Source of the DNA: Massalongia carnosa
Lineage: Eukaryota
Reading direction: 5' to 3'
Assembly: GCA_965645245.1 (NCBI GenBank)
Contig: OZ287083.1
Location: forward strand, 1,178,001 to 1,242,000
Length of the DNA: 64,000 nucleotides
Shown here: positions 1-64,000 of the stretch, in pieces
How positions within the stretch are numbered: position 1 is the first letter of the stretch
How the letters are laid out: the number at the start of each line of letters is the position of its first letter
Notes under the pieces: model-generated
Told to the model about the DNA's origin: nothing
The model's database searches: none
The model's input: the letters and a program-made list of their open reading frames with translations, nothing else
Program-made: the position numbers and the translations under genes

Positions 1-1013
1 GATCACGGCCAGTCTTTCCTTCATTGAGTCAAAACGGTTAAAGAGAGAGAACGTTCGTCGAACGTGTGGAGATACACTGTCTAGTTCATCGAGTCTACAG
101 GATTCCTAGCGCTTGAAGATCTGGGTGTATGCACCGCCTGGTAGAAGAACGATTTCGTTGCGTTCAATATGGAATTAGGGAGTGGTTTTATCCTGGGGGC
201 TAGGTTTCCACTTCCTGACTGTTTATGTACATAAATAGCAGTCACAGCGTCATATCCATAGGATGCATACGCTTAATGAATTAATAACAATAAATACCCC
301 CTTTTGCATCACACCCTTTATTAAAAAGACTAGAATAAATTCAAATCTGCGAGTAGTTGTCTCAAATCTTCAGTATCATCAACACATATAATCATTGCAT
401 ACTCACTTGACAGTGCAAAGCTTTGTTGTTATTGCTGGTTGCCCCTATTTCGCTAAGCTTCTTCTGATTAGCGTTCCAGCTGACTAACGTGGCTGCGATA
501 GCAAGTCTGAGCCGCAAAACTCAATATTACGGTCAGATATTCGTAATAACTAATGTATTATTGCGATATTTCAACATTTTGACGTCTTGCTTTTTCTTTT
601 GGCACGGCTATTTCTTCAAAAGAAACTCAAGTTTAATTTGTATAGAAATTTTCCTGAAATTCCTATTCGTTATAAAGTTCATGTGGGTCAATCTGATTGC
701 ACTTCGCATAGAAATCGAGAATCGACTTAACGAAAATAACAAGATGTATGTAAAATTGCTCTGCACGTTATAAACATAAATAAATGTTGAAATTTATAAC
801 AAAAAATCAACAATACATCGATCGTGATCATATCAAGCGACGACGATACAAACATGAAGAGAATGAAGTTGTGACGTTCTATAAGGTCGAAATCGTTCTC
901 GTCGTGATCGTTAAGTCATATTTGACTCGAAGAGAGAAGCTAGCTTAGCGTTGCGTTTAGCGCTGGTGCAAAAGGGGGTGAACACATTGACTCCTGTCCA
1001 AGCAATTTTTATA

Positions 1014-3786
1014 GGGTGCGGATACGGGCACACCCTATTAGCTACCTTAACACACTACTTTGCTACCTTCACACCCTACTTGGATACATTCACACCCCCG
1101 AAAAAGTAACCGCAAAAGGGAAAGTTTCCGCCCCCTTCCCTTTCCCAATTAGGGTAAGCGGCGCGAAATTTTGCCGCACCTGAAATTTCGCTGCATCTTT
1201 CGCAAAATTTCGTCGCATCTTGGAATTTCGCCGCAACCTTCTTCTTACTCCTGCAGAATGTCATCTTCCGATGACACGTTCAATGGTTTTGATACCGAAT
1301 CCAATTCTTCCGCTCCCAATCTCATCATCCTCGAAAGAGTCGCATCTGCCTCCCCTCCGCCAGCTTCTCCCCCTCCGCCAGCTTCTCCCCCTTCGTCAGC
1401 TTCAGCACCTCTTGCTGCTCCGGAAGAAGGACAATCCTTTGAGTCTTTGGAAGACTTGATTCAACGAGTCAATGAGCATGCTGGCCCGCGCGGTTATGCA
1501 ATTGTTCTCGCTCGTACGAAGAAGAATAAGGATGGAAATACGCGCAAAGCTTGGTTGATTTGCGATCGAGGAGGCAGAGTGAGAGAACCTCGCGGACAAA
1601 GTCGTCGTCATACTGCCAGCAGAGCCATTGCTTGTCCCTTTTCAATGATTGCGATTCGGGAAAAAGAGTCTGATATCTGGTTTTTGGAAGTGGTCAAATC
1701 GGAACATAATCATGCCTTGAGTTTGGCAGGGGCTCATCCAGTGCATCGAAAGATGGCTATCACCGCCGAGGTAAAAGATGAGATATCGCGTCAGCTAACT
1801 GTTCAGACTGCTCCATCGAAAGTGATTTCGAGTCTGCGCATACCTGATCTTACCACCGGAATCAATTGGGACGATCCGGCCAATCCTCGAGTCGTCAATC
1901 CCATGATCAAACCTCGAGACATCTACAATCTCAAGGCTCAACTTCGTCGCGAGGCTTTGGGACCGTTGACTCCCATACAGGCATTGATTCGAGAGCTTGA
2001 TCAGAGCGCCGATTGGTTGTATCAAATGCAAAAGAATGAGGAGGATCGCAATCAGATAACTCATTTATTCTTTTTAAAAGGAAGTTCCCGAACTTTTTTA
2101 AAGTCCAACTATGAGGTTCTGATCATGGATTGCACTTATAAAACCAATCGCTACAAAATGCCTCTTCTGATCATCAGCGGTCAAACCGCATTGCATACCA
2201 ATTTCTATGTGGCTTTTTGCTTCATGGCCAGTGAGACAAAATTTGACTACACCTGGGTTTTGAGGCAAGTCAAAGCTCTATATTTGCAAATGGAGCTTCC
2301 AGATCCGACCGTCATTGTCACCGACATGGAAAGAAGTCTGATGCTTGCTCTTCGTGCGCAATTTCCTCGTACCAATCATCTGCTTTGCATTTGGCATATC
2401 AATAAGAATGTCGTCGCCAATTGCAAAAGACAATTCAGCAAGGAAGAATGGGACACCTTCTTTGCGGAATGGAAAGCGATAACTTACGCCTCATCGGAAG
2501 TCATACTATGGGAGCTCTAGGGTCAGTTTTCGATCAAATACAAGGACTATGAGGTAGTGGAATATCTGGCTACCACCTACATTACTCATGTTCAGCATTT
2601 CGTAAGATGCTTTACCAATCGAGTACTGCATTTTGACACCACCACTACTTCTCGAGGTGAGGGAGGGCATGCAGTGATCAAACGTCAATCAGGAACGTCG
2701 ACCGGAGATCTGAAAACGGTGGTGGACGGAATCAGTCTTTTATTGATGAACGAGTATCATAACTATTGGATCAAATTGAATGAGGACAAAACGCGATATC
2801 CGCTAGATCTTCGGAAATCACTTTTCAGCAAATATCTCCATTCATCAGTACTAAAGCAATCAGAAGAATTAATTCTCAGTACGATTTACTGACCGGGAGA
2901 CCGACGGCTCTGCCAGCATGTACGAATTCTTTTACAACTAGCACCGGACTGCCTTGCAGTCATAGAATTCAGGAAAGATTGTATGGCGAAGGAAGTTTAT
3001 TGCTGGAAGACGTTCATCCACATTGGAGATTTGAAAGAAACGCTCCCGCCAATGATTTCAATCTGCTGATAGTGGAAGAACCAGACATTATTCGACCTCG
3101 TGGACGACCTTCGGGAGCGGAAAACAGAAGAACTCAAGCTTTCAATGCCTCTACGGGTCGACAACCTTCTCAATTCGAGCGAGTTATTATGGAGACGGCA
3201 GAAGATGAAGAGGTGCCAGCGGATGTGGAACGGGTCATTCGTCGGGCGGATCCAGCCCCGACAAGGGCGCGAGGCAGAAGAGCTCGAGCTGATCGAGCTG
3301 ATCGAGGTGGTGGAGATGCGCGGGGGACGCGGGGGACGCGGGGGACGCAGGATGCGCAGGAGACTCGAGGGACTCGAGGTGCGCGAGGGATTCGAAGAAG
3401 TGATCGGAATGCGCGAGAGAATCAGGGAGGTGAGGGAGATGTCAGAGATGGAGACGGCGAAAATGAGGGTTGAATGAAGCAGCGATAGATCAGGCAGGAA
3501 ATGAGGTAGCTAGTCTGCTTTAAGTTTAGTAGCTTGAAATCAAGGTGCGAATGGCCAACATGGTGCCAATCGACTCCGATTCCTGAGGTTCGAAAACATG
3601 GAATTTCTTCCTTCCCCATCTCAGGCGACAGAATTTCGCACCGCTTACCCTACTCGGGAAAGAGGGGGCGGAAACTTTTCCTTTTGCGGTTACTTTTTCG
3701 GGGTGTGTGAATTTATCCAAGTAGGGTGTGAAGGTAGCAAAGTAGGGTGTTAAGGTAGCTAATAGGGTGTGCCCGTATCCCGACCC
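1014..3786 (+). mobile_element. Mutator-like (MULE) DNA transposon with ~165-170 bp terminal inverted repeats and 8-bp target site duplication
   Basis: TIRs 1014-~1183 (GGGTGCGGATACGGGCACACCCTATTAGCTACC...) and ~3621-3786 (reverse complement, a few mismatches). TTTTTATA flanks both ends (1006-1013, 3787-3794). Encodes a MULE transposase. Confidence 0.93.
1258..3473 (+). pseudogene. MULE transposase, disrupted (FAR1/WRKY-like Zn finger, DDE core, SWIM-like Zn finger, AT-hook)
   Basis: Motifs CDRGG...CPF...HNH, MDCTYKTNRY, VIVTD, LCIWHINKN, TTSRGEGGH, CTNSFTTSTGLPCSH, RPRGRP. In-frame TAG at 2518-2520 (probably TGG originally) and a one-base frameshift at ~2821-2826. Confidence 0.88.
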
Positions 3787-3902
3787 TTTTTATAAACATC
3801 TGGAAATCCGTGAGACTTGAACCTTGTTGAGAAATCAATGGACCATTAGGTCGCCGCATATTGATGTTTAGACATAGAGTCAACAGGGTAAATTGACCTG
3901 AC

Positions 3903-6900
3903 ATGGCTCTTCGATTAATATCACCCACCAACGGTACTCGAATCGTGGATATCAAAGTCGAGTGGGTTGTCCCATATTTACTTCCAAATTCGTTCTCATC
4001 TAGGTTATGAATAGTGTCATCTGTGTGCCAGCGATCGGTGCAGATCCTTGGATCACCTGGCGTGATCGCTTGAAGTCGGTCAGTGGCTCAGGTTACCAAA
4101 ACGCTAGAAGCGCGATGCAGGATAGAATCCCTGCGGCTAGAATCTATATCTACGATCATCTCACGGCTGGCGAGAGAAATCAGAAACCGAAAGAACGAGA
4201 TCATCTCACAACCGAGCTAGCCATTCAAGACTATGCTATCACGGAAGATACGCTTGCGGATTATGACGTCGTCGACTGGGCGGATCGCTTTCTCGATGTC
4301 TTGAAACGTAACTGGGGATCTCGAGGGTCTCAGGTACTAAAACTCTACTCAGGGGGTGTGATGGCCGTGAATGACTGATCCTAATTAGCGAGGCGCTATG
4401 TTTTTTATGTGCCATAGTACTGGAGGCAATGTTGTTAAGCAAGTCAGTGGTGCTTCAAAGGTCCCTCCCTAAACCTTCTTAACATGCTTTGTAGGCACTT
4501 TGCAAGAAGACAGTCGGAGAGGAGAAAAGTGCATTAGCCATGTGTTTAGGAGTGGCGTTTTTTGGTATTGCATCCATCAATTCTGCTGTCGCATGTAGCG
4601 TCTGATCCAGGTTTCTAGCAACACCTCATCATGGTTCCATAGTTCTGTCTCAAGATGAATTTGCACAGTCTGTTCAAGAGAAGTTAAATCTCAAATGGGA
4701 AATGTCAGACTATTTGCGTCAAGACTTTTCGCCAGAAAACCCAGAACTTGAAACTCGTAATGCAGAATTCGGGATTGTCGCAACTGGCATGATGGTTTAT
4801 AGCTACATTGAATTACACGAAATCGAATTTACAGTATCGACATCGTCTGATGATGCCGAAGAAGCGATATCGGACACAGCAAGTTTACATGTGGTGCAAA
4901 GCCACTCGGCCATAGTCGAGAGACTAGACGTTTCTATCGAAAATGAAGAAGTTATTTATTTGAATACCACCCATGGGGGTACCGCCCGCTTCGAGGGTGA
5001 AAATCATCAATATGAGCTTTTTCTCGATAAAATCAATATTCTTATATACAATTTTGGCACTAATGAATATACTGTCGCGCGAAGTTTAGCTTCGAGTATA
5101 TCGAAAGATCTCAGGGTCGGCGTGCACCAATTCTACAAGGGCAGGGAAACCGATGAATCCAGTGGGTTCAAAGTTTGGTCGACTCATCCTCCCTTTCAAA
5201 CATTTATAGAGTCAGGGCCTGCAGATTGCATACACAAGTCGACCAAACAGTACTCCCAAAGAACCACCCCTAGGCCAAAGTCTAGAACAGATCCAGCTTC
5301 TGCAACAGCACGTCGTTTTGTCTCTAACAAGCAAGGACTGGGTTCCTGCGTGAATGGCTCGACGCGAAATCTTACTAATAAATTACCTTCCCTGTTATCT
5401 ACTTATGTTCCAAGTACATCAATCGATCGTTTCCGATGGGTTCATGTGCCGTGCTTACACGTGGGGTGGGTTTGGGTGAGCGGAGACTCTGTAAATCTCT
5501 ATGTTGGCCTCAACTGAATCCTATACAGCAAGTACTTGCCGCAATATCGAGAGAACAGGGCAACCCAGCACTTTACCAAGCGTTGCTATCAAACCAAACC
5601 TGGCTACCACAGCACAGTCCATCGGAACCTTCGGTCCGTTCTGGTTCATTCGTAAAATCGTCAGCAAAATATTCTTTATCGAACAGTCAGTACAAAAAAC
5701 TTTGGAGATATCGAAGCTTGCTGATTTTTATTAGGAGTCCCAATCTCTCATGTTCAAGGTACAATGGCACCAGGAACTTCATCCGGTGGAACCCAGTTTG
5801 CCATATGTGTAAGTTTATGGGAAGTCCAAGTTGCCGATCAATCGTGGCTTACTTCAATTGTAGTTGTCATATCTTCATTGGGACACGTTCAAGCAAATGC
5901 AGAAACGCTCATTGCTCGTTGCAAAACGGAAACAACAACCAGATCTTTGCCCCGTGGATCCAGAAATCGTTAGCGGCAAATCGATGGAGGCGAAGCTCAT
6001 CTGGCAGTATTGCTGTTCAAAACGACCAGTATATTGCCGTAGAACACTGGATGAATACGGTTATCCGAACTTACGCACCACGTCTCTTCGAAACGCCGAT
6101 CAGACTCTGTACAAGCGAACAAAAACTGGGATGGCTTTCTTAGAGTATCCAGCAACCCCAGGAAATCTGCTAGGGAAGGTTTTAATGGTGGATCAACTTT
6201 GGATATTGATCCTGGACGACCGTAGGTCTTGTGCTATATTTGGTTTAGATCAAATTTATTGATGATATGTCTTCAAGAAACCGTCGTGACGTTTGCAAAC
6301 CCAAAAGAAGAAGCCAGCGATGATGATTGTTCAAAGCAAGGCGATCTTTATGATAATATATTGCACGACATCAACGGCGACTACGCTGCACAGTGTGCAG
6401 ACCCCTTGGATTTTGCCGCACTGGCAGTTCTTGTGAGTGGTTCAGTAAAGGTTACGATCTACCCGGTTAAACGGGTGGCTCAGTCTTACAAAAACCACAT
6501 CCTAAGGGTGCTGCTCGCTAATTATCAAACACCAGCACGCCGTGAGAGCTCTTTTAGAAACTACTTCAGATGTCAGTCTGCAAGTTTTTCGTATCTTTGA
6601 GTAAGCCTTGTAGCATTTTACAAACTATTTGGCACAAGGCAAGCTAATTGAACATTAGCGAGTACTATAGTCTTCTTGTAAGTCTTTGGCATCTCGAACC
6701 ATAAGTGTAATGCTTATCATCAAGACTGAGCGTCAAACCGTCAGTTTTAAAGAATTTCGAAATACTTATGCACCTCAACATCTACGACCTTCTAGGGAGC
6801 AGAGTCCCCGCAAGCACGCAGGAGCCCGACAGGAACTTGATGATCTACTGTCATTACGTGATATGGAAGATGAGCTCAACATAATGAGTCGACTTTTTCG

Positions 6901-7390
6901 AGAACAGCAGCGTGTGGTAACCGATATGATTCGTCGCTACAAAGACCTCAATGCACGGCAAAACCAAGGGTTACATGGAACTAGATTCCTACACGAGGCT
7001 GAATGCAGCATCAGAGACTACCAAGAACAAGTTGATACAATGCTCCGTAACGGCAAAGCCGTCCAGGATGCGCTGAAGGATCTCTTCATCATGAAGGAGC
7101 AGCAAGACAACCTAACAAGCCGGGAACAAATGGAAGTGGCAGCCGAACAAGGGAGGGCCGTGATGATCTTTACCGTCGTCACCATCATCTTCCTGCCGCT
7201 CTCGTTTTTTGCTTCCCTGTTCGGCATTAACGCTCGCGAATGGAGCGGCACGCCGGAAAACCTCAGTCTCGGCACCATTTTTGCTTACATGCTCCCGATT
7301 TCGTTCGTGGTGATTGCTCTAGCGCTTATGGTTGCCTTTAATAAGCTTACTCGGAAGTTTGCTCGAGAGATATGGCAAAACTTTTTATAG
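3903..7390 (+). CDS. Multi-exon protein: N-terminal SesB/DUF676-like alpha/beta-hydrolase domain plus C-terminal CorA-like two-TM domain
   Basis: Manual splicing gives MALRLISPT...KVDVICVPAIGADP, FFMCHSTGGNVVKQ (nucleophile-elbow-like), LATPHHGS, then YLHWD, RRTLDEYGYP, VLMVDQLW and IFTVVTIIFLPLSFFASLFGIN. GT-AG introns, e.g. 3962-4014. Confidence 0.7.
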
Positions 7391-8843
7391 TGCCTCTACC
7401 AGCTCTCGAGACATCCATAGGACATCCACCTTGAAACACGGTGACTGGTGTAGATATGTTAGCGGCGCATTAAGAACCTCGATAGAGCCTATCGCGGGTA
7501 AGCCAAGTCATCTTATACTGATTTAGTCTGTATTCGTTATATTTGTAAGGTTGTAAGGTGTGCTACCGATTCCGTTGTATATTTCGAATGACCGCTCTCG
7601 GGCTAGTCCAGCAGACTTTCCAGTTGGAACCATGGAGCCTCGATGGTCCGACGACAACGCATAACGAGCTTATCATCCGGATCTTACATACTGTCGAACC
7701 CTTTTGGCTACAGGATCGGTGGTTCTCGTGAATATAATCCGGTCTTAACATGGGGTCGTTGGCTTTTGTGATGGATAACAAAGGTCCACGCTGATCAGGC
7801 CGATAACATGTCTCGCGTTTGGATTTGGATGATAAACCTCGTGTACTCCGTAGTATGTGGCGTTATGTTTGACAAGATTTCATGTCATGACAATCAACAA
7901 ACTGCATGGGGAAACATAAGTTTGCTGCTTGCTCATCACGCTTCCACCTAGCCCTATCTTAGTAAGTGCATTGAATTAGGGCTTACCCTAAACCTAACTA
8001 CTTTGGGATGCTGTCGCGCTTACTAACAAGCCCCCAACGTCGAACCTTGGTGCAAACCATGCTCGTTAACGTATAGAGTACGGCGGCTCGAATCGAATAC
8101 CCTGCATTGCAATGAGCACCATTCTTCAAGCTCGAGTTGATGTAGCTCGCTGTTGCACCACACAGTGTACTTCATCCGTGATCTAGATGCAGACGGTGTA
8201 GTGTCTCAAGTTGGCTCAGCCATCACGTCGATACAAGAACCAACTGTAGCTTCCGAAGTCCAGCCGCAGGCTGCCTTTTAAAAGAACAGTTTCGAGCGCC
8301 ATGCGAAGTAAGCGGAGCTATACGATTGCAGGCTACAAGCTTGGAAGTACTGCTTTCTGTACGTCCCCGTTGCCCACATTCAGCATCTTTGCTGGTCGGC
8401 CTAGTAAGCAGCCAGAATATGCAGTCAGAACCATAGCCATCGTGATATGGCTAAGGTACGCGGGATGATGAAGCTTTCCCCGCGCGTCGAATTACCCGTA
8501 CTGAAAGATCGAGGCCTCATAGCTGGTCCTACAGGCCTCAGGGTTGTTGATGACTCTACCTTAGCTCTCTAATGTGACGTTTATCCCTTTGCTTTCTAAG
8601 TTCACGTATCGTCTTACCTGCATTTTCATCCGACGCGAGGACCATGAGGTCCAGCGACCGGTTTTTTGGGGTCCTCCGAGATCTCGTTCATCGATGATTT
8701 GGTTGATTTCCAAAGAACAAGCATCTCTATAAGAAGCCTATTCCAACCCCATCCCTTAGCATCTATTAGATCAAGTACCCAGTCCCCCCCCCTCACAAGC
8801 CCCAAATCCCAATACTCCAAAAAGGAAAAGCAACAGCAACATC

Positions 8844-9436
8844 ATGCTCGCTACAACAACTCTCTCGCTCTTTCTAGCGCTCGCCGCTCACGTTGCCTCC
8901 CTCCCCACAGAGACCTCCTTGCCCGCTGCCTCCTGGACCATATCCCCCGGCACCGGCGAGCCCCATTCTTCAGCGGAAAAGCGCGACGAACTGGAAAAAC
9001 GCGCCCTCGGCGGCGTGTATATCTGCACCGACATCAACTGGGGCGGCACGTGCGGATACGCCGTGCAACCCACGTATACGTGTATTGATATGGGTACGGA
9101 CTGGGACAAAAAGATCTCGAGCTTCGGGCCGGATTCCGGGACCCAATGCGTGCTTTACAAGTGAGTTCTTATCTTCTTCCTACTACAGTAGAGGATAGTC
9201 CGTCCCGGACTATTAGATGGAAAAAGCGACGGCGGAGACGGGGCTATAGATAACAGAGTTCCAGCGGCAAAGGTCGACCATGCTAATCATGAGGAATGGG
9301 TAGCACACACGGATGCCTGCCCGATTACGCCACATACCCAAACGGGCAGCCGGACGTCTACTACCCGGGTAAGAGTGACCTAAGGACCATCAACATCAAC
9401 GACGCCATCAGCTCGTTCCGTTGCTATCCCAGCTAG
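8844..9436 (+). CDS. Small secreted Cys-containing protein, Kex2-type propeptide, beta/gamma-crystallin-like mature domain
   Basis: Signal peptide MLATTTLSLFLALAAHVAS; EKR-DELEKR dibasic sites; intron 9161-9303; exon 2 ends DLRTININDAISSFRCYPS*. Two (D/N)-x-x-ISSF motifs. Confidence 0.75.
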
Positions 9437-10441
9437 ATATGTCGAACAGGTATCCGAACGCCTAGATCGGTGGGCTGCAGAGGTTGTGAGCAGGCTACAG
9501 GATAGAGGATTGGGATGAAAGAGCGGGAGGAATTCATGGGGCCTAGAAGGATGGTAATTTGATGGAATGGGTAGAGCTCAGCTGGACAAGCGGATTCATT
9601 TGATTTCTACCTTTATGCATCACGAGCAAGATCGCATCAGTAAAAGTTGGAAGATTAGGAATAACCTAGACGATCTTGTTTTCAAAAACCACCCTCCTTC
9701 CTCAAACAAACAAAGATTTACCAACAATACATACCCGTGCCCTGAGACTCACCCACACCCCCTCACATAGAAAAGAAGAGAACCCCCCCCCCTTTTCCGC
9801 TTTCCAAGTATCGTTTTCCCTGCGTGCGGGGTTTCCTTAGGAGGATGACGAATGACGTGAACGGATGGATGGATGGAAAGAAAGAGTTCGTTCCGGTCAG
9901 GGGACTGGTTATATCTCTCTCCTCGCCGGGGCCTGCGCTGAACCTCTTGGGGATTTGTAGATGACTAGCCTTTTGTGTCATGGAAGACCCATGGTTTTTT
10001 TTAAAAAAAAATAAAAATAAAAAAAAAGAATGGGGGAAAATCCTTCCTACCGCTAACTATCTTTCCCCATAAGTGCACGCCTCAAGGTCTGCACAATGTC
10101 CGGCCCTGAATACGTAGGTAGTAACAACAACAACAACGGGAGAAGTAAAGTGATAAAGCGATACTAAAGCACGAAGAAGCCGAGCCCCGAAGCGTGGAAA
10201 ACTGAGAGGAAAAAAGGGGGAAACATGGTTGCTGGGATCCGGAAAGGGGGGAATGAAGATGTAAACCCTAGAGCGGACGGGTTTTAAAAGGGGTACAGAA
10301 AAAAACCATGTAAAATTAACAGTACAATATGATAGGTGTATTTTGTAATAATACCAAATCCATTTCCATTTCCCTATCCCATTCCGCGCTCATCAAGAAC
10401 ACCCCCCCACCTCCCCCCATGAAACCTCCTCCATTTCCCAT

Positions 10442-11890
10442 CTACTCCCTCACCCAAACGGCAGCCATCCCCATCCCGGTCCCCACGCACATGCCCGTGA
10501 CGCCGACCCTTCCGCCCGTGCGCCCCAGCTCGTTCAGCAGCGTCGAGATCTGCCTTGCACCGGTGCATCCAAGGGGATGGCCGAATGCAATGGCGCCTCC
10601 GTTGGGATTGACCTGTGGCAAGTAAGTAAACCGAAACCGTCGGCGAGTTTGCTCGTCTTCTTTTTTCGAAATTTGGGATCGCTTAATCGAAAAATCGCTG
10701 AGAAAAAGATACACTCGAAAAGAAAAGCAAACTCCTACCTTTTTCACATCGAGCCCCAACTCGCGCACGCACCACACACATTGGCTGGCAAAGGCTTCGT
10801 TGATCTCGAATACATCTACGTCCTCCTTGACGATGCCGGCCTTGCCCAGCGCAACGGGGATAGCTTTCCATGGCCCAATACCCATGAGCAGGGGCTTCAC
10901 GCCCACAACGGCGCTGGCGACGAATTTGCCCAGGATGCGCTGTCCTAAGCGTTCAGCGGTGCTTCGTTTCATGAGCAGGACGGCAGCCGCGCCGTCGGAG
11001 ATCTGGCTTGCGTTGCCGGCGTGGATGCTGCCGTCTTTGGCGAATGCAGGTTTGATCTTGGCGAGGCTTTCAGTCGTAATACCGGGCCTGATGCCATCGT
11101 CTTTATCCACGATGATGATTTTCTCCTCGTCAGTTTTCGGATCCGTGTAGTGAACCTCCATAGCGGCGATCTCCTCATCAAATTTCCCGGCCTTTTGCGC
11201 CGCGAGCGCTTTTTGATACGAACTCGCCGCGAACGCGTCCTGGTCGGCCCGTGAGATCGATCGGTCTTTGGCCATCTGTTCGCTCAAGAGCCCCATGGGA
11301 ACTTTGCAATTCTTCGCTTCCGGGTGTGAGTCCAGCAGCTCCGAGAACTCCGTCACGGCGCCGGGGCCGTATTGCGAGGACATGGACTCTACGCCCGCCC
11401 CGATACCAATATCAATCATCCCAGCACCGATGGCATTGGCAATGTCCACGCATGCTTGCAGCCCGCTGGAGCATTGGCGATTTAGCGATTTCAAGGCCGT
11501 GCTGTCCGGAAACCCTGCCACGAGGGCGGCGGCACGGAACTCAGTGGCACCGCCACCTGGCGGAAGCACAGAACCTACGGCCACATCTTCCACCAATGCG
11601 GGGTCGATCTTAGAACGTAAAAGAAGAGATTTGAAGGCGTGCACAAGGAGGTCGGCCGCCGGTGTATCTTTCAGGCCTCCTTTGCCACCTTTTGTGAATG
11701 GGGTTCGGAGGGCACAAGTAATGACGATGTCCGAGGGGGATTGTGAGAGAATACCCTCGCGACCGCTGGGGATGTCTACTTCGGAGGAGGCAAGATGGGA
11801 CTGGACTTGGGAAAGGCGTTGGCGTGCTAAAAAGGTGGTTAGGAAAGCTGGACATGGGACTTAACTGAGTGTTTTCTTACCTGATAACAT
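10442..11890 (-). CDS. POT1: Peroxisomal 3-ketoacyl-CoA thiolase
   Basis: NRQCSSGLQA, INEAFA, GHPLG and MCVGTGMG thiolase motifs. PTS2 RLSQVQSHL after splicing intron 11880-11827. Second intron 10738-10613. Confidence 0.93.
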
Positions 11891-12319
11891 TGTGGAAAAT
11901 TGGTGCGAATTTGAGTCCGAAGGGATAGTGGTATATAAGGAGGCAAGATCTGAGGATTAATGGGGGAAAGAATCTGAAGAGCCATCTTTGTAGAGTAAGA
12001 GTCAACGGACGAGACATCGACTTTGCCTCGGCATTATTGAATCCGCAGTATCACGTGACCAATCCATAAGGCACGTGACAAGTAACTTTCTATCCAAAAG
12101 CATTTGTTGTATCGTGTACAAAAGGAGGCAGACCGGAGTTTTCATAATCGAGGAGCTCTAGACCAGTCATTAAGCCATCATGAATAAGCTCCAGAGCTTT
12201 TGTTAGAATATATGAGAAATATTTAGTCTCCTAGAGACCCCCACGGATTGGAAAGAAGAACAGATCACAACTTGCGGTGGACCCCCGTTTCTAATGGTCC
12301 CTCAATGAATAGGTGTCCC

Positions 12320-15300
12320 TTACAACCCCTCTTCATCCTCATTCCATCCACCCTCCTCTAGCAACCATTCTCGAATCCTTTCCCTCACACTCAACAGCTC
12401 TTCACCAAGCGCCTCCTTCCACTGGCCTTCTACTACCCCAACCTTTTCTTTCAAATCATCCGTCAACCTTTTCTCCTCCCATCTTTTCTTCCCCTCGCCA
12501 TCCCACCGACCCTCAATAGTGAACGTGGTCTCTTCAACTCTACATCTCGCCATCAAAGCACCTTCCTTGGCCTCATGCAGTAAGCATAGAAGATTGATTT
12601 GACTTTCGATGAATTGGTACGTGCTCTTCTCAGCGTGCCCAAGCAAGGAGTAAAGGTATTGCATTGGATGCTCATAGTAACTGGGGTTCTCCGTATACTC
12701 GTTGAGAGGGATCTGAATCTCGAACCCTCGAAGCTGTCGAGGAATTTTCTGAAGCACCTTGAGCAGCGAGGGAGCAATGTCCCAAAATGCCGATAGTTGA
12801 ACTTCCACGCCACGCATGACGTTGACTTCGATAACCGTGACAAATTCTTCCGCGCGAGACGACACGGCTTTTTCGAAAGTTAGTTGCCGGTCGCGGGCGT
12901 CTTGAGCGAAGAAGGAGTCTGCCTCTTTGAGTTTGTCCTGGTTCCTGGACTGCTTGTACGGAAGTAAGACGATGACTTTGTATTTTTCGTTTCGTTCGCT
13001 AAGGAGGTCGTAAGTTTCGCGATGAAGAGTCTCTCGCGCTTCAAACAGCCACTTGAGCTGGGTCAACTTCTCTAGAAGCTCTGGCTGTTCATCACCTTCT
13101 TCTTGAGGCATATTGGGACTGTGTTGCTGGGCATCGGTAAAGAGACGACTGCTGAGTTCATCAAAGGACGACGTTGCTTGAGTGATACGATCGGAGAATA
13201 TCGCATGCAGCGGGGACACGACAACTTTTTGAAACAGGTCAAAATCAGCTTGGGTGGTTTCCTTCTCAGACTGATTCATCTTCAATTCAAAACCCAACAC
13301 CGCTTGGTCAAATTCCTCTTCGCAGATATCCCCTTGTTCGATCCTGAATTGCACGTCTTGACTGTGGAGCGAACGTTGATGCTTGCACCATGATTCAGCG
13401 CGCTGACGTCTGTCCTGCATTTGCGAGCAGAAACTTTCTTTGATCATTTCAACCTCACCGAAATCATGAAGCGATCGCACAACAGCCCTAACATCTGCTA
13501 GATCAGGGTGGTTGTTATTGACAGCTGGGTAATGTCGCGGATGAGGCGGTGGTAAAGTTACGAGCCGAGACACATCAAGTTTTCTAGGATCAGGGGTATA
13601 AGGCGCTGAATGAGGTGTTGGTGGATACAACGGCGGAGGTGGAAGCGACAAGGTGTTTTCTTCCCAGCCGCCCTTCTCCGGAGGATACTCGTTTGGAGCG
13701 TAGACAGTCTGTCGACTTGAGCGTCCATTTTGCTGCCGCAGGCCATTGGAAGAGCTCGAGGTCCCATTTTCATGCAAGGCCGGTGAGTTACGGGCTTCTC
13801 GAGGCAATCCCATGTATTTCGATTCTCGCTTCGACCTTTCGAGTACTTTGAAGGCGTCACCGCTTCTAGAGCCACCTGAATTATCCTCCCACCAGCGACT
13901 CGGCGCTCGTCCTCGAGAATCCATCTCATCGTGCCCGGTGACGATACTCATACTAGCAATCGGTGAGAGACAAGGAACATAGTCATTCCACCACGACGAC
14001 TCAGGCCTCTTCTGAGGACTACTATCAGTACTTCTTGTGATGGGTGACTCGTGCACCTGATCGATTACAGAGGATCCACGTCGAGAATGCGTATCTTGTA
14101 TTGATGAGCTAGAAATGTTTCTATCCCGCGGTGAGAAAGCACTTGCTTGAGAGTCTTGTTGACTGTTTTGAACATTCCCAGGCCTTGGTGTTGAAAGGAA
14201 GAGACCCTGCGTTAAGTCTCCAACGTCGATATCGTCTTCCTCAAATACCGCTGCGTATTGATCTCTCCGAATTCTGGATTCAGCGAGCATGAACTGTGTG
14301 AAGAGATACAACCTTTCCGAGTCATTGGCAGCGGCTGCCTCCCGCTCCGCAAAGTTACGGTGTCGTTCGATAGCGCGCTTGGCGAAAGCGATTGGACTCT
14401 CAGGACCGAGTAAGTCTAGAGATGTATGATGAATCTCCGTTACCGGCAATATTGGTGCCTGAACTGACTCGTTCATGTTTGGCATGTGTAACAGATGAGA
14501 TAACGGCCGGCTCGTAGAACCTGACAGCGGATTGAGAGATGACGATGAGTGCGACTCACTCGAACGCTGCGGAGGTGGCGTTGGGGGTGAATTTTGTGAT
14601 AGCGGCTGAGTTCTCGCCAAAGGTTTTGCGAAGATCTCTTGACATGGTGAGAATGGGGGGGTAGGGGTGATTGACTTTGGAAATTGAACCCCGCGAGCAG
14701 ATTCCTGCCTGGGAGTTGAACGTGCCGAGTCATAAGAACTGGCTCCGATAGAGGTTAACCTTGAGTCCATATTATGTAACGTATCGTCGAGATTTGTCAA
14801 GATTTTGCTGCTCCTTGGCGTAGATTTGTTGACGGTCCTTCTCCTAGAAAGACCATTTCCGCTGGTTGGTAATACCAAATCCGTGGGCCTCACATTCCCC
14901 AGATCATCTGTCCAGTTCGCCATATTGGGCGAAGAAACTTCGATGAGCCCCTCTGGCGGTTGCCCTTTACCACCTCTGCTCTCGCTGCGCCGCTCCCTAA
15001 TCCCTTTTGCACTCCGATTTCTGACAGCAGGGCTGCGGAACAAGGCTGAGTTAGAGGAGTCACGTCGCGAGTGAGAGGCATGCTGAGAAGCAGATGCGGC
15101 AGAATAAGGGTTTTCCGCGGCTGGGAGACCCTTCCGTATAATGCTCCCAGTATCAATATGCAAAGGACCAGGGCCATTTGATCTGTTTGACCAAGTCGTG
15201 TGATTGGTCGTAGTGTCCTCCTCTCTCCAGTCAGCCGGAGTTGGTGGTACAGGCTCAAGACTCGTCCCGAGACCTGGGGGCCGTCGAGTCCGAAACGTAG

Positions 15301-16455
15301 TAGGAGCAAGATCAGTTAACGGTGATTCAGAGGCCCTGTTCATACTTTGCGATCGGCTAGCCGTTGGAGGAGGTCCCGGAGGGGGCGGTGGTAATGGCAT
15401 GCCTGGTTCCCATCTATGCTGGCTGGGGGAACGATTATTTGCCCGCGGTGTTGGTCCGTTGAGCCCAATACCACCAGTTGAGGCAGCTCTTCGAGATGCT
15501 GGTGGCTTCGGGGATGTCTCGACTACGAGGTTTTCGGGAGTACGTGCAATCGCTTGAGCTGTTGTCTCATGCAGAGCATCAATGGCGTTAACAGAGGATG
15601 TTGTAGTAGCGGCCTTTGCTCTTGATGTCAATGTGGAAATTATCCTATCGGCATGGTTTTTAGACGATGAACGGACACGACTACTAAGACCCGATGCAGG
15701 TAGTGGGGGAGGAGGAAAGCTTGTTGCCACAGTACCGTTCGGAGACTCGTTCATATATGGATGTGAGGGAGGTACTGGCGATCGGCCAATATGAGGTCTA
15801 GATAAAAAATCTGGAGATACTGTTGTTGCAGCACTAACAGGTGTGCCGTAGCGGGAATGGTCTGTATCAGGCGATAAGGTGTCGGGCGGGGAAAGTGGTC
15901 CACCATGATGTCGAGGGAAATCTCCTTGCTCATGGTCCCGCCGAGGCGAGTAAGGAGGCGGTGGGGATGCGACGGGCTCTATGATAGCATCGGTGAGCGT
16001 CATTTACGAGAGCTCAAAAAATTCGCCTTACCATCGGGTCCCACAGGCCTGGCAGCTAAAACTGCCACTCTTGTTATTGCCTGACTTAGAGGCCGGGTGC
16101 CCGCTGTTCTGGATGCGGCGTTAGAAGATGCGTTCGATCCATTATTGACAGGTCCCCATTGCTGCGGGTTATAGGCGGCATTAAAAGATGAAGGTGCCCG
16201 GTGGACCATAGGCGATGTTCCTCTCATCGCTCCGGCTGGTGATGCAGGATATGGTGATGATGGGTATGCAGAGAAAGGACTGCTTAAGGATATTGAGGAA
16301 ATCGGCGTGTGATTATTAAGGCCTACACCCCCATTGTGGGCATTCCCTAACGTCGTCGTCAAGAGGTTTGGAGGTTGTATGACATGTTGTCGACGACGAG
16401 GAGGAAGAGGTCCTTCCACCTCAGGTGAGCGAACGTAGGGGTACTGGATGTTCAT
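12320..16455 (-). CDS. Large proline/serine-rich conserved fungal protein with C-terminal helical domain, function unknown
   Basis: 154-aa and 1227-aa ORFs joined in frame by intron 16031-15979 (GPD-EPVASPPPPYSP). PPxY motif; globular helical C-terminus. Confidence 0.75.
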
Positions 16456-17640
16456 TCTTAGCAACTCCTAGCGGCCAACGAGAGCCCTGAGTCGAGCGTT
16501 GACGCTTTAAGCTTTAACTTGGAGGTGATGAGCATGATGAGACAGCTCTTGCCTATATGATAGACTACCAGCCTACAGACTGGTGGGTCGATACACAATT
16601 ACATACATGGATGGGCAGTTCTGGCAGAAAGCTGCAACGCTAACACTTTGAGCGATCAAGGGCAAAACGCTGAATGTGCCATCAGCGACACACCATTGGT
16701 CGAGAGGTGTGGAAGGACTTTGGCGAGCAGGAGCTGCAGCAAGGCGATCCGGAGTGCCAGACTAGCACAAATGAGTCGCTAGAGGGTCCACGATAGGCAC
16801 GAAAGGAGGTACACGTGACATTGCAGACGTGAAAGCAGCGAATGATGATGGAGATCACATCTATCCGGGACACAGGCGCTTAGCCACTCACTTATGCAAC
16901 AGAGGATTACTATTGCTTAGAAGGATGCTCGAAAGGTAAATCCTAGCTAGAATGTTATTGGTGGATGCTTTCTCATTGTGCAAAGATGCATTCTTGGTAT
17001 TTTGCTTAATGCATTTCTGGCAACTCCCGCCTACTCTAGGTTCAGGCGGAGATAAGGGGCACCTCCCTAAGGGAAGGGGAAGTCCCAATTAAGTTCTGTA
17101 GGCATCTCCATCGTTCGTCCCCAAGATCATGTCGACGGAGTTTGTGGGACTCTATACTCTCGGACGTAGCTTAATGAAATCTATTCTTGGCTAATACATA
17201 GCTACCGAAAAACACTACCACAGCTGCAAAACAACCATGGGCGCACTGCCCGCCGCTACATAAAAACTTGAGCAACAGCTCTTCCTGACCTGAACCACAT
17301 TGCTGAAAACTGTAGCAATAATGCCCGGGGGGGTTGCAAAGCCAGGTTCCTATGATACAAGCCCTAATGTGAAGAAGAAATAAATAGGCAAGCGGCTGCC
17401 AGCTAACAACCTCTGCAGCGAAGCCGATCGAGCAGCATCGTCATGATGAGCAGACCCGATCACTAGCAGGCAGGGTGCAAGCACGACTTAAGGACTAAAA
17501 TACTCTCCGGGACCGTAAGCGTGTATAGGATACACTATCCCAAAGGTTATGCGAATGAAGCCAGAGAGCTTGTCGAAATTGGAGCATCAAGCCGAGCGAG
17601 AGGAATTTTCCATGTTGATGTCACTTGCGTGCTGCGCAAT

Positions 17641-20232
17641 CTATGCCTTGGCCTTTTCGGATTCAGCTTCGTTGGCGGGTGTTTCGGGTGCGGATGGCCC
17701 GTGAGGGCCATTGGTATCACTATTGTTTTGCGTCTTAACGTATTCGTTGAAGACAGCGAGCGCCTCATCGACCTTTTCACGTAGTTTCTCATTATCATCG
17801 ATCCTGTTCAGTCAGTCCCCAGAAAGCGAAAAGGGCAGTCTCATAAACTTACAGTCCAATTAACTCAGAGTTATCCATTTCTAGAAGCATACCGGTAACT
17901 TTTCCAGCTAAATCTGGCTGAAGGACCTGTATCTTGGGGTAGAGAGCTTCACCAAGTAACTGTTTTTGCTGACCGGCAGGTGCTGAGGCTACAGCTTCCA
18001 TGTTCGAAGGTACGTTGCTGACTCCGCCGGGTTGCAACACGCTCTGTTGTCCGATGGGAGGGATTCCTGGAGTACGCCCTTGTTGAGGAAACCCACCCAT
18101 TTGTCCTGGCTGCATGCCAATGTTCATTCCCATCCCGCCTCGGGCAGGTTGTGTAGGATACTGAGGCCGTCCATCTCTACCACGCATCCCCTGGAGTGCC
18201 ATCATTTGCTGCGGGATCGCTTGGAGGCCTTGCATACCCTGGATTTGCCCCCGACCTCCCTGATTGCCACGCCCTAGCTGGGCTTGGACTTGAGCCACGG
18301 CTTGGGGATAACCTATGCCACCTGGAAATCCTCCAGGAACACCTTGAGGAATTGCTCCAAAGGGCATCTGACCTGGGATTCCAAAGGCACCAGGCGGAAC
18401 CTGCTGAGCACCGTTGATGCCACCACGACTACCTTGCTGAGCTGGTACTGCCGCGAACTGACCAGGTCTAGCACCTTGTATACTAGGTAACATCATGCCC
18501 TGCTGAGGTGCAAAAGGTAGCCCACCACGACCTGCAGCATTGGGCGCGATGAGACCGGGCTGCTGACCTGGCCCATAAAACATAGTAGGTTGCATGAAAG
18601 GCTATGGTTCTATAAGCGGGGAGGGAAGGAATTTCAGATGGTAGTAACATACCTGTGACGGCATTCCTGCCACGGCGGCAGCCTGCTGCATACGGAGCTG
18701 ATTACGAGCTTGAATACTCTGTTCCAACTAGACAGATCTCTTAGCAAGTCATTATAAAGCAACAGAACTAGACATTATACCTGATTTTTGCGAACATCCT
18801 TACGCTGAGCCAGTGCAACGTACAGCGGCTTGCCGTTAACCATTTTTTGATTAAACTCAGCAACAGCTTTGGTAGCCTCGTCCGGGTTGGTAAAGCAGAC
18901 GAATCCGAACCCTTTGCTCTTGCCGAGGGGCTTTTTCGTGGTCTTGATATTCTCTTTCTTAGTCGTCTCGTCCTTCTTATCATCTTCCTCGCTCCCTTCT
19001 TTTTCGCTAGCCTTCTTGATCTCTCTCTCTATCTCGCCCTCCGGAGACTCACTTCGATCGGCGCCTGAATCACGCATGATCTTTGCAGATGTGATGGTAC
19101 CGAAAGCAGCGAAGATATCTCGCAATTGGTCGTCATCGATCTCGTCATCAATGTTCTTGACGTATAAGTTCACACCTTGATATTTGGATGCCTTCTCCAC
19201 ACGGGCCGCCTCGTGCTGCTTACGAAGTTCCTCCTCGCGTTCATGCTTCTTCTGAGCGCGACCAACATAAAGAGCCTGACCTTTAAAATCCTTATCATTC
19301 AATTCGTCAACAGCCTTGGAAGCGTCCTCATGCTTGATATAGTTAACAAATCCAAAGCCACGGCTCTTGCCGGACTCGGAATCCCTAGCAATCGAGGCAG
19401 ACGTGACCTCTCCATATTTTTCGAACAGGGTTCGGAACTCATCGTCGGTCACTTCAGGTCCAATGTTCTTGACATATATGTTGGTAAAATTCGCCTTCAT
19501 CTCATCGAACTTGCTATCGCGGTCTTTCCTTGGGATGTGATGGCCAACGTATACCTTTTTTTCATTCAGCAGCATACCGTTTACGTGCTTAATAGCTGTC
19601 GACGCCGCTTCGCCAGTCTCGTAATGAACAAACCCGTAGCCTTTAGAATTCCCATGTTCATCTTGAGCCACTTTACAGCTAAGGATGTTGCCAAAGGCGG
19701 CAAACGTGTCGTGCAGAGCCTTGTTATCGATAGCAGTGTCTAGGTTCTTGATGAAAACATTTCCTTGGCCTGTTTTACGTAAGGCGGGGTCACGCTGTGA
19801 CCACATAATACGACATGGACGGCCTTTAATAATTGTATAATTTAACTCCTCCAATGCACGTTCTCCATCCGCTGCGTTGTTGTAGTTGACGTATGCATAC
19901 CCCAGAGAGCGACGAGTGACGGCATCGCGGCAAACCCGAATCGAAGCCACCTGGCCGATCGAAGAGAAGAGTTCAAATAACATAGCTTCTGTTACAGCAG
20001 GATCAAGCTCGCCCACATATAAAGAAGCTGTGTGAGGTTGATTAGTGCCTCCTGGCGCCGCAGAGTTTGGGGTCTGTAAGTTGTCGATACCGGCTGGAGA
20101 TTGCACCGAAGAAACACCAGTATCAATTGAAGGTGTATTACCTACTGCTCCGTTTGGAACGGATGATTTGTCGTCGATCGAAAGTCTCTCCAAGGACGGG
20201 AGAGCCACCCCAGCGGGAGCATCAGCGGACAT
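17641..20232 (-). CDS. PAB1: Polyadenylate-binding protein (4 RRMs plus MLLE/PABC domain), 4 coding exons
   Basis: [56 protein letters not shown]...[13 protein letters not shown]. Last exon ends AESEKAKA* at 17641. Confidence 0.97.
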
Positions 20233-20242
20233 AGTGACGCAG

Positions 20243-20560
20243 CTAGGCAGAGACAGTTAAGTCAGCTCTCTATCAGATCTTATATTGCAGCCTTGAAGTT
20301 GAAAGCAAGGTCAAAAAGGTCCTGAACAGAGGAGCCGCTGGAGACGTACATGGTTAACGTAGGTAAATTTTGTGGGGTGACAAATGATGATTCTGACTCC
20401 AACTCAAGCGTCAGCTGAAATCAAATGAAGAGTATCAAATATGGTAGCCTTGGTAAGAAATGGACCCAATGCAGCTTTACACCTGGGGACATGACAGAGG
20501 ACTCCCCCAGCTTACCTTGATTTATTCTATTGTGTTTTTGGTTTTAAAATTTTTTTTTCG
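20243..20560 (-). promoter_or_regulatory. Predicted PAB1 5'-UTR intron (20515-20243) and upstream A-rich leader tract (~20521-20560)
   Basis: Donor AAG|GTAAG at 20515, branch-like GCTGAC/TTAAC and acceptor CTAG 10 nt before the ATG. A-rich leader on the sense strand. Confidence 0.55.
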
Positions 20561-21047
20561 GATGTTACGAGTATTTCCTAGAAGGGGAGGGGGGCAAGGA
20601 TGAGGGAACCGACGCAGTTGTGGCTCTAAAGAACAGTGAGTGATAGGTTTCGTTGTTGATGTATGTGAGATATCAGCTTTGGGGAAAAAAATGATTTAAG
20701 AAAGTCACAAAGGAAATTTCGGTAAGACGCTAGGTCCAATACGGTAGCCATTCACATTTCATCATCCTCGTATAGATATCACCAATTTCTTTCACTTGAA
20801 CCGATATTACTTTTATATTATTGCTTATTCTTGCGAATTTAATTTTCATAGCTATTTACCGTTAAAAACACATACCGTATTTCTTTAACTCTGCTCTTAC
20901 AACTGATCAGGTTTATCAAGCCCTAGCTTGAATCGTCATAACCCCCAAACCCTCTCAGCAAAATCCAAATGTCAGGCAGCAGCTATGGGAAGTACGAATG
21001 CGATACTAATAGCTGCAAAGCCTTCAATCATATTCAGAAGTGATTCT

Positions 21048-24000
21048 TTAGCTCAGGTTGAAACCAGCCCCAGCGTTGATGCTGTACAGTAACCTTTCCT
21101 TTAGCGTCTCCGCATTTTGATACACAGGCAGTTTCAGCAGATTGACGCACGTACTTGTGCTTGGGAGTCGAGTTTGATCATTTCCAGAGTCTCGAATGCT
21201 GAACCTTGGATTCAGTTGGTTGAAGCCTAACAAGGGTGCCCTCGGTGTGGAGGTGACAAACTTGAGCACTTTCCGACGGTCAAGGTCAGTGAAAGCTTGC
21301 ATGACTTGCCAAAATATTTTGACGGACGGATGCTCTTCGTTATCATCCCCTACGGCATAGATACCGCCATAGAGGGTGTTCCGTCGTAAATCAGAGATAT
21401 CAATCTCGGACGAGTCCCCCCCGAGAAGGGTTTGCAACTCCGTTTGGTTGAACATGGAAAGCCATGAAGGAGAGATGATAGTGCTTAGACCGCGAAGAAA
21501 TGCCGAAGTCTGGAGGCGAGGTTGGAAATGGAGGCGATGGCGGGCCACGGAAGAGATGTAAACGAGACGATTCGCATTGGTGACGGAGATGTCAGAGCCA
21601 GAAGGGCGAAGCTCGCGCGTGATTGTTTTTTGGCTCGATTGAGACTTATTTTTGTCCCCACGAGATATAGTATCCGTAACTGCGAAATTCAAGGAGAAAT
21701 CCTCGACATTGCCGGGATAGTTTTTTAATTGAAGCTGCGATACCATGGTCAGCGAAAGAAATCAGGTCGGGTAGATGCATCACCGTACAAGACCTTGATA
21801 AAGTCCTTCGTCCAGATCTCGGAGGTCGTTAATGTTGGCACGATAATTTGACTCTTTTGCTGCAAACCCAGAGCCTCCCGTCAATGCCCATTTTAGAAGA
21901 AAGAATCCAGCAAAATGTATGTCCACCAGTATACCCTCGTATAGACATTTGCCGACGATTCTTCCAAGGAATTCGTATCTCCGCAGTAAATCTCTGATCT
22001 GCTCAGTCCATTCGACGGAGGCTTCTTTCAAGCCTGCTTGTAAGAGAAAATCCTTCCGCTCTTCTATTGCAGACGGGTTTGGATAAAGCAGATGCTGATC
22101 ATTTTCTATGAACAAGTTCAAGTCATTGTTGGGGTTGAACGCCTCACTCGTAACACTCGTTAGGAACTCTTTCGTTACACCACCTCCATCGATACCCTCC
22201 TCAACTGTGTCGAACTTGTCGACAAATCGTATCTGGATCGGTTCTTTTAGGCTTTCACCAAGTTCATAAAATTGCTCATACGCATCGTCGAAAATGCTTT
22301 CTCGGCGAACCTTTGCACTATGCTTGCCTATATTACCTGTTGAAGAGTTTATTACCGTAAATCTCCATGTGTCAGCATCTGAAGTTCCCCTTCTCCTAAA
22401 CTGATCCAATGCCACAAACTCGCGGAAAATCTGTACGCGGGTTGTAAATGGAATGAAAAACGGCATGTTCTGCAGTATTTCGAGCCGAGGAGTGACTGAT
22501 TCAAGATATTTTCTCCTTGAGGTCTTACGTTGAAGTCTCCGAAGCCGCTCAATGTTTCGGACCTGTTGTACGCGTTGGGTTCCAATCAGATTTTCGGCGT
22601 GGACCTCGAACAACTCTTCCTCGTCTGAAGGATTCTCCGCTTCGTCAGCTTCAACGTCATAAGACTCCTCGATTTTATGCTTATGTTCTTCCTCTTCTAC
22701 AACAGCTGAAATAAAGTGATCCATAGCAAACCACTTAGTCATTAGCCAGTGGTCTTGTGGGAGGAACTTCCGTCGGGAGCTAGAAAACATTCAGCTCAAC
22801 CGCCTTAACAGGAGTATGGCTGTCAATTCAAACATACTCTCGTTCATAAACCATACGCAAAAGACCCGTGATCATTCCTTTCATGTATCGAATGGTTATA
22901 CCAGAAACGCCTGCAACAGAGGTGACATCTGGTTTTGACGATGGGCCATCCTGGTGAACTTCGGATGCAGCACTAATATTATTGCTACCAAACCACTCGG
23001 CAATAGTTGTTTTGGTTTCTGATGATTCGATGCCACTAATAGCAGATGCATTCCAATACATAGCAAACGCAAGATTTTTAAGGAATAGGGTCAAATCCTG
23101 GACTTGATCCAGAGGTAGAGCACTCTGCCGAGTCCAAGATTGAGTGTTATTGGACGGCGATGACCCGGAGAGAAACTCTTCGTCGTCCATCACTTTTAAG
23201 ATAAATGTGTATAATTCTAGAAATAGGAGAATTACACGCCATTGCTGAGCTGTAGACTCTGGAAGGCCTTGCGATATAGTTTTCTTAGACTGCTTCTTGG
23301 CAGCATCAGACCGTAGCAAGTCAATAGTTTCATGAGGATCTCCTCGAATGAGACGATACACCTCGGTTCTCCGGGCTGCCTGATAGAAATATTTGATAGC
23401 TGGAATTTCTTCTTCAGGCCTATCAGCATCTCTGGAATGCCTAGAAGTAGACCCTAGGTATAGCCACATACGAATCTCGTCTGCTCTACGTGGAAAGCAA
23501 GTAAGCAGAGTCAAGGCGTAGCTAGCAAGCGTAGATGCTTGGCTTGAGGCACTAGATGTGCCGTCCATTGATGAGGGGTTAACCTCTAAGTGAGCAAGAA
23601 GGCTACTAACACTTTCTTGATCAACCAAAGTCAAGATCTGCTCACGCACAAAACTAGGTAATGGTACCGCGGGGCTCTGGGATGCAACGGAGGTTATGGC
23701 AGCTTTCGAGCGCGAGTCGGCCGGCACGTCGATACGTCTCGCAATGTCCTCCGCCAGATGTGAAATGAGGTCTGAGATTACCTTAACATACCGGGCGTCC
23801 AAGTCTTTTGGCGATGCATTTCGATGGCCATGTACCACACGACGACAGTAAATGATATATGCTAGAAGCCAAAGAAGCTCATCATGAGTTTTGAGACGCA
23901 GCAAATCGTACTCTAGCGAAGATTTGAAGACCTCTGTAATTGCACCTGCCATAAGCTTATAGTTGATGCCAGCCGCTATACGATGAAGCCCACCGTCCAG

Positions 24001-24846
24001 GGCCCAGAGATTGGGGGTGACAAGGAATTCACTTATGAAGCCCTTGTATGCGGTGATTGTTCTGCCTGTAATAGGTTGCAGAAGACCAAGTACTGCATTT
24101 TCTAGTAGCTTTGAGTCAAAGAATTGATGTAAAGCCTGGGCTCCTGTACATGCAGAAACCTCAGCGAGAGCTTTATAATATGAAGGAGAGTACGAAGAGA
24201 TCTCTTTGGGTATCACTGAAGTCAGGGTGGCGAGAAGGGATAAAAACTCATTGATGACGCTGGAAGGTAACGAAACAGCCCTAGCCTTCTCCAGTGTCGC
24301 GATCGTAATCTTTACAAGGCGCAAAAGCGGGAAAATCCATTGGTTTTCTGGAGAAGGGTCGAAGGACCGTATCGAGCTGAGATACCTGGCTACAAACAAA
24401 TGCAGCCGCAATATATCGCCCTGCAACTTGGGATTTGCGAACTGTATAAGAAGACGAAGCTGACTCAGACAAGCTCGCTCTGAACCATATGGCTGTAGAC
24501 CTGAACTTGGCCATGTGTTGAGAGATACCACACTCATAGAAGCTACACTCTCTCTGTTATCCACTGCCTCACACTCGTCCCATTCTCGTCGCCAGCGGTC
24601 TCGTGTTTCCTCACGGCTCCGGTGTCCTCGCCAGGTCCGCTGAATTCTCGTAGCTGCAGGGGGCCGTTCTCGCTCCTGCTGACGCAGTTGTCGCTCTTGC
24701 TGGGCGTGAACCACAGCATTTTGGCTAGGATGAGGAGGATGAGGTTGCCGAGAACCAGATACAACTGCAAAAGGGTTGGTATTTCTGCCTGAAAGGTTTA
24801 CTTGTCGGCGCGGGCGAGCGTTGCCTGTAAAGGACTGAAGAAACAT
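21048..24846 (-). CDS. HUL5: IQ-motif and HECT-domain E3 ubiquitin ligase (UBE3B/C, Hul5-like)
   Basis: IQRTWRG, EEGIDGGGVTKEFL, LKFVTS, RLPSTSTCVNLLKLP, terminal GAGFNLS. Introns near 22827-22780 and 21785-21737. Start codon uncertain. Confidence 0.9.
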
Positions 24847-25682
24847 TTTATAAACCAAAGAGAGTTAGCCGGTGCCTGAAAGACTTGAAGGAAGAATGTG
24901 AGTCTCCTGTAAGATCATGCTGACGAACAAGCAGCATGTTTTTGATTCGAGGCAAATAATATCAATATCGGGAAGATCTTTCGATTTAGTTCGATTTGAT
25001 ACTGACCTAACCTGCTCCTGTAATCAGCTTACCGCCAATGCCGCCTTAGTTAGAACGTTATCGATAATTCGTGCGCAAAGCAAAACGGACCAAGTGCTTG
25101 TACAGGGTACCGTTTGGCGATATTACCATTTACAAAGTACTCTAGTTAGTACAGATTATTTCAACGGTCACAATGAAGAATCACTGTAAGTACGGAAGTG
25201 AGTCATGTATCCAGCTATCTTAGGTACATGTGCTAGGAGGGATCTAGCAAGGCAGCCAGGGTAGCAAAGGTGTACTCTGCATGGACTTTTCTCACTTCTT
25301 ACAGAGTACTCTGTACTCTGTTCGATGCTTTGAATCTATATTAGAGAACCTCGCCTATATACCAACCTAACAATGTTCATATAGCTCTCAGAACCTCGGA
25401 CTCTTTCTATCCCATGGAGACAGTAAAACTCCTTTCGTGGACCCGGAATGAGCGAGGAAAAAATGTACAGCTGTGCCTGCAGGATTTTGCTTTGATCCTT
25501 ATCCTCGAATACCTCATGGTTGAAGCCTCGATCGATATTTAAATGGCCGAAGATGAGTCTCCCATAACACGAGGAAGGAGATAACATTGGGAAGGGTGTT
25601 TCGATAGGTTGAATGCGACCCTACGACTATACCTGTTTTCTAGCATTCATTCACCATCTACTCAATGGTAAGACTAGCCCGC

Positions 25683-26057
25683 TCAATCGCTCCCGTTTTC
25701 ATCCTCCCATCGCGTGAGATATTTCTCACCACTTAATGCCCCTTTAGGATCTTTCCCAAACTTGCCCTTCAAAGGCTCCATATTTCTAGTAACAAAAGGG
25801 GAGAGCTGAGTCTCCGGAGTTAGTAGACCGTTTATCTTAAGGGAGAGATCCTTGTTTTTACGTACCTTGAAGTCCTTCAGACCCGCTGGAACCACGTAGG
25901 TGCGCACCTTGCGCCACTCAATCACATAACCACCGTGTTTGGTATGTCGTCCCATTGAGCCCGTGCCTGTACCCTTGTAATACCCGCCGTTGACTTGTTT
26001 AGTTGTAAGGGCCAGCCGACGAAGTCCTCGAAACAGCGGTTTCGTAGCTTTGAACAT
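25683..26057 (-). CDS. MRPL27: Mitochondrial ribosomal protein L27 (mL41), with one 60-nt intron
   Basis: LTTKQVNGGYYKGTGTGSMGRHTKHGGYVIEWRKVRTYVVP...LSPFV. Confidence 0.9.
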   Translation of the reverse strand: MFKATKPLFRGLRRLALTTKQVNGGYYKGTGTGSMGRHTKHGGYVIEWRKVRTYVVPAGLKDFKVRKNKDLSLKINGLLTPETQLSPFVTRNMEPLKGKFGKDPKGALSGEKYLTRWEDENGSD

Positions 26058-26339
26058 TATGAGGAAATTGTGGAGAGGGTCGCTTTGGGTAATGGTAACG
26101 TCAAGGCACGCACGCGCAGAAAACCCGAGAAGCTTACTCTAATGGCTCGCCGGCCCGGCGGGTACATAAGGCCATTTAGCGTAACTTACGGAGTAAACGT
26201 TAAGCAACTTTGATCAAAATTGCACAAGCGAGATTTCCATTATATCAACCTAGATATCACAGGTATCTACCTACTTAAATCCTGAAGAATATCCAGGTTA
26301 CTCATCAGAAACCATCCTCGGCGTTCATATTTTACAAAT

Positions 26340-29300
26340 ATGCCGGGCAGGCGCTCAACGATACCACCCTTGACGCCTAAGGTTGGTAAAAAACGAAAAA
26401 AAAATAGATCTCTTAATGCATTAGCGGTCGCGGAGCAACGAAATCCGTTTCAGTCCAAAATTCGATCTAATCGTTTGGGTGAGATCGAACAGGGCGTTTC
26501 TAAGCGTAAAAGAGTGGAGGAAAAGGATGTATCCGACCAAGATGATCTATCACAACCAGCAAGGAAACGCAGAGGAGCATCAAAAGACCGCTTTGGACAT
26601 GATATTGAGGTTGGAAGCGATAGTGATGGTAATAAATGGGTCATTGGCCAGGTCGACAGTGAAGACGACAGCGATCTCGACAGTGACGAGGCTATGGGTG
26701 AAAGTGAGGAGAGATTCGCACGCTTCACGTTTCGAGGAAGCTCGTCTAAGGCAGACAAAAAGCTTCGTCACAAGGCCTGGAAGCCGGGTCAAGAAGACAA
26801 TGAACCACTAGAAATTGATCTCCGTGAGGATGAGACTTCTCAGCATGGCTCAGACGAAGGTGTTGATGAACTTGGAGATGATGCCATTGATCTTGCTGCT
26901 ATGCTTGATGCCAGCGATAGCGCCCCAGAGGATAGCTCAAGTACTGGTAGCATAGAGGAGCAAGAGCATGACGATGCTGGCTTAAGTGCCGATGATTCTG
27001 GCTTAGATGCTGAGGGTTTAACAGACGGCGAAGACTCGGTACTTTCAATCTCGGAGAATGAAAATGAGGCCTCAGACCCGGTGAAACTCGCATCACTGCA
27101 GGCTTTTATTTCTGGGATACATGGCAACAGTTCAAGTACATCACAAGCTCACAAATCGACGAGGGACGTCCATGAATCAATAGCTCCCTCTGACTTCGGT
27201 CTAATCTCAACGAAGAAGCTCACAGTGGCTGATCTGATATCCTCCGTAACGGATCCTCACCTCAAAAAACCACTAAAGCTACTTATCAATAACGATATTA
27301 CATCCTCTGGTAAGCGAAGTGGTATGCTGAAAAAGTTAGATGTCCCGCTCGCAAAAAGGCAACAGGATCGTTTAGATCGAGCAGCTGCATACGTGAAGAG
27401 TAAGGAGACTCTCAACCGCTGGATTGACACAGTTAGACATAACCGAAGAGCGGAACATTTAAAGTTCCCGTTGCAGGACCCTAGTGCTGTTGGTGCTCAG
27501 GGGAAGCAGCGACTTATCCCAACAATTCAATCACGACCCATCACAGATCTTGAAAACGCAATACAGAACATATTGCAGGATAGCGGACTCGATTCCACGA
27601 AACCCGACTCCCTGGAAGATCAGCCTAATACTTTTGGAGATTTACAGACAAATAAAATATCAGTTGAGGGGGTCCAAGCTCGGAGAGCAGAGTTACGAAG
27701 AGCGCGAGATCTTCTGTTTAGAGAAGAGACCCGCGCTAGAAGAATCAAGAAGATCAAGAGTAAATCCTACCGACGTATCCATCGGAAAGAACGAGAGAGA
27801 AATGCTGTTTATGAAAAGGATGCATTGGTAGCGGCGGGTGTCGATGATTCGGAGAGCGAAAAAGAGCGAAATAACCGTCGTCGGGCCGAGGAGAGAATGG
27901 GGACACGCCATCGCGAGAGCAAGTGGGCACGAAGCGTGAAAGACACCGGAAGGGCACGATGGGATGAAGATGCTCGTAACGGAGTGATAGAGATGGCGAG
28001 AAGGGGGGAGGATCTGAGACGGAGGATCGAGGGTAAGCAAGGGTCTGCAGAGGAAGATGATTCCAGTACCTCTGAGTCGGTCTTCGATGACGAAAACGAT
28101 CATTTTGGCGTTGAACACGAAAATATAAAAACCGCTCAAAGAGCTCAGAACCGTTTGGATCGCGTGAGTGGGAGGGATGATGAGCGTGAGAATGGTTTGT
28201 CAGCTAATAGATCTGATCTCTCTTCGTTAGCATTCATGAAAAAAGCAGAAGCTTTGCGAAAGGCAAGAAATGATGTAGAGGTTGAGACAATACGACGAGA
28301 AATTGCTGGAGAAGTGAGACTAAGTGAACCGGAGGAGACGGAGGCTCTAGGGCGTAGATCATTCGGGCCGATGAAGAACAGAAATCCTTTCTCAGAAGGT
28401 CTTGCTCAGAAAAAGCAAAAGAGCGAATTCGAGGAGACTGCAGATCCCGGCACTGACGAGGAGAGTTTCCAGGGGTTTGTCGAAGAGAATAAACAGGAGA
28501 TTATTGTGGATAAATTAACGACCAAGGAACGCAATGTTTCAACGAGAAAGGGTAAGATCAGCCATGCAAGAGGATTGAAATCTGAGAACCTCGAGAATCC
28601 TTGGCTTTCAACTCAGACGAGTTCCAAGCCGACGAATCGAAAAATCCGGCATTCCCATGAAGTTGCGATAATCTCCAATAGCCTTCCAATGAACGATGTT
28701 AATACCTGTAACAGCGAAAGCCAAGCACAACCATTACCGGGACATGGAAAATTCAAAAGCTTGCAAACGGTAATCCAAGCCGTGAAAGCTGATTCATCCA
28801 ACCAAACTTCTGAAAGTGATGACGACGAGGGAGAGACGAGTAGATTACCATTTGTCATGCGAAATGAGGAACTTGTTCGGAAGGCATTTGCTGGTGATGA
28901 AGTCGTTGCAGCTTTTGAGAAAGAAAAGGAGGAGACTATGCGTGATGAAGAGGATAAGGTAATAGACAATACTTTGCCAGGCTGGGGCAACTGGATCGGA
29001 GCCGGGGTTAGTAAGAAAGAGCAAAAGCACAGCATGGGTAAGGTTTTGGAAAAGGTGGAGGGCATCCAGAAAGATAAGCGTCAAGATGCAAAACTAGACC
29101 ATGTCATCATCAACCAAAAGCGTGTAAAAAAGGTTGGTCTCGCTGCTCATAATGTTCTCCCCCTATGTCTAATGATGATAGAATGCCAAGTACCTCGCAT
29201 CGAACTTACCACATCCTTTCGAGACCAAACAACAATATGAACGATCGCTCCGATTGCCTGTTGGGCCTGAGTGGACAACGAAAGAAACCTTTCAATCTAC

Positions 29301-29364
29301 AACAAAGCCTCGAATATTGATGAAGCAAGGCATTATCATCCCAATGAAGACTCCAATACTTTAA
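26340..29364 (+). CDS. UTP14: U3 snoRNP / SSU processome protein Utp14
   Basis: RIKKIKSKSYRR, RAEERM...HRESKWA, AFAGDEV, LPGWGNW. Intron 29133-29181, then LPHPFETKQQYERSLRLPVGPEWTT. Divergent from MRPL27 across 282 bp. Confidence 0.93.
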
Positions 29365-30276
29365 ATTTCACCATTGAGATAGTACAGGGTCATTGTGGCT
29401 TAGTCCTCCGAATTTCTGTAGCGATTTTGAATGGTTTGACATTGCCTTGATACCCGTGGATCCGATATTAAAGTATGTGACCCTTGGCGGTTTTTCATAG
29501 AGCGCCTTGTCTAGCATCACCGTTAAAGGTCGTATTAGCCGCATCGCCATTTGCATTTGGTTACTTTGCACCTCACATACACATACTAATCCGATTCTCA
29601 TACGTGGAGGACGAGAACGCGGAGACTAGGGCGGTTGTTCCGATGGAGTGGACAGGACGAGACGACCACCCCAGAATTTGCTTAAGTCAATATTTTCGGG
29701 GTTGGCAAAGCAGTATTGACGGAGCACAGCATTGATGGGACAGCTATATCGGGTGTGTGCAATCATCTTCTACTAAGTTCATCGATCAATTGATACTTGG
29801 AGACTTTGCGCCTGCATTCCACTTCCATTGTTGCTACGAGCACCCAAGAATGTGAGGCTTGTCGTTCAGCATTCCTCGCTCCTCGCTCTTTTTAGATATT
29901 TCTCGAGTATTTCCGTTGATTTTTCGGATTGTAGTGTAAGGTAATCCACGTGCTTTGCCGTTTCTATGGGGAATGATGCTTGGCTCACGGCTATCATCAT
30001 ACGCTATATATCTTCAGGAGCTTTCCTAATCCTCAATCCCAATTTGCTTATGGATGCAGCTTGCTTTTTTCTATAACAAATCTAACTATATTTAAAAGAA
30101 AATTGCAACCTATTGGAATTATATAGCTCTTCCATTGCTCTCAAATCCTTCGAGTTCTCATTTAATCTGTCTGTTGCAAGCAACCTGTTCATTGTGGCCC
30201 TAACATCGAGAAATTCCTCGTAGCGACAGTTCTCTAGAGGAATAAGGCCTGAACCCTTCATCTAGCTCTTTACTCC

Positions 30277-33200
30277 ATGACGTCTGGAAGGTATCTTGTG
30301 TTGTTTGTATTGATGCTAATTACTTCCTGTAGCAATCGAGTGCTTACACTACCACGACGTTATCCCATCAAAGAAATCCCCAGCACTTCTCCGCAACATA
30401 CCCTATCGTCTTCATTGATCGACGTTGTCCTTACGCAGTTTCCACCAACGACGACAGTCCAAAACACACAGCCAGGCACCAAAGGAGTGAGTTCCGCGTC
30501 TGGTTTTGATGGCTGATTATGTGCACTTGATATACTTTTTATTCCTCTTTCACTTTGAGTACTAAAAATGATAACAAGATCATATATACAACCCTTGAAA
30601 CACAGGGGCGTTCGTCAATTCAACCATTTCCCACCCCTACCAAGTCATTAATAATATTATCACCCTTCCAATCAGCGTCAGCACGGAGACCGTCGAATTT
30701 TTCGAAACGAAGCAACCACACTCGCGTACTTCCAAGGAGAGACTACGATCCATATATAATGTGTCCCACAGATGTCTTCTTACCAATCTCCACCAACGCT
30801 CCCCCATGTTCAATAGCCTCGAGAAGCGATCATCCAGCTCCCAGGCTCGGTATAGTACGTGTGCTGTTCGCTTTCCCAAGCTATCTAGCTTACTTACATA
30901 TCTACTTCATTCAGGTCCCGCAAAATAGTCCTATCTCGACTAATAAATTTTATGCAAACCTATTTCTCGGGTCCCAAAACCAAGGAGTATGGACACATCC
31001 ATACTCAGTGACTTGGTGTAAAGGGGCTGGCAACGCTCGAAGTTGGGGAATGGCGATATCTCATATTGAGGCGAACCAGAGGGCGTACGGCCCACCTAAT
31101 ACTGCAATCTCAGGACATCCGGCTCAATATTTCATAAATCCGATTGGAATTCAGTCCATTATTTTTTCTGCAACTGAACTAGGGCCATCTACCGTCTTGA
31201 CCAGTGATACTTTACAGGCTTTCTCAGCCAACGCGAACCTTGCACCATCCGCAGGTTCTTCAAGAAAGATAACTTTCCCCCTCGTTCAAGGCATGGGATT
31301 TGTTACGGGAGTTTATACAGGTTTACAACCTGCGATACAAAGCAGCGTCTTTTTTCGCAGTATCGTGTTCGCAGGATCTCCCCGCCCAGGCATTTTCAAA
31401 TATCGTATCAGCTTGGAAGATAACAAGAGCTGGCTGCTCTATGCACGACCATATGACCGGCAAGACCTTCAGCTCTCACTTACCTCAAACACGCTCCTGC
31501 GGGGCGTGCCTAATTGGTCTGGAGCTATTCAGATTGCCAAAAACCCATCGGGCAGTGCTGGGGAGGCGGTCTACGATAGATCTGCGGGTGTGTATGCAGT
31601 AGGGGCCAATATCACTGGCTCCACGTTCGCTGGAGCTGGGAATTATCAGCTCTGTTGGACCAAGGCTGGCTCGGTGTCGGAAAATCCACCGCCACGGCTT
31701 CTCATGTTCGCATTGCCCCATCATGTGCAGTCCTTTGACGTTACAACTCCTACCCCGTCGCACAAGACGACCATTCAACTCCAAACAACTACTAAAGGAG
31801 TGGCTATAGCTGTACTTGCTGACGACTGGAATTTTCTGGAACCCGCCTTACCAACTACAATGGGCTTTACGCCATGGACAATATCAGCGAAAAGTACAAA
31901 GAGCCTTTCCGCCACGGTTAAAGAATTCATCAAAGAGATTGCCGCTTCAGAGGTGAGGCAAGACATGGGTGCTCAGTCGAATCTGGATAGCATGTACTTT
32001 AGCGGAAAGGCATTAAGCAAATTTGCAACTTTGGTATATGCGATACATGATTTGGAGCAACTGTCCAACCTTGCCAAAGAGGGATTGTCCCAGCTCAGAG
32101 TCGCGTTTGCTCGTTTTGCAACCAATATGCAGATATATCCATTGATCTATGATACGGCTTGGAAAGGCATTGTTTCCTCGGCTAGCTATATCACCGGCGA
32201 TTCTGGGATGGACTTTGGGAATACCTACTATAACGACCATCATTTCCATTACGGTTCGTAGCGATTGACCTAAAGCTTAAACATGGGGAACTGTTGCTAA
32301 CATTTTTTCAAGCCTACTTCATTCATGCCGCTGCAATTCTGGCTCATCTTGATCCTCATTGGATTCCGCTAAACAAAGACTGGGTCAACACGTTAGTCCG
32401 CGACGCATCCAACCCTAGTACTCAAGACAAATATTTCCCTTTCTCACGAGCCTTTGACTGGTATCATGGACACTCCTTCGCGAAGGGGCTCTATGAATCC
32501 GCAGACTCCAAGGATGAGGAAAGCACTAGCGAAGATGCATTTTTCAGCTATGCGATCAAACTGTGGGGCCACGTCACAGGCGACGCTTCAATGGAAGCGA
32601 GGGGAAATCTCATGCTCGCGGTTCAGAAAAGGAGTTTTGCCAATTATTTCCTAATGCAGAGCGATAATACCATCCAGCCAGCGAACTTTATCGGGAATAA
32701 AGTTTCTGGGATTGTAAGAAATTCCGAGTCCTAGATTCCGGGTTGCTTTTTTTTGGCTAATCGCCCACGGAGGATTTTAGCTGTTCGAGAACAAAATCGA
32801 CCATGCGACTTACTTCGGCAACAAACCGGAATATATCCAAGGGTAACCTCCACTCTTCTTCTTACCGTCCACCTCCCTTCCCAATCCTCAAAGAGCCGAC
32901 CCCCCCAGGCTAATGAAACCCTCTCGGACCACAGCATCCACATGCTCCCCCACCAGCCCTTCAGCTCTTACATCCGCAGCCCCACCTTCGTCCGCGAGGA
33001 ATGGCTTGTCTATTTCTCCCCCTCATCCCCGTACCCTGCGCATACCATCGCTGGCGGTTGGAGGGGGATTCTGTACGCCAATCTCGCCACCATTGACCCC
33101 AAAGCTTCGTGGGAGTTTTTCGCGCAAGACGGGTTCGACGCTGGATGGCTGGATGGCGGAACCACCCGGACGGCAGGCTTGGTTTGGGCAGCTGGTCAGT

Positions 33201-33320
33201 ATCCATCTTTTGTTTTTTGCTTTCGCTTTTCCAAGTAGATGAGGGAAACTGGATGACTGAGACTGAGAGTTCAACTTCTAACTCGTGGGTGTTGATCTAG
33301 CTTTGGGAGGGGTTGAGTGA
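30277..33320 (+). CDS. Endo-1,3(4)-beta-glucanase, glycoside hydrolase family 81 (5' exons uncertain)
   Basis: PISTNKFYAN, FPLVQGMGFVT, SMYFSGKAL, DFGNTYYNDHHFHYG, KDEESTSED, FENKIDHATYFG, IHMLP. Several GT-AG introns. Confidence 0.9.
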
Positions 33321-34419
33321 ACTTCCGACCCGTACAACAAAACCCAAGCAGGGGAGCAAACAGGGATAAGAACAGGTAATTAGAAACGCAACGCACACGA
33401 TGATTAGCGAGAAGGTAAGTAAGCACCCCTTTCAAACCCCCTCGTGGAGCAAGTAGGTATATCGCCAGAACGAGCGGCAAGGGGACAACCGCAATACCTC
33501 AACAAGGCCTTTTGGGGGGGAAGGGTTGGGAGGACCACCGCCAACGTTCATTCGTATATTTTTTTCTTGGAAAAGGGCCTTCAATACATATGTACGCACA
33601 TCGGACTTCATCATACGTCGAGTAGGGGGAATATGTATGCTATATCTACATACATACAATAGCACAGTGAGGACAAAATCAATATAGCACCTCCGTATTA
33701 TTCAGTATGATCTATCTACTAACCTTTTCACCCAATATCTTTGTGGACACCCAAATCCAGGACTAGGACCAGGACCAATGTAAGAAAAGAAAAGAAAAAA
33801 GTGAAAAGCCGGACCTAACGTTCGTAGCGGGTTTGAAACAAACTTCTCGACGTCCGGAATCGGGGGAGATAAAACTCTCGGTTTTTTTTGGTTTTTTCTC
33901 CTAGGTAGGTATCTAAGTATTTTATTCATCATCTACGAAATCCAAAACCCTCTCCCCCTTCCTTCCTTCCTACTCTCACTTCCCCTTCCCCCACCCAGCA
34001 ACCCAGCCTAACCCATCCAGCCACCCCCAAAAGCAACATCCAGTTCCTCCCTTTCTCCGTCTAAAAAAACAAAAACAAAAAAACACCGCCGTCCCTTTCC
34101 TTGGCAACCTTTTAGAACTTTCGATTATCAGGTTCTCGTGAGATTCCCGAAAGCGGGATTTCCCGTTTCCTTGAACCCCGGAGAGAGAGAGAGAGAGTAG
34201 GGATGGAAGGAGGAAAAGGGGGGATATGAGAGACGGTGATATCGGTAGTTCTCTCCACATGCGTGCGTGCGCATATACCTCCAAAGGGGTGGGGTTTTTT
34301 TCCACAAGGGGGAAGGGGGGGTTAGGTAGATGAATCATCATCTGTATGTTACGAGATAGGTACATAAGAGATAACCCTTTCGGGAAGGGAGGAGGTAGGC
34401 TACATGTGACAGACAAGCC

Positions 34420-36270
34420 TCAAACGAAAATCGAGCGAAAAAACGGAAGCGGCCGAAAGGTCAGGTGCCGGGTCAGAACCGAGCTTCGCCATCCGCCAAA
34501 CCTGCCCGTTTGTCTCCGGGGGTTAGGCACGCAGGTCAGCAGGGAAGTTTGCGTGGGAACGGGGACATCTGCAGCTGTATAATTTGGGCTCCCGTGTCGA
34601 CTCTCTCCATCCTTTTGGAAATGGCTTGTGATCGCTGCCCAAAGCCCGTTCTTTACCCCCTCGGGCCGGTCGCCCTGGTCCAGAGGTTCTAGCGATTCAT
34701 AGCCAAACTGCGCCCAGAACCTCTGATCCCACCCCGGCGCCTGCACCTGCTCCCACACCTGCGTCTCCAGCGGGTCCCACACCTCCACCTGCCACCTGTC
34801 CCACCTCTCCCTCGCCGCCCTCAGCTTCTCCGTCCCAACCTGGGATGGATTGGCTGGGCGTTCGTTGCCAGATCGGGACGGGTTTTCATCATCATTGTGC
34901 TCCTGCTGGAGATCTTGCGTCTGAGCTTTCTCTCGCAGGGCGTTGAAATCTCCATTGATGGCGTGTAAGTGCTGTAGGGTTTGCGACAGCTGGTTTAAAG
35001 CTTCCTCGATAACGGGGTCGAATTGGGCAAGTATATTGAGTTGTGAACGGATCCTGACGGCCTCGGGGCCTTGGTCATTAGCGTAGCCCATCAGCACGTA
35101 CAATGTCGTCCAGAGGCCCCGCGCATCGGCCATGGCTATGCGTTCTCCCGATTCGAAAACTTGGTCTCGTTTCACGATGGATCGGACGTAGTTGAGTTGA
35201 AGTTTGAGGAATGTGAGCCCTTGAACGAGTTCCCCGGCTTGGTCTATCAATAAAGGGATTACTGGCTCAGCTCGTAGATCTTGAAAGCTTAGCCAGGCGG
35301 CAGGGAGTTCTCGGGCTTTGTACGGTACAAGGCCGAAAGCGGGGGTGAAAATGTTATTGGCGATCCACACAGCGGCTATATTGAAAAAGGTATATTCATG
35401 GCAGGAGGCCTTCTGAATAGAATAGATTTGATGAGTCGTTGATTTAATAACTGTTAGAAACAAGCCTATTGTTTGACGAAGGTGGAAGTCAAATTCCTGA
35501 AGCTTATCCTGAAGCTTGATGTTCACGTTGTGGTACTTATAAAGCACCGTAACAATGCCGCGGCGAGAAGAAAGAGTAGAGGCTTCGATCTCACCACAAG
35601 CTTCGTCCGTTGCCTTTCCCAACTTAGCCATAACGAAAGGAAGAGCCTTAACATAGGGAGCTCGTTCGGTCACATTACTCCATTTATCATTGACTTGATC
35701 GAGGATTTCGATGATTGATGGGCGGTGGATCTTAAGTTGGTTAATCATGGATGGAGTGATTTCTGTAGGAGAACAAAAGACAGCGTAAAGGACTGTATCA
35801 GAAGGGAGACGACAGAGCTCAGAAAACGTTTGTTTTCCTAAATAAAAACACGCGAATCCAATGAAGAGAGGAAAACCCAGCTTTCGAGTCCAAGTAAAGA
35901 ATGGCCGTCCGAGCAGCGAAAGAGTATGATACAGCCCGTGCCTAGCTGTTCTCCGCGTATTCCCCAAGATATCTTCGGAAAGGTGTCGTGCAGCTTCGAT
36001 ACTATACGTGCTCTGCCGCTCAGGGGAATAGCGCGATCTAGGTGGCTTGATGCTCTTTGTTGCCGTCGCGGTAAGAAGACCTTGCCTCTCCGACTGGCTT
36101 AGTTGTCCCCAGTTTTTAGTTGGGAAGGCGGACCTCCCGTTGCTTTTTTGGTGTTGCGTCCTCGCCGCATTCTTCTGGATTATGTTCTGTGAAGAGCTAA
36201 AACGTGCTTCTAGGGGATTGTAGCTCGCAAGGTAAGGGATAGAGCCCCTGAAAGTAGGAACATTTTGCAT
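34420..36270 (-). CDS. Uncharacterised 616-aa protein with a single predicted TM segment followed by long amphipathic/coiled-coil helices
   Basis: Long uninterrupted ORF with ATG. Hydrophobic FPLFIGFACFYLG, C-x-LP...FC motif, heptad-rich region. The 3' end may be shorter. Confidence 0.55.
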   Translation of the reverse strand: MQNVPTFRGSIPYLASYNPLEARFSSSQNIIQKNAARTQHQKSNGRSAFPTKNWGQLSQSERQGLLTATATKSIKPPRSRYSPERQSTYSIEAARHLSEDILGNTRRTARHGLYHTLSLLGRPFFTWTRKLGFPLFIGFACFYLGKQTFSELCRLPSDTVLYAVFCSPTEITPSMINQLKIHRPSIIEILDQVNDKWSNVTERAPYVKALPFVMAKLGKATDEACGEIEASTLSSRRGIVTVLYKYHNVNIKLQDKLQEFDFHLRQTIGLFLTVIKSTTHQIYSIQKASCHEYTFFNIAAVWIANNIFTPAFGLVPYKARELPAAWLSFQDLRAEPVIPLLIDQAGELVQGLTFLKLQLNYVRSIVKRDQVFESGERIAMADARGLWTTLYVLMGYANDQGPEAVRIRSQLNILAQFDPVIEEALNQLSQTLQHLHAINGDFNALREKAQTQDLQQEHNDDENPSRSGNERPANPSQVGTEKLRAARERWDRWQVEVWDPLETQVWEQVQAPGWDQRFWAQFGYESLEPLDQGDRPEGVKNGLWAAITSHFQKDGESRHGSPNYTAADVPVPTQTSLLTCVPNPRRQTGRFGGWRSSVLTRHLTFRPLPFFRSIFV

Positions 36271-37350
36271 TCTGATCGGTTTGAGCGGCTCTCAGTTGCA
36301 ATATATTCCCACTAATTCTGGGTTGATGGAATTCCAAATATTCCAAAGATATATGATTAGAAACTTAGATAACGACATTAGATACATATAACTCTTAAGG
36401 ACCTTACGAGTTGCTCAATAAAGATTCTATGGGACTAGATGCATATAGACATATCACATTCCAATCGGCAAAACGTTCTTTCTCGACCTCATACTCGCTC
36501 TGCATTCGGCCATATACAGGAAGTTGCTGGTAGTCATGGTTATTTCCTTTGTCCTGTCTTGTTTACCTTCGCAAAGGTTGATTGAGTTCATATCCATATG
36601 GACTAACACTAGAGTTTACGAGAGCGCAACAGGGCAAGTCAGTATGTCTTGGAAGGTTTCCCTCGTCCATAAGGAACGGTGCTGCCGCCAATCGTAGCGG
36701 TTCCCTCCATCCTCACTCCGCCTTTGGATTAGGGATGCCTGTTTGGAAAAGGCCTCACAATACCGCAAGCCTTTTGTCGAATTGGACCTACACCCATTAA
36801 TCATGAAACCATCAGTGGAACGAGTGCTTCATCGATAGACTCTTTCGCTTCCGATCATTGTACTCTGTAAAATCCATGTATGAAGTATCGAGAAAAGATA
36901 GAGATGTCGTCTGTGGGATTAGTTTTACGTTCTAACGCTGTTATAAAATAATTTTACAGAACATCGTATTTTTTGTTTAGGACGATTCACTCTAATGTTT
37001 ATATACGAAACCAATCAGATAACTTCATGCGAAGTCTTTAACTGACACGTGACTGACAGGAATCTCGAGTTTTTTTATACGAGTTTTATTATACGAGTTT
37101 TATTTGAACTTTCTCGAAGAATCAAGTCGTATCAAAAATCGCTATCTTACAGTCGTTAGTAACATTTAGAGTACTTGCCAAAAATACGTGTACTCTAGGC
37201 GTCTAGGCATCACCTCACATCTGAGCTACTGAGGCATCTCCAACCTCTTATCCTCCTTCCATCTTCCTTCCATCTTCCTCACTCCTCAACTTGTTGCTCA
37301 TCATCTGCTTTTCACTTTGCTGTTCTGGCCAAGCGAGAGCCTTAATTTCA

Positions 37351-37391
37351 TGATTCCTTGATTCCTTGATTCCTTGATTCTTTGATTCCTT
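37351..37391. repeat. (TGATTCCT)x5 minisatellite
   Basis: Directly visible 8-mer tandem array with one variant unit. Confidence 0.85.
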
Positions 37392-37670
37392 TATACCAGT
37401 GGTAAATCAATGTTTGCTTGGCGTTTACCTGCCTTTTGCCTGGTTTGGTCCTGGTTGCCTGGCAGGTACCATGTAGCCTAGAAAGTTATACGTAACATAT
37501 AACCTAGCTCCTATGCTTTACCTGTGTCTTACCTCCAAGTCTCTCCCGTTCCCTCATGATCTTGCCCTCCTTCAATTCTTGAATCAAAATCCGCTGCGAA
37601 ATCGACGCATTGTGCCCAACATAAAATCAGCTTATCGCATCTACCCGCTTTATTACTGTATCGCTACATC

Positions 37671-40337
37671 ATGGCTGAAGAAAACATTCATCGACAGGAG
37701 CTCTCGATTTGGGATCTGATGACGCGATTGGTCACTTTGTATCCTTCTCGAGCTCATGTGATTTGAGACATCAATGACATTAACGACATCAACGACATCA
37801 CTCTTCAGGTTAGTCTTTCGACAGGTTATCCAAAGATGAAACTCCCAAATTTTTGCAGATTGTATGTTCCTCCAGCAGCCTTGCTAACAGGATTTATTCC
37901 AGCCAGGCGCAAATGAAATCACCATCTATGATTTTACCCCAACTGCCGACGAAAACTCCATCAAAGTAGAAGGCAAGGGCTCTGCGATAATCACGGACAT
38001 CAATGTGGATCTCATTGCTAATCGAGACTTTTTCGATGAAATTTACCCCCCCGAGTCTGAAGATTCCGACAACTACGAGGACGACCTTAGCGATCCCGAA
38101 TCGTAGGCTGAAGCCTTGAAGACCATTTCAGATAAAAGCAAGAAACTTGAGAAACTAACTCAAGAGGCTACTGAGGAGAGAGAATCTTCAATCAGCCGTC
38201 TTCACCTCGTGGAGCTGTTTGGTAAGAGCTTTGCCGATCCCCGCCCAGACGATCTTGAAGCAAGCCTCTACGTATACAAGGAGGAGCATCAGAAAGCCTT
38301 TGAAGATCGCATGGCCAACGAAGAGGTGATCAAATCCTTACAGAATGATCTTTCCAATCTGATGGAGGAGAACCATAAGGTATTGAAAGCGGCCGAGAAG
38401 GCAAAGAAGAAGACGGAAAAAGCCAAAATTAAAAGGTTTGCTCAAATGCAACTTGTGCGGCAGGAAAAATTGCAAGCCAAACGCCGACTCAAGGAAGAGC
38501 GCATTGCTTTCTGGCCCAAGAAAGTCTATTGCGTTGTGGTGAGCTTGGACACCAATTCCGACATGACGCCTAGCTCCTCGCGCCGAGAGTCGATAGATAG
38601 TCTAGTGAAGTTGGCATTATCATCTTCCGCAGCTAACTTAGGGTCAACAGAAATAAACCTGTCTATATCCTACATCACCCACTCTGCCTTCTGGTCCCCT
38701 CGATATGATCTGAGCTTCACAACACCCACCCAGTCTGGGCTGATTACCTATCGAGCCGAGTTTTGCAACCGTACTTCAGAAACATGGCGCGACGCTAAAA
38801 TCATCCTATCCACCACGCAGACCTCCTTTCAAGGCTTAGGTGAGCCGATACCGAAGCTGGTACCCTGGACCATCTGTCTCTCCAAGGCAGCAGGCTGGAA
38901 CAGCGTAGATGGAGCACTGCTGAGTGTTAGCGAAAGGGGGCACGATCGCAAGGAACCGGTTGCAAACTCCAACAAGCCGCAGGAGACCCGAAAAGCTCTT
39001 TTTGGACTGCCTGAAGACAGCGGCTCCGATAGCGTGTATAATGTCTATGAACAGATGTTTTTATTGGTTAAACAGCGACAAAAATTGCAGCAGCAACAAA
39101 TGCCGCACCAACAGGGAAGCTATGAAGCGCTGCCACAAATACAACAGCAACAAACACAGCCGTATGAAATACGCCACCGACCAATGTGGCACTAACAGGG
39201 GGCTTATCAATCGCAGCGCCAGCAGTACCAGCAACAACTGCAGCAGTTAAGAACCCAAAACGCCAATCTTTTGAAGTCTGCCCAAGCCAGCAATACTGTG
39301 GCCAGGGGAGCCACTTTCTCCACTCAAGCTCTACCTTCAGCCCAAGTTCATTCGTCGCTATTTGGTAACCGCCAGAGCAACATACCAATGACTAACTTGA
39401 ATGACCACGGAAGCGGCAATCCCATGGGAAACATATTCGGAAGCTCCATGGTTCCAACAACATTCGAACACGGCAGCTCCTACAACGATACAAGCTTCGA
39501 CGCCGAAACCTTCGTCCCCCCAACTCCACTCTGGACTTCGAACAATCCAGCTGGGAAGAAACCGGCCTGACAGCCACCTACGACGTGCCGGGCCTCCGGA
39601 CCATCCCCCCCAGCCCAGTCACGCGCCGCCACAAAATCGCCTCGATCGGGCTAAAGAACGTGCAGCTCTCGCACGTGCTGGTGCCCAAGTTGCGCGAAGC
39701 CGCCTTTCTGAAGGTGCGCGCGCGCAACACCTCCTCCATCACGCTGCTCAAGGGCCCTGCGGGCCTCACGCTCGACGGCTCCTTCCTGGGCAACACCACC
39801 CTGCCGCGCTGCAGCGCTGGCGACACCTTTAGCCTCAACCTGGGCGTGGACCCGGGCGTCACCGTCGCGTATCAGAAGCTGGCCGTGCGGCGGAGCGAGA
39901 CAGGGCTGTTCCAGAAGGAGGGCAGCTGCGTGTCCAGGCGCGCGGTGGTGGTGACGAACGCGAAGGGCAACGCCCACGTGCTGGAGGGCGTGATGCTGGA
40001 CCAGGTGCCTGTGAGCGAGGACGAGAAGCTGCGGGTGGAGGTGTTGCAGCTGCGGGGTTTGCGCAACGAGGGGGACACGGTGGCGAGCGGGACTATGGTG
40101 GTGGCGGAGGCGGTGGGGAAAAGCACGAGCGTGCGGGCGACGGGGCCGGGCGACGGGGCTCGAGGAGGGCCCGCGGCGCAGGGAAATGAGGGGGAGAAAT
40201 GGGGGAAGGCGGTGGCGGTGCTGAAGAAGGGCGGGGAGGTGTGCTGGAACCTGAAACTGAACCCGGGCTACGGGGTCAGGCTGGCGTTGGAATACGAGGC
40301 GAAATTCCCCGGCAGCGAGAAGGTGGTGAGCAAGTGA
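37671..40337 (+). pseudogene. DUF4140/DUF4139 (mucoidy-inhibitor-like) protein pseudogene
   Basis: VTLYPSRAHV, DENSIKVEG, AFWSPRYDL, TSETWRDAKIILST, LLKGPAGLTLDGSFLG, LGVDP, DQVPVSEDEKL. In-frame stops TGA 37764-66 and TAG 38104-06; frame changes near 39190 and 39520. Confidence 0.8.
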
Positions 40338-40626
40338 AATAGTTAAGCGATTTGCCGGTTTTTTTTTTTCGGGGAAAGCGCAAATCAGTCAATGAACGGA
40401 TGGAAGGAATGAATGAATGTGAGACAAAATGTATCCATCTATTCAAAACTCCACGAAAACCTAAGAGAAATTCCAAACCCCCCCAAAAAACTCCCAACCT
40501 GCGTGTAAACAACAGCAACACAAACACCAAACATGAACAAGAAAAAACCAAGCCCCACCAAAAAAAAACCCTCCCTTTCCCCATCCAACCGGCGGGCAGC
40601 ACACCAAACCCCCCACCCCCCCCGGT

Positions 40627-41454
40627 CTACCAAAACCCCTCCTCCCGGGCACAGCCCATGCAACATCCACGGCCAATGCTGATGCGCCCAACTCTCCCAC
40701 ATCGACAGCAATTCCCACTCCTCAGTATCCCCATGGCTCCCCGTTCCCGTTCCCGTTCCTCGGCCCTAGTCCGACCCTCCGCCGGGCCCCAATGCCGCGA
40801 GATCATCGCCCCCTCATGGTCGTGGCCACAGCCGTCGACGACGCCGCTGCTGCTTTCCCAGAAAGGCCAGCTCACCATCTCGGCCTCGAAGTCGGGAATC
40901 TCGTCCCCTTCCTCCTCCTTGTCCTCCTCGTCCTCGCTCTGGAGGGGGGCATCGGCGTGTTTCACCCACAGCGGGTTCGAGCTGTCGTCCCACGCGCTGA
41001 CAATGGCCGGGATGGGATCGACGGCGGGGTGCAGGAACCCGCCCGGATGGGCGTAGTTGGCGTTCCAGGTGCCGATCGGGATGCCGTTCGAGTAGTTGAG
41101 GCAGTAGCCGCGGTCACCGGATCCGTGCTCGGGGGACTCTTGGTCAGCAGGAGGAGGAGGAAGAGGCGCAAATGCCTTTGCGAGGGCCTGCGTGATGACG
41201 AGAGGGGCCTCATTGCATCTCCAGGAGATTCCCTCGTGGTCGGCGGGGGAGCCGGAGAGGGAAGAGCCAAGGTCGAGGTAGAGGGGTTGGTGCATCTCCT
41301 CGAGGGCGGTGGCGGTGTCGATAACCGGCAGGAGGGGCGAGGCGGAGCGCCAGGACGGGCGGATATGTTCCGCGCGGTCGAGCGCGGCGAGGTCCTCGGT
41401 GAGGAGCTGGTTGATGAGGCGGTCGGTGGCTTGGGCCGATTGGTGAGACATCAT
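40627..41454 (-). CDS. Hypothetical 275-aa protein, acidic stretch, possible degenerate CCHC knuckle at C-terminus
   Basis: GC-rich ORF with ATG; C-terminal CCRCGRVGRISIGRGC. No family recognised. Confidence 0.4.
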   Translation of the reverse strand: MMSHQSAQATDRLINQLLTEDLAALDRAEHIRPSWRSASPLLPVIDTATALEEMHQPLYLDLGSSLSGSPADHEGISWRCNEAPLVITQALAKAFAPLPPPPADQESPEHGSGDRGYCLNYSNGIPIGTWNANYAHPGGFLHPAVDPIPAIVSAWDDSSNPLWVKHADAPLQSEDEEDKEEEGDEIPDFEAEMVSWPFWESSSGVVDGCGHDHEGAMISRHWGPAEGRTRAEERERERGAMGILRSGNCCRCGRVGRISIGRGCCMGCAREEGFW

Positions 41455-42374
41455 CTGTTAATGGGTGGGGTGGGAGAGGACAAGGGTTTATATAGGTATA
41501 GTATAGTATAGGAATATGGACGGTGAGTGAGTCCCGAGGGTTGGCTGGCGATTGATTGATATGGTAAAGGTAGAAGTTCGAAAAGCCTTGCGTGATGGAT
41601 ACTAACAATGTATTTTGGAAGTGGAAGTGAAGACGACTTATTGTTGTGGTTGGTGGTAGTGGCGTTGTTGAGGAAAGAAGTACAATGTGTGTGTGTGTGT
41701 ATATGATGATAGGGAAAGAGCGGTGGGCACACACCCTTATTTATATGTCCAGAACAGCGAGCAGAAAGCGTCGAAATCGGATAATATAGCAAGTGAAAAA
41801 GTATTACCGGAGAATGGAGTTTTGAGACCTTATCTTCTGGATTGTGGCTTTGATACCGGTACCATAGGTGGGTGGAAGAAGCGCATTTATTGATATTCGA
41901 GCTGGAGAAAAGTAGCTGAGCACTAGACCCAACGAGCAAAGCTCTAGCGCCCTTTCCACATGCAAACATACAATGACTCGAAAGGAGCAAGATATCTGGT
42001 AATGGGAGATCGTCTGTCATGATAACGAATTGTGGATCCTCGGGTGTTCATCGGGCCCCTTATGACGATAATCTCTGAGTTTTGCAATCAGCAGCTTCTT
42101 GACATTGGCACCAAACTAGTCAGACCATAACCCTGGCATCAATGATGATATTGTGCATGGACACCCATAAAAAAAAGGCCAAAAAAGTACACGTATGAGC
42201 CAGAAGCAAGCGCGCAAATGCAAAATGGGGCATGACATTCTGTAGAAATCCCCTAGTAGCATGTGACGGAAAGCCTCTAAGAATGCTCCGACTTCGAGTC
42301 CACCCATCCACCGATGGTTAGCTATCTGAGGAACGCCGTTACCGCGGAAGAGGAAGAAGAAAAAAAACGCCACC

Positions 42375-44315
42375 CTACAAATCAATTAAACTTCCACCAC
42401 CCTGGTTCTGGGCCCGGTGAGGTTGTTGAGCTCCGAATGGATTGTTACTCGCCTGCCCGAAAGATGCTGTCCCAAAACCATTAGCCCCAGCTGGGCCTGT
42501 CTGCGCCGGTGCCAATCTGTTGGGTTGTTGGAATCCCCCGAACCCGCCCAGCGAAGAGGGTTGCTGGGGGGCCCCCGTAAACTGCTGGTTAAAGAAAGGA
42601 TTGGTTCCTGTGTGCGCTGCGTGCAACCGATTTAGACCCTGGCCAGAACTATTCACAAAGGTTCCCGGCGCAGTATGCTGTGCTGGTATCCGCAAGTCGC
42701 CTACGTTGCCAAACGAGTCTGTACCTTCACCAGCCGCCAAGAGAGCATTAAGACGTGCATGTTGAGGGTTCGAATCTTTCTGTGGAGTAGGTGGCCCTTG
42801 GGACGATGAGTATGAGGAAAGCGGGTGGTATGACGTTTGGGTGAATTGCGTTGTGGCTGGTTTTTCGGCCAGCGAGCTCAGTGTAGGCGGTCCGCCCTGC
42901 TGCTGTTGCACTTGTGGGCGGTTGGATGATGATGCAAATGGGTTATTCGAACCCGTGGGAGCGGGCTTTAACGAGTCATATTGCTGCTGTTGATTGGTTG
43001 CCCATGGGTTATGACTGCCGGCAGGTGGTGATACAACTGGCTGCTGAGGTTGAAACTGATTGTTGAAGTCAGCCGATTGCTGCGCATACGGATTGTTGTC
43101 GTGAGAAAATGCCGTTTGCTGGGGCTGTATTGTGTTTTGTGGTTGCAGGTAGTTTTGCTGTGGTTGCTGAAACGCCGCGGAGTCAAATGGAGCTTGCTGT
43201 GATTGGAACCCGTTAGAATACCCTGTCTGCTGAGACTGAAAACCAGTCGGCTGCGAATAGACATTGTTGAGATAGCCGGTGTTTTGGGGCTGCTGGACCT
43301 GATGGACCTGCTGATCGACAGGATTTCCAAACCAATCGACAGCCCCCTGCTGCTGGTAACCCTGATTGTTGCCAGTCGGTTGTGGTTGGGTATGTTGTGG
43401 GGTATCATCAAACAGGGACCAAGCGTTGCTTTCTTCCAGCTCTCGCCTCCGTAACTCTTCCTCCTCCTTGCTGAGCCTTATAGCCTTTGCTAGATCGTCG
43501 TCATTGACAGGGGCAGCAGAGTTTCTATCTCTCCTTTTCTTATCTTCTTCAGCCTCGTACTTGCTAGCTTCAATGGCAAGTTGATATTCAGTATCTTCTT
43601 CGTCTGGACGCTGTTGCCGTCGCTCAGGTCTGCGGCGGGGTGGTGGAGCTTCGCCAGGGCCGATATATCCTGAGCTTTGAGGCCCGTATTCTTCGATTCC
43701 GGTCACCCTTGATTTCCAATTTTTCCGATCCGATCGTTCAGTCCGCAAACGCTCTTCGTCCAGGACGAGAGAGGTCAGTTCTTTTGCCGACAACCGCACT
43801 AAACCGGATCAGCATTGTAAAAAGAAAAAGGAGAATCCCGATTAATTTACCATTTTGCCCAACATCCTTGCCATCATCATCGACGTATTGAAATTCCCTT
43901 AGGGTTTTGATTATGTACACATTCTTTCGGGCCCAAGTTACCACGAGTTCTGACCCTTCGTGAAGGCAGTAATCCAACACTTTTAACGACTTCAAGACAT
44001 GACGCCAGTTCTTGCCTTTGTCGTTCATGCGCTTGTCCAGCATGTCCATTATCTCGTAAAAGTCACTGTTCCTGTTCACCATCAGCCGCGCCTTTGTGCA
44101 ACATCATACTGGCATACCCATTGAATGTCATCTGCGCAATCTCGCTCATCTCAGAGCCTGTCGGCCCCCATGGGTCGTTGCTCGTCGCTAAAGTTCCAGG
44201 TTAGCCTGCCATCAGCGGCGGACTATGCAATCTATTGCGTACCATTTCGAACTTTGACTTGCACGTTGGAGTAACCCTTTGTAACATTTTTCACTCCCCG
44301 AATAACCTTTGACAT
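42375..44315 (-). CDS. Epsin (ENTH domain, two UIMs, NPF motifs, C-terminal clathrin box; Ent1/Ent2-like)
   Basis: MSKVIRGVKNVTKGYS, TSNDPWGP, WRHVLKSLKVLDYCL, YQLAIEASK, LAKAIRLSKEEE, NNPF repeats, terminal SLIDL. Three introns. Confidence 0.95.
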
Positions 44316-45314
44316 GATGCCGTAGGTACAAATCAGCCGGACAGGCGTCGTTGCCCCGTAATTTCTCAAAGATGCCGGACAAGGGTAAGATCAACTCCAG
44401 GGGGAAATAGAGTTGTCCTGCGCACCAGAAGAGTCCTCGGTACAGGTATAGTCACGAAAGGTTGAAGAGAGCTTCCGATAGAGATATACCGAGTACACAG
44501 TGTGCTGGTAGTGTACTTAGTGTAGATTTAATGTAGATAATAATAGTCCCTTATGGCCAAACAATTAAGTCGGACCGCTCGATGCGCTTTGATGATCAAG
44601 CGCCAGGTTTTCTAGAGGTAGAGAGTTTCTGGCCTTACAGCGGCAACGCTAGGGTAAGAAGGCTTTATGGAAGGAAACTGTAGGACAATATCTGGTTCTC
44701 GATTGAACAAAAGTGAATCAAGTGAGAGTTAAGATGGCGATGATGCCATGACATGATGGTGAAAGTTGTGACTTTGGAAAGGGTCTCAACTAGCTGCGTC
44801 GTCAGTCACCCTGTTTTTGCCTCCTGTGGCGTTCGTAACTAATGTGGCTCATGCATTTTCCGAAGCTCAGCTCAGCTCCCAAAATAGACAAGCATCAAAG
44901 TTGGAAAGCCACGTGATGATTAAATTGAGATTTTATCGAGTTATAATTCTTCCATCTCACTCATATTTAACAGGATCAGAGCCTCCAATTCATAGAGCCT
45001 TATTTATACCTGCAAACCAGGCCCTAGACCCTATCACTTAGTGGGTAGTTTCCAATAGAACAACCTCTCCGTCCAGATGAAACTGGGATTCCTCGAATCG
45101 ACTTTGTAACTAAGGCAAAACCCATCTAAAACAAACAAACCCCCTCTTTCGAAATATCCGTTGAGTTCACACAGCCAGCTTGGCAAGGGTCGCTGCAAAT
45201 CTACAGGCAACCTCAGACAGAAAGTGATGTTCTTTGCGCCTTTTAACAGCCACAATGGAAGCAACGAGTAGTCGTCAAGGGAGGCTAAATGACCTTTAAA
45301 AAAATCCCCCGGAT

Positions 45315-46234
45315 TTGGCACGACGCCGTCTTTACAGATATTGTACTAGAACAGCACATCGATATTATGACCTCTATGTAGCATCACACCTATTTACCCA
45401 CTCATTAAGGATCCAGACGTCGCCTGCGCACACTGCTGCTGCGTTCATTAGACATCTGGTGCGAGGCCTTACTGAACCACACCACCCCTCCCTGACCCCC
45501 ATTTTGCCTCTTCGTCTGTTCATCCCGAAATTTCTGCCATTAGATCATCCTTCCCCAGAGGGCCCTCCCTTACTACATACACTCTACTACAACCCTACCG
45601 CCCCCCCAACCAGCATCCCCGCTGCCAAAACCATCCATACCCCAACTTCGATTCGCCTCGCCAGCCCCGTGTACGGCGCTGCAGTAGGCTTCGCCGACGA
45701 CGGCGATCCGGTGGCGACGCTGCCGTTCGCTGGGGAGGAGTGGTTCGTTGCGGGTGCGGGGAGGGCCGAAGATAGAGGGAGAGGGGGCGGGGAGTGGGCG
45801 GTGGTGTTGCCGCAGACGGGAGCGAAGTTGCGGCCGCCGCTGGAGGAGCAGTACCCAGCTGTGTATGTGGATATTGCTGAGAGTGTGGGTTAGTAAGGGG
45901 CGACTTTAAAAAGACAACAGCTTTGGCGTATTTTGTCCTTCTTTTTCGGGAGCAACTCACCCTGATTTTCGGCCTCACTGCAAGCGACCGCCTCGCACTC
46001 GACAACCGGACACAAAAACGCCGTGTTTTGGCATACGCACACCTTGTCCGTAAGCTCGCACTGGCTAACTTTCAGAGCAGCTTTAACGCATGGGATCTAA
46101 CGCCGATTTATCTAGTCAGAAACCTTTCTTTCTGTTGGGAGGGTATGGCAAACAGAAAGAATGCTACGTTGAAGTATTATCGCGAGACTCTTGGGGTAGG
46201 GGGGAATCATTGGACAGTAGGCAGGAACAAGTAG
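45315..46234 (+). other. Possible hypothetical gene or gene remnant
   Basis: Two consecutive protein-like ORF segments (192 aa and 103 aa). No recognised motif and no clear start. Confidence 0.25.
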
Positions 46235-47297
46235 CGAAAACCTAACATACCCCGCAAGCCGGCAACGACGCCAACACGGACGCGGACACCTCCGCAGCGG
46301 ACGCAGTCGTTGTGGGAGTAGCAGTCGCGAAGCCTTCCGCTACGAGACATCCGGCGAGGACAGCGAGCTTGAGGATGTGGGACAACATCGCTTGATAGAG
46401 GATGGTTCGTCTGGGTTAAAGCAATGGAAGGAGGGGATGCAAGAGAAATTCCACAGATAAACAATCAACAACGCAATGGGGATTTGGAGTCGATGAGAGC
46501 AGGAACGAGGATCTATGAGGGGAATGCAGGCTTTAGATACTTACCAACATAGGTAACTAGGTAGGTAGCTAGCAAGCCATGCGTATCGAGCCTCCCACCT
46601 AGTTTACCTTTCCCCGGCCTTAAGCTAGGTAGGTAGCTAACCATGGCCGTACATACTTCGTACATACATACCTACTTCTCCATCGCGTGGAGACGAGACG
46701 AGACGAAAAAGAAAGGAAAAACCAGCTATCTCGATTAGCGTGGGCCTAAGCTATTGGATTCCCCACAATCCGTAACCCGCGACCCGCAAATTCTTTTCTC
46801 AGCCGCGATCTTGTTCCTCCTTCCTTGTGCATTGGAGGCTTACTGTGTAAAGAAAGTTGAGATACACCAACTAGCTAGCCCACTAACTACTGTGCACACG
46901 GTACACAGCCGTACACCGTACTCTGTACTTCGTACTATCATGGGTACTCGTTACTCTACATATGTTGCATGCCGTGTCATAATACTCTACTAATATGCTC
47001 TGTATGACATGATGTCACTTTCCCGCCGATCCCGATTCATTCTCGCACAGTTGCAAACAAGGGAGGCCAGCTCGTCCCGTGTATGAAGAAAAGCTTGATT
47101 CAGATCGTAACGTTCTTGTTTTTTTGTTTTTTGAACATGACGCATCCATCCCTTGTCATCTACTAGTTGTATATTACTCCGTACATTGCATTGCATTACA
47201 TGTCTAATTAACGCGTTCAGATTGGATTGGATTGGGTTCAGGAACCGCTCGGTTCCTGAGATGGGGATCGCATGGGATGTTTTTTTAAATTACAGAA

Positions 47298-49199
47298 GTA
47301 ATCGTCGGCTAGTCGCTTGCTTAATCCTCTCCCTCCAAGAAGCATTCGCTTCTAGTCGGGGAAAGCAAACTTCGTAGGAAAGCGAAGCTTCGTAGGCTCG
47401 CAACGTTAAACCACCACCCCATCACTAAAGCACCACCGTATCATTTAAATTACTATCACATTTATTATCACATTATTATATTATTATCACATCATAAACC
47501 ATTGTTATCTATATCTACAATAGATTCTGTATCCTTACAAACACGTATTAGTGATGCTAAAACATTCTTGTTGGAAAATCCTGACGAACGAACTGCATGC
47601 GCAGCTCAGATATTCAAAATTCGGCCTACAACGTTGTACAGCTCTATTGCGACTGATAAGAAATCTTCTTTTTCTGATATGAAATCTTCTTCTACCAAAA
47701 AGAGACGCCAAATATGCAGAAGGAGTGATTGCTCGAAAGCAAGAAAGAAATCGTTTACGACAAATTAAAGAGCTTTCAAAACAAGATCTTGCTATTTCCT
47801 CCGAGCATCTTATTCCTATTCCCGATCCCGAAGCAATTTGGAAGGCAACAGATGTTACTTGACAAGAAGAAGAGAGAAAGAAAACGAAAAGACTAAATCT
47901 CAAGTATATAATGAAGATGAAATCCGCATGTAACAAAATAGTTAACAAACTTCAAGGCAAGGCAGGTCGCAAACGCCTTCAAAAACCCACTCCGGGAGAG
48001 CTGAAGCACACCTGGGCCAAAAACCTACTGATCGACGCAAAAATCGTTCAACCACCCAAAGCACACCCACCATGGTCCGACCCCTCCCCAGCGCATCTCC
48101 GCGAAGTCTCCGTAGCAGCGTTGGCTCGTCAAAAACAAATTCAGACAATTAAAGCACGACAGCTGAAAGTCTGGAACGACTCGTGGAGCGCATATCAAAA
48201 TCGCGTCACCGAACCCTCCATAGCGCAATCAGTCCCACTGAGCAAAAAACGACTGAAAATACACACGCTGCTAAAAAAGGCAGAAAGCGCCCTGACAACA
48301 CAGATCCGCACCGGTAAGATCGGTCTAGCTGACTTCCTCTACCAGCGACGGGTCCCCGCCGTCACCTCACCGGCCTGCCCATGTGGCTGGCACAGACAAA
48401 CTCCAGAACATGTAATTATGTTCTGTAGACTTATTGACAATAGAGAACAGATGTTTCGCGCCGCTGGCACGAACAACTATCAACAGCTGACCGAAACATC
48501 AAAAACTCTAAAGATATTAACTACTTGGCTAATGAAAACAGGTCTACTGACCCAATTCTCACTGGCATCTACACTATTGTACAATTAACAGTAGTTTCAC
48601 TTCTCTTTTCCTTATCTCACAAGGCGTCACAGTTCTCACAAAATTTTCGCTCTGCGTCTCCTGTCCGACGTCGACCCGGTGTCACATCGGACAGGTATCA
48701 AGGGATATGGTTTTTACACCTGAAAAGGGTTTTCCATGTAACATAACTTAGATAGCTTTGCCCGCATGGGCCGGCCTACGGCCGGTGACATATCGGAGTA
48801 TGAATACATCATCATCATAATGAAGATGAAGATGAAGATGAAGATGAGGCGGAGACAACATTCATCACAGATGTTACAGGTGATTCTTCTTTGCAAAGAG
48901 ATTTCCTGCCATTTGATGAAGACGATACTGATAGAGGCAACGAGTCTGACAATGATGTACAAGAACAATTAGGATATTACAAGGTTTCAGCTCTTTATTA
49001 AAGCGGCAATAGTAATTTAACGATGTGATAGTAAATGTAATAGTAATTTAAATGATGCGGTGGTGCTTTAGTGATGTGGTGGTGGTTTAACTTTGCGAGC
49101 CTACGAAGCTTCGCTTTCCTACGAAGTTTGCTTTCCCCGACTAGAAGCGAATGCTTCTTGGAGGGAAAGGATTAAGCGAGCGACTTAGCCGACGATTAC
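47298..49199 (+). mobile_element. Internally deleted Fot1/Pogo-like (Tc1-mariner) DNA transposon relic with ~175-bp TIRs
   Basis: GTAATCGTCGGCTA...TTCGTAGGAAAGCGAAGCTTCGTAGG... at 47298 mirrored up to 49199. HTH-like N-terminus (AAQIFKIRPTTLYSSI) and acidic C-terminal remnants; DDD core missing. Terminal ACGT/TA degraded. Confidence 0.8.
47922..48816 (+). mobile_element. 5'-truncated LINE (Tad1-like non-LTR retrotransposon) nested in the Fot1-like relic
   Basis: ORF2 C-terminus QIRTGKIGLADFL...CPCGWHRQTPEHVIMFC, stop at 48588, 3' UTR ending in (CAT)n. 14-bp TSD ATAATGAAGATGAA at 47908-47921 and 48817-48830. Confidence 0.85.
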
Positions 49200-49233
49200 G
49201 GCAGGAAGTGATGATAACGGAAGAAGGAGACTG

Positions 49234-49274
49234 GTACTTACAGAACTAGTACTTACAGAACTAGTACTTACAGA
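49234..49274. repeat. 15-bp tandem repeat (GTACTTACAGAACTA) x ~2.7
   Basis: Directly visible. Confidence 0.8.
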
Positions 49275-49481
49275 GTACTTCGCTTAGGTACTCCGTACTC
49301 GGTACTGATAAGATCATCTCCACCGAACACAATAGAGTTCAATAGCATGTTGTGCTAAAAGGTTTAGATTGGACTCCAAAGAGCTAGCTAGAGAGTGTTT
49401 ATCAGAGGATCAAGACTAGTAGCTACCTAATCATGTCGCTGCACGCTACTAAAAAAGAAAAGAATTCACCCGATCGGCCCT

Positions 49482-52400
49482 TTATGTTCCCGAGCTTCCT
49501 CCCACTCGGGCTTTTCCGACCACAAGCTCCCACACGTCCCTTTCGAACACCGTGGTCCACAAGCGTTTCTCGAAAACGCCTTTCTCGACGCCCGTGGTCT
49601 GCACGATGGCGTCGGTCAAGTCCCAAGATCCCGTGAAGTCTTGCGTCTCGATGAGGGCATGCACTTTTTCGCTGTCGCTCGGCGTCTCCCGTGCTGCTGA
49701 TGGATGTCCCTTGCTGGAGCGAGAAAAGGGCCTCTCGAATGGTCCTATCTTCGCCAGTATGTTTCGTCCCCAGAGTCTTTTGCCGGATTCTCCACCTCCA
49801 TCGCTACCAGGTACACTTCCTCATACGCTCATGCTCGAAAAACCACCTGCGCCAGAATCTATGGCTTGAGGGCAAGCAGAAAACAGAGGCCTGGAGAAAC
49901 TTGCGCCAAACATACCGGCACCGTGCTGAGGGGGGTTACCTCCTGTCAAATGTCAGCTATACTGGCATTAACCAACATTTGGTCAACGGGCCCGTCACAT
50001 GCCCGTCACATGACATTGCCACCGCGGCACAGGTAAAAATTCTTCATCCCCCACATTCTTTCTTCCTTCGGAGACATCTCTTGATCTATCCCCTGGCGGC
50101 ATACTTAGCTAGAAAATCATCTATAGATCAATGCCATTCATTTCACCTCATCTGGTCAAGACGTAAATCATCTCAACTGATCATCAGGGCAAAAAGCCTC
50201 AGACCTCCCTTGAACGAAGAGCCAGCATCCGATAAGAACTGCGGTGCTTCACACAGCTACCATACGTCCGGGTGACTCAGTGGTACATTTATACTGTTAT
50301 CAACCTTACGCTCCTGCTGCAGAGAAGGTTGCTGAAACAAATTCTCCGAGGGCATATTTGGATTGCAGGAGATACTGGAATCTTTATACTTAAAAGCGTG
50401 CGCCTGACCAGCTGGCTTACCGCCATGCCTTCGGGGCCTGTTTGAATCAGCGAAGTTACTGGATGGTGTCGACAGATTCTCATACCATTCCTGCTCCACA
50501 GTTTCCTTACCGTCGTCCGAGACAGCCACAAAAGAGCACCATTTCCCACCAACCTGAAACTGCGTGCTCCGGCGAACAGCTTCCTGTTCCACGATTTCTT
50601 CAAAGCGGCTGAGAAACTAGTCTTTGATGAAAGCTCCGATCTCGTCGCGGGCTTCAGAGATCCATCTGCGATTTTCTTCGAGTTCTTAGATGGCCTTTCG
50701 GGCAGCTAGCTGATGGATCGTCGCACAAGGCTCGGAAATAATGTCCACTGGGATCTCTAGCTCCAACAGCCCATGCTCGGACGTGGCACGTAGGACCACT
50801 GATGTCGGTATCTCTTGTATACTCTCAGAGGCTAACAAAATATAGACCGCTGTCCTTGAAAAGGAGAAGAGTGTAGGGACGACAGATGGAGACTGGAGAA
50901 GCTTCGGGACCGCTATCTTTGGTAGATGCGCGTATGGATCTATTTCATCGTTTTCGGCGGAGAGCGGTGCTTCTGGTACATCGGGATTGGTGTCCATACT
51001 AAAAAATGACACGGGTCTCTGATAATTTTCCGTCAGAGGCTTGGCACCGTCGTCTATAACCAACACCATTAGGCTATCTGTCACCTTCTCAACCATTTCA
51101 TAGGTTTCCTCGTCAAAACTAGCGGTTCTGTACTAAATTTCCAGCCTGCATGCTTCAATATGTGGCGATAGAGCTCCTTTCAGCATGCGTACGACTTTTG
51201 TGTCGAGCTTCTCCCCATCGCCAACCGTCTGCGCAAATCCGTTCCCGGCACGGGCAATGTCCTCGACGAGGGCATGGGAAACCCCACTGCCAATTCCAAA
51301 AGTAAAGACCCGAAGACCGACCTTACTCGCACTGACCGCTTGATTTAGATAAGAAAAACCCCGGTTTGGTTCCAGATATCGCCATCGGTCAAAAGCATCA
51401 ACTCGCATGGAATGTCCGCATAGCGTCTCTCGATCGAAGCCTTCAAGGCTTGGAACGTTTTGGTCCCACCAGGGTCTACGGCGAAGTTTTCGACGTGTGC
51501 GACCGCTTCATCAAGGGATTCATGCTTGTAAGCTATACTTTCAGGCCACAAAAAGGACCATGAGGTATCAAATGAGCAAATAATTGAATTTGATCCCAAC
51601 CGGCAACGATTTCAAGAAAACTTTGAGAGCCGAAATGAGTGTGGGAATGTTAGCGTGCATACTGCCACTACGATCCACCACAAATATGATCTCCGGTTTG
51701 GCAGGAGGCAAAGAAAACCGGGGGACCAATGTGACCATCAAGGCACGCTGGTTGGGAATGCTTGGATGAGTCTCCAAAAGCACCTTTGGTGTTCCATTGT
51801 CCTTTACCGCTACAATTAGGACAAAGTCCTTGTCTAACTCGGCACTCCCAAGAGAGCGTGGCAGACGCTCGATGCATCGCCGGGTCGGAGGTGGGTGATG
51901 ATGAGATATTCCCCATTGCGACGGCGATTGGGTGGGTAGGCGATTGGATGCTCCGGATGAAGGACCCTTCAGCCATGCTTGCATCAACCGTGAATTCGAT
52001 ACCGCCTTGTTCCTAGGTGCGTTTGACGCTCTGGGCCAACATGCTTCCAGCCTTCTGGCCATAGCGCGGGGCTATCGTCGTCAGGAGGTTGAACTGGATC
52101 CCGTTCACCTCGGCGTCTTGCTTGAGCTCGCCGATGTAGGTGATTCCCACGTGAATGGCCTCGCCTGCTGGGATGTTGCCCAGGTTCGTCTGGAACAGGT
52201 CCGAGCTTTGCGGATGCTGCTCGGGCAGACCGGCCGTTTCGCCCCGCGCCAACGCGTCCTGATATGTCTTCCTCGCCTGGCTTTTCGCCTTGACGATGCC
52301 GTGCAGCGTCCGGGACCCGATCCGGCAGGAAAACCTCACCACGCTGACTCCCTCGTAGGGGGGGAACCGGTAGCGGCATCCGCCGATGCTCGCCTCCGAC

Positions 52401-52591
52401 GATTGGTTGGAGAACGTTTGCTTCAGCGTGGTTCTGGAAGTCGTGGACATGATGGTGGTTTGCGCCTGCAGCTTCACCTGGGGGAGATGGCGTTCCACTG
52501 TCCACCAGTCAACAGTACTGTCATAGCAGCAGCCGCTCATGTTTGCCATACCGAGCGAGAAGTCGAGAACGGGTCCTCCGTATGATGACAA
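49482..52591 (-). pseudogene. VIT plus von Willebrand A domain protein pseudogene
   Basis: VIT (LKQTFSN, YRFP, FQTNLGNIP), vWA (IIFVVDRSGSM, LLTDGDIW, FTFGIG), C-terminal QDFTGSW and WELVVGKAR, distributed over different frames with stops and frameshifts. Confidence 0.82.
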
Positions 52592-53383
52592 CTTCTAGTT
52601 CTAAGTTAATGATAACGGCAGGAGTTGAATGAGTTATGGAGAGTGGTAGCTATTGATGTATCTATAGAAATGTGTATTTTATGCGCATGTATACCTATTC
52701 CAGCTTGCCTATTCTATTCCGGACACCTTGTTGCCTAACCACCGATGGGCCCATCCCATCCCATCCATCACCCCCCACAAGGCTGAGTGAAGTTTGAGCG
52801 GTAACATACATATGAAACAGCGAGAGAGAGAGAGAGAACGGAACCTAGGTAGATAGGTAGATAACCGTATTTTCATCATCATTGGTCGATCGGTCGGTCG
52901 AACGATCAAACGATCAAACATTCCCCCTTGATTTTCTAAACAGCTTTTCGGAATCCCTCCGTTCTGTCCATCCGCCACTTCTCCCGCCAGAAAGATCCCA
53001 CCAGAGAGAAGCGTGCTGGGCTTGTTTTAACAGTTAGTCGAATCGACTGTATAAAAAGATCTGGAAAAGAGCATGCATGAAAATCCGCCGTGTGCGCGGT
53101 TCATCTTGCAAGTCTTGCATCACCGAAAAACGAAAGAGGGGGGTTGTTTCTTTTCATGATACCTCAAGGGACACAGCCACAGGTTTTTTTTTGGGATTTT
53201 GGTTTTTATATTAATCGGAGCGACAGTAAGACCATTTTGGATGAGACTAAAGTGGTCGCGAAAAAATGCTTCAAGTACATAGATGATAACTAGGGTGCCA
53301 ACGTAAAGACTCGCAGTGAATAGAACAGAGCGCATTTCCTGCAAATAAAAAATTCCTCCGAAGAAGATTTCAAGTCCTCCTAG

Positions 53384-54668
53384 TTAAGTCGACTCCAGCC
53401 TCGAGAGCCAATTGATAACCTGACGTGGAAACTCCCAGTTAGTCGCTTCCAACCCCGCCGTTCATGACAAGCGAAAATCATACATACCATCATGGCCTGC
53501 ACCAAAGCAACTTTCAGTCCGTAGTTGCTCCCGTCCCAACTAGACGCTTGCAGGGTGAGATTGTACATCCCAAGAGCGTCAATCTCCCGCGCGTGCGCTT
53601 CTTTCGTCATCTCTATCGTATAGTGCCAAATCGCGTTGTTGCCCTGGCTCAGTATTTGGCCCGGGGGTTTAAGATGCCCTGCTGCTGTGGGGCCAAGCCA
53701 GAGAAATGGAACGTTTCGAGTGGTGGAATCGGCCAAACCGATCCATTCGTTCATCGACGCGGTTGCGACAGGCCACGAAAGTGACGTTGCCAACGATAGA
53801 GAGTGTATAACAGGAACCGGCTTGTATGATTCGGGGTCTTTCGCCAGTAAGGAGGTGAAAGTGCTGCGATAGCTTTCTTGGGCGGGCGAGCTCTCAATAG
53901 GGAGGAACATGTGTGGAGTCCCTAAATGATTGTCAGAGCTAAGGTTTTGGTTTTGCAGCGCGAAGACACATACGGTCACAATAATAGGGACTCCGGTGCC
54001 CACTACCTCCGTCGTTGTCTCTGACCTCTTGGTGATTCATAATTGAGTACTTCAGGCATTCAGCCTTGATGATTTGATCATCACAGCGGCATCCTATACG
54101 CTCGCCCTCCTTCATCTCCCATTGCCTAAGGCCACCCATTGCAAAATTCTCTCGGAGGAGCATGTTAAATGCAGCATAGACATGTTGCAGCATATTATCG
54201 CCAACAAAAACTATCCCGTCGAATCGTTCAAGAATCATACAGATTTCCGGGGTTGAGTACCACCGGTACTGACATCCAACAGGAAAGTACGGCGTCTCAA
54301 AGCCATGGCGTCCGCCTCCGCTTAGGGCATCGAGAAGTTTTGCACGATTGTTACAATATGGGGATTTCCTTTGTCCATCCTCGTCGCGCAGTGATGGGGG
54401 AACGTATAGATCTGTTGACACAATGCCGCAGTCCTGGTGCCCTTCGAAGTGGCTGAAATAGCTTCAATACCCCCGTTAACAGAAAGCCTAAGAAATGACA
54501 TTCTGTAACTTACTCTCCAGCCGCATTATGAGAAAAGGGGAGTCTATCGGTTTGCATGTGTGACTTAGAGAAAATACCAGTCCACCACAAGAAAACGATG
54601 ATCGTGATAAATAGGAAAAGCACCGTGCGCCTAAAAGATCCACGGAACGACCTGCTACGAGCCATCAT
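53384..54668 (-). CDS. Conserved fungal type II membrane protein, possibly SGNH/PC-esterase-like
   Basis: N-terminal TM (TVLFLFITIIVFLWW), CQYRWYS...EIC, IVFVGDNM, SWDGSNYG. Three introns; final exon IINWLSRLEST*. Confidence 0.7.
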
Positions 54669-55075
54669 GTCTCGCGGAGCCTCAATGCCCTGAACATGTT
54701 GGGGAGTTTGAGGCGCACTTGCAAAGCGTGGGAATGGATAGGCCATGAGAAGGTAATGACAGGGCGTGATTGTGTAGCTGTTTCTGATTGCGTTGTGATA
54801 CCTATCGGTTGTGTTGAAGGCAGCAAACCAGGTATGGATACTTCCATGGGGGTAATGTCCATCAGGAACACTTTCTTCGCTTAAGTTTCTTCTTTAGGGC
54901 TACTAGAATCGACCGCTTAGCAATAGAAGGTAGGAACTCGAAAGAAGTTAAGGAAATGAGATGGGTGGATAGGTCAAGCCTATCTTTTAGAATAATTATC
55001 GAGAAGCAAAGGTAAGCACCCAGGTAAGCTAGTATATTGTTATGGGAAATTGCTGTACGCTATATAGCACGTTCA

Positions 55076-55376
55076 ATCTATGACCCTTATCGGTGCCGTT
55101 ACCTTCGCTTGCGCTGGGGGGGCTTTTAATTGGATGAATTGATTTGAATGCTTGAATTTGATTGGGCATGGGAACGACACAGGTCAGCCCGGGCAGGCCT
55201 AGGCACGTGACTCGGGGTCGGTGCTGAGGTGAGAACCTCATCTTCTAGGCCCGAGGCGTCTGCTGACGCTCAACGATCCGATAGATGATGCCCGACGGCA
55301 GTGCCCGACGGCGATGATCTAGATGGAGGTGCCCGGCGGCGCTCCGGATCGATGCCCTGGTTGACCTGTACGCCCA
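55076..55376 (-). repeat. Split direct repeat B2 (301 bp, identical to B1 at 55606-55906)
   Basis: Line-by-line comparison shows no mismatches (offset 530). Confidence 0.95.
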
Positions 55377-55430
55377 TCGCTCACTTAAGGTGGCTTCTAA
55401 CTAGCTATGAATCTCGGGTGGCCGAGGGTG

Positions 55431-55606
55431 GGGAAAAGCAGCAAGCACTGACAGCGAGGTAGGGGCACCGAGACAACGTGGGGTCGACGACGAGTCAGTG
55501 AGATGGATGAGGCCGAGTGAGAAGAAGTGGATGAGGAAAGAATTTTCAGAGGGTGATTCTTAATTTACTTTGACTCAGGGGCCTCACGTGACATAGAACC
55601 ATCTCA
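55431..55606 (-). repeat. Split direct repeat A2 (176 bp, identical to A1 at 59764-59939)
   Basis: Line-by-line comparison shows no mismatches (offset 4333). Confidence 0.95.
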
Positions 55607-55906
55607 TCTATGACCCTTATCGGTGCCGTTACCTTCGCTTGCGCTGGGGGGGCTTTTAATTGGATGAATTGATTTGAATGCTTGAATTTGATTGGGCATG
55701 GGAACGACACAGGTCAGCCCGGGCAGGCCTAGGCACGTGACTCGGGGTCGGTGCTGAGGTGAGAACCTCATCTTCTAGGCCCGAGGCGTCTGCTGACGCT
55801 CAACGATCCGATAGATGATGCCCGACGGCAGTGCCCGACGGCGATGATCTAGATGGAGGTGCCCGGCGGCGCTCCGGATCGATGCCCTGGTTGACCTGTA
55901 CGCCCA
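55606..55906 (-). repeat. Split direct repeat B1 (overlaps the YR stop codon)
   Basis: Identical to 55076-55376; abuts A2 directly. Confidence 0.95.
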
Positions 55907-57012
55907 ATGGAATGCCCAATTGAGTAGGGGTAGGAGTTTGTAGGATTCGTCTCGGCGACGACAGCACGTGGGACTGCTAGAGGGATGCCTTTTTGAAAAC
56001 TGAGGTTCAAATTGAATAGTGAGGCCTGGGACGTCTGAAAGTATAGCTGAAACGCGTTTGATGACCATCTTCCGAGTCTCTGAATACTCTCATCCAGCAT
56101 CCCGTGGTCGGCGGCGTGTTGTGCTGCTCCTTTTCTGAAGCTGTGTCCCGAGTATGCCGAGTCGTTGATGCCGACGGCTATCAGTCTCTTTTTCAGGGAT
56201 GCTATGACGGAGGCTCTGGTGAATGCGGTGCCGAGACGAAAAAGCGGGGATGTAGATGGTTGAGGATCATTTCTGAAAAGACGCCGTAGTGCTGTCACGG
56301 GGCAAGTGCTCTCATTGGTCGCTGCCAGCACTATCTGAACTCCTGAGTGATTTGTGTCTGTTTTGCTTCTTTTGAGACGTAATGTCGCGTATTGATCGTT
56401 CTCGGCGAATGAGATGTCACCTCGTGTAGGTTTCAATCTCTGAAAAGATGTCTTCTTACGATCAGCGACAGTGTAGGTGATTTCCCCGAGTCTGAGGAAC
56501 CCTGCCCATGCAACTTTGAATGTCGCGTCGATGTTGAGGTCTTCGGCCGAATGAGCGGGAATACTGGTGATTTTTGTCAGTAATTCTTTTGAAATGGGTA
56601 GGCGTCTTCTTTTTGTCTGAGAAAAGATCCTTTTTCCCCCTTTCAGCATCAATTGAAGTCTCGGCCCCTCGAATGGGGTGAGGCCGTATCCTCGGTCTAC
56701 ATGGTATGATCTGAGGCCGGCGAGGTAGCTCGCTGCCGTCTCTGGTTTTATCTTTCCCTGCTTGGGTGTGCCGCCCCCGTATAGTCGACCGGCTAGCCAT
56801 TCCTCGAGGGACTCGGTTGTTGCAGGCCACGACGTGCGTCCCGTCGTCGCGCAGAATGCCTCGTATGAGTCGATCGCCGTCCCGTACCCTTTTCTCGTGT
56901 CCGCCGAGTGTCCGTGCCAGACGAGACGTTTTACCAGGGCTGACCCTGGTGTGGAGGATAGGTAGGTGGAGGGAGGTTCATCGAATTGTATGGGTTCTGC
57001 CAATGAGGGCAA
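55849..57012 (-). CDS. Tyrosine recombinase of the retrotransposon (no ATG start; probably entered by splicing)
   Basis: N-terminal binding domain (TRKGY...YLAGLRSYH), AWAGFLRLGE, KRSKTD, CPV, GHSFRKGAA, LGRWSSNAFQLY. Overlaps the RT/RH ORF end by 82 nt. Confidence 0.93.
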   Translation of the reverse strand: MPSLAEPIQFDEPPSTYLSSTPGSALVKRLVWHGHSADTRKGYGTAIDSYEAFCATTGRTSWPATTESLEEWLAGRLYGGGTPKQGKIKPETAASYLAGLRSYHVDRGYGLTPFEGPRLQLMLKGGKRIFSQTKRRRLPISKELLTKITSIPAHSAEDLNIDATFKVAWAGFLRLGEITYTVADRKKTSFQRLKPTRGDISFAENDQYATLRLKRSKTDTNHSGVQIVLAATNESTCPVTALRRLFRNDPQPSTSPLFRLGTAFTRASVIASLKKRLIAVGINDSAYSGHSFRKGAAQHAADHGMLDESIQRLGRWSSNAFQLYFQTSQASLFNLNLSFQKGIPLAVPRAVVAETNPTNSYPYSIGHSIGRTGQPGHRSGAPPGTSI

Positions 57013-58634
57013 AAGTTAGCCAATCTTTCATCATCAAAACGTGACAGGGCATCTGCTAGTCCATTGGAAGTGCCACTGATCCATTGACAACGTAGTACGA
57101 TGTCCCACTTTGCAGCTATGGACAGTATTTCTCGTAGAGGCGCGTTGGCCGGTCCCTTGAGGGTTAGATTCGTGAATCCTGTGTATGCTGTGTTGCTGTC
57201 GGTAAAGACAAGGATCTGTCGATGTCGCCATGTCGGCGCCCATTTCTGAAGGATTAGAAGGATAGCTTCGACTTCTCGGACGTTTATGCTCGGTGATCCT
57301 TCCTGATTGAGGACTAGGACTCGGGCCCTACATGCGTTTTTTTGATTCACGAGCTCGTTGTCTTGTTGAAAATAGCCTCCGAGACCCGTGAGGCATGCAT
57401 CCGTATGCACCTTGATCGTGTCTCGTGTTGACGTCTCGAAGAAGACAATACCGTTGAAGTCCACTAGAAGTTTGTTCCACCAGATGAGATCCTGTCTGAC
57501 CCATGTGGGAATTCTTCTTTTGACCCGACGATGACTGCCCGAGGGAAATGAGGCTATAAAATTCCAGAATAATCGTAAGAAGACTCGGCCCAATTTGACT
57601 GCCTGTGCGCAGAAGCTTAGGAAGCCCGCTATTGACTGCATGTCGCCGAGGCTGATTGTCGTCTCGTTTAGTGCCTTTGTAGTGATGATTCTCGCTTTTT
57701 CCAGCTTGTCCGCTGGCAGACGAATAAGACTGTTGATGGTGTCGACCTCGAGTCCGAAGACTGTCGCTGTCGTTCCCTCGGCGTCTTTTGAGTCGTTTCT
57801 CGGGATGCCAAGAATGTCGGTGAGAATGTTGTAGGCTTTTGTTTCTTGGTGCAATCGTTCTGACGATGTCTCGGATGGGAAAATTGCAACGAAGTCGTCT
57901 AGATAGTGATGTAATCTCCATTGTAGAAAGGATTCCAAAATCCAATGAAAGCCTTCCGCAAAAAGATTGAAGATGAACGGGGCCGTCGACAGTCCGAACG
58001 AAAGGCATGTCTCGGTGTAGAATTCGTCATTCCATCCGAAACCCAGAAGCCATTGATGATGAGGTGCGACGGGAACGTTTCGAAAGGCGTCTTTGACGTC
58101 TCTTTTCACTATGACAGCACCTTTGCCCGCTGACAGAATCAATTGAATAATGTCGTCGAGTCTGGCGTATTGTAATTTGGATGCCTCTTCTGGAATGTTG
58201 TCGTTGACTGATGTTTGATTGGGATGAGACAGATGATGAATGCGTCGCCATCCTCCGTCATGTTTCGGGACCAAGCCGAGGGGGGAGGCCACAAATGGCT
58301 GACTCGGGGCGGCTATTCGTCTGACTCGGCCCTTCCTGAGGTCCTCTTGGAGCTTATTCTCGATCGTTTCCGGGTCCTCATTCGCTGATGTCAGATTTTT
58401 TTCGATCCGAAGGATGTCTGTGGGGCCTTCGTATCCGATTTGTACTCCGAAACGAAGGATCATGGGCAGATGGACTCGGAGGGGGCCCGGATACTCTTGA
58501 AGTAGAGTTGCCCATGCGGACGGTACGAGGGGAGATGGGCTGTCTTTCAAACGCTGACGAGATGCGTCTACGAGTTGAAACGAAGGGATTGTATTTGGTC
58601 TGATTGGTGCAGGTAAGCAGGGATGGGACGTCAT
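56931..58634 (-). CDS. Reverse transcriptase - RNase H (pol) of the retrotransposon
   Basis: SPLGLVPK...WRRIHHLS, DVKDAFR, LSFGLSTAPFIF, HYLDDF, FGLEVDT; RNase H TDAC...REVEA...TDS...ADALSR. Confidence 0.96.
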   Translation of the reverse strand: MTSHPCLPAPIRPNTIPSFQLVDASRQRLKDSPSPLVPSAWATLLQEYPGPLRVHLPMILRFGVQIGYEGPTDILRIEKNLTSANEDPETIENKLQEDLRKGRVRRIAAPSQPFVASPLGLVPKHDGGWRRIHHLSHPNQTSVNDNIPEEASKLQYARLDDIIQLILSAGKGAVIVKRDVKDAFRNVPVAPHHQWLLGFGWNDEFYTETCLSFGLSTAPFIFNLFAEGFHWILESFLQWRLHHYLDDFVAIFPSETSSERLHQETKAYNILTDILGIPRNDSKDAEGTTATVFGLEVDTINSLIRLPADKLEKARIITTKALNETTISLGDMQSIAGFLSFCAQAVKLGRVFLRLFWNFIASFPSGSHRRVKRRIPTWVRQDLIWWNKLLVDFNGIVFFETSTRDTIKVHTDACLTGLGGYFQQDNELVNQKNACRARVLVLNQEGSPSINVREVEAILLILQKWAPTWRHRQILVFTDSNTAYTGFTNLTLKGPANAPLREILSIAAKWDIVLRCQWISGTSNGLADALSRFDDERLANFCPHWQNPYNSMNLPPPTYPPHQGQPW

Positions 58635-58679
58635 GAATTCAGCTATTGAAGCTATTCTACTGCCTCCTGCACCAACCCC

Positions 58680-59693
58680 CTATTTCTTCGTTGGGCATGT
58701 CTTCTGGCCATGCCCAGCCGCGCCGCACGATTTACATTTGTGCTGTCGGTAGCACGACGGCCAGGTGCAGGTGCCGCTGTTGTACTTGTCGCAGATTTCC
58801 CCCGCTGCCTTCTCGGCCCTATCGGCCCTGTCTCCTCTCGGGGTCGGTCGCCGGGACGGCGGGGATCGTGAGCGGCGACGGCGTAGGACTGTGAGGGGGG
58901 TGCAGAATCGAGCTTGGAATTCGTCGGGCATTTTCCATTGGGATGCGTCGGATGGCTGAGACGCGATGATGTGAGTGTGGGTTTCGATGGCGAGGGGGAG
59001 GACTGCTTCCTGCCACTCGTACACCTTGGCCAGCGTGAGGATTTTTCCGTGGAATGCCGACATGGTGGCGTGAAGCTGTTGACTCGATTTCCCGAAAAGA
59101 CTGACCATGATCGAGGTGTAGTTGATGAAGCTCTCGGTCCAGACGTCATGAACTGTCTTTCCGAAATCTTTGTAGGTCCCGGATGCCTTTCTCAACCTCA
59201 AGGCGCCGTCTTCGATGCCGATGCGGTCCTGATCCTTGTAGGACTCGTATTGCATGCCGTGCATGTGTCGGAGGCGGGAGAGGTTGATGGCTTTGAATTT
59301 ATTTGAAAAGATCTTGATGATCTCGTCCTGTGGTAGGCCCGCGAAACGGGGTGCTATACTTCTTACTTCGAGAGGGATCTCACCTAGGTCCTCGTCGTCA
59401 TCGCCGACGACACGACTCGGCTTGCCAGCAGGAATGACGGCCGCTATTCGGGCGTCAGATTCTCGGCGCATGCAGTCGATTTCTAGCTGCATTTTTTCCA
59501 CCTCCTTCTCGGCGACCAATGCCTTGGACTCGGCAATTCTGGCCTCAGCCTCGGCCGCCTTCGCTTCTGCCTCGGCTTTCTTCTTTTGTAGGGCGAAGAT
59601 TTGATTGGACTGGGCCTGCGTCAATCCGACAATCTCCTGGGAGTCGGGGACTATGTCGTCCATCGGGGTGCTTTGGGAACGGGTGTTCGTCAT
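58680..59693 (-). CDS. Gag-like ORF1 (N-terminal coiled coil, C-terminal CCCH plus CCHC zinc fingers)
   Basis: ATG at 59693 (MTNTRSQ), KAEAEAKAAEAEARIAE coiled coil, CDKYNSGTCTWPSCYRQH then CKSCGAAGHGQKTC. Confidence 0.9.
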   Translation of the reverse strand: MTNTRSQSTPMDDIVPDSQEIVGLTQAQSNQIFALQKKKAEAEAKAAEAEARIAESKALVAEKEVEKMQLEIDCMRRESDARIAAVIPAGKPSRVVGDDDEDLGEIPLEVRSIAPRFAGLPQDEIIKIFSNKFKAINLSRLRHMHGMQYESYKDQDRIGIEDGALRLRKASGTYKDFGKTVHDVWTESFINYTSIMVSLFGKSSQQLHATMSAFHGKILTLAKVYEWQEAVLPLAIETHTHIIASQPSDASQWKMPDEFQARFCTPLTVLRRRRSRSPPSRRPTPRGDRADRAEKAAGEICDKYNSGTCTWPSCYRQHKCKSCGAAGHGQKTCPTKK

Positions 59694-59763
59694 TGGGAAA
59701 AAGCACCGACAGCGAGGTAGGGGCACCGAGGACAACGTGAGGTCGACGACGAGTCAGTGAGAT

Positions 59764-59939
59764 GGGAAAAGCAGCAAGCACTGACAGCGAGGTAGGGGCA
59801 CCGAGACAACGTGGGGTCGACGACGAGTCAGTGAGATGGATGAGGCCGAGTGAGAAGAAGTGGATGAGGAAAGAATTTTCAGAGGGTGATTCTTAATTTA
59901 CTTTGACTCAGGGGCCTCACGTGACATAGAACCATCTCA
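59764..59939 (-). repeat. Split direct repeat A1 (5' terminus of the element)
   Basis: Identical to 55431-55606. Confidence 0.95.
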
Positions 59940-61686
59940 CCATTTAAGGGGACCTCTATCAATTCCGTAGAAACCCACCATAGCGTGAATTCGTATCAGC
60001 AAGGTATTGAGAAACTGCAAAGTATATGAACTCACCTTCGTCGGAACGTATATACAAACTTGCTTATGCCATTCTGAAAACAGATTATCGAGACCATATA
60101 GCCCTCTTTGCTTGCAGGGAACCCCACCCAAGAATACACATCCTCAAGAAAAGAATGTATATTAGACATCACACCAAGTTTTGTTCATATTATGTCGACG
60201 CTGCCGACTCACAGCTTAAGCAAGTATTGTCATATCTTCCTTGCCTGCTAGGATTGCTTACATCTTATTTGTGTTTTCGGGGGTTTCTCATGGGCGATCT
60301 TTTGAGTTGCGTCCCAAGGTATGACTGGCGCACATTATCATTCAAAACAAAGACAAGTTGCGGCGCTTGCTAAGACCCTTACGAAAGGGGTCAACAGGTA
60401 AGATAAGGTAGAAGTAAAACAAAAGGCGTTGGAGAACTGGATATCTTGGACTATTCGATGTGATCCATTGGAATGAAAGCACTTCAGTCTGTAGACTCAA
60501 GAGAGGATGAGAATATCGTGAACTAGTTCTTCAATGTGATCCATGGAAAACGAAAACACTTCCAGCTTCAGAACTAACAGAGAGGCATTGTATTCTTAAT
60601 GAGGCAACAAACTGCCATATGAGAAGACTAGGTATTAACCCCGACAAAATAACCAGCTGTACCAACCTCTTTCCTTGAAACGTTTTTCTTCTGCAACTGG
60701 CAATCTTGATAAACCTCACGACTGACTACTCGTTCATATTTCCTGCCCTGAAGAGTTTCTTTTCTGGTTGGCTGTGATGTCAAACCCTTCACCGTCTAAT
60801 TTTCTCACTTCTGGAGTGTTGAGTAAAAATTTGAGCTTCACCTTTCACATACGACCACAGACTGAGGACATACAGGGTATCCCGTCCGCTCTGCCAACTG
60901 AAAACTCAGATCGATCGGTTAGTAATTGGTTGGGTGACCACCAGCGAATTCCGGTTGTTGTATGTTTTTGATTTTAAAAGATGAAATTGAAGCTGTTGGT
61001 AGATTTGTTGGGGCAGGATTGAGGAAGCGGTGGAGAGAGGGAGCTCGTATCAAATCACTTGGAACCCGATCGAGGTCGACCTGCATGCGGGCGTTCGGAG
61101 GATGCATTCTCTATGCGTCAAGTCATGCAAACTCAGGCGCGCAAGCTGCTGCGCACGCTCCAAGCCCGAATACTTAAACTTTCTACTAACCTCTAATTTA
61201 CCTGTTTGGTACCGTTGAAAATGCTATGGGTTGAGTGTTTAGAATTCTGAGTACTGAATACGAGAAGGATCCGATGTCCACCGGCGATAGCTTTTCGTTC
61301 CCCGAATGGCTGTGATAATGTAGTCATAATGGAGGATTACGATTCGACAATAAACGCCATTTACGATTTTGTTCCTGCAGCTAACTAACTAGTAGGCCCG
61401 CCCTCGGAAGCCATGCGGCCGAAGCTGGTCCGAGCGACGGATCCTTCCCCTGAAAATCTGCTTTTTGTTAATTCCCGATGAGAGAGCCGTACCGTTGACA
61501 TCGCTAATACTTCCGAATGTAGATCAATAGAGATCTATAGAGTAATCTGTTAGCATTGAAGCTAGGCAACAATGTTTTCCATATATGTGCCCAAGGGGAG
61601 ACCCGTTCTCCGGTTTGAGTGTGAACCAAAGGTTAAGCCAGACAATCGTCTTCGACTCGCCAGTGGCCCGCTTACCCAGCTCGAAA

Positions 61687-63102
61687 ATGTCCATGTCTGC
61701 GGAGGAATATGCTTACCAGATCGCTCACATTCATGACGATAGAAGACCAAAGATCGTGGCGGCAATCGTTGTGCTGATGCTGCTGTCGTCGATAGCGATG
61801 CTGTTGAGACTCGTTGTTCGATTCAGGACGAAGGCTCGGCTCCAAGCCGACGACTTCACGGTTTTTCTTGCTTATGTACGTATCGGGCACGAATGGCCGA
61901 GTGGTGTGCAAATATATTGAGCTATCATAGCTTCTGGCGTGGGGCTCTTTTACCTGTATTTACTACGGCAAGAATCCACCTTCCCGCTCGCCCCATAAGC
62001 CATACACGCTTATTCTTTTGCAGAAACCCGAAATGGATTGGGCAAGCACCTTGTGGCCGCGAGTCCAGAGCAATTAGAGGCATTTATTAAGGTCACTCTC
62101 CTGTTGCCAAGCAGAGCATGAAAGGTGGAGCTGACTTGTCGGTCCTCTATCTCCAGTACTTGCTCTTCTCGGGACCAGCATATGTTATAGGCGTGATGTT
62201 TACTCAGCTCTCATTTCTATTTCTCTATAAACGAGTTTTCACAACGCAGGTTGTGTGGTTTGCCAATACGCTCTATGTACTTGCCGCTCTCAGCTTCGCC
62301 GCTGGTATATCAATATTCTTTTCTGCGATATTACAGTGCACACCGTTCAAATATCGCTGGGACAGGACAATCACAGGACACTGCATTAATGTGAACGCTC
62401 TATGGATTGTCGACGATGCGTTGAATCTTATAATTGATGTTTGCATCGTGGTCGCTCCGATCCCACTTGTCTGGCATCTTCAGATGAGTTTAAGAACCAA
62501 GTGCGCTGTGGTTGGCATGTTCTTACTAGGAGGCTTGTCAGTGGCTCAACATAACCCGCCTATGCTAAAAATACGGACTGACTGAAAATGGGGAATAGCG
62601 TTGTAGTGATGAACCTAATCAGGCTTCCACAGCTAATCCACATCCCTATAGTAGATTTGACATGTCGGTTTCCCTTGTGCCTTTTCAGAAGCATTAGCTA
62701 ATATTGAATCCAGATAATTATGTTCCCGCAGCGGTCTACACTCATGCAGAACTTTGCTTAGGTATTGTCAGTGCCTGCTTGCCTTGTTTTAAGCCTCTCT
62801 TTCGAGAAATGGTTCTGGTCCCTACAGATAGAAGCAAGTCGTCGTTAGAGCCTCAACATCATTTTAAAGCGCCACTGGATCGATACACTACGCTACATGG
62901 ACAGGAACCATGGGCGAATGGGTCAAAAAGCATGCTCGTCCCAGTTCAAGAGAGGGTTACGTTGCCTCAAAGTCGTGATCATGGTATCGAAGGCAAGGCG
63001 ACCCTTGGAGTTCGCTCAGATCAGGATGTGGAGTTAGGTCTGTCTACGGATCGGCGTAACTCGATCAGCGGATGCGTAAACTCAGGATGTGAGACGATCT
63101 GA
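61687..63102 (+). CDS. Pth11-like (fungal rhodopsin-family) integral membrane protein, no CFEM domain seen
   Basis: LRLVVR...LQADD, GLGKH, LSFLFLYKRVF, QCTPF...WD...GHC, DVCIVVAPIPLVWHLQM, ELCLGIVSACLP. Several introns. Confidence 0.87.
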
Positions 63103-63391
63103 TGTAAGGGTTCTTTATACGAGAATTTCTCACATCGTAAGGTTCTTGGCTCGAGTTGCTTAGCTTTGATTATGTTGCTATAATTACTAAGGTTTTCAGC
63201 AGTTTATGATTTAACTGTAGGATCTAGAATCCTTTGCCGTGTGGGTGCATATGCAGCCAACAACCACCAGTTGACCTAGCTTCACAAATGAATGCATCTT
63301 ATGTTGCCAGCTTTTAGATTCATGCGGTGCTTGCTTGTAGCATTAGCGATACTCAAGCTCAGCAACAGGATATAAACCAGTCGATTTCGCC

Positions 63392-64000
63392 ATGCAACTG
63401 AGTCCCACGCTATCGCTAGGACTCTATTTGCTGATTGATCTCCTGGTGTCAAACTTGGTAGCTGCTATACTTAGCGTCAGTCAACTAGCATGTACAGTTT
63501 CATCATCTTCATTCTCGCCGTGGCAACCACCTACCTCGGCCAATATCAACTTAGGTCAATTTCACAGAGCTAGCAAAACTTTTCAGTTCGATATAGTCGC
63601 TGGTCTCTTCGAAAGCGACCTTCAAAAAAAGCAATTTTCAGCGGGCTTGGAAGAGTCACTGTCTTTGCAAGTTTTAATATCCCTATCTTGACCTTCACAC
63701 CAAGATTCGCTGCAGAACCTCCCTCAGCAGCTGATGCGGTTGCGCAGGCCAACTTTGGCAACTCCACCTTGACGAGCGAACTATTGCGATATTTGATCAT
63801 GAATGGAACTTATGATTCTACTTTTCTCAAAGGTGGTTGGAAGTTTTTGCCTATTTTCCTAAACGACCCCCGAACCTATCATCTCAGCCAGCCAGCAAAA
63901 ATCTAGGTGCTCTCTGATGACCAAAACTTTCTTCTAGAACGGGCGTGACTTTTATGCTATATTTTTATGCTTAAGTAAGCGCTCTGTTGCATTCCTGATT
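63392..64000 (+). CDS. 5' part of a putative secreted protein (possibly fasciclin-like), truncated by the window end
   Basis: TATAAA at ~63371, signal-peptide-like MQLSPTLSLGLYLLIDLLVSNLVAA, GT-AG introns, LLRYLIMNGTY segment. Confidence 0.4.

Follow-up and report, generated by a model that had tools for sequence, protein, structure and literature searches.

How is a compact retrotransposon expressed when its recombinase frame has no ATG until residue 123, and how did such an element come to lie in an ascomycete genome? These questions are raised by the minus strand of the 64-kb stretch of DNA analysed here (the window), which carries a 4.86-kb Ngaro-type tyrosine recombinase (YR) retrotransposon in the order A1-gag-pol-YR-B1-A2-(54-nt spacer)-B2 (Table 1). 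Our answer, read from sequence and held with a probability of about 0.75, is that this is a long-resident ascomycete Ngaro, recently mobile, which would make three proteins from one transcript by a combination of readthrough and splicing.

Table 1. Coordinates of the element and of its known and predicted features within the window.
Feature	Position	Strand	Description	Evidence
Whole element	55077..59939	-	4,863 bp; 55076 or 59939 is one base ambiguous between host and element	Empty site in X8 record 25; junction-overlapping contigs X2 records 2 and 5
Repeat A1	59764..59939	-	176 bp; exact match to A2	
Leader near-duplicate	59701..59765	-	97% match to the 3' 65 nt of A; upstream of gag ATG	
gag	58680..59693	-	337 aa, ATG 59693 to TAG 58682-58680; N-terminal coiled-coil/acidic part, conserved core, C-terminal Cys/His knuckles	
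Predicted splice donor	59378..59384	-	Phase 1, G|GTGAGA; first intron base 59383, just upstream of gag core	
gag stop TAG	58680..58682	-	Context UAG-G; pol follows in the same frame; readthrough predicted here	
RNA stem-loop	58599..58679	-	Long, begins immediately 3' of TAG; z -3.3; not family-wide	
pol frame	56931..58679	-	582 codons; RT (YLDD) and RNase H (D-E-D-D)	
Predicted branch point CTAAC	57015..57019	-	Within Ala-Asn codons of pol C-terminal motif	
Predicted 3' acceptor CAG	56997..56999	-	Gln codon of pol motif; first exon base 56996	
YR frame	55849..57015	-	-1 with respect to pol, overlapping it by 85 nt; R, K, H-x-x-R, W, Y motifs between 56502 and 56040; stop inside B1	
Repeat B1	55606..55906	-	301 bp; exact match to B2	
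Repeat A2	55431..55606	-	176 bp; meets B1 at 55606, the predicted circle junction	
Spacer A2 to B2	55377..55430	-	Unique, 54 nt	
Repeat B2	55076..55376	-	301 bp counting ambiguous base 55076	

Structure of the element

The A and B pairs are the sole exact long direct repeats within the window, and sequence comparison agreed with an earlier note on this DNA, which had described split direct repeats with identical copies. Base 55076 of the B2 match probably belongs to the host. The same A1-ORFs-B1-A2-B2 order was found in 7 of the 16 relative loci examined (L013, L032, L047, L064, L067, L069 and L074). A repeat search found no long inverted repeats within the element, which is therefore not DIRS-1-like, and it is not PAT-like either, having split direct repeats but no methyltransferase.

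The zinc knuckles of gag gave a weak Pfam match (E 0.022). The pol frame, which ends 40 residues beyond the final RNase H motif, matched RVT_1 (E 2e-12) and RT_RNaseH (E 2e-4), and the YR frame matched Phage_integrase (E 0.005) and SAM-like (E 0.025). The predicted structure of YR had a pLDDT of 88.9, with Cre as its top structural matches (E 4e-10). Pfam searches of the element gave zero matches to a protease, DDE integrase or methyltransferase at E≤0.1, 28/28 aligned pol proteins likewise gave no methyltransferase match, and a weak search for longer fused pol proteins returned none at E≤1e-20. The element is best read as an autonomous Ngaro-type (split-direct-repeat) YR retrotransposon with a Cre-like recombinase. 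The earlier note had assigned it to this class from the order of its repeats, the order of gag, RT/RNase H and YR and the missing methyltransferase, all of which are borne out, and it had correctly judged the three ORFs intact, with no internal stops. Its phrase "without stops or frameshifts" holds for each ORF taken singly, but a single TAG is all that divides gag from pol within one shared frame, and YR occupies the -1 frame. The intact Ngaro element was recognized and the expression signals were missed.

Insertion, mobility and ancestry

The lichen-metagenome run X8, from a close relative of the host, contains the precise empty site; a search for such a site, in conspecific isolates, had been proposed in the earlier note. 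Record 25 of this run joins 55075 straight to 59939, so that only one base (A on the plus strand) is ambiguous and there is no target site duplication, as had been noted. In X8 the depth of the element is zero and the flanks are about 99% alike to those of the window. The same one-base ambiguity is seen at a paralogous empty site in L069. An opening at B1|A2 would produce the ends that the element has, an observation indirectly consistent with the insertion of a circle opened there.

The window pol belongs to a cluster of 59 near-identical members on Mb contigs. All 14 of the 14 members compared were 92.5-99.6% identical, with 34 distinct amino-acid changes among them in a flat spectrum, and the window pol itself is identical to P0121, which is present on 8 contigs. 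There is no RIP signature in the element (TpA/ApT 0.47, substrate index 1.2). Because the site is empty in X8 and the 59 near-identical pol members have no RIP signature, this is a young, mobile, multi-copy family, and the recent activity proposed in the earlier note is upheld by the polymorphism of the insertion and by the pol cluster. The suggestion that the element had escaped repeat-directed mutation fares less well; it is indeed without RIP, but this is nothing special, since RIP indices are absent from the MULE and TIR remnants in the window as well. RIP mutation was seen in 5/86 related loci, in other hosts. A pairwise RIP comparison of L024 with L046, L067 and L069 gave zero plus-strand alignment.

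Two further runs are labelled as other organisms. In X4 the element contigs had depths of 201-272 and the flank contigs 2.9-5.5, a ratio that does not give a copy number. Because these low-depth flanks are identical to the window, X4 appears to hold the same fungus as a minor component. X7 contains the element alone, at a depth near 2.7; a trace of the same fungus would account for this, and it provides no evidence of transfer. The source material has a lichen-associated look and may be mixed, and one might therefore suspect an assembly chimera in which a foreign element was joined to ascomycete DNA. This is scarcely credible, however, because X2 contigs (records 2 and 5) cross both ends of the element with overlaps of about 30 nt and zero differences, the base-precise empty site comes from another study's run and family members lie on many contigs of Mb size. 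The insertion into ascomycete DNA described in the earlier note is real, as the X2 junctions and the X8 empty site attest.

Searches recovered 356 pol relatives at E≤1e-20, and clustering of 87 sequences at 80% DNA identity gave 60 families. The relatives nearest to the window pol are environmental sequences (52-60% identity), followed by named ascomycetes (45-46%) and basidiomycetes (31-34%). In unrooted trees of search-found relatives only, the window pol groups with Talaromyces, Penicillium and Aspergillus fischeri and the window YR with Claviceps and Dactylonectria (SH-aLRT 100 in each case); both trees place the window element apart from all named basidiomycetes. Recent horizontal transfer from a basidiomycete or an animal would accord with the feature-based look-alikes of this pol, which are mollusc, cnidarian and basidiomycete clusters, and with the absence of the family from X8, which implies recent entry or expansion in the lineage. 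The identities and the two trees nevertheless make it very improbable, and because the tree neighbours of the element are Eurotiomycete and Sordariomycete sequences, not basidiomycete ones, the horizontal acquisition raised in the earlier note is unsupported. Transfer between ascomycetes may have taken place. A search of viral_contigs gave zero relatives, and 6 matches in prokaryote genome bins, on contigs of 2.7-4.7 kb with fungal-type splice signals, were read as mis-binned.

Predicted readthrough and splicing

The expression signals described here are conserved across relatives at 35-60% identity. An open pol frame directly follows the gag stop in 29 of the 39 families that have a knuckle ahead of pol; of the remaining 10, 3 have the same frame with extra stops and 7 have other frames. 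UAA was the gag stop in 0/33 families and the stop in 20/60 control pol and YR frames (Fisher p 4.5e-5). The leaky, readthrough-type contexts UGA-C, UAG-CAR or UAG-G surround 25/33 gag stops and 11/60 control stops (p 9e-8), although the relatives behind these family statistics are not fully independent. A stem-loop follows the gag stop in 5/33 families and in 4/33 controls (p 0.46), so that there is no family-wide enrichment.

A second set of signals lies at the end of pol. CTRAY occurs at one position in 37/39 families, compared with a background of 64/1,400 windows. The Ala/Thr codon of this putative branch point ends in T in 35/35 cases, as against 17/38 for the Ala of the adjoining ADALSR motif, and the next Gln is CAG in 32/34 (background 201/504). 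Entry into YR requires phase 1 at the first YAG in 28/29, and a phase-1 G|GT donor is found in the homologous position, 200-239 codons upstream of the gag stop, in 20/27 families, with none in phases 0 and 2; this donor pattern was chosen after the data were seen, and 7/27 families have no donor under it. A donor in L007 was rejected as spurious, the gag core not being on that contig. Three families have the branch point without a near YAG, and in L017 and L082 TAG replaces CAG, so that pol ends there while the acceptor is kept. The database protein P0295 joins a coiled-coil and acidic tail to YR, at the exact point where its identity to the unspliced relative P0214 starts, with small gaps relative to P0214. 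Its contig, of 2,222 nt, is too short for the 2.4-kb intron and YR together. P0295 appears to have the predicted junction, and the contig may derive from RNA, from a processed copy in DNA or from a deletion event. The predicted splice joint was not among the joints listed for four contig runs, which are not on record as RNA.

These signals suggest that unspliced RNA would yield Gag and, by occasional readthrough, Gag-Pol. Removal of 59383-56997 (a 2,387-nt intron) would fuse the initial 103 codons of Gag to the YR frame. The predicted product, GagN-YR, is about 485 aa long, and through its coiled-coil N-terminus the recombinase could be tethered to the Gag particle. Under the published DIRS-order model, RT and RNase H would copy the RNA, the internal B1-A2 join would template the B|A circle junction and YR would insert the circle; for DIRS-1, mostly linear cDNA has been found (PMC7192593).

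YR might instead be reached without splicing, either by -1 frameshifting of ribosomes at the 3' end of pol, with a Gag-Pol-YR polyprotein as the product, or from a start codon other than AUG. Of the 47 scored loci, 42 have YR in the -1 frame, pol and YR share one frame in L064, and in the window a CUG in a favourable context immediately precedes the first conserved residues of YR. We consider this route improbable. A canonical slippery heptamer occurs in only 5/47 overlaps and is absent from the window, for which reason a -1 slippery site was rejected, and frameshifting leaves unexplained the codon bias at the branch point and at CAG, the donor that lies 2.3-2.7 kb upstream in matching phase, and P0295. 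A less remote, still unlikely, alternative accepts the splice and has Pol start at an AUG of its own within the transcript, come from an internal promoter or arise by reinitiation. A Met is present near the pol start in 17/33 families (at residue 16 in the window), the stem after the gag stop is not conserved, and there is a precedent in Candida Tca2, in which an in-frame gag-pol stop gave no readthrough in a reporter test (review PMC7175516). Such a Met is absent in the other 16/33 families, however, in some of which the first lies far into RT (at most residue 439, in L020), and an internal start has no need of the strict in-frame adjacency and UAA avoidance that are seen. Readthrough combined with splicing is the reading that we prefer. 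We also lean, with less assurance, toward a general form of it, in which fungal Ngaro elements, in a large, mostly unannotated ascomycete radiation and perhaps in basidiomycetes, would share a retrovirus-like plan: Gag-Pol by readthrough, one 2.3-2.7-kb splice fusing the Gag coiled-coil to YR, genomic RNA and recombinase mRNA as alternative forms and a Gag arm delivering the recombinase to the particle.

Comparison with known systems and significance

In MLV, a simple retrovirus, gag, stop and pol lie in one frame and the downstream gene is expressed from singly spliced RNA. The window element resembles MLV and Tca2 (PMC7175516) in the single gag-stop-pol frame, but its predicted spliced product differs, being a fusion of the Gag N-terminus with the integrating enzyme, and the element has neither LTRs nor a protease, DDE integrase or envelope. 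Muszewska et al. (2013, PMC3783388) surveyed 177 genomes; the window element is like their fungal Ngaro elements (gag, RT/RH, YR, no methyltransferase, A-ORFs-B-A-B). Their one ascomycete copy, from Neosartorya fischeri (group 3), is truncated and without repeats, whereas the present element is complete, multi-copy and polymorphic. The A. fischeri protein P0106, 45% identical and in the same pol group, may correspond to that copy. According to the same paper YR can be in frame or frameshifted, and the mechanism of expression is not given. The rarity in Ascomycota suggested in the earlier note is not supported, given the 356 pol relatives and the RYN family of Zymoseptoria tritici, which Grandaubert et al. 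(2015, PMC4502367) reported as one complete Ngaro family, of 23 kb in total, in a filamentous ascomycete. The Ngaro of Cafeteria burkhardae (PMC8547959), about 6 kb and apparently active, shares the A1-[ORFs]-B1A2B2 layout, three ORFs and multiple copies, but its host is a protist; neither "splic" nor "frameshift" occurs as a string in that text. PAT-like and VIPER/TATE elements (PMC6681497, PMC7192593) have split direct repeats and YR in common with the window element and differ in that PAT encodes a methyltransferase and VIPER/TATE is kinetoplastid, with another gene order.

The presence of Ngaro in an ascomycete is therefore not itself new. The expression plan looks new; readthrough combined with a spliced GagN-YR was not found in the literature searched, where no paper explained the expression of overlapping, often ATG-less YR-retrotransposon ORFs and the functional work found concerned DIRS-1 only. 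If the plan is correct, the YR protein is a GagN-YR fusion and not the stop-to-stop ORF, the expression of ATG-less overlapping YR frames is accounted for, and a young RIP-free family, with exact testable coordinates for the predicted splice and readthrough, is available for a first functional Ngaro assay. Fungal genetics might also gain a candidate tool from this young Cre-like system, which integrates precisely. In a 2026 paper Ngaro is still called mostly basidiomycete; the 60 families among 87 sequences make these elements diverse residents of ascomycete genomes.

Anatomy, insertion and neighbourhood of the element

The element is an Ngaro retrotransposon by each structural test run. On the minus strand its order is A1-ORFs-B1-A2-spacer-B2 and, as the earlier note described, the repeats are exact, three frames are open, and no Pfam match to a methyltransferase was found in the element. 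Pfam does detect RT and RNase H, with weak matches to integrase and a knuckle. The YR carries the catalytic motifs, and its confidently predicted structure (pLDDT 88.9) has Cre as its closest structural matches. A 6-bp inverted repeat flanks the window's B1/A2 join. In several families (the window, L046, L047, L067, L069, L074) the A repeat contains, 5-20 nt in, a CACGTG-type palindrome that is a candidate recombinase or promoter site.

Window coordinates of the element's parts and of neighbouring features
Feature	Position	Strand	Details
B repeats	55076-55376 = 55606-55906		301 bp, exact
A repeats	55431-55606 = 59764-59939		176 bp, exact
gag frame	59693-58680	minus	open
pol frame	58679-56931	minus	open
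YR frame	57015-55849	minus	open
Predicted splice	donor 59383, branch 57019-57015, acceptor 56997	minus	intron 2,387 nt
CACGTG-type palindrome	59916-59923
Dispersed 5S rRNA gene	60847-60966	plus	Rfam 60.8 bits; ~0.9 kb from A1 end
Apparent membrane-protein gene	53380-54700	minus	multi-exon, no Pfam match; element ~0.4 kb upstream
MULE transposon	1013-3787		126-nt terminal inverted repeats, 83%; transposase broken (stop near 2520, frame change near 2800); no RIP index
Non-autonomous TIR element	47311-49185		177-nt arms, 94%
ORF inside TIR element	47863-48588		no Pfam match

Four of 19 listed sequencing runs were compared with the window. In X8, a lichen metagenome by its label and from a separate study, a single 12-kb contig links 55075 to 59939; its flanks are about 99% similar, and depth is zero across the element body. 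This is a base-precise empty site without TSD, one base being ambiguous. Contigs of run X2 span both element ends with an overlap of about 30 nt and zero differences; X2 is not independent because it may be the source material. In run X4, depth is 201-272 on single element contigs and 2.9-5.5 on flank contigs, which suggests tens of copies, depth itself not being a copy number. The clusters on Mb-size contigs hold 59 pol and 54 YR members, and the window pol (P0121) was found on 8 contigs, counts to which several assemblies or haplotypes may contribute. Among the pol members listed, 14 besides the representative (3 full length, 11 shorter) are 92.5-99.6% identical to it. The element is real and active, and the X8 empty site and the near-identical, multi-copy pol cluster bear out the earlier suggestion of recent activity. 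The element ends match an opening at the B1/A2 join. Anatomy, insertion polymorphism and these precise ends are all directly observed. Other insertion junctions (loose ends 55605-55612) vary, the junction base being common to some and not to others; two of them (X4 and run X7) carry 5-6 extra B bases after A, as would be expected from staggered cutting over a short overlap.

The element is flanked by a fungal gene with a rhodopsin domain and by a dispersed 5S gene; filamentous ascomycetes typically have both. The look-alikes of a gene near the element are from Ascomycota, weak evidence because the recognition value is low. Elsewhere in the window, the TIR element presumably contains the 3' end of a non-LTR retrotransposon, within which its ORF falls.

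Relatives and lineage

Among 8,000 scored proteins, 356 pol relatives were found at E<=1e-20. Metagenome contigs gave 397 confirmed stretches, of which 80 were kept, and genome bins add 6; grouping the resulting 87 sequences, window included, at 80% DNA identity gives 60 families. Named relatives are ascomycetes (Talaromyces stipitatus, Penicillium subrubescens, Aspergillus fischeri, Claviceps pazoutovae, Dactylonectria macrodidyma, Ascobolus immersus) and basidiomycetes (Panaeolus, Pleurotus, Collybiopsis, Ustilago, Cutaneotrichosporon). Six elements filed under bacterial genome bins (L081-L086) and two protein matches with bacterial names (P0058, P0079) are probably mis-binned fungal contigs.

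A pol tree of 63 rows (quick search, midpoint root) places the window within a 33-row group (SH-aLRT 100) that includes the three Eurotiales and no basidiomycetes. In a YR tree of 50 rows, from which a length filter removed Ascobolus, it groups with Claviceps and Dactylonectria, apart from six of six basidiomycetes. For the horizontal acquisition raised earlier, a basidiomycete or animal donor is therefore unsupported, both trees setting the window apart from the named basidiomycetes. Transfer among ascomycetes may have taken place; the Eurotiales pol proteins (P0099, P0101, P0106, L022) are 83-90% identical across three genera, and this similarity suggests transfer within that order. No RIP signature was found in the element's own family. 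Between relatives L074 and L023, 306 of 337 substitutions are C>T or G>A, 190 of them at CpA, and some relatives therefore inhabit RIP-competent hosts. Together with both tree placements, these RIP-marked relatives indicate an old, ascomycete-associated lineage.

Of the young ascomycete Ngaro lineage proposed earlier, the ascomycete membership stands. The element is a new member and not the first, since Grandaubert 2015 (PMC4502367) had already reported a complete Ngaro family, one in number, from Z. tritici; Muszewska 2013 (PMC3783388) gives a single, truncated ascomycete Ngaro. Ngaro labels in Pyrenodesmia, Hortaea, Sporothrix and Z. tritici were assigned automatically.

The gag-pol and pol-YR junctions

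The window pol opens at the codon right after the gag TAG, in the same frame. Counting one locus per family, 39 families show a Cys/His knuckle 5' of pol. In 29 of them an open pol frame continues straight on from the gag stop; another 3 share the frame but contain extra stops, and in the other 7 the frames differ. A looser knuckle pattern qualified 33 families, whose gag stops comprise 20 TGA, 13 TAG and no TAA; the 60 stops of pol and YR used for comparison include 20 TAA (p 4.5e-5). Readthrough is favoured by the contexts UGA-C, UAG-CAR and UAG-G. These account for 25 of the 33 gag stops (14, 7 and 4, respectively) and 11 of the 60 controls (p 9e-8); the pol control stops sit within the YR frame, and with the YR stops taken by themselves the figure is 6/27 on both counts. 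In 16 of the 33 families there is no Met near the pol start. A strong stem lies 3' of the window's gag stop (z -3.3) and is not a family-wide trait. From these sequence patterns we infer that the gag stop is a site of programmed readthrough, a reading for which Candida Tca2 (PMC7175516) gives grounds for caution. In a few families (L011/L013, L018) gag and pol are in a -1 arrangement rather than separated by an in-frame stop.

The YR frame is -1 to pol in 42 of 47 scored loci (14 others were dropped for want of a motif or stop), and a slippery heptamer occurs in 5 of the 47. In L064, pol and YR share one frame. The YR frame always starts at a stop within pol Ala-Asn/Asp codons, whose sequence reads as a CTRAY branch point with YAG after it. 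CTRAY is present in 37 of 39 families; the two exceptions (L023 and the L067 group) both belong to the families whose YR lies in a different frame. The Ala/Thr codon ends in T in 35 of 35 families, compared with 17/38 for the control Ala of ADALSR and 306/1,259 for all Ala, and the next Gln is CAG in 32 of 34 (201/504 elsewhere). Phase 1 is needed in 28 of 29 families, and 3 further families have no near YAG. In 20 of 27 families a phase-1 G|GT donor, a pattern chosen after inspecting the data, lies 200-239 codons upstream of the gag stop, with none in other phases and at most one in any other bin, and it aligns immediately upstream of the gag core. For 12 of 13 the predicted intron measures 2.3-2.7 kb, the remaining one reflecting a spurious donor.

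Such splicing would yield GagN-YR, the Gag N-terminus fused to YR. Of 265 YR proteins, 134 extend as far as the YR start, and 21 of these carry an N-terminal extension. In the clearest (P0295, on a 2,222-nt contig) this comprises a coiled-coil and an acidic tail, and identity to its unspliced relative P0214 begins with the first residue beyond the predicted acceptor. A similar make-up is apparent in P0348, P0376 and the gene models P0365 and P0368; in P0158 the join lies further in. Because gene models can invent introns, the short-contig case alone counts as semi-direct. In basidiomycete Ngaro-like Gags (P0305, P0341, P0389, P0365) the donor column is likewise occupied by Gly, one gene model being GagN-YR, and the splice may extend to basidiomycetes.

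As a whole, unspliced RNA would give Gag and Gag-Pol and spliced RNA GagN-YR; a circle would then form and be integrated by YR, as in the published DIRS model. The literature passages covered, among them those of PMC13465315, PMC7192593, PMC8547959, PMC6681497, PMC9341512, PMC7175516 and PMC12440569, contained no report that Ngaro elements use readthrough or splicing; an earlier mention, for instance in the two main reviews or in Repbase, may exist. The conserved readthrough-plus-splice plan thus appears to be undescribed so far, and it is directly open to testing.

Follow-up and report, generated by a model that had tools for sequence, protein, structure and literature searches.

How does a retrotransposon express a recombinase whose reading frame lacks a start codon and overlaps the end of the gene before it? 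The question is posed by a tyrosine recombinase (YR) frame on the minus strand of the DNA analysed here, a 64-kb stretch from Massalongia carnosa (64,000 nucleotides, called the window below). For DIRS and Ngaro elements in general, the portions of the literature at hand describe YR ORFs that overlap pol without a start codon just as "overlapping or frameshifted ORFs". We argue that a spliced mRNA joining the N-terminal part of Gag to YR is probably the best explanation at this locus, judging from signals kept in related sequences, and that the conserved pair of donor and acceptor sites offers a concrete, testable answer to how such a frame is expressed.

The frame belongs to an element occupying window positions 55076-59939 on the minus strand, present as one copy within the 64 kb and ordered A1, gag, TAG, pol (RT/RNase H), YR, B1-A2-B2. 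Its repeats and first two ORFs are:

59764..59939, minus strand: repeat A1, the 5' end of the element and its 5' UTR; a 176-nt direct repeat, 100% identical to A2
58680..59693, minus strand: gag ORF from translation (ATG at 59693, TAG at 58682-58680), with N-terminal helix, core and zinc knuckle
56931..58679, minus strand: pol ORF (RT, RNase H) from Pfam and translation, in the gag frame behind one TAG
55606..55905, minus strand: repeat B1, a 300-nt direct repeat, 100% identical to B2
55431..55606, minus strand: repeat A2, 176 nt, 100% identical to A1
55076..55375, minus strand: repeat B2, which closes the element at its 3' end, 300 nt, 100% identical to B1

The split direct repeats A1 ... B1 A2 B2 stand in the order that defines the Ngaro class, and the element is a young Ngaro-type YR retrotransposon, a type for which Goodwin and Poulter (2004) is said to be the founding paper. 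Pol matches RVT_1 in Pfam above the cut-off (E 2.2e-12); its RT_RNaseH match, at 22.2 bits, narrowly misses the cut-off of 24.8, and the RNase H ends with an ADALSR motif. It stops about 40 codons past RNase H with no further Pfam domain, and this absence of a methyltransferase separates the element from DIRS1 and PAT. The gag ORF has no Pfam match; near-identical gag proteins form a cluster of 39 members (P0125). Between gag and pol the window has a single in-frame TAG in the context TAG GGG, and pol opens directly after one in-frame stop in 21 of 26 gag-pol junctions (relatives and window together); this in-frame gag-stop-pol layout, requiring readthrough, is family-wide. The stop at these junctions often stands in the context stop-CAA-TYN, a type of context that promotes readthrough.

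The YR frame itself (57015..55849, minus strand, 388 codons) opens immediately after a TAA at 57018-57016, lies in the -1 frame relative to pol and overlaps it by 85 nt. A first, sequence-only reading of this locus had remarked that the frame opens behind a stop and has no early ATG, and this is so: the first Met is codon 123, with no ATG in the 122 codons before it. The AlphaFold2 model of the protein (pLDDT 85) matches Cre in Foldseek with E 4e-10 and TM 0.53-0.66 over about 325 columns, and places the Cre-like N-terminal domain upstream of Met123. Residues R175, K215/K218, H291, R294, W317 and Y325, which we take to be equivalent to the Cre catalytic residues, are conserved in at least 90% of 40 sequences. 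Sequence profiles gave a weak match to Pfam Phage_integrase (17 bits, cut-off 27.1) and 0 matches in a search against PDB. On the evidence of the model and the conserved residues, the element carries a tyrosine recombinase in place of a DDE integrase.

The sequence-only reading had gone on to propose that this frame is the second exon of a transcript begun in gag, and the coordinates and phases that it assigned to both splice sites hold. The proposed exons, intron and signals are the following, a slash marking the exon boundary:

59384..59693, minus strand: coding portion of the proposed exon 1: Gag residues 1-103 and the first base of codon 104 (310 nt, phase 1)
59378..59387, minus strand: proposed 5' splice site CTAG/GTGAGA (exon end 59384, intron start 59383), from conservation in gag relatives
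56997..59383, minus strand: proposed intron of 2387 nt (mod 3 = 2), deduced from the two conserved splice sites, that would hold gag beyond exon 1 together with its TAG, and almost the whole of pol
57015..57020, minus strand: putative branch point GCTAAC, from conservation, within the Ala-Asn codons of pol; the YR frame opens behind its TAA
56997..57014, minus strand: pyrimidine-rich tract and predicted 3' splice site CAG (AG at 56998-56997), from conservation and a joint in run X4
55849..56996, minus strand: predicted exon 2, YR coding, a Cre-like two-domain tyrosine recombinase (Foldseek, conservation) whose 3' end enters B1

GCTAAC at 57020-57015 is followed by TTTTGCCCTCATTGGCAG, in which 56997 is the final base of the AG, so placing the predicted exon start at 56996 in YR phase 1; the putative branch A lies 19 nt before the G of that AG, with no AG between them in the window. 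Branch point and acceptor are embedded where pol's conserved codons come to an end (Ala-Asn ... Trp-Gln), and it is at the CAG that conservation in the pol frame ends, the pol tails beyond it varying in length and sequence, and that conservation in the YR frame starts. Joining the two sites would create a junction codon G/AA, encoding Glu, within a predicted Gag(N)-YR fusion of 485 aa. Fungal introns have a GTRNGT/GTRAG donor and a YAG acceptor, and the window presents a G/GTGAGA donor, a CAG/ acceptor and a CTRAY branch point of this kind, with only three GTRAG sites on the sense strand from 59939 to the acceptor. An intron of 2.4 kb is long for a fungus. The portions of PMC4363200 at hand describe high information in fungal 5' splice sites, 3' splice sites and branch points. 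A scan of the host DNA for intron-like patterns was uninformative, because the real sequence yielded fewer matches than its mononucleotide shuffle. The N-terminus of Gag, which the sequence-only reading had called a coiled coil, is predicted by single-sequence AlphaFold2 to form one long helix (residues 26-86, pLDDT 82-96); the helix is borne out to that extent and may pair as a coiled coil.

Conservation of GCTAAC...YAG at the YR start and of a phase-1 donor in gag had been put forward as checks on splicing, and both are seen in relatives. For the acceptor the set comprised 81 sequences (80 metagenome loci, with YR 32-54% identical, and the window), 72 of them testable. Of the 72, 67 have a CTRAY-N4-17-YAG motif in phase 1 no more than 75 nt from where YR is expected to start, the frame being open in 60 and the other 7 being degenerate copies, and clustering at 60% amino-acid identity finds it kept in 27 of 28 testable lineages. 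The same stretches hold 70 such motifs in phase 1 vs 9 and 3 in the other phases, and the background, phase disregarded, is 1.44 per kb. Within the main subgroup CTRAY is present in all 39 aligned rows (35/35 unique sequences) while the encoded residues vary between A, T and S and between N and D: NCT (GCT, ACT, TCT) is the only codon seen ahead of N/D, and N/D itself is always RAY, so that a third-base T found in 16.7% of comparable codons elsewhere is invariant here. A YAG follows 13 or 19 nt past the branch A in 35/35 unique sequences of this subgroup, and the acceptor Gln is CAG in 34/34 rows vs 44.7% elsewhere. Part of this conservation is at the level of protein in the main subgroup, because the acceptor sits in the conserved pol codons CPHWQ. 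Subgroups without the pol/YR overlap have a CTAAC or CTGAC of their own, 9-16 nt before a phase-1 YAG.

The donor behaves similarly. Of 27 gag copies, 23 have exactly one GTRAG in a 120-nt stretch, the homologue of window Gag residues 85-125, with a phase split of 23:1:0, the lone off-phase site being in the window itself; the remainder of gag has 7 GTRAG in 15,591 nt. The dipeptide encoded at the donor varies (GE, GK, RE, RK, SK), and exchanges of E for K and among G, R and S retain xGTRAG, which has a background of 7.5% among xGN-[E/K] codon pairs. The closest locus (L071/L072), a degenerate copy, has G/GTGAAA at the homologous place and was not counted as GTRAG. Both sites occur in 18 of the 24 loci that hold both regions, implying introns of 2351-2700 nt, and in 14 of those 18 exon 1 is complete from its ATG (40-219 codons). 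The length of the implied intron mod 3 is 1, 2 or 0 depending on the genomic frames, and donor and acceptor phases always match. On this comparative evidence the splice signals are kept beyond coding constraint, with matching phases across diverged relatives.

Partial direct evidence, for use of the acceptor, comes from reads. Run X4, for which the records do not say whether it is RNA or DNA, has a GT..AG joint on the sense strand, 56996/57332, that skips 335 nt at a depth of 1962.5, carried by 1 contig with 29 letters on the shorter side; it is the only canonical joint and the deepest among the 15 listed of 36. At least one joined molecule makes use of the predicted acceptor, 57332/57331 being connected to 56997/56996. 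The donor of that joint is:

57326..57332, minus strand: cryptic donor T/GTAGGG in RNase H (exon end 57332), joined to 56996 in X4

The gag-YR junction 59384/56996 is absent among the same 15 listed joints. A search of sequencing runs returned no RNA run that carries the element. These observations bear on the foremost of the alternatives, itself an unlikely one, in which the acceptor is real and its partners are other donors, in RNase H or in the 5' UTR (GTGAGG at 59920), giving truncating or regulatory transcripts while YR is made otherwise. The only joint seen at the acceptor does use the RNase H donor, and its 335-nt intron is nearer to usual fungal sizes. Against this, the RNase H donor is unconserved (a GTRNG is missing from that region in 20 of 38 relatives and scattered in the remainder), whereas the gag donor keeps its position and phase; the X4 joint cannot encode a fusion because its junction codon T/AA is a stop; and a donor in the 5' UTR would bring no AUG.

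Next in plausibility, and improbable in its turn, is translation of YR by itself from a non-AUG codon (TTG at 57012-57010) or from Met123, on a full-length or an internally started RNA. Most relatives have an NTG at the same place, where gene callers start the protein, and 8 have an ATG there. This NTG, however, is forced by a conserved Cys codon of pol (N followed by the TG of TGY, with N being A, G, T or C), and no in-frame ATG occurs between the opening of the frame and the acceptor in 55 of 67 relatives, the other 12 having one. This place lies about 2.7 kb into the RNA, and the first residues of the ORF are modelled as disordered (residues 1-7, pLDDT below 50, with confidence setting in at about residue 10). 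Initiation at Met123 would delete the Cre-like N-terminal domain.

We give a lower probability again to -1 ribosomal frameshifting, or other recoding, in the 85-nt overlap, which would produce a Gag-Pol-YR polyprotein. Of 67 relatives, 51 have YR in the -1 frame relative to pol, the switch of conservation between the two frames falls at a single point, one sequence (P0062) is an in-frame RNase H-YR ORF, and Muszewska et al. (PMC3783388), in the passages at hand, is cited in its favour. The overlap in the window, however, has no X XXY YYZ heptamer, and such heptamers occur in 5 of 37 relatives, at differing, unconserved places. Moreover, pol stops 18-279 nt before the YR opening in 10 of the 67 and other relatives have YR in the +1 frame or in frame, and the splice signals are kept in all these arrangements; recoding would also leave CTRAY at synonymous sites and GTRAG in gag unexplained. 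Least probable of all is that the signals arose as a side effect of protein constraint and common descent and have no expression role: CPHWQ is a conserved pol motif and many loci are related or degenerate copies, but synonymous and non-synonymous changes alike keep CTRAY, CAG and xGTRAG against the backgrounds given above, the acceptor is kept where pol does not overlap, and both sites are biased in phase.

Searches for the fusion protein itself gave little. Gag residues 1-110 compared with a set of 5.8 billion proteins found gag proteins only and no Gag(N)-YR fusion of this family, and a scan of viral contigs found no relative of the element. A protein search for longer fusions returned only three NCBI gene models (Penicillium, Fusarium) at 33-41% identity, which may bridge the frames by predicted introns. 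One protein, P0023, was considered as a fusion at the proposed donor and rejected: in tblastn its similarity to YR extends back to about residue 45-56, which leaves its junction ambiguous and not evidence.

In the spliced Gag(N)-YR model, one transcript would give three products. Unspliced RNA would encode Gag, readthrough of the gag TAG would yield Gag-Pol, and splicing out 59383..56997 would join Gag codons 1-103, in phase 1, to YR at 56996. Because the resulting 485-aa protein would start at the gag AUG, YR would need no AUG of its own. The gag donor would be the partner of the acceptor in vivo; the long intron is presumably spliced inefficiently, leaving full-length RNA for Gag, Pol and replication; and the shared N-terminal helix may bring YR to Gag assemblies. 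To a broader form of the model we would give even odds: throughout a family of fungal Ngaro-like elements pol and most of gag would be an intron of the recombinase mRNA, YR would always be fused to the Gag N-terminal helix as an assembly tag into particles, the balance of splicing and retention would set the Gag : Pol : YR ratio, and no natural, conserved and functional intron would have been described for a YR retrotransposon before. No published description of natural splicing in DIRS/Ngaro elements was found in the available portions of the literature searched (including PMC7192593, PMC13465315, PMC8547959, PMC6681497 and PMC3266345). The model predicts a Gag-tagged recombinase and processed copies without pol, and for annotation it suggests modelling such YR ORFs as exon 2 of a gag-initiated transcript.

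The proposed arrangement can be set beside several known systems. Like YR, the second ORF in retroviral -1 frameshifting (gag/pol or pro/pol) has no AUG and overlaps the ORF before it in the -1 frame; unlike those systems, the overlap here is without a slippery heptamer, and relatives without overlap keep the splice signals. Retroviral env mRNAs are spliced subgenomic RNAs, that of avian leukosis/sarcoma viruses borrowing its AUG and opening codons from gag; foamy-virus Pol also comes from a spliced mRNA. The likeness would lie in a single promoter, a full-length RNA serving as genome and gag/pol mRNA, and a spliced mRNA for the downstream gene to which a donor in gag lends the AUG. The differences are that the downstream gene here is an integration enzyme and not an envelope, that 103 Gag codons and not a few would be fused, and that the element lives in a fungal host and has no LTRs; the model would thereby extend retroviral gag / gag-pol / spliced-mRNA logic to retroelements without LTRs or integrase. 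Spliced subgenomic RNAs are described for Ty1/copia elements of Arabidopsis (PMC5580714) and for barley BARE (PMC3735527), where, according to the parts of these sources at hand, splicing of a retrotransposon transcript likewise tunes the ratio of products. Splicing there reportedly removes pol and raises Gag, whereas here it would make a new fusion ORF for a start-less enzyme. Closest are the fungal Ngaro clades (DIRS order) described by Muszewska et al. 2013 (PMC3783388), which in the passages at hand share the order gag, RT/RNase H, YR, the A1...B1-A2-B2 repeats, the lack of protease, DDE integrase and methyltransferase, and a YR often frameshifted relative to pol. Those passages give no mechanism for YR expression, whereas in the element described here the conserved donor and acceptor predict a spliced Gag(N)-YR.

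The window carries a single copy of one complete YR retrotransposon, at 55076-59939 on the minus strand, with the following parts.

Features of the retrotransposon
59764-59939, minus strand: direct repeat A1
ATG at 59693 to TAG at 58682-58680, minus strand: gag ORF
From directly after the gag TAG, in the gag frame, to TAA at 56933-56931, minus strand: pol ORF
57015-55849, minus strand: YR ORF, 388 codons, in the -1 frame
55606-55905, minus strand: direct repeat B1
55431-55606, minus strand: direct repeat A2
55076-55375, minus strand: direct repeat B2

The A and B repeat pairs are each 100% identical, which indicates that the copy is young. In Pfam, pol matches RVT_1, with RT_RNaseH just below the cut-off, the last ORF gives a weak Phage_integrase signal, and no further domain is found in the element. 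The anatomy, comprising gag, RT/RH, YR and split direct repeats and lacking a methyltransferase, is that of the Ngaro type. Shortly before the gag ATG, at the inner border of A1, a 65-nt segment is tandemly repeated (59701-59839, about 75 nt from start to start, 95-97% identity), and 17 nt at 59697 are missing from sequencing run X6.

A sequence-only reading had noted that the YR frame lacks an early AUG and lies behind a canonical acceptor, and had proposed that one spliced mRNA joins the Gag N-terminus to YR. The observation is confirmed, and recomputation returned every coordinate unchanged. The YR frame opens right after TAA 57018-57016 and has its first Met at codon 123, behind a Cre-like N-terminal domain. 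The branch point GCTAAC at 57020-57015 is followed by a pyrimidine-rich tract and a CAG ending at 56997, placing the predicted exon start at 56996 in phase 1, and the donor CTAG|GTGAGA in gag closes its exon at 59384, 310 nt into the coding sequence, likewise in phase 1. Removal of the predicted 2387-nt intron would create a Glu junction codon (G|AA) and a product of 485 residues, of which the Gag N-terminus is modelled as one helix (residues 26-86).

Conservation of acceptor signals at the YR start, the first comparison suggested by that reading, is borne out among relatives. A protein search returned 339 YR relatives and a scan of metagenome contigs 80 loci whose YR is 32-54% identical; in many of these, pol and gag lie upstream. 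Among 81 sequences, 72 were testable (six run off the contig and three lack a YR start), and 67 of these hold a phase-1 acceptor motif no more than 75 nt from where YR is expected to start, with the frame open in 60. The five without it are L012, a deletion copy, and the metagenome loci L033, L051, L053 and L069. Grouped at 60% identity, 27 of 28 testable lineages have the motif, which in the same stretches occurs 70 times in phase 1 versus 9 and 3 times in the other phases; its background in any phase is 1.44 per kb.

Main-subgroup sequences have ADALSRFD..[IL]A[ND][LI]CPHWQ in the pol frame, which then varies in length and sequence, and conservation of the YR frame ([EGD]PLxFxxPP...) starts exactly where that of pol stops. 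N/D is invariably encoded by RAY and preceded by an NCT codon (GCT, ACT or TCT), so that CTRAY stands in all 39 rows (35/35 unique sequences) despite amino-acid changes; elsewhere in the same elements T occupies that codon position in 173 of 1038 comparable codons (16.7%). The YAG follows the branch A at 19 nt in 29 sequences and at 13 nt in six, and the Gln is encoded by CAG in 34/34 rows versus 44.7% elsewhere. In other subgroups pol and YR do not overlap, and a CTAAC, CTGAC or TACTAAC of their own precedes a YAG in YR phase 1 by 9-16 nt.

The phase-1 donor anticipated in the gag of relatives is also conserved. Gag N-termini are weakly conserved, each ending with an acidic patch ahead of the conserved core. 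Across the 120 nt that correspond by homology to residues 85-125 of window Gag, a single GTRAG, invariably in phase 1, occurs in 23 of 27 gag copies; the window alone has a further GTRAG in this region, in phase 0, and the remaining gag has seven in 15,591 nt. Exceptions are L024 (GTACGC), L031 (CGT AAG further upstream), L050 and L053. The dipeptide over the donor varies (GE, GK, RE, RK, SK) and xGTRAG is constant, against a background of 49/656 (7.5%) of xGN-[E/K] pairs elsewhere reading xGT-RAG. Both sites are present in 18 of the 24 sequences that hold both regions, with predicted introns of 2351-2700 nt. In 14 of the 18, exon 1 begins with an ATG and runs complete, free of stops, for 40-219 codons, the gag start being off the contig or broken in the other four. 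Intron length modulo 3 is 2 in thirteen, 1 in three (L003, L006, L011) and 0 in two, tracking the genomic frames, yet donor and acceptor phases match in all 18. In 16 of them exon 1 ends in G, and the junction codon is therefore the codon of the genomic YR frame.

One alternative to splicing is translation of YR from its own start codon. An upstream AUG in relatives, which the sequence-only reading took as telling against splicing, is lacking ahead of the acceptor in frame in 55 of 67 and present in the remaining 12. The NTG chosen by gene callers consists of a variable N and the TG of a conserved pol Cys codon. ORF residues 1-7 precede the acceptor and are the sole N-terminal part of YR whose model falls under pLDDT 50. 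The other alternative, -1 ribosomal frameshifting in the pol/YR overlap, was likewise named beforehand as evidence against splicing, but a search for X XXY YYZ heptamers found none in the window's overlap and one in only 5 of 37 relatives, at differing places, and splice signals are kept where the pol stop precedes the YR frame opening by 18-279 nt (10 of 67 relatives) and where YR is +1 to or in frame with pol.

In a close group of loci (L008, L009, L010, L023, L025, L026, L057) pol remains open across YR well past the acceptor, with an overlap put at 292 nt for each locus by one analysis and at 433-667 nt by another, versus 16-283 nt elsewhere. A protein from a 2.2-kb ENA contig (P0062) has the RNase H C-terminus (ADALSRF..ICAHWQPPFHP) fused in frame to YR; since the usual YR leader is missing, this is an indel copy or else a genuine in-frame variant.

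The AlphaFold2 model of YR, built from an alignment of 40 sequences (pLDDT 85), matches Cre recombinase along some 325 columns (E 4e-10), and conservation in 40 aligned sequences reaches at least 90% for R175, K215/K218, H291, R294, W317 and Y325; a profile search of PDB sequences with YR gave no matches. Near-identical clusters in the protein database have 54 members for YR and 39 for Gag. Named relatives are gene models of Penicillium and Fusarium, and the nearest ESM Atlas cluster, a lead only, is mostly Basidiomycota. In L008 and L026 gag and pol of another copy follow YR by about 0.6-1 kb on the same strand, as head-to-tail elements. YR N-termini of L050, L055, L059, L067, L068, L077 and L080, several copies from two metagenomes, have stop codons at shared places that are Q or W in other relatives (for example L029 LQPP, L056 TFWSE), the pattern expected from C-to-T/G-to-A (RIP-like) repeat mutation. 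A protein from an 11-kb Logan contig (P0023) has a Gag-N-like helical segment directly before YR in a contiguous 375-aa ORF; its YR lacks the usual first ~30 residues, and the segment bears an FTxEQxxQ motif common to window Gag and the L071 gag region. It could be a processed or deleted copy, with an ambiguous junction.

A look-up of sequencing runs containing the element listed none of RNA. Contigs from four runs, their type not on record, were compared with window 55000-60000. All joints came from run X4, in which the element (summed depth ~2.5e5) takes up most of the 1.58 billion letters; 15 of 36 joints were listed, most of them non-canonical. The deepest listed, 56996 to 57332 (depth 1962.5 in a single contig, the shorter side having 29 letters), skips 335 nt bounded by a 5' GT and a 3' AG on the sense strand. 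Its acceptor is exactly as predicted; the donor lies instead in RNase H (T|GTAGGG), is not conserved among relatives, and we read it as cryptic. Loss of this intron puts pol into the YR frame, but with T|AA as the junction codon. If X4 holds RNA-derived molecules, the joint is evidence of recognition of the 3' splice site. The predicted 59384/56996 joint is not among the 15 of 36 listed; joints from 55520 to 59765 and from 59678 to 55436 (with three extra letters) resemble repeat recombination or circle junctions.

Readthrough, as the scheme proposes, is consistent with the single in-frame stop that separates gag and pol in 21 of 26 junctions from relatives and the window (for example L003 1691, L008 4423, L015 1503, L034 2220). 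The context is often CAA-TYN, with many cases of stop-CAA-TTN or stop-CAA-TCC, which resemble the tobamovirus-type readthrough context; the window differs, with TAG GGG (58680-58682).

In sum, the comparative evidence for a spliced Gag(N)-YR mRNA is strong, and a single read-level joint at the acceptor adds to it; the exact junction is a prediction. The portion of the YR-retrotransposon literature covered mentions overlapping or frameshifted YR ORFs and makes no mention of natural splicing, and the founding Ngaro paper may contain an earlier description. Spliced Ty1/copia RNAs, as described in the portion of their literature covered, are one of the closest analogues to the predicted event. The other is the subgenomic splicing of retroviruses.

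Follow-up and report, generated by a model that had tools for sequence, protein, structure and literature searches.

In the Ngaro-type element on the minus strand of the analysed window, a 64,000-nt stretch of DNA, the gag-like and pol reading frames, the latter encoding the reverse transcriptase (RT), follow one another in the same frame and are separated by a single UAG codon. To our knowledge, the expression of Pol and recombinase from the gag-first RNA of Ngaro and DIRS elements is essentially uncharacterised. The first-pass annotation of this DNA had proposed programmed readthrough of the UAG, and this reading is supported by the conserved in-frame stop, leaky stop contexts, a link between stem and context, and compensatory changes; Gag-Pol is probably made by UAG readthrough, with an extended stem-loop as the proposed stimulator. 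From the comparison of sequences we infer that readthrough occurs, what its efficiency may be and that the stem has a causal role in it.

The element comprises the open reading frames (ORFs) of gag, RT/RNase H and a putative tyrosine recombinase (YR) between split direct repeats in the order A1-[ORFs]-B1-A2-B2:

55076-59939, minus strand: whole Ngaro-type YR retrotransposon, 4864 bp
59764-59939, minus strand: repeat A1, 176 nt, 100% identical to 55431-55606
55431-55606, minus strand: repeat A2, 176 nt, 100% identical to A1
55606-55905, minus strand: repeat B1, 300 nt, 100% identical to 55076-55375, overlapping the 3' end of the YR ORF
55076-55375, minus strand: repeat B2, 300 nt, 100% identical to B1

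The copies within each repeat pair are 100% identical, and none of the three ORFs is disrupted. The element is a Ngaro-type tyrosine-recombinase retrotransposon that is young and was recently active, and the genome that hosts it is probably fungal. The repeats are split direct repeats, not inverted terminal repeats, and no inverted repeats of at least 40 nt were found within positions 52000-64000. The 582-aa pol ORF matches RVT_1 (2.2e-12) and RT_RNaseH (1.6e-4, the latter below the Pfam cut-off) and no further family, such as a DIRS-type methyltransferase. The combination of RT/RNase H and YR with split direct repeats and without a methyltransferase is that of the fungal Ngaro elements as presented in passages of Muszewska et al. 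(2013; PMC3783388). Neither blastn nor tblastn detected a second copy elsewhere in the 64-kb window. The coding features are as follows:

58683-59693, minus strand: gag-like ORF1, 337 codons from ATG 59693 (translation)
58695-58736, minus strand: CCHC zinc knuckle CKSCGAAGHGQKTC (C-x2-C-x4-H-x4-C), read off the translation
58680-58682, minus strand: gag stop UAG in the context AAA-UAG-GGG, the proposed readthrough codon (sequence and translation)
56934-58679, minus strand: pol ORF with RT and RNase H, 582 codons in phase with gag, ending at the stop 56933-56931
55852-57015, minus strand: putative YR ORF in the -1 frame, overlapping the end of pol by 85 nt

ORF1 has no match to any Pfam family and is labelled gag because of its position and its CCHC knuckle, a motif that also lies within the last 45 gag residues of 37/65 relatives with a visible junction. 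The YR ORF scores below the cut-off of the Pfam family Phage_integrase (E=0.0054, 17 bits against 27.1), and its H-x-x-R motif (HSFRKG) and downstream Tyr (FQLYF) were read by eye; its first Met is at residue 122-123.

All coordinates of the first-pass annotation are correct on the minus strand, and gag and pol are indeed in phase across a single UAG, the same frame continuing without a stop for 582 codons to position 56934. The first in-frame AUG after the gag stop (58634-58632) is located six codons ahead of a conserved pol motif, and the conserved Phe of the motif F-x-x-S-[HY]-x-C-x-P is encoded upstream of this AUG in the window element. By inspection, the AUG carries U at -3 and A at +4, which is a poor initiation context. 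Removal of the stop by splicing was considered and rejected: the 30 nt before the stop hold no GU, and the relatives have no such signal in common. The stop might have been a mutation private to this copy, an outcome that the first-pass annotation had named as speaking against readthrough, and it is retained in other runs and copies. Contigs from the runs X7, X8 and X9 are 99+% identical to the element, with 2-4 differences each per 801 nt, and keep the TAG and both stem arms; the only four variable places within these 801 nt lie outside the TAG and the arms, and the contigs are too close to the element to inform on covariation; a fourth run, X10, yielded no such contig. The pol cluster of the window has 59 members, and four among the 15 listed are a 567-aa form (at least 11 contig places) that begins at the first AUG downstream of the stop. 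Two relatives with 51-55% identity (P0088 and P0095) have an uninterrupted frame with Trp at the expected stop position; both are truncated or degraded.

For the comparison across the family, 79 metagenome loci were surveyed, 65 of which have a visible gag-pol junction; the relatives compared share 36-53% pol identity. Gag and pol are in one frame across exactly one stop in 44 of these 65 junctions. A gag/pol frame that varies among copies was another outcome held to count against the proposal, and here the result is divided: the single in-frame stop prevails in the 44 junctions, and 21/65 deviate from it. Fifteen of the off-pattern junctions were examined; in at least eight, the gag-like ORF occupies a different frame (L025, L026, L030, L046, L050, L068, L073 and L076), and the data suggest that the off-pattern junctions represent decay, since close relatives disagree. 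The gag stop is conserved as a stop while its type is exchanged, with an open coding frame beyond it: TGA is used in 16 of 34 lineages, TAG in 14, TAA in three and a mixture in one, and swaps are seen between close relatives (L011 TAA and L014 TAG, L002 TAA and L003 TAG, L006 TAG and L007 TGA). Indels in the spacer between close relatives likewise keep the frame, with differences of 3 aa between L008 and L010 and of 20 aa between L013 and L043. An in-frame AUG between the stop and the RPNT motif is absent in 18/33 lineages and present in 15/33, and the first pol Met is often 170-200 codons into the ORF.

The nucleotides that follow the gag stop set it apart from the stop of pol. The +4 base is C in 21, G in 11, A in one and T in one of 34 lineages at the gag stop, in comparison to A in 17, G in five, C in four and T in one of 27 lineages at the pol stop. 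CAA or CTA forms the next codon at 14/34 gag stops and at 0/27 pol stops, with a combined frequency of 4.2% among pol codons (binomial 3.7e-11, the lineages not being fully independent). The hexamers include UAG-CAA-UUA (L006, L036), UGA-CGG (L004) and UGA-CUA (L012, L051), with UGA-CUA-G in L063, L064 and L066. Judged by their sequence, the gag-stop contexts of the relatives are recognised leaky ones, and junctions in the family present either such a context or a 3' element that may be stimulatory. An altered genetic code of the host is unlikely; all three stops occur at the gag site and the same stops end pol in ordinary contexts.

The window element itself has UAG-GGG, followed by the structure that the first-pass annotation had claimed, and RNAfold of 58700-58580 on the minus strand reproduces it at the same positions, 58677-58660 pairing with 58620-58602 in 18 pairs that include two G.U, with one bulged A. 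The parts of the structure, numbered from the first nucleotide of the stop, are as follows:

58660-58677, minus strand: 5' arm of the stem, +6 to +23 (folding and comparison with relatives)
58673-58666, minus strand: core of the 5' arm common to relatives, GGUGCAGG, +10 to +17 (comparison)
58621-58659, minus strand: 39-nt loop with two small hairpins (RNAfold), which holds the first in-frame AUG (58634-58632), as had been noted
58602-58620, minus strand: 3' arm of the stem, covering the codons C-L-P-A-P-I and directly 5' of the R codon 58601-58599

This R codon belongs to the conserved PAPxRPNT motif in the consensus of the relatives' alignment (A1). The sense strand has a minimum free energy of -36.9 kcal/mol; 200 dinucleotide shuffles give -26.4 +/- 3.2 (z -3.32), and none of them is as stable. 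The claimed strand specificity stands in part: inspection shows two G.U pairs that only the sense strand can form, but the antisense strand reaches -36.9 kcal/mol as well (z -0.93, 34/200 shuffles as stable), and the argument from energy is weak. The 2-nt spacer was likewise only partly borne out. Pairs from +4/+6 are present, but the 8-bp core GGUGCAGG:CCUGCACC that is common to relatives begins at +10, equivalent to a 6-nt spacer, and the pairs from +4 to +9 are peculiar to the window element. With +1 to +12 forced to be unpaired, a fold of -20.0 kcal/mol that begins at +13 remains in the window element. A search of positions 55000-60000 against Rfam gave no matches at E values up to 1.

Whether the pairing is preserved was assessed against the nearest structural relatives, L023 and L031, in a scripted pair table for which the stop and the R codon served as fixed points; the MAFFT alignment of the three sequences (A2) split the upper 5' arms into different columns and was not used for pairs. 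The covariation check returned compensatory changes: two pairs are changed on both sides (G-C to C-G and G-C to A-U), two one-sided changes lead to G.U and no pair is broken in the shared 14 bp. In 11 further loci the arms are complementary although their sequences differ. The conserved protein motif fixes the place of the 3' arm and the 5' arm always abuts the stop, with a loop of about 20 to 110 nt between them, while the sequence of the 5' arm and the pairing register drift among lineages. As a control, the pairing of the post-stop arm with the PxPxRPNT window was compared with its pairing to other windows of the same element. In the window element, complementarity to the 3' window exceeds that to all other 30-nt windows (0/672 as stable or more), and the corresponding counts are 0/649 for L023, 0/781 for L032, 0/481 for L008, 0/405 for L010, 0/201 for L042, 1/585 for L005, 1/664 for L024, 2/530 for L034, 2/464 for L004 and 3/375 for L031. 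Loci of the CAA class show unremarkable pairing of the post-stop arm against these internal controls. A strong stem at the 0.05 level is found in 7/11 lineages with G after the stop versus 0/21 with C (p=1e-5), and lineages with +4 G (n=11) have a median stem z of -1.99, those with +4 C (n=21) one of +0.52 (Mann-Whitney p=1.1e-5), statistics that ignore phylogeny, for which a quick tree was used. Sister groups differ in the same way: L024 has UGA-G with a stem whereas L028 has UAG-CAA without one, and L008-10 have a stem whereas L018, with UAG-CAG, does not. In two lineages, L020 and L072, +4 G is accompanied by weak stems (percentiles 0.41 and 0.14).

In the proposed mechanism, most ribosomes on the full-length RNA would terminate at the gag UAG and release Gag, while a minority would decode the UAG via a near-cognate tRNA and stay in frame, which would yield a fusion of Gag with RT/RNase H some 920 residues long; as in gammaretroviruses, Gag would thereby be made in large excess over Pol. 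The stimulator would be formed by about 20 nt after the stop pairing with the codons of the first conserved pol motif (C-x-P-A-P-x, before RPNT). With the UAG in the A site, the lowest pairs would already have to be melted, and the upper helix of about 11 bp would be left at the mRNA entrance, the presumed site of action of structures of this kind.

Several characterised recoding systems share parts of this anatomy. The gag-UAG-pol junction of MuLV has UAG followed by G, an 8-nt spacer and a compact pseudoknot, as summarised in passages of Firth et al. (2011; PMC3159437). As in this system (Type III of Beier and Grimm), gag and pol of the window element form one frame across UAG-G (AAA-UAG-GGG), stimulation is proposed to come from a 3' RNA structure and a minority Gag-Pol fusion would be the outcome. 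Unlike MuLV, the window element pairs from +4/+6, with the core from +10, and in place of an 8-nt spacer and an H-type pseudoknot RNAfold gives an 18-bp bulged stem with a 39-nt loop; in addition, the element would integrate by a tyrosine recombinase and not a DDE integrase, and no match to a protease domain was obtained. The same passages describe extended 3' stem-loop stimulators in alphaviruses, tobra-, furo- and pecluviruses and the Drosophila genes headcase and kelch, with stems of 10-14+ bp that often have a 1-nt bulge, large and poorly conserved loops of about 100-270 nt, spacers of 7-12 nt and compensatory changes; they also set furoviruses, with UGA-CGG and a stem, against pomoviruses, with UAG-CAA-UYA and no stem (PMC3159437). 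The window element resembles the stimulators covered there in its long-range stem (18 bp) with both arms coding, a large loop and covariation, and its family does so in the absence of the stem with a UAG-CAA context; it differs in its loop of 39 nt (20-110 nt in relatives) and apparently in its spacer of 0-6 nt. The fixed position of the 3' arm on a protein motif, with a 5' arm that drifts between lineages, is a further difference. The linear contexts of the tobamovirus type (Types I and II) are represented by the hexamers of the relatives L006, L036, L004, L012 and L051; the window element, with UAG-GGG, would rely on structure instead. Among fungal retroelements, the Candida albicans Ty1/copia element Tca2 likewise has a single stop between gag and pol in a common frame, with a predicted 3' structure, here an in-frame UGA and a predicted pseudoknot, and gave no readthrough in S. 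cerevisiae reporters, according to passages of Forbes et al. (2007; PMC2194720). Tca2 differs from the window element as an LTR element with UGA, and is a warning not to equate anatomy with function. The passages of Muszewska et al. (2013; PMC3783388) on Ngaro state that the YR ORF may be frameshifted and overlapping, and contain nothing on a stop codon, or on its readthrough, between gag and pol. A description of readthrough in YR retrotransposons was not found in the literature searched, outside of which lie Goodwin and Poulter (2004) and Poulter and Butler (2015), and the publications that pair Ngaro with readthrough concern transcripts or unrelated matter.

Other explanations of the junction were considered. 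Readthrough may be real, at a level set by the stop context, and the stem-loop may serve packaging, dimerisation, reverse-transcription control or mRNA stability. This is rather unlikely, as the stem occurs at junctions that lack the linear motifs and is missing at those that carry them (the 7/11 versus 0/21 above), sister groups included, a packaging or priming signal should not follow the base after the stop, and the 5' arm stays next to the stop despite the changing loop length; in its favour, the link of the stem to decoding derives from comparison, the stem is nearer to the stop than in characterised stimulators and L020 and L072 combine +4 G with weak stems. Alternatively, Pol could be made apart from Gag, starting at AUG 58634 through a subgenomic transcript, an internal promoter or reinitiation, with the UAG as an ordinary terminator. 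The in-frame AUG in the loop of the window element, six codons before the conserved motif, its counterparts in 15/33 lineages and the minor promoter at the Tca2 junction, whose flanks gave no readthrough in S. cerevisiae in the passages of Forbes et al., speak for such an arrangement. However, it leaves without reason the shared frame in 44/65 junctions, the frame-keeping spacer indels and the leaky contexts that are found at gag stops and missing at pol stops, and it would place the conserved Phe upstream of a start codon in a poor context. Because 18/33 lineages have no AUG ahead of the conserved motif and the spacer indels preserve the frame, independent initiation of pol is considered quite unlikely, although AUG 58634 could still serve as a start in the window element itself. 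Termination-reinitiation in particular is unlikely, most relatives having no AUG near the stop.

That the stop is an inactivating mutation of a dead copy, with an inverted repeat that arose by chance, is extremely improbable: the Trp of P0088 and P0095 at the aligned position would agree with it, but the three ORFs are intact, both repeat pairs are 100% identical, a stop at this site is present in other runs and copies and is the family norm, and neither 200 shuffles nor 672 internal controls match the stem.

Beyond the preferred reading of UAG readthrough at this junction, a broader scheme can be put forward tentatively and with considerable doubt, in which a whole clade of fungal Ngaro elements would make its polyprotein by two successive recodings, gag-pol readthrough and then a shift to the -1 frame for YR. 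The YR ORF overlaps pol in 20/24 lineages, in most cases with neither an early AUG nor a canonical slippery heptamer. The readthrough signal would have switched repeatedly among all three classes found in eukaryotes, namely linear UAG-CAA-UUA, UGA-CGG/CUA and stop-G with a long-range helix, the last maintained because its 5' arm follows the codons of the PxPxRPNT motif. If true, no recoding system would have been described in YR retrotransposons before this one, and a single gene family would present a natural series of readthrough signals that can replace one another. Homologous junctions that carry either a linear leaky motif or stop-G and a helix offer a direct test of the way in which sequence may stand in for structure, and structure for sequence, in eukaryotic, notably fungal, termination. 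Confirmation of readthrough would extend retrovirus-style control of the Gag:Pol ratio to a retroelement order with a quite different integration enzyme. Recognition of recoding sites would also improve the annotation of transposable elements, as gene callers split or mis-splice elements of this kind. Annotated pol proteins that begin downstream of the conserved motif were observed, as were gene models that skip the stop.

The gag UAG belongs to a complete retroelement on the minus strand, the parts of which are arranged as follows.

Features of the retroelement in the window
59939-55076, minus strand: complete retroelement, repeats and three ORFs
59939-59764, minus strand: repeat A1, 176 nt, 100% identical to A2
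59693-58683, minus strand: ORF1 (gag-like), from the ATG at 59693, with a C-x2-C-x4-H-x4-C knuckle and PTKK, then TAG at 58682-58680
to 56934, minus strand: ORF2 (pol), 582 codons, continuing the frame of ORF1
57015-55852, minus strand: ORF3 (putative YR), -1 frame, 85-nt overlap with ORF2
55905-55606, minus strand: repeat B1, 300 nt, 100% identical to B2
55606-55431, minus strand: repeat A2, 176 nt, second copy of A1
55375-55076, minus strand: repeat B2, 300 nt, second copy of B1

In Pfam, ORF2 matches RVT_1 (2.2e-12) and, below threshold, RT_RNaseH; ORF3 gives a weak Phage_integrase match (E 0.0054), with H-x-x-R...Y visible in the translation, and no family was found for ORF1. The repeat search that detected the direct repeats found no inverted repeats of at least 40 nt at the element. 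Since split direct repeats are combined with RT/RNase H and a putative tyrosine recombinase, and a methyltransferase is lacking, the element fits a Ngaro-type YR retrotransposon; the identity of its repeats and the intactness of its ORFs point to a recent insertion. A2 and B2 are separated by a 55-nt unique spacer (55376-55430), and the start of B1 falls within the final 19 codons of the YR ORF (55849-55905).

The coordinates of the stem-loop proposed in the first-pass annotation all proved correct on re-reading the sequence. RNAfold of 58700-58580 on the minus strand pairs 58677-58660 with 58620-58602 as claimed, giving 18 pairs, two of them G.U, with a single bulged A, and places the first in-frame AUG (58634) in the 39-nt loop; two more G-C pairs are possible at +4/+5 (counted from the first nt of the gag stop, +4 being the base right after it). 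The minimum free energy is -36.9 kcal/mol, compared with -26.4 +/- 3.2 for shuffles (z -3.32; 0/200 as stable). The antisense strand reaches the same absolute folding energy (z -0.93; 34/200 shuffles as stable), a value not unusual for its base composition; therefore, the argument for a strand-specific stem is carried by the two sense-specific G.U pairs and not by energy. With the stop in the A site, +1 to +12 would be single-stranded, given the length of the channel. When these positions are held single-stranded, -20.0 kcal/mol remains, with structure from +13, and blocking +1 to +15 leaves -13.1 kcal/mol.

The earlier concern that the stop might be a private mutation is not borne out. No second copy was found within the 64-kb window, and all or part of the element is present in fourteen public runs. 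Of four of these runs compared over 58300-59100, one (X10) yielded no matching contig and the other three yielded contigs 99+% identical to it, with differences at 58350, 58734, 58821 and 58851 only, and TAG and both stem arms are unchanged in all three. Clustering at 90% identity places the pol in a group of 59 proteins, 40 of which were read; among the 15 members listed, four are 567-aa forms from the first AUG after the stop, and these occupy at least 11 contig places on megabase-scale contigs. This shows that the element is multi-copy and that its copies share the stop, at a divergence too low for further inference.

More distant relatives were collected by a protein search with ORF2, which returned 318 matches among 8000 scored candidates; among the 120 matches listed, those with a named source belong to Talaromyces, Penicillium and Aspergillus, which makes a fungal host probable, and the others are mostly from short metagenome contigs. 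An alignment of the query with 35 of the 120 listed matches was used as a profile on a metagenome collection, resulting in 338 confirmed stretches, from which the best 79 loci (L001-L079; 36-53% identity) were kept. The pol frame of each was followed upstream to the first stop. The junction lies outside the contig in 14 of the 79 and is visible in 65, and in 44 of these gag and pol share one frame across exactly one stop; gag was counted as in frame if its C-terminal 45 residues held a zinc knuckle (37 loci) or if an ORF in the pol frame reached at least 170 codons (7 loci). A fifth to a third of the relatives depart from the single-stop pattern. Among the 21 junctions lacking it, 15 were inspected: L022 and L070 keep gag and pol in one frame but carry an additional stop in between; in L079, gag-TGA-CTA is in frame with the start of pol and a frameshift follows within pol; gag is in another frame in eight (L025, L026, L030, L046, L050, L068, L073, L076); and no clear arrangement is seen in four (L001, L029, L033, L056). 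In the remaining six (L003, L039, L045, L057, L065, L074), further stops occur, or a contig or HSP terminates close to the junction. A variable gag/pol frame, which had been named as evidence against readthrough, is found in 8 of the 15 inspected off-pattern loci, set against the common frame of 44/65; these off-frame loci look like decay, because close relatives disagree on the frame (L073 vs L076; L022 vs L025). Two database proteins (P0088, P0095; 51-55% identity to pol) have Trp at the aligned stop position and a frame open from the gag knuckle into pol (...KRSWQSAES... and ...QKSWRLGAEG...); each ORF is truncated elsewhere as well and resembles that of a decaying copy, and annotated proteins are skewed towards copies that have lost the stop. 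In the gene models P0099 and P0103 (Talaromyces stipitatus, Penicillium subrubescens), the N-terminal part of gag is fused to the pol motif region, skipping knuckle and stop; these are probably prediction artefacts due to the in-frame stop. Many of the metagenome contigs, at 3-5 kb, have roughly the length of a single element (L050, 4864 bp, has that of the window element), and on the contig of L013 pol is matched at either end (83-1732 and from ~4598), which would fit tandem or circular forms or stand-alone repeat assembly.

Clustering of the 45 in-frame elements (44 loci and the window element) at 75% pol identity gave 34 lineages, with TGA as gag stop in 16, TAG in 14, TAA in 3 and both TAA and TAG in 1. 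The three are interspersed on a quick maximum-likelihood tree (59 rows, pol ORF at least 350 aa), and only the kind of stop differs between the close relatives L011/L014, L015/L013, L002/L003 and L006/L007. The conserved in-frame UAG that was to be looked for among homologues is found as a single in-frame stop of variable kind, and the codon behaves as though under selection as a stop. The +4 base is C in 21 lineages, G in 11 and A or T in one each, while the pol-terminal stop of the same elements (n=27) is followed by A 17, G 5, C 4 and T 1. The next codon is CAA (8) or CTA (6) in 14/34 lineages after the gag stop and in 0/27 after the pol stop; these codons make up 4.2% of pol codons, and the binomial value for the excess, 3.7e-11, is an upper bound on significance because the lineages are related. 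AAA precedes the gag stop in 11/34 lineages. This context is not that of ordinary termination. Readthrough in yeast is favoured by CA(A/G)N(U/C/G)A and by adenines just 5' of the stop, and UGA-CUAG favours it in mammals. Among the relatives, UAG-CAA-UUA occurs in L006 and L036, UGA-CGG in L004 and L044, UGA-CUA in L012 and L051 and UGA-CUA-G in L063, L064 and L066. UAG-CAA-UUA, UGA-CGG and UGA-CUA match the Type I/II readthrough motifs given in an extract of Firth et al. (2011; PMC3159437).

The first conserved motif of pol is C-x-P-x-P-x-R-P-N-T (alignment consensus). No in-frame AUG occurs between the stop and this motif in 18 of the 33 lineages that have it, and the first Met of pol is often 95-215 codons in (182 in L004, 183 in L005, 176 in L007, 192 in L023, 195 in L028, 199 in L072). 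Pattern matching in the first 400 residues recognized an RPNT-like motif in only 53 among the 120 database proteins listed, and many database pol proteins may begin downstream of it. Between close relatives, the stop-to-motif spacer differs by whole codons (3 aa for L008/L010, 20 aa for L013/L043). Pol would be without a start of its own in most relatives, judging from these reading frames. The window element could in principle produce a near-complete pol from its own AUG (58634); here, that AUG comes shortly after the conserved Phe of F-x-x-S-[HY]-x-C-x-P. In the UGA-CUA clade (L051, L063, L064, L066), the spacer has grown to 113-142 codons with no frame break and contains tandem peptide repeats, e.g. 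PQHTAPTQ and RPAVSETV.

For 27 of the 79 loci and the window element, the 30 nt that follow the stop were paired with the motif-codon window, and so, for comparison, were all the other 30-nt windows of that element.

Other windows pairing at least as well
Window element: 0/672
L023: 0/649
L032: 0/781
L008: 0/481
L010: 0/405
L042: 0/201
L005: 1/585
L024: 1/664
L034: 2/530
L004: 2/464
L031: 3/375
L007: 9/489

Where CAA, CAG or CUG follows the stop, no special pairing was seen in this test (L006 362/644, L018 319/418, L036 608/661, L013 661/790). Where a stem is present, its 3' arm stops only a few nt from the R codon, the loop spans ~20 to 110 nt and the arm sequences vary (GGGGGGG with CCCCCCC in L008; GGUGGCAGGAAG with CUUCUGUGCCACC in L034). 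A second measure, in which +4 to +33 is paired with +37 to +260 and scored against all other positions of the locus for one representative per lineage, gave a median z of -1.99 for +4 G (n=11) vs +0.52 for +4 C (n=21; Mann-Whitney p 1.1e-5, phylogeny ignored), with 7/11 vs 0/21 in the lowest 5%. The window element scored 0.017 by this measure and 0/202 by a further control. Exceptions are L020 and L072 (+4 G, weak stems) and L035 (CAA, percentile 0.078), and the stem and no-stem states alternate between sister groups (L024/L028, L008-10/L018, L035/L072).

In a pair table of the window element, L023 and L031, anchored on the stop and the R codon, an 8-bp core is common to all three at +10 to +17 (GGUG[C/U]AGG with CCUGCACC, the P-A-P codons). 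Above it, both sides have changed in two pairs (at j-19 from G-C to C-G, at j-16 from G-C to A-U), one side has changed to G.U in two (j-17 in L023, j-9 in L031) and no pair of the shared 14 bp is broken, so that the stem covariation sought among homologues is present as two double-sided changes, each of which may be a single event because L023 and L031 are sisters. Below the core the three differ: +4 to +9 is paired locally in the window element, while in L023 it pairs with the RPNT codons, leaving an internal loop of 10 nt. What all three have in common therefore begins 6 nt beyond the stop, and the earlier caveat of a 2-nt distance holds for the local pairing of the window element but not for this core. 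Its spacer is near those given for SEPN1 (6 nt), furovirus (7 nt) and MuLV (8 nt) in the extracted text of Firth et al. (2011; PMC3159437).

Taken on sequence evidence, gag-pol readthrough is probably the expression strategy of the element, and the predicted stem is, with somewhat less assurance, a likely stimulator of it. Against the readthrough reading count the AUG of this copy, the relatives outside the single-stop pattern, the two relatives with Trp at the stop position and the Tca2 element; the extract of PMC2194720 on Tca2 shows that reporter readthrough can be lacking for a fungal junction at which gag, a stop and pol are followed by a predicted structure. The proposed mechanism is of a known kind, programmed readthrough stimulated by 3' structure, and its closest structural analogues in the portion of Firth et al. 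(2011; PMC3159437) used here are extended stem-loops, not the MuLV pseudoknot. Apparent novelties are the element class, a YR retrotransposon, as readthrough host, the occurrence of all recognized readthrough-signal classes at the homologous site of one retroelement family, and a helix anchored on a conserved protein motif. Prior mention of readthrough in YR retrotransposons was not found in the literature searched, and this novelty is limited because the founding Ngaro paper and a 2015 review lie outside it; in the text extracted from a fungal Ngaro survey (Muszewska, 2013; PMC3783388), 'stop codon', 'readthrough' and 'read-through' are absent.

At the other end of pol, the YR ORF overlaps in the -1 frame in 20/24 lineages, with 2 in the same frame, 2 in +1 and 3 more off contig. 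The overlap lies at 56931-57015 (minus strand) in the window element and is also seen in L023, L031, L032, L034, L005, L002 and L035, and further in L028, L055, L063, L075 and others. The first Met of the YR ORF is usually far inside (residue 122 in the window element, 299 in L023, 166 in L034, 181 in L028), and XXXYYYZ, counted irrespective of frame, occurs in the overlap in only 5/24 lineages. This arrangement suggests a possible second recoding or splicing step at the pol-YR junction. A pol-YR overlap of Ngaro elements is mentioned in the extract of Muszewska (2013; PMC3783388).
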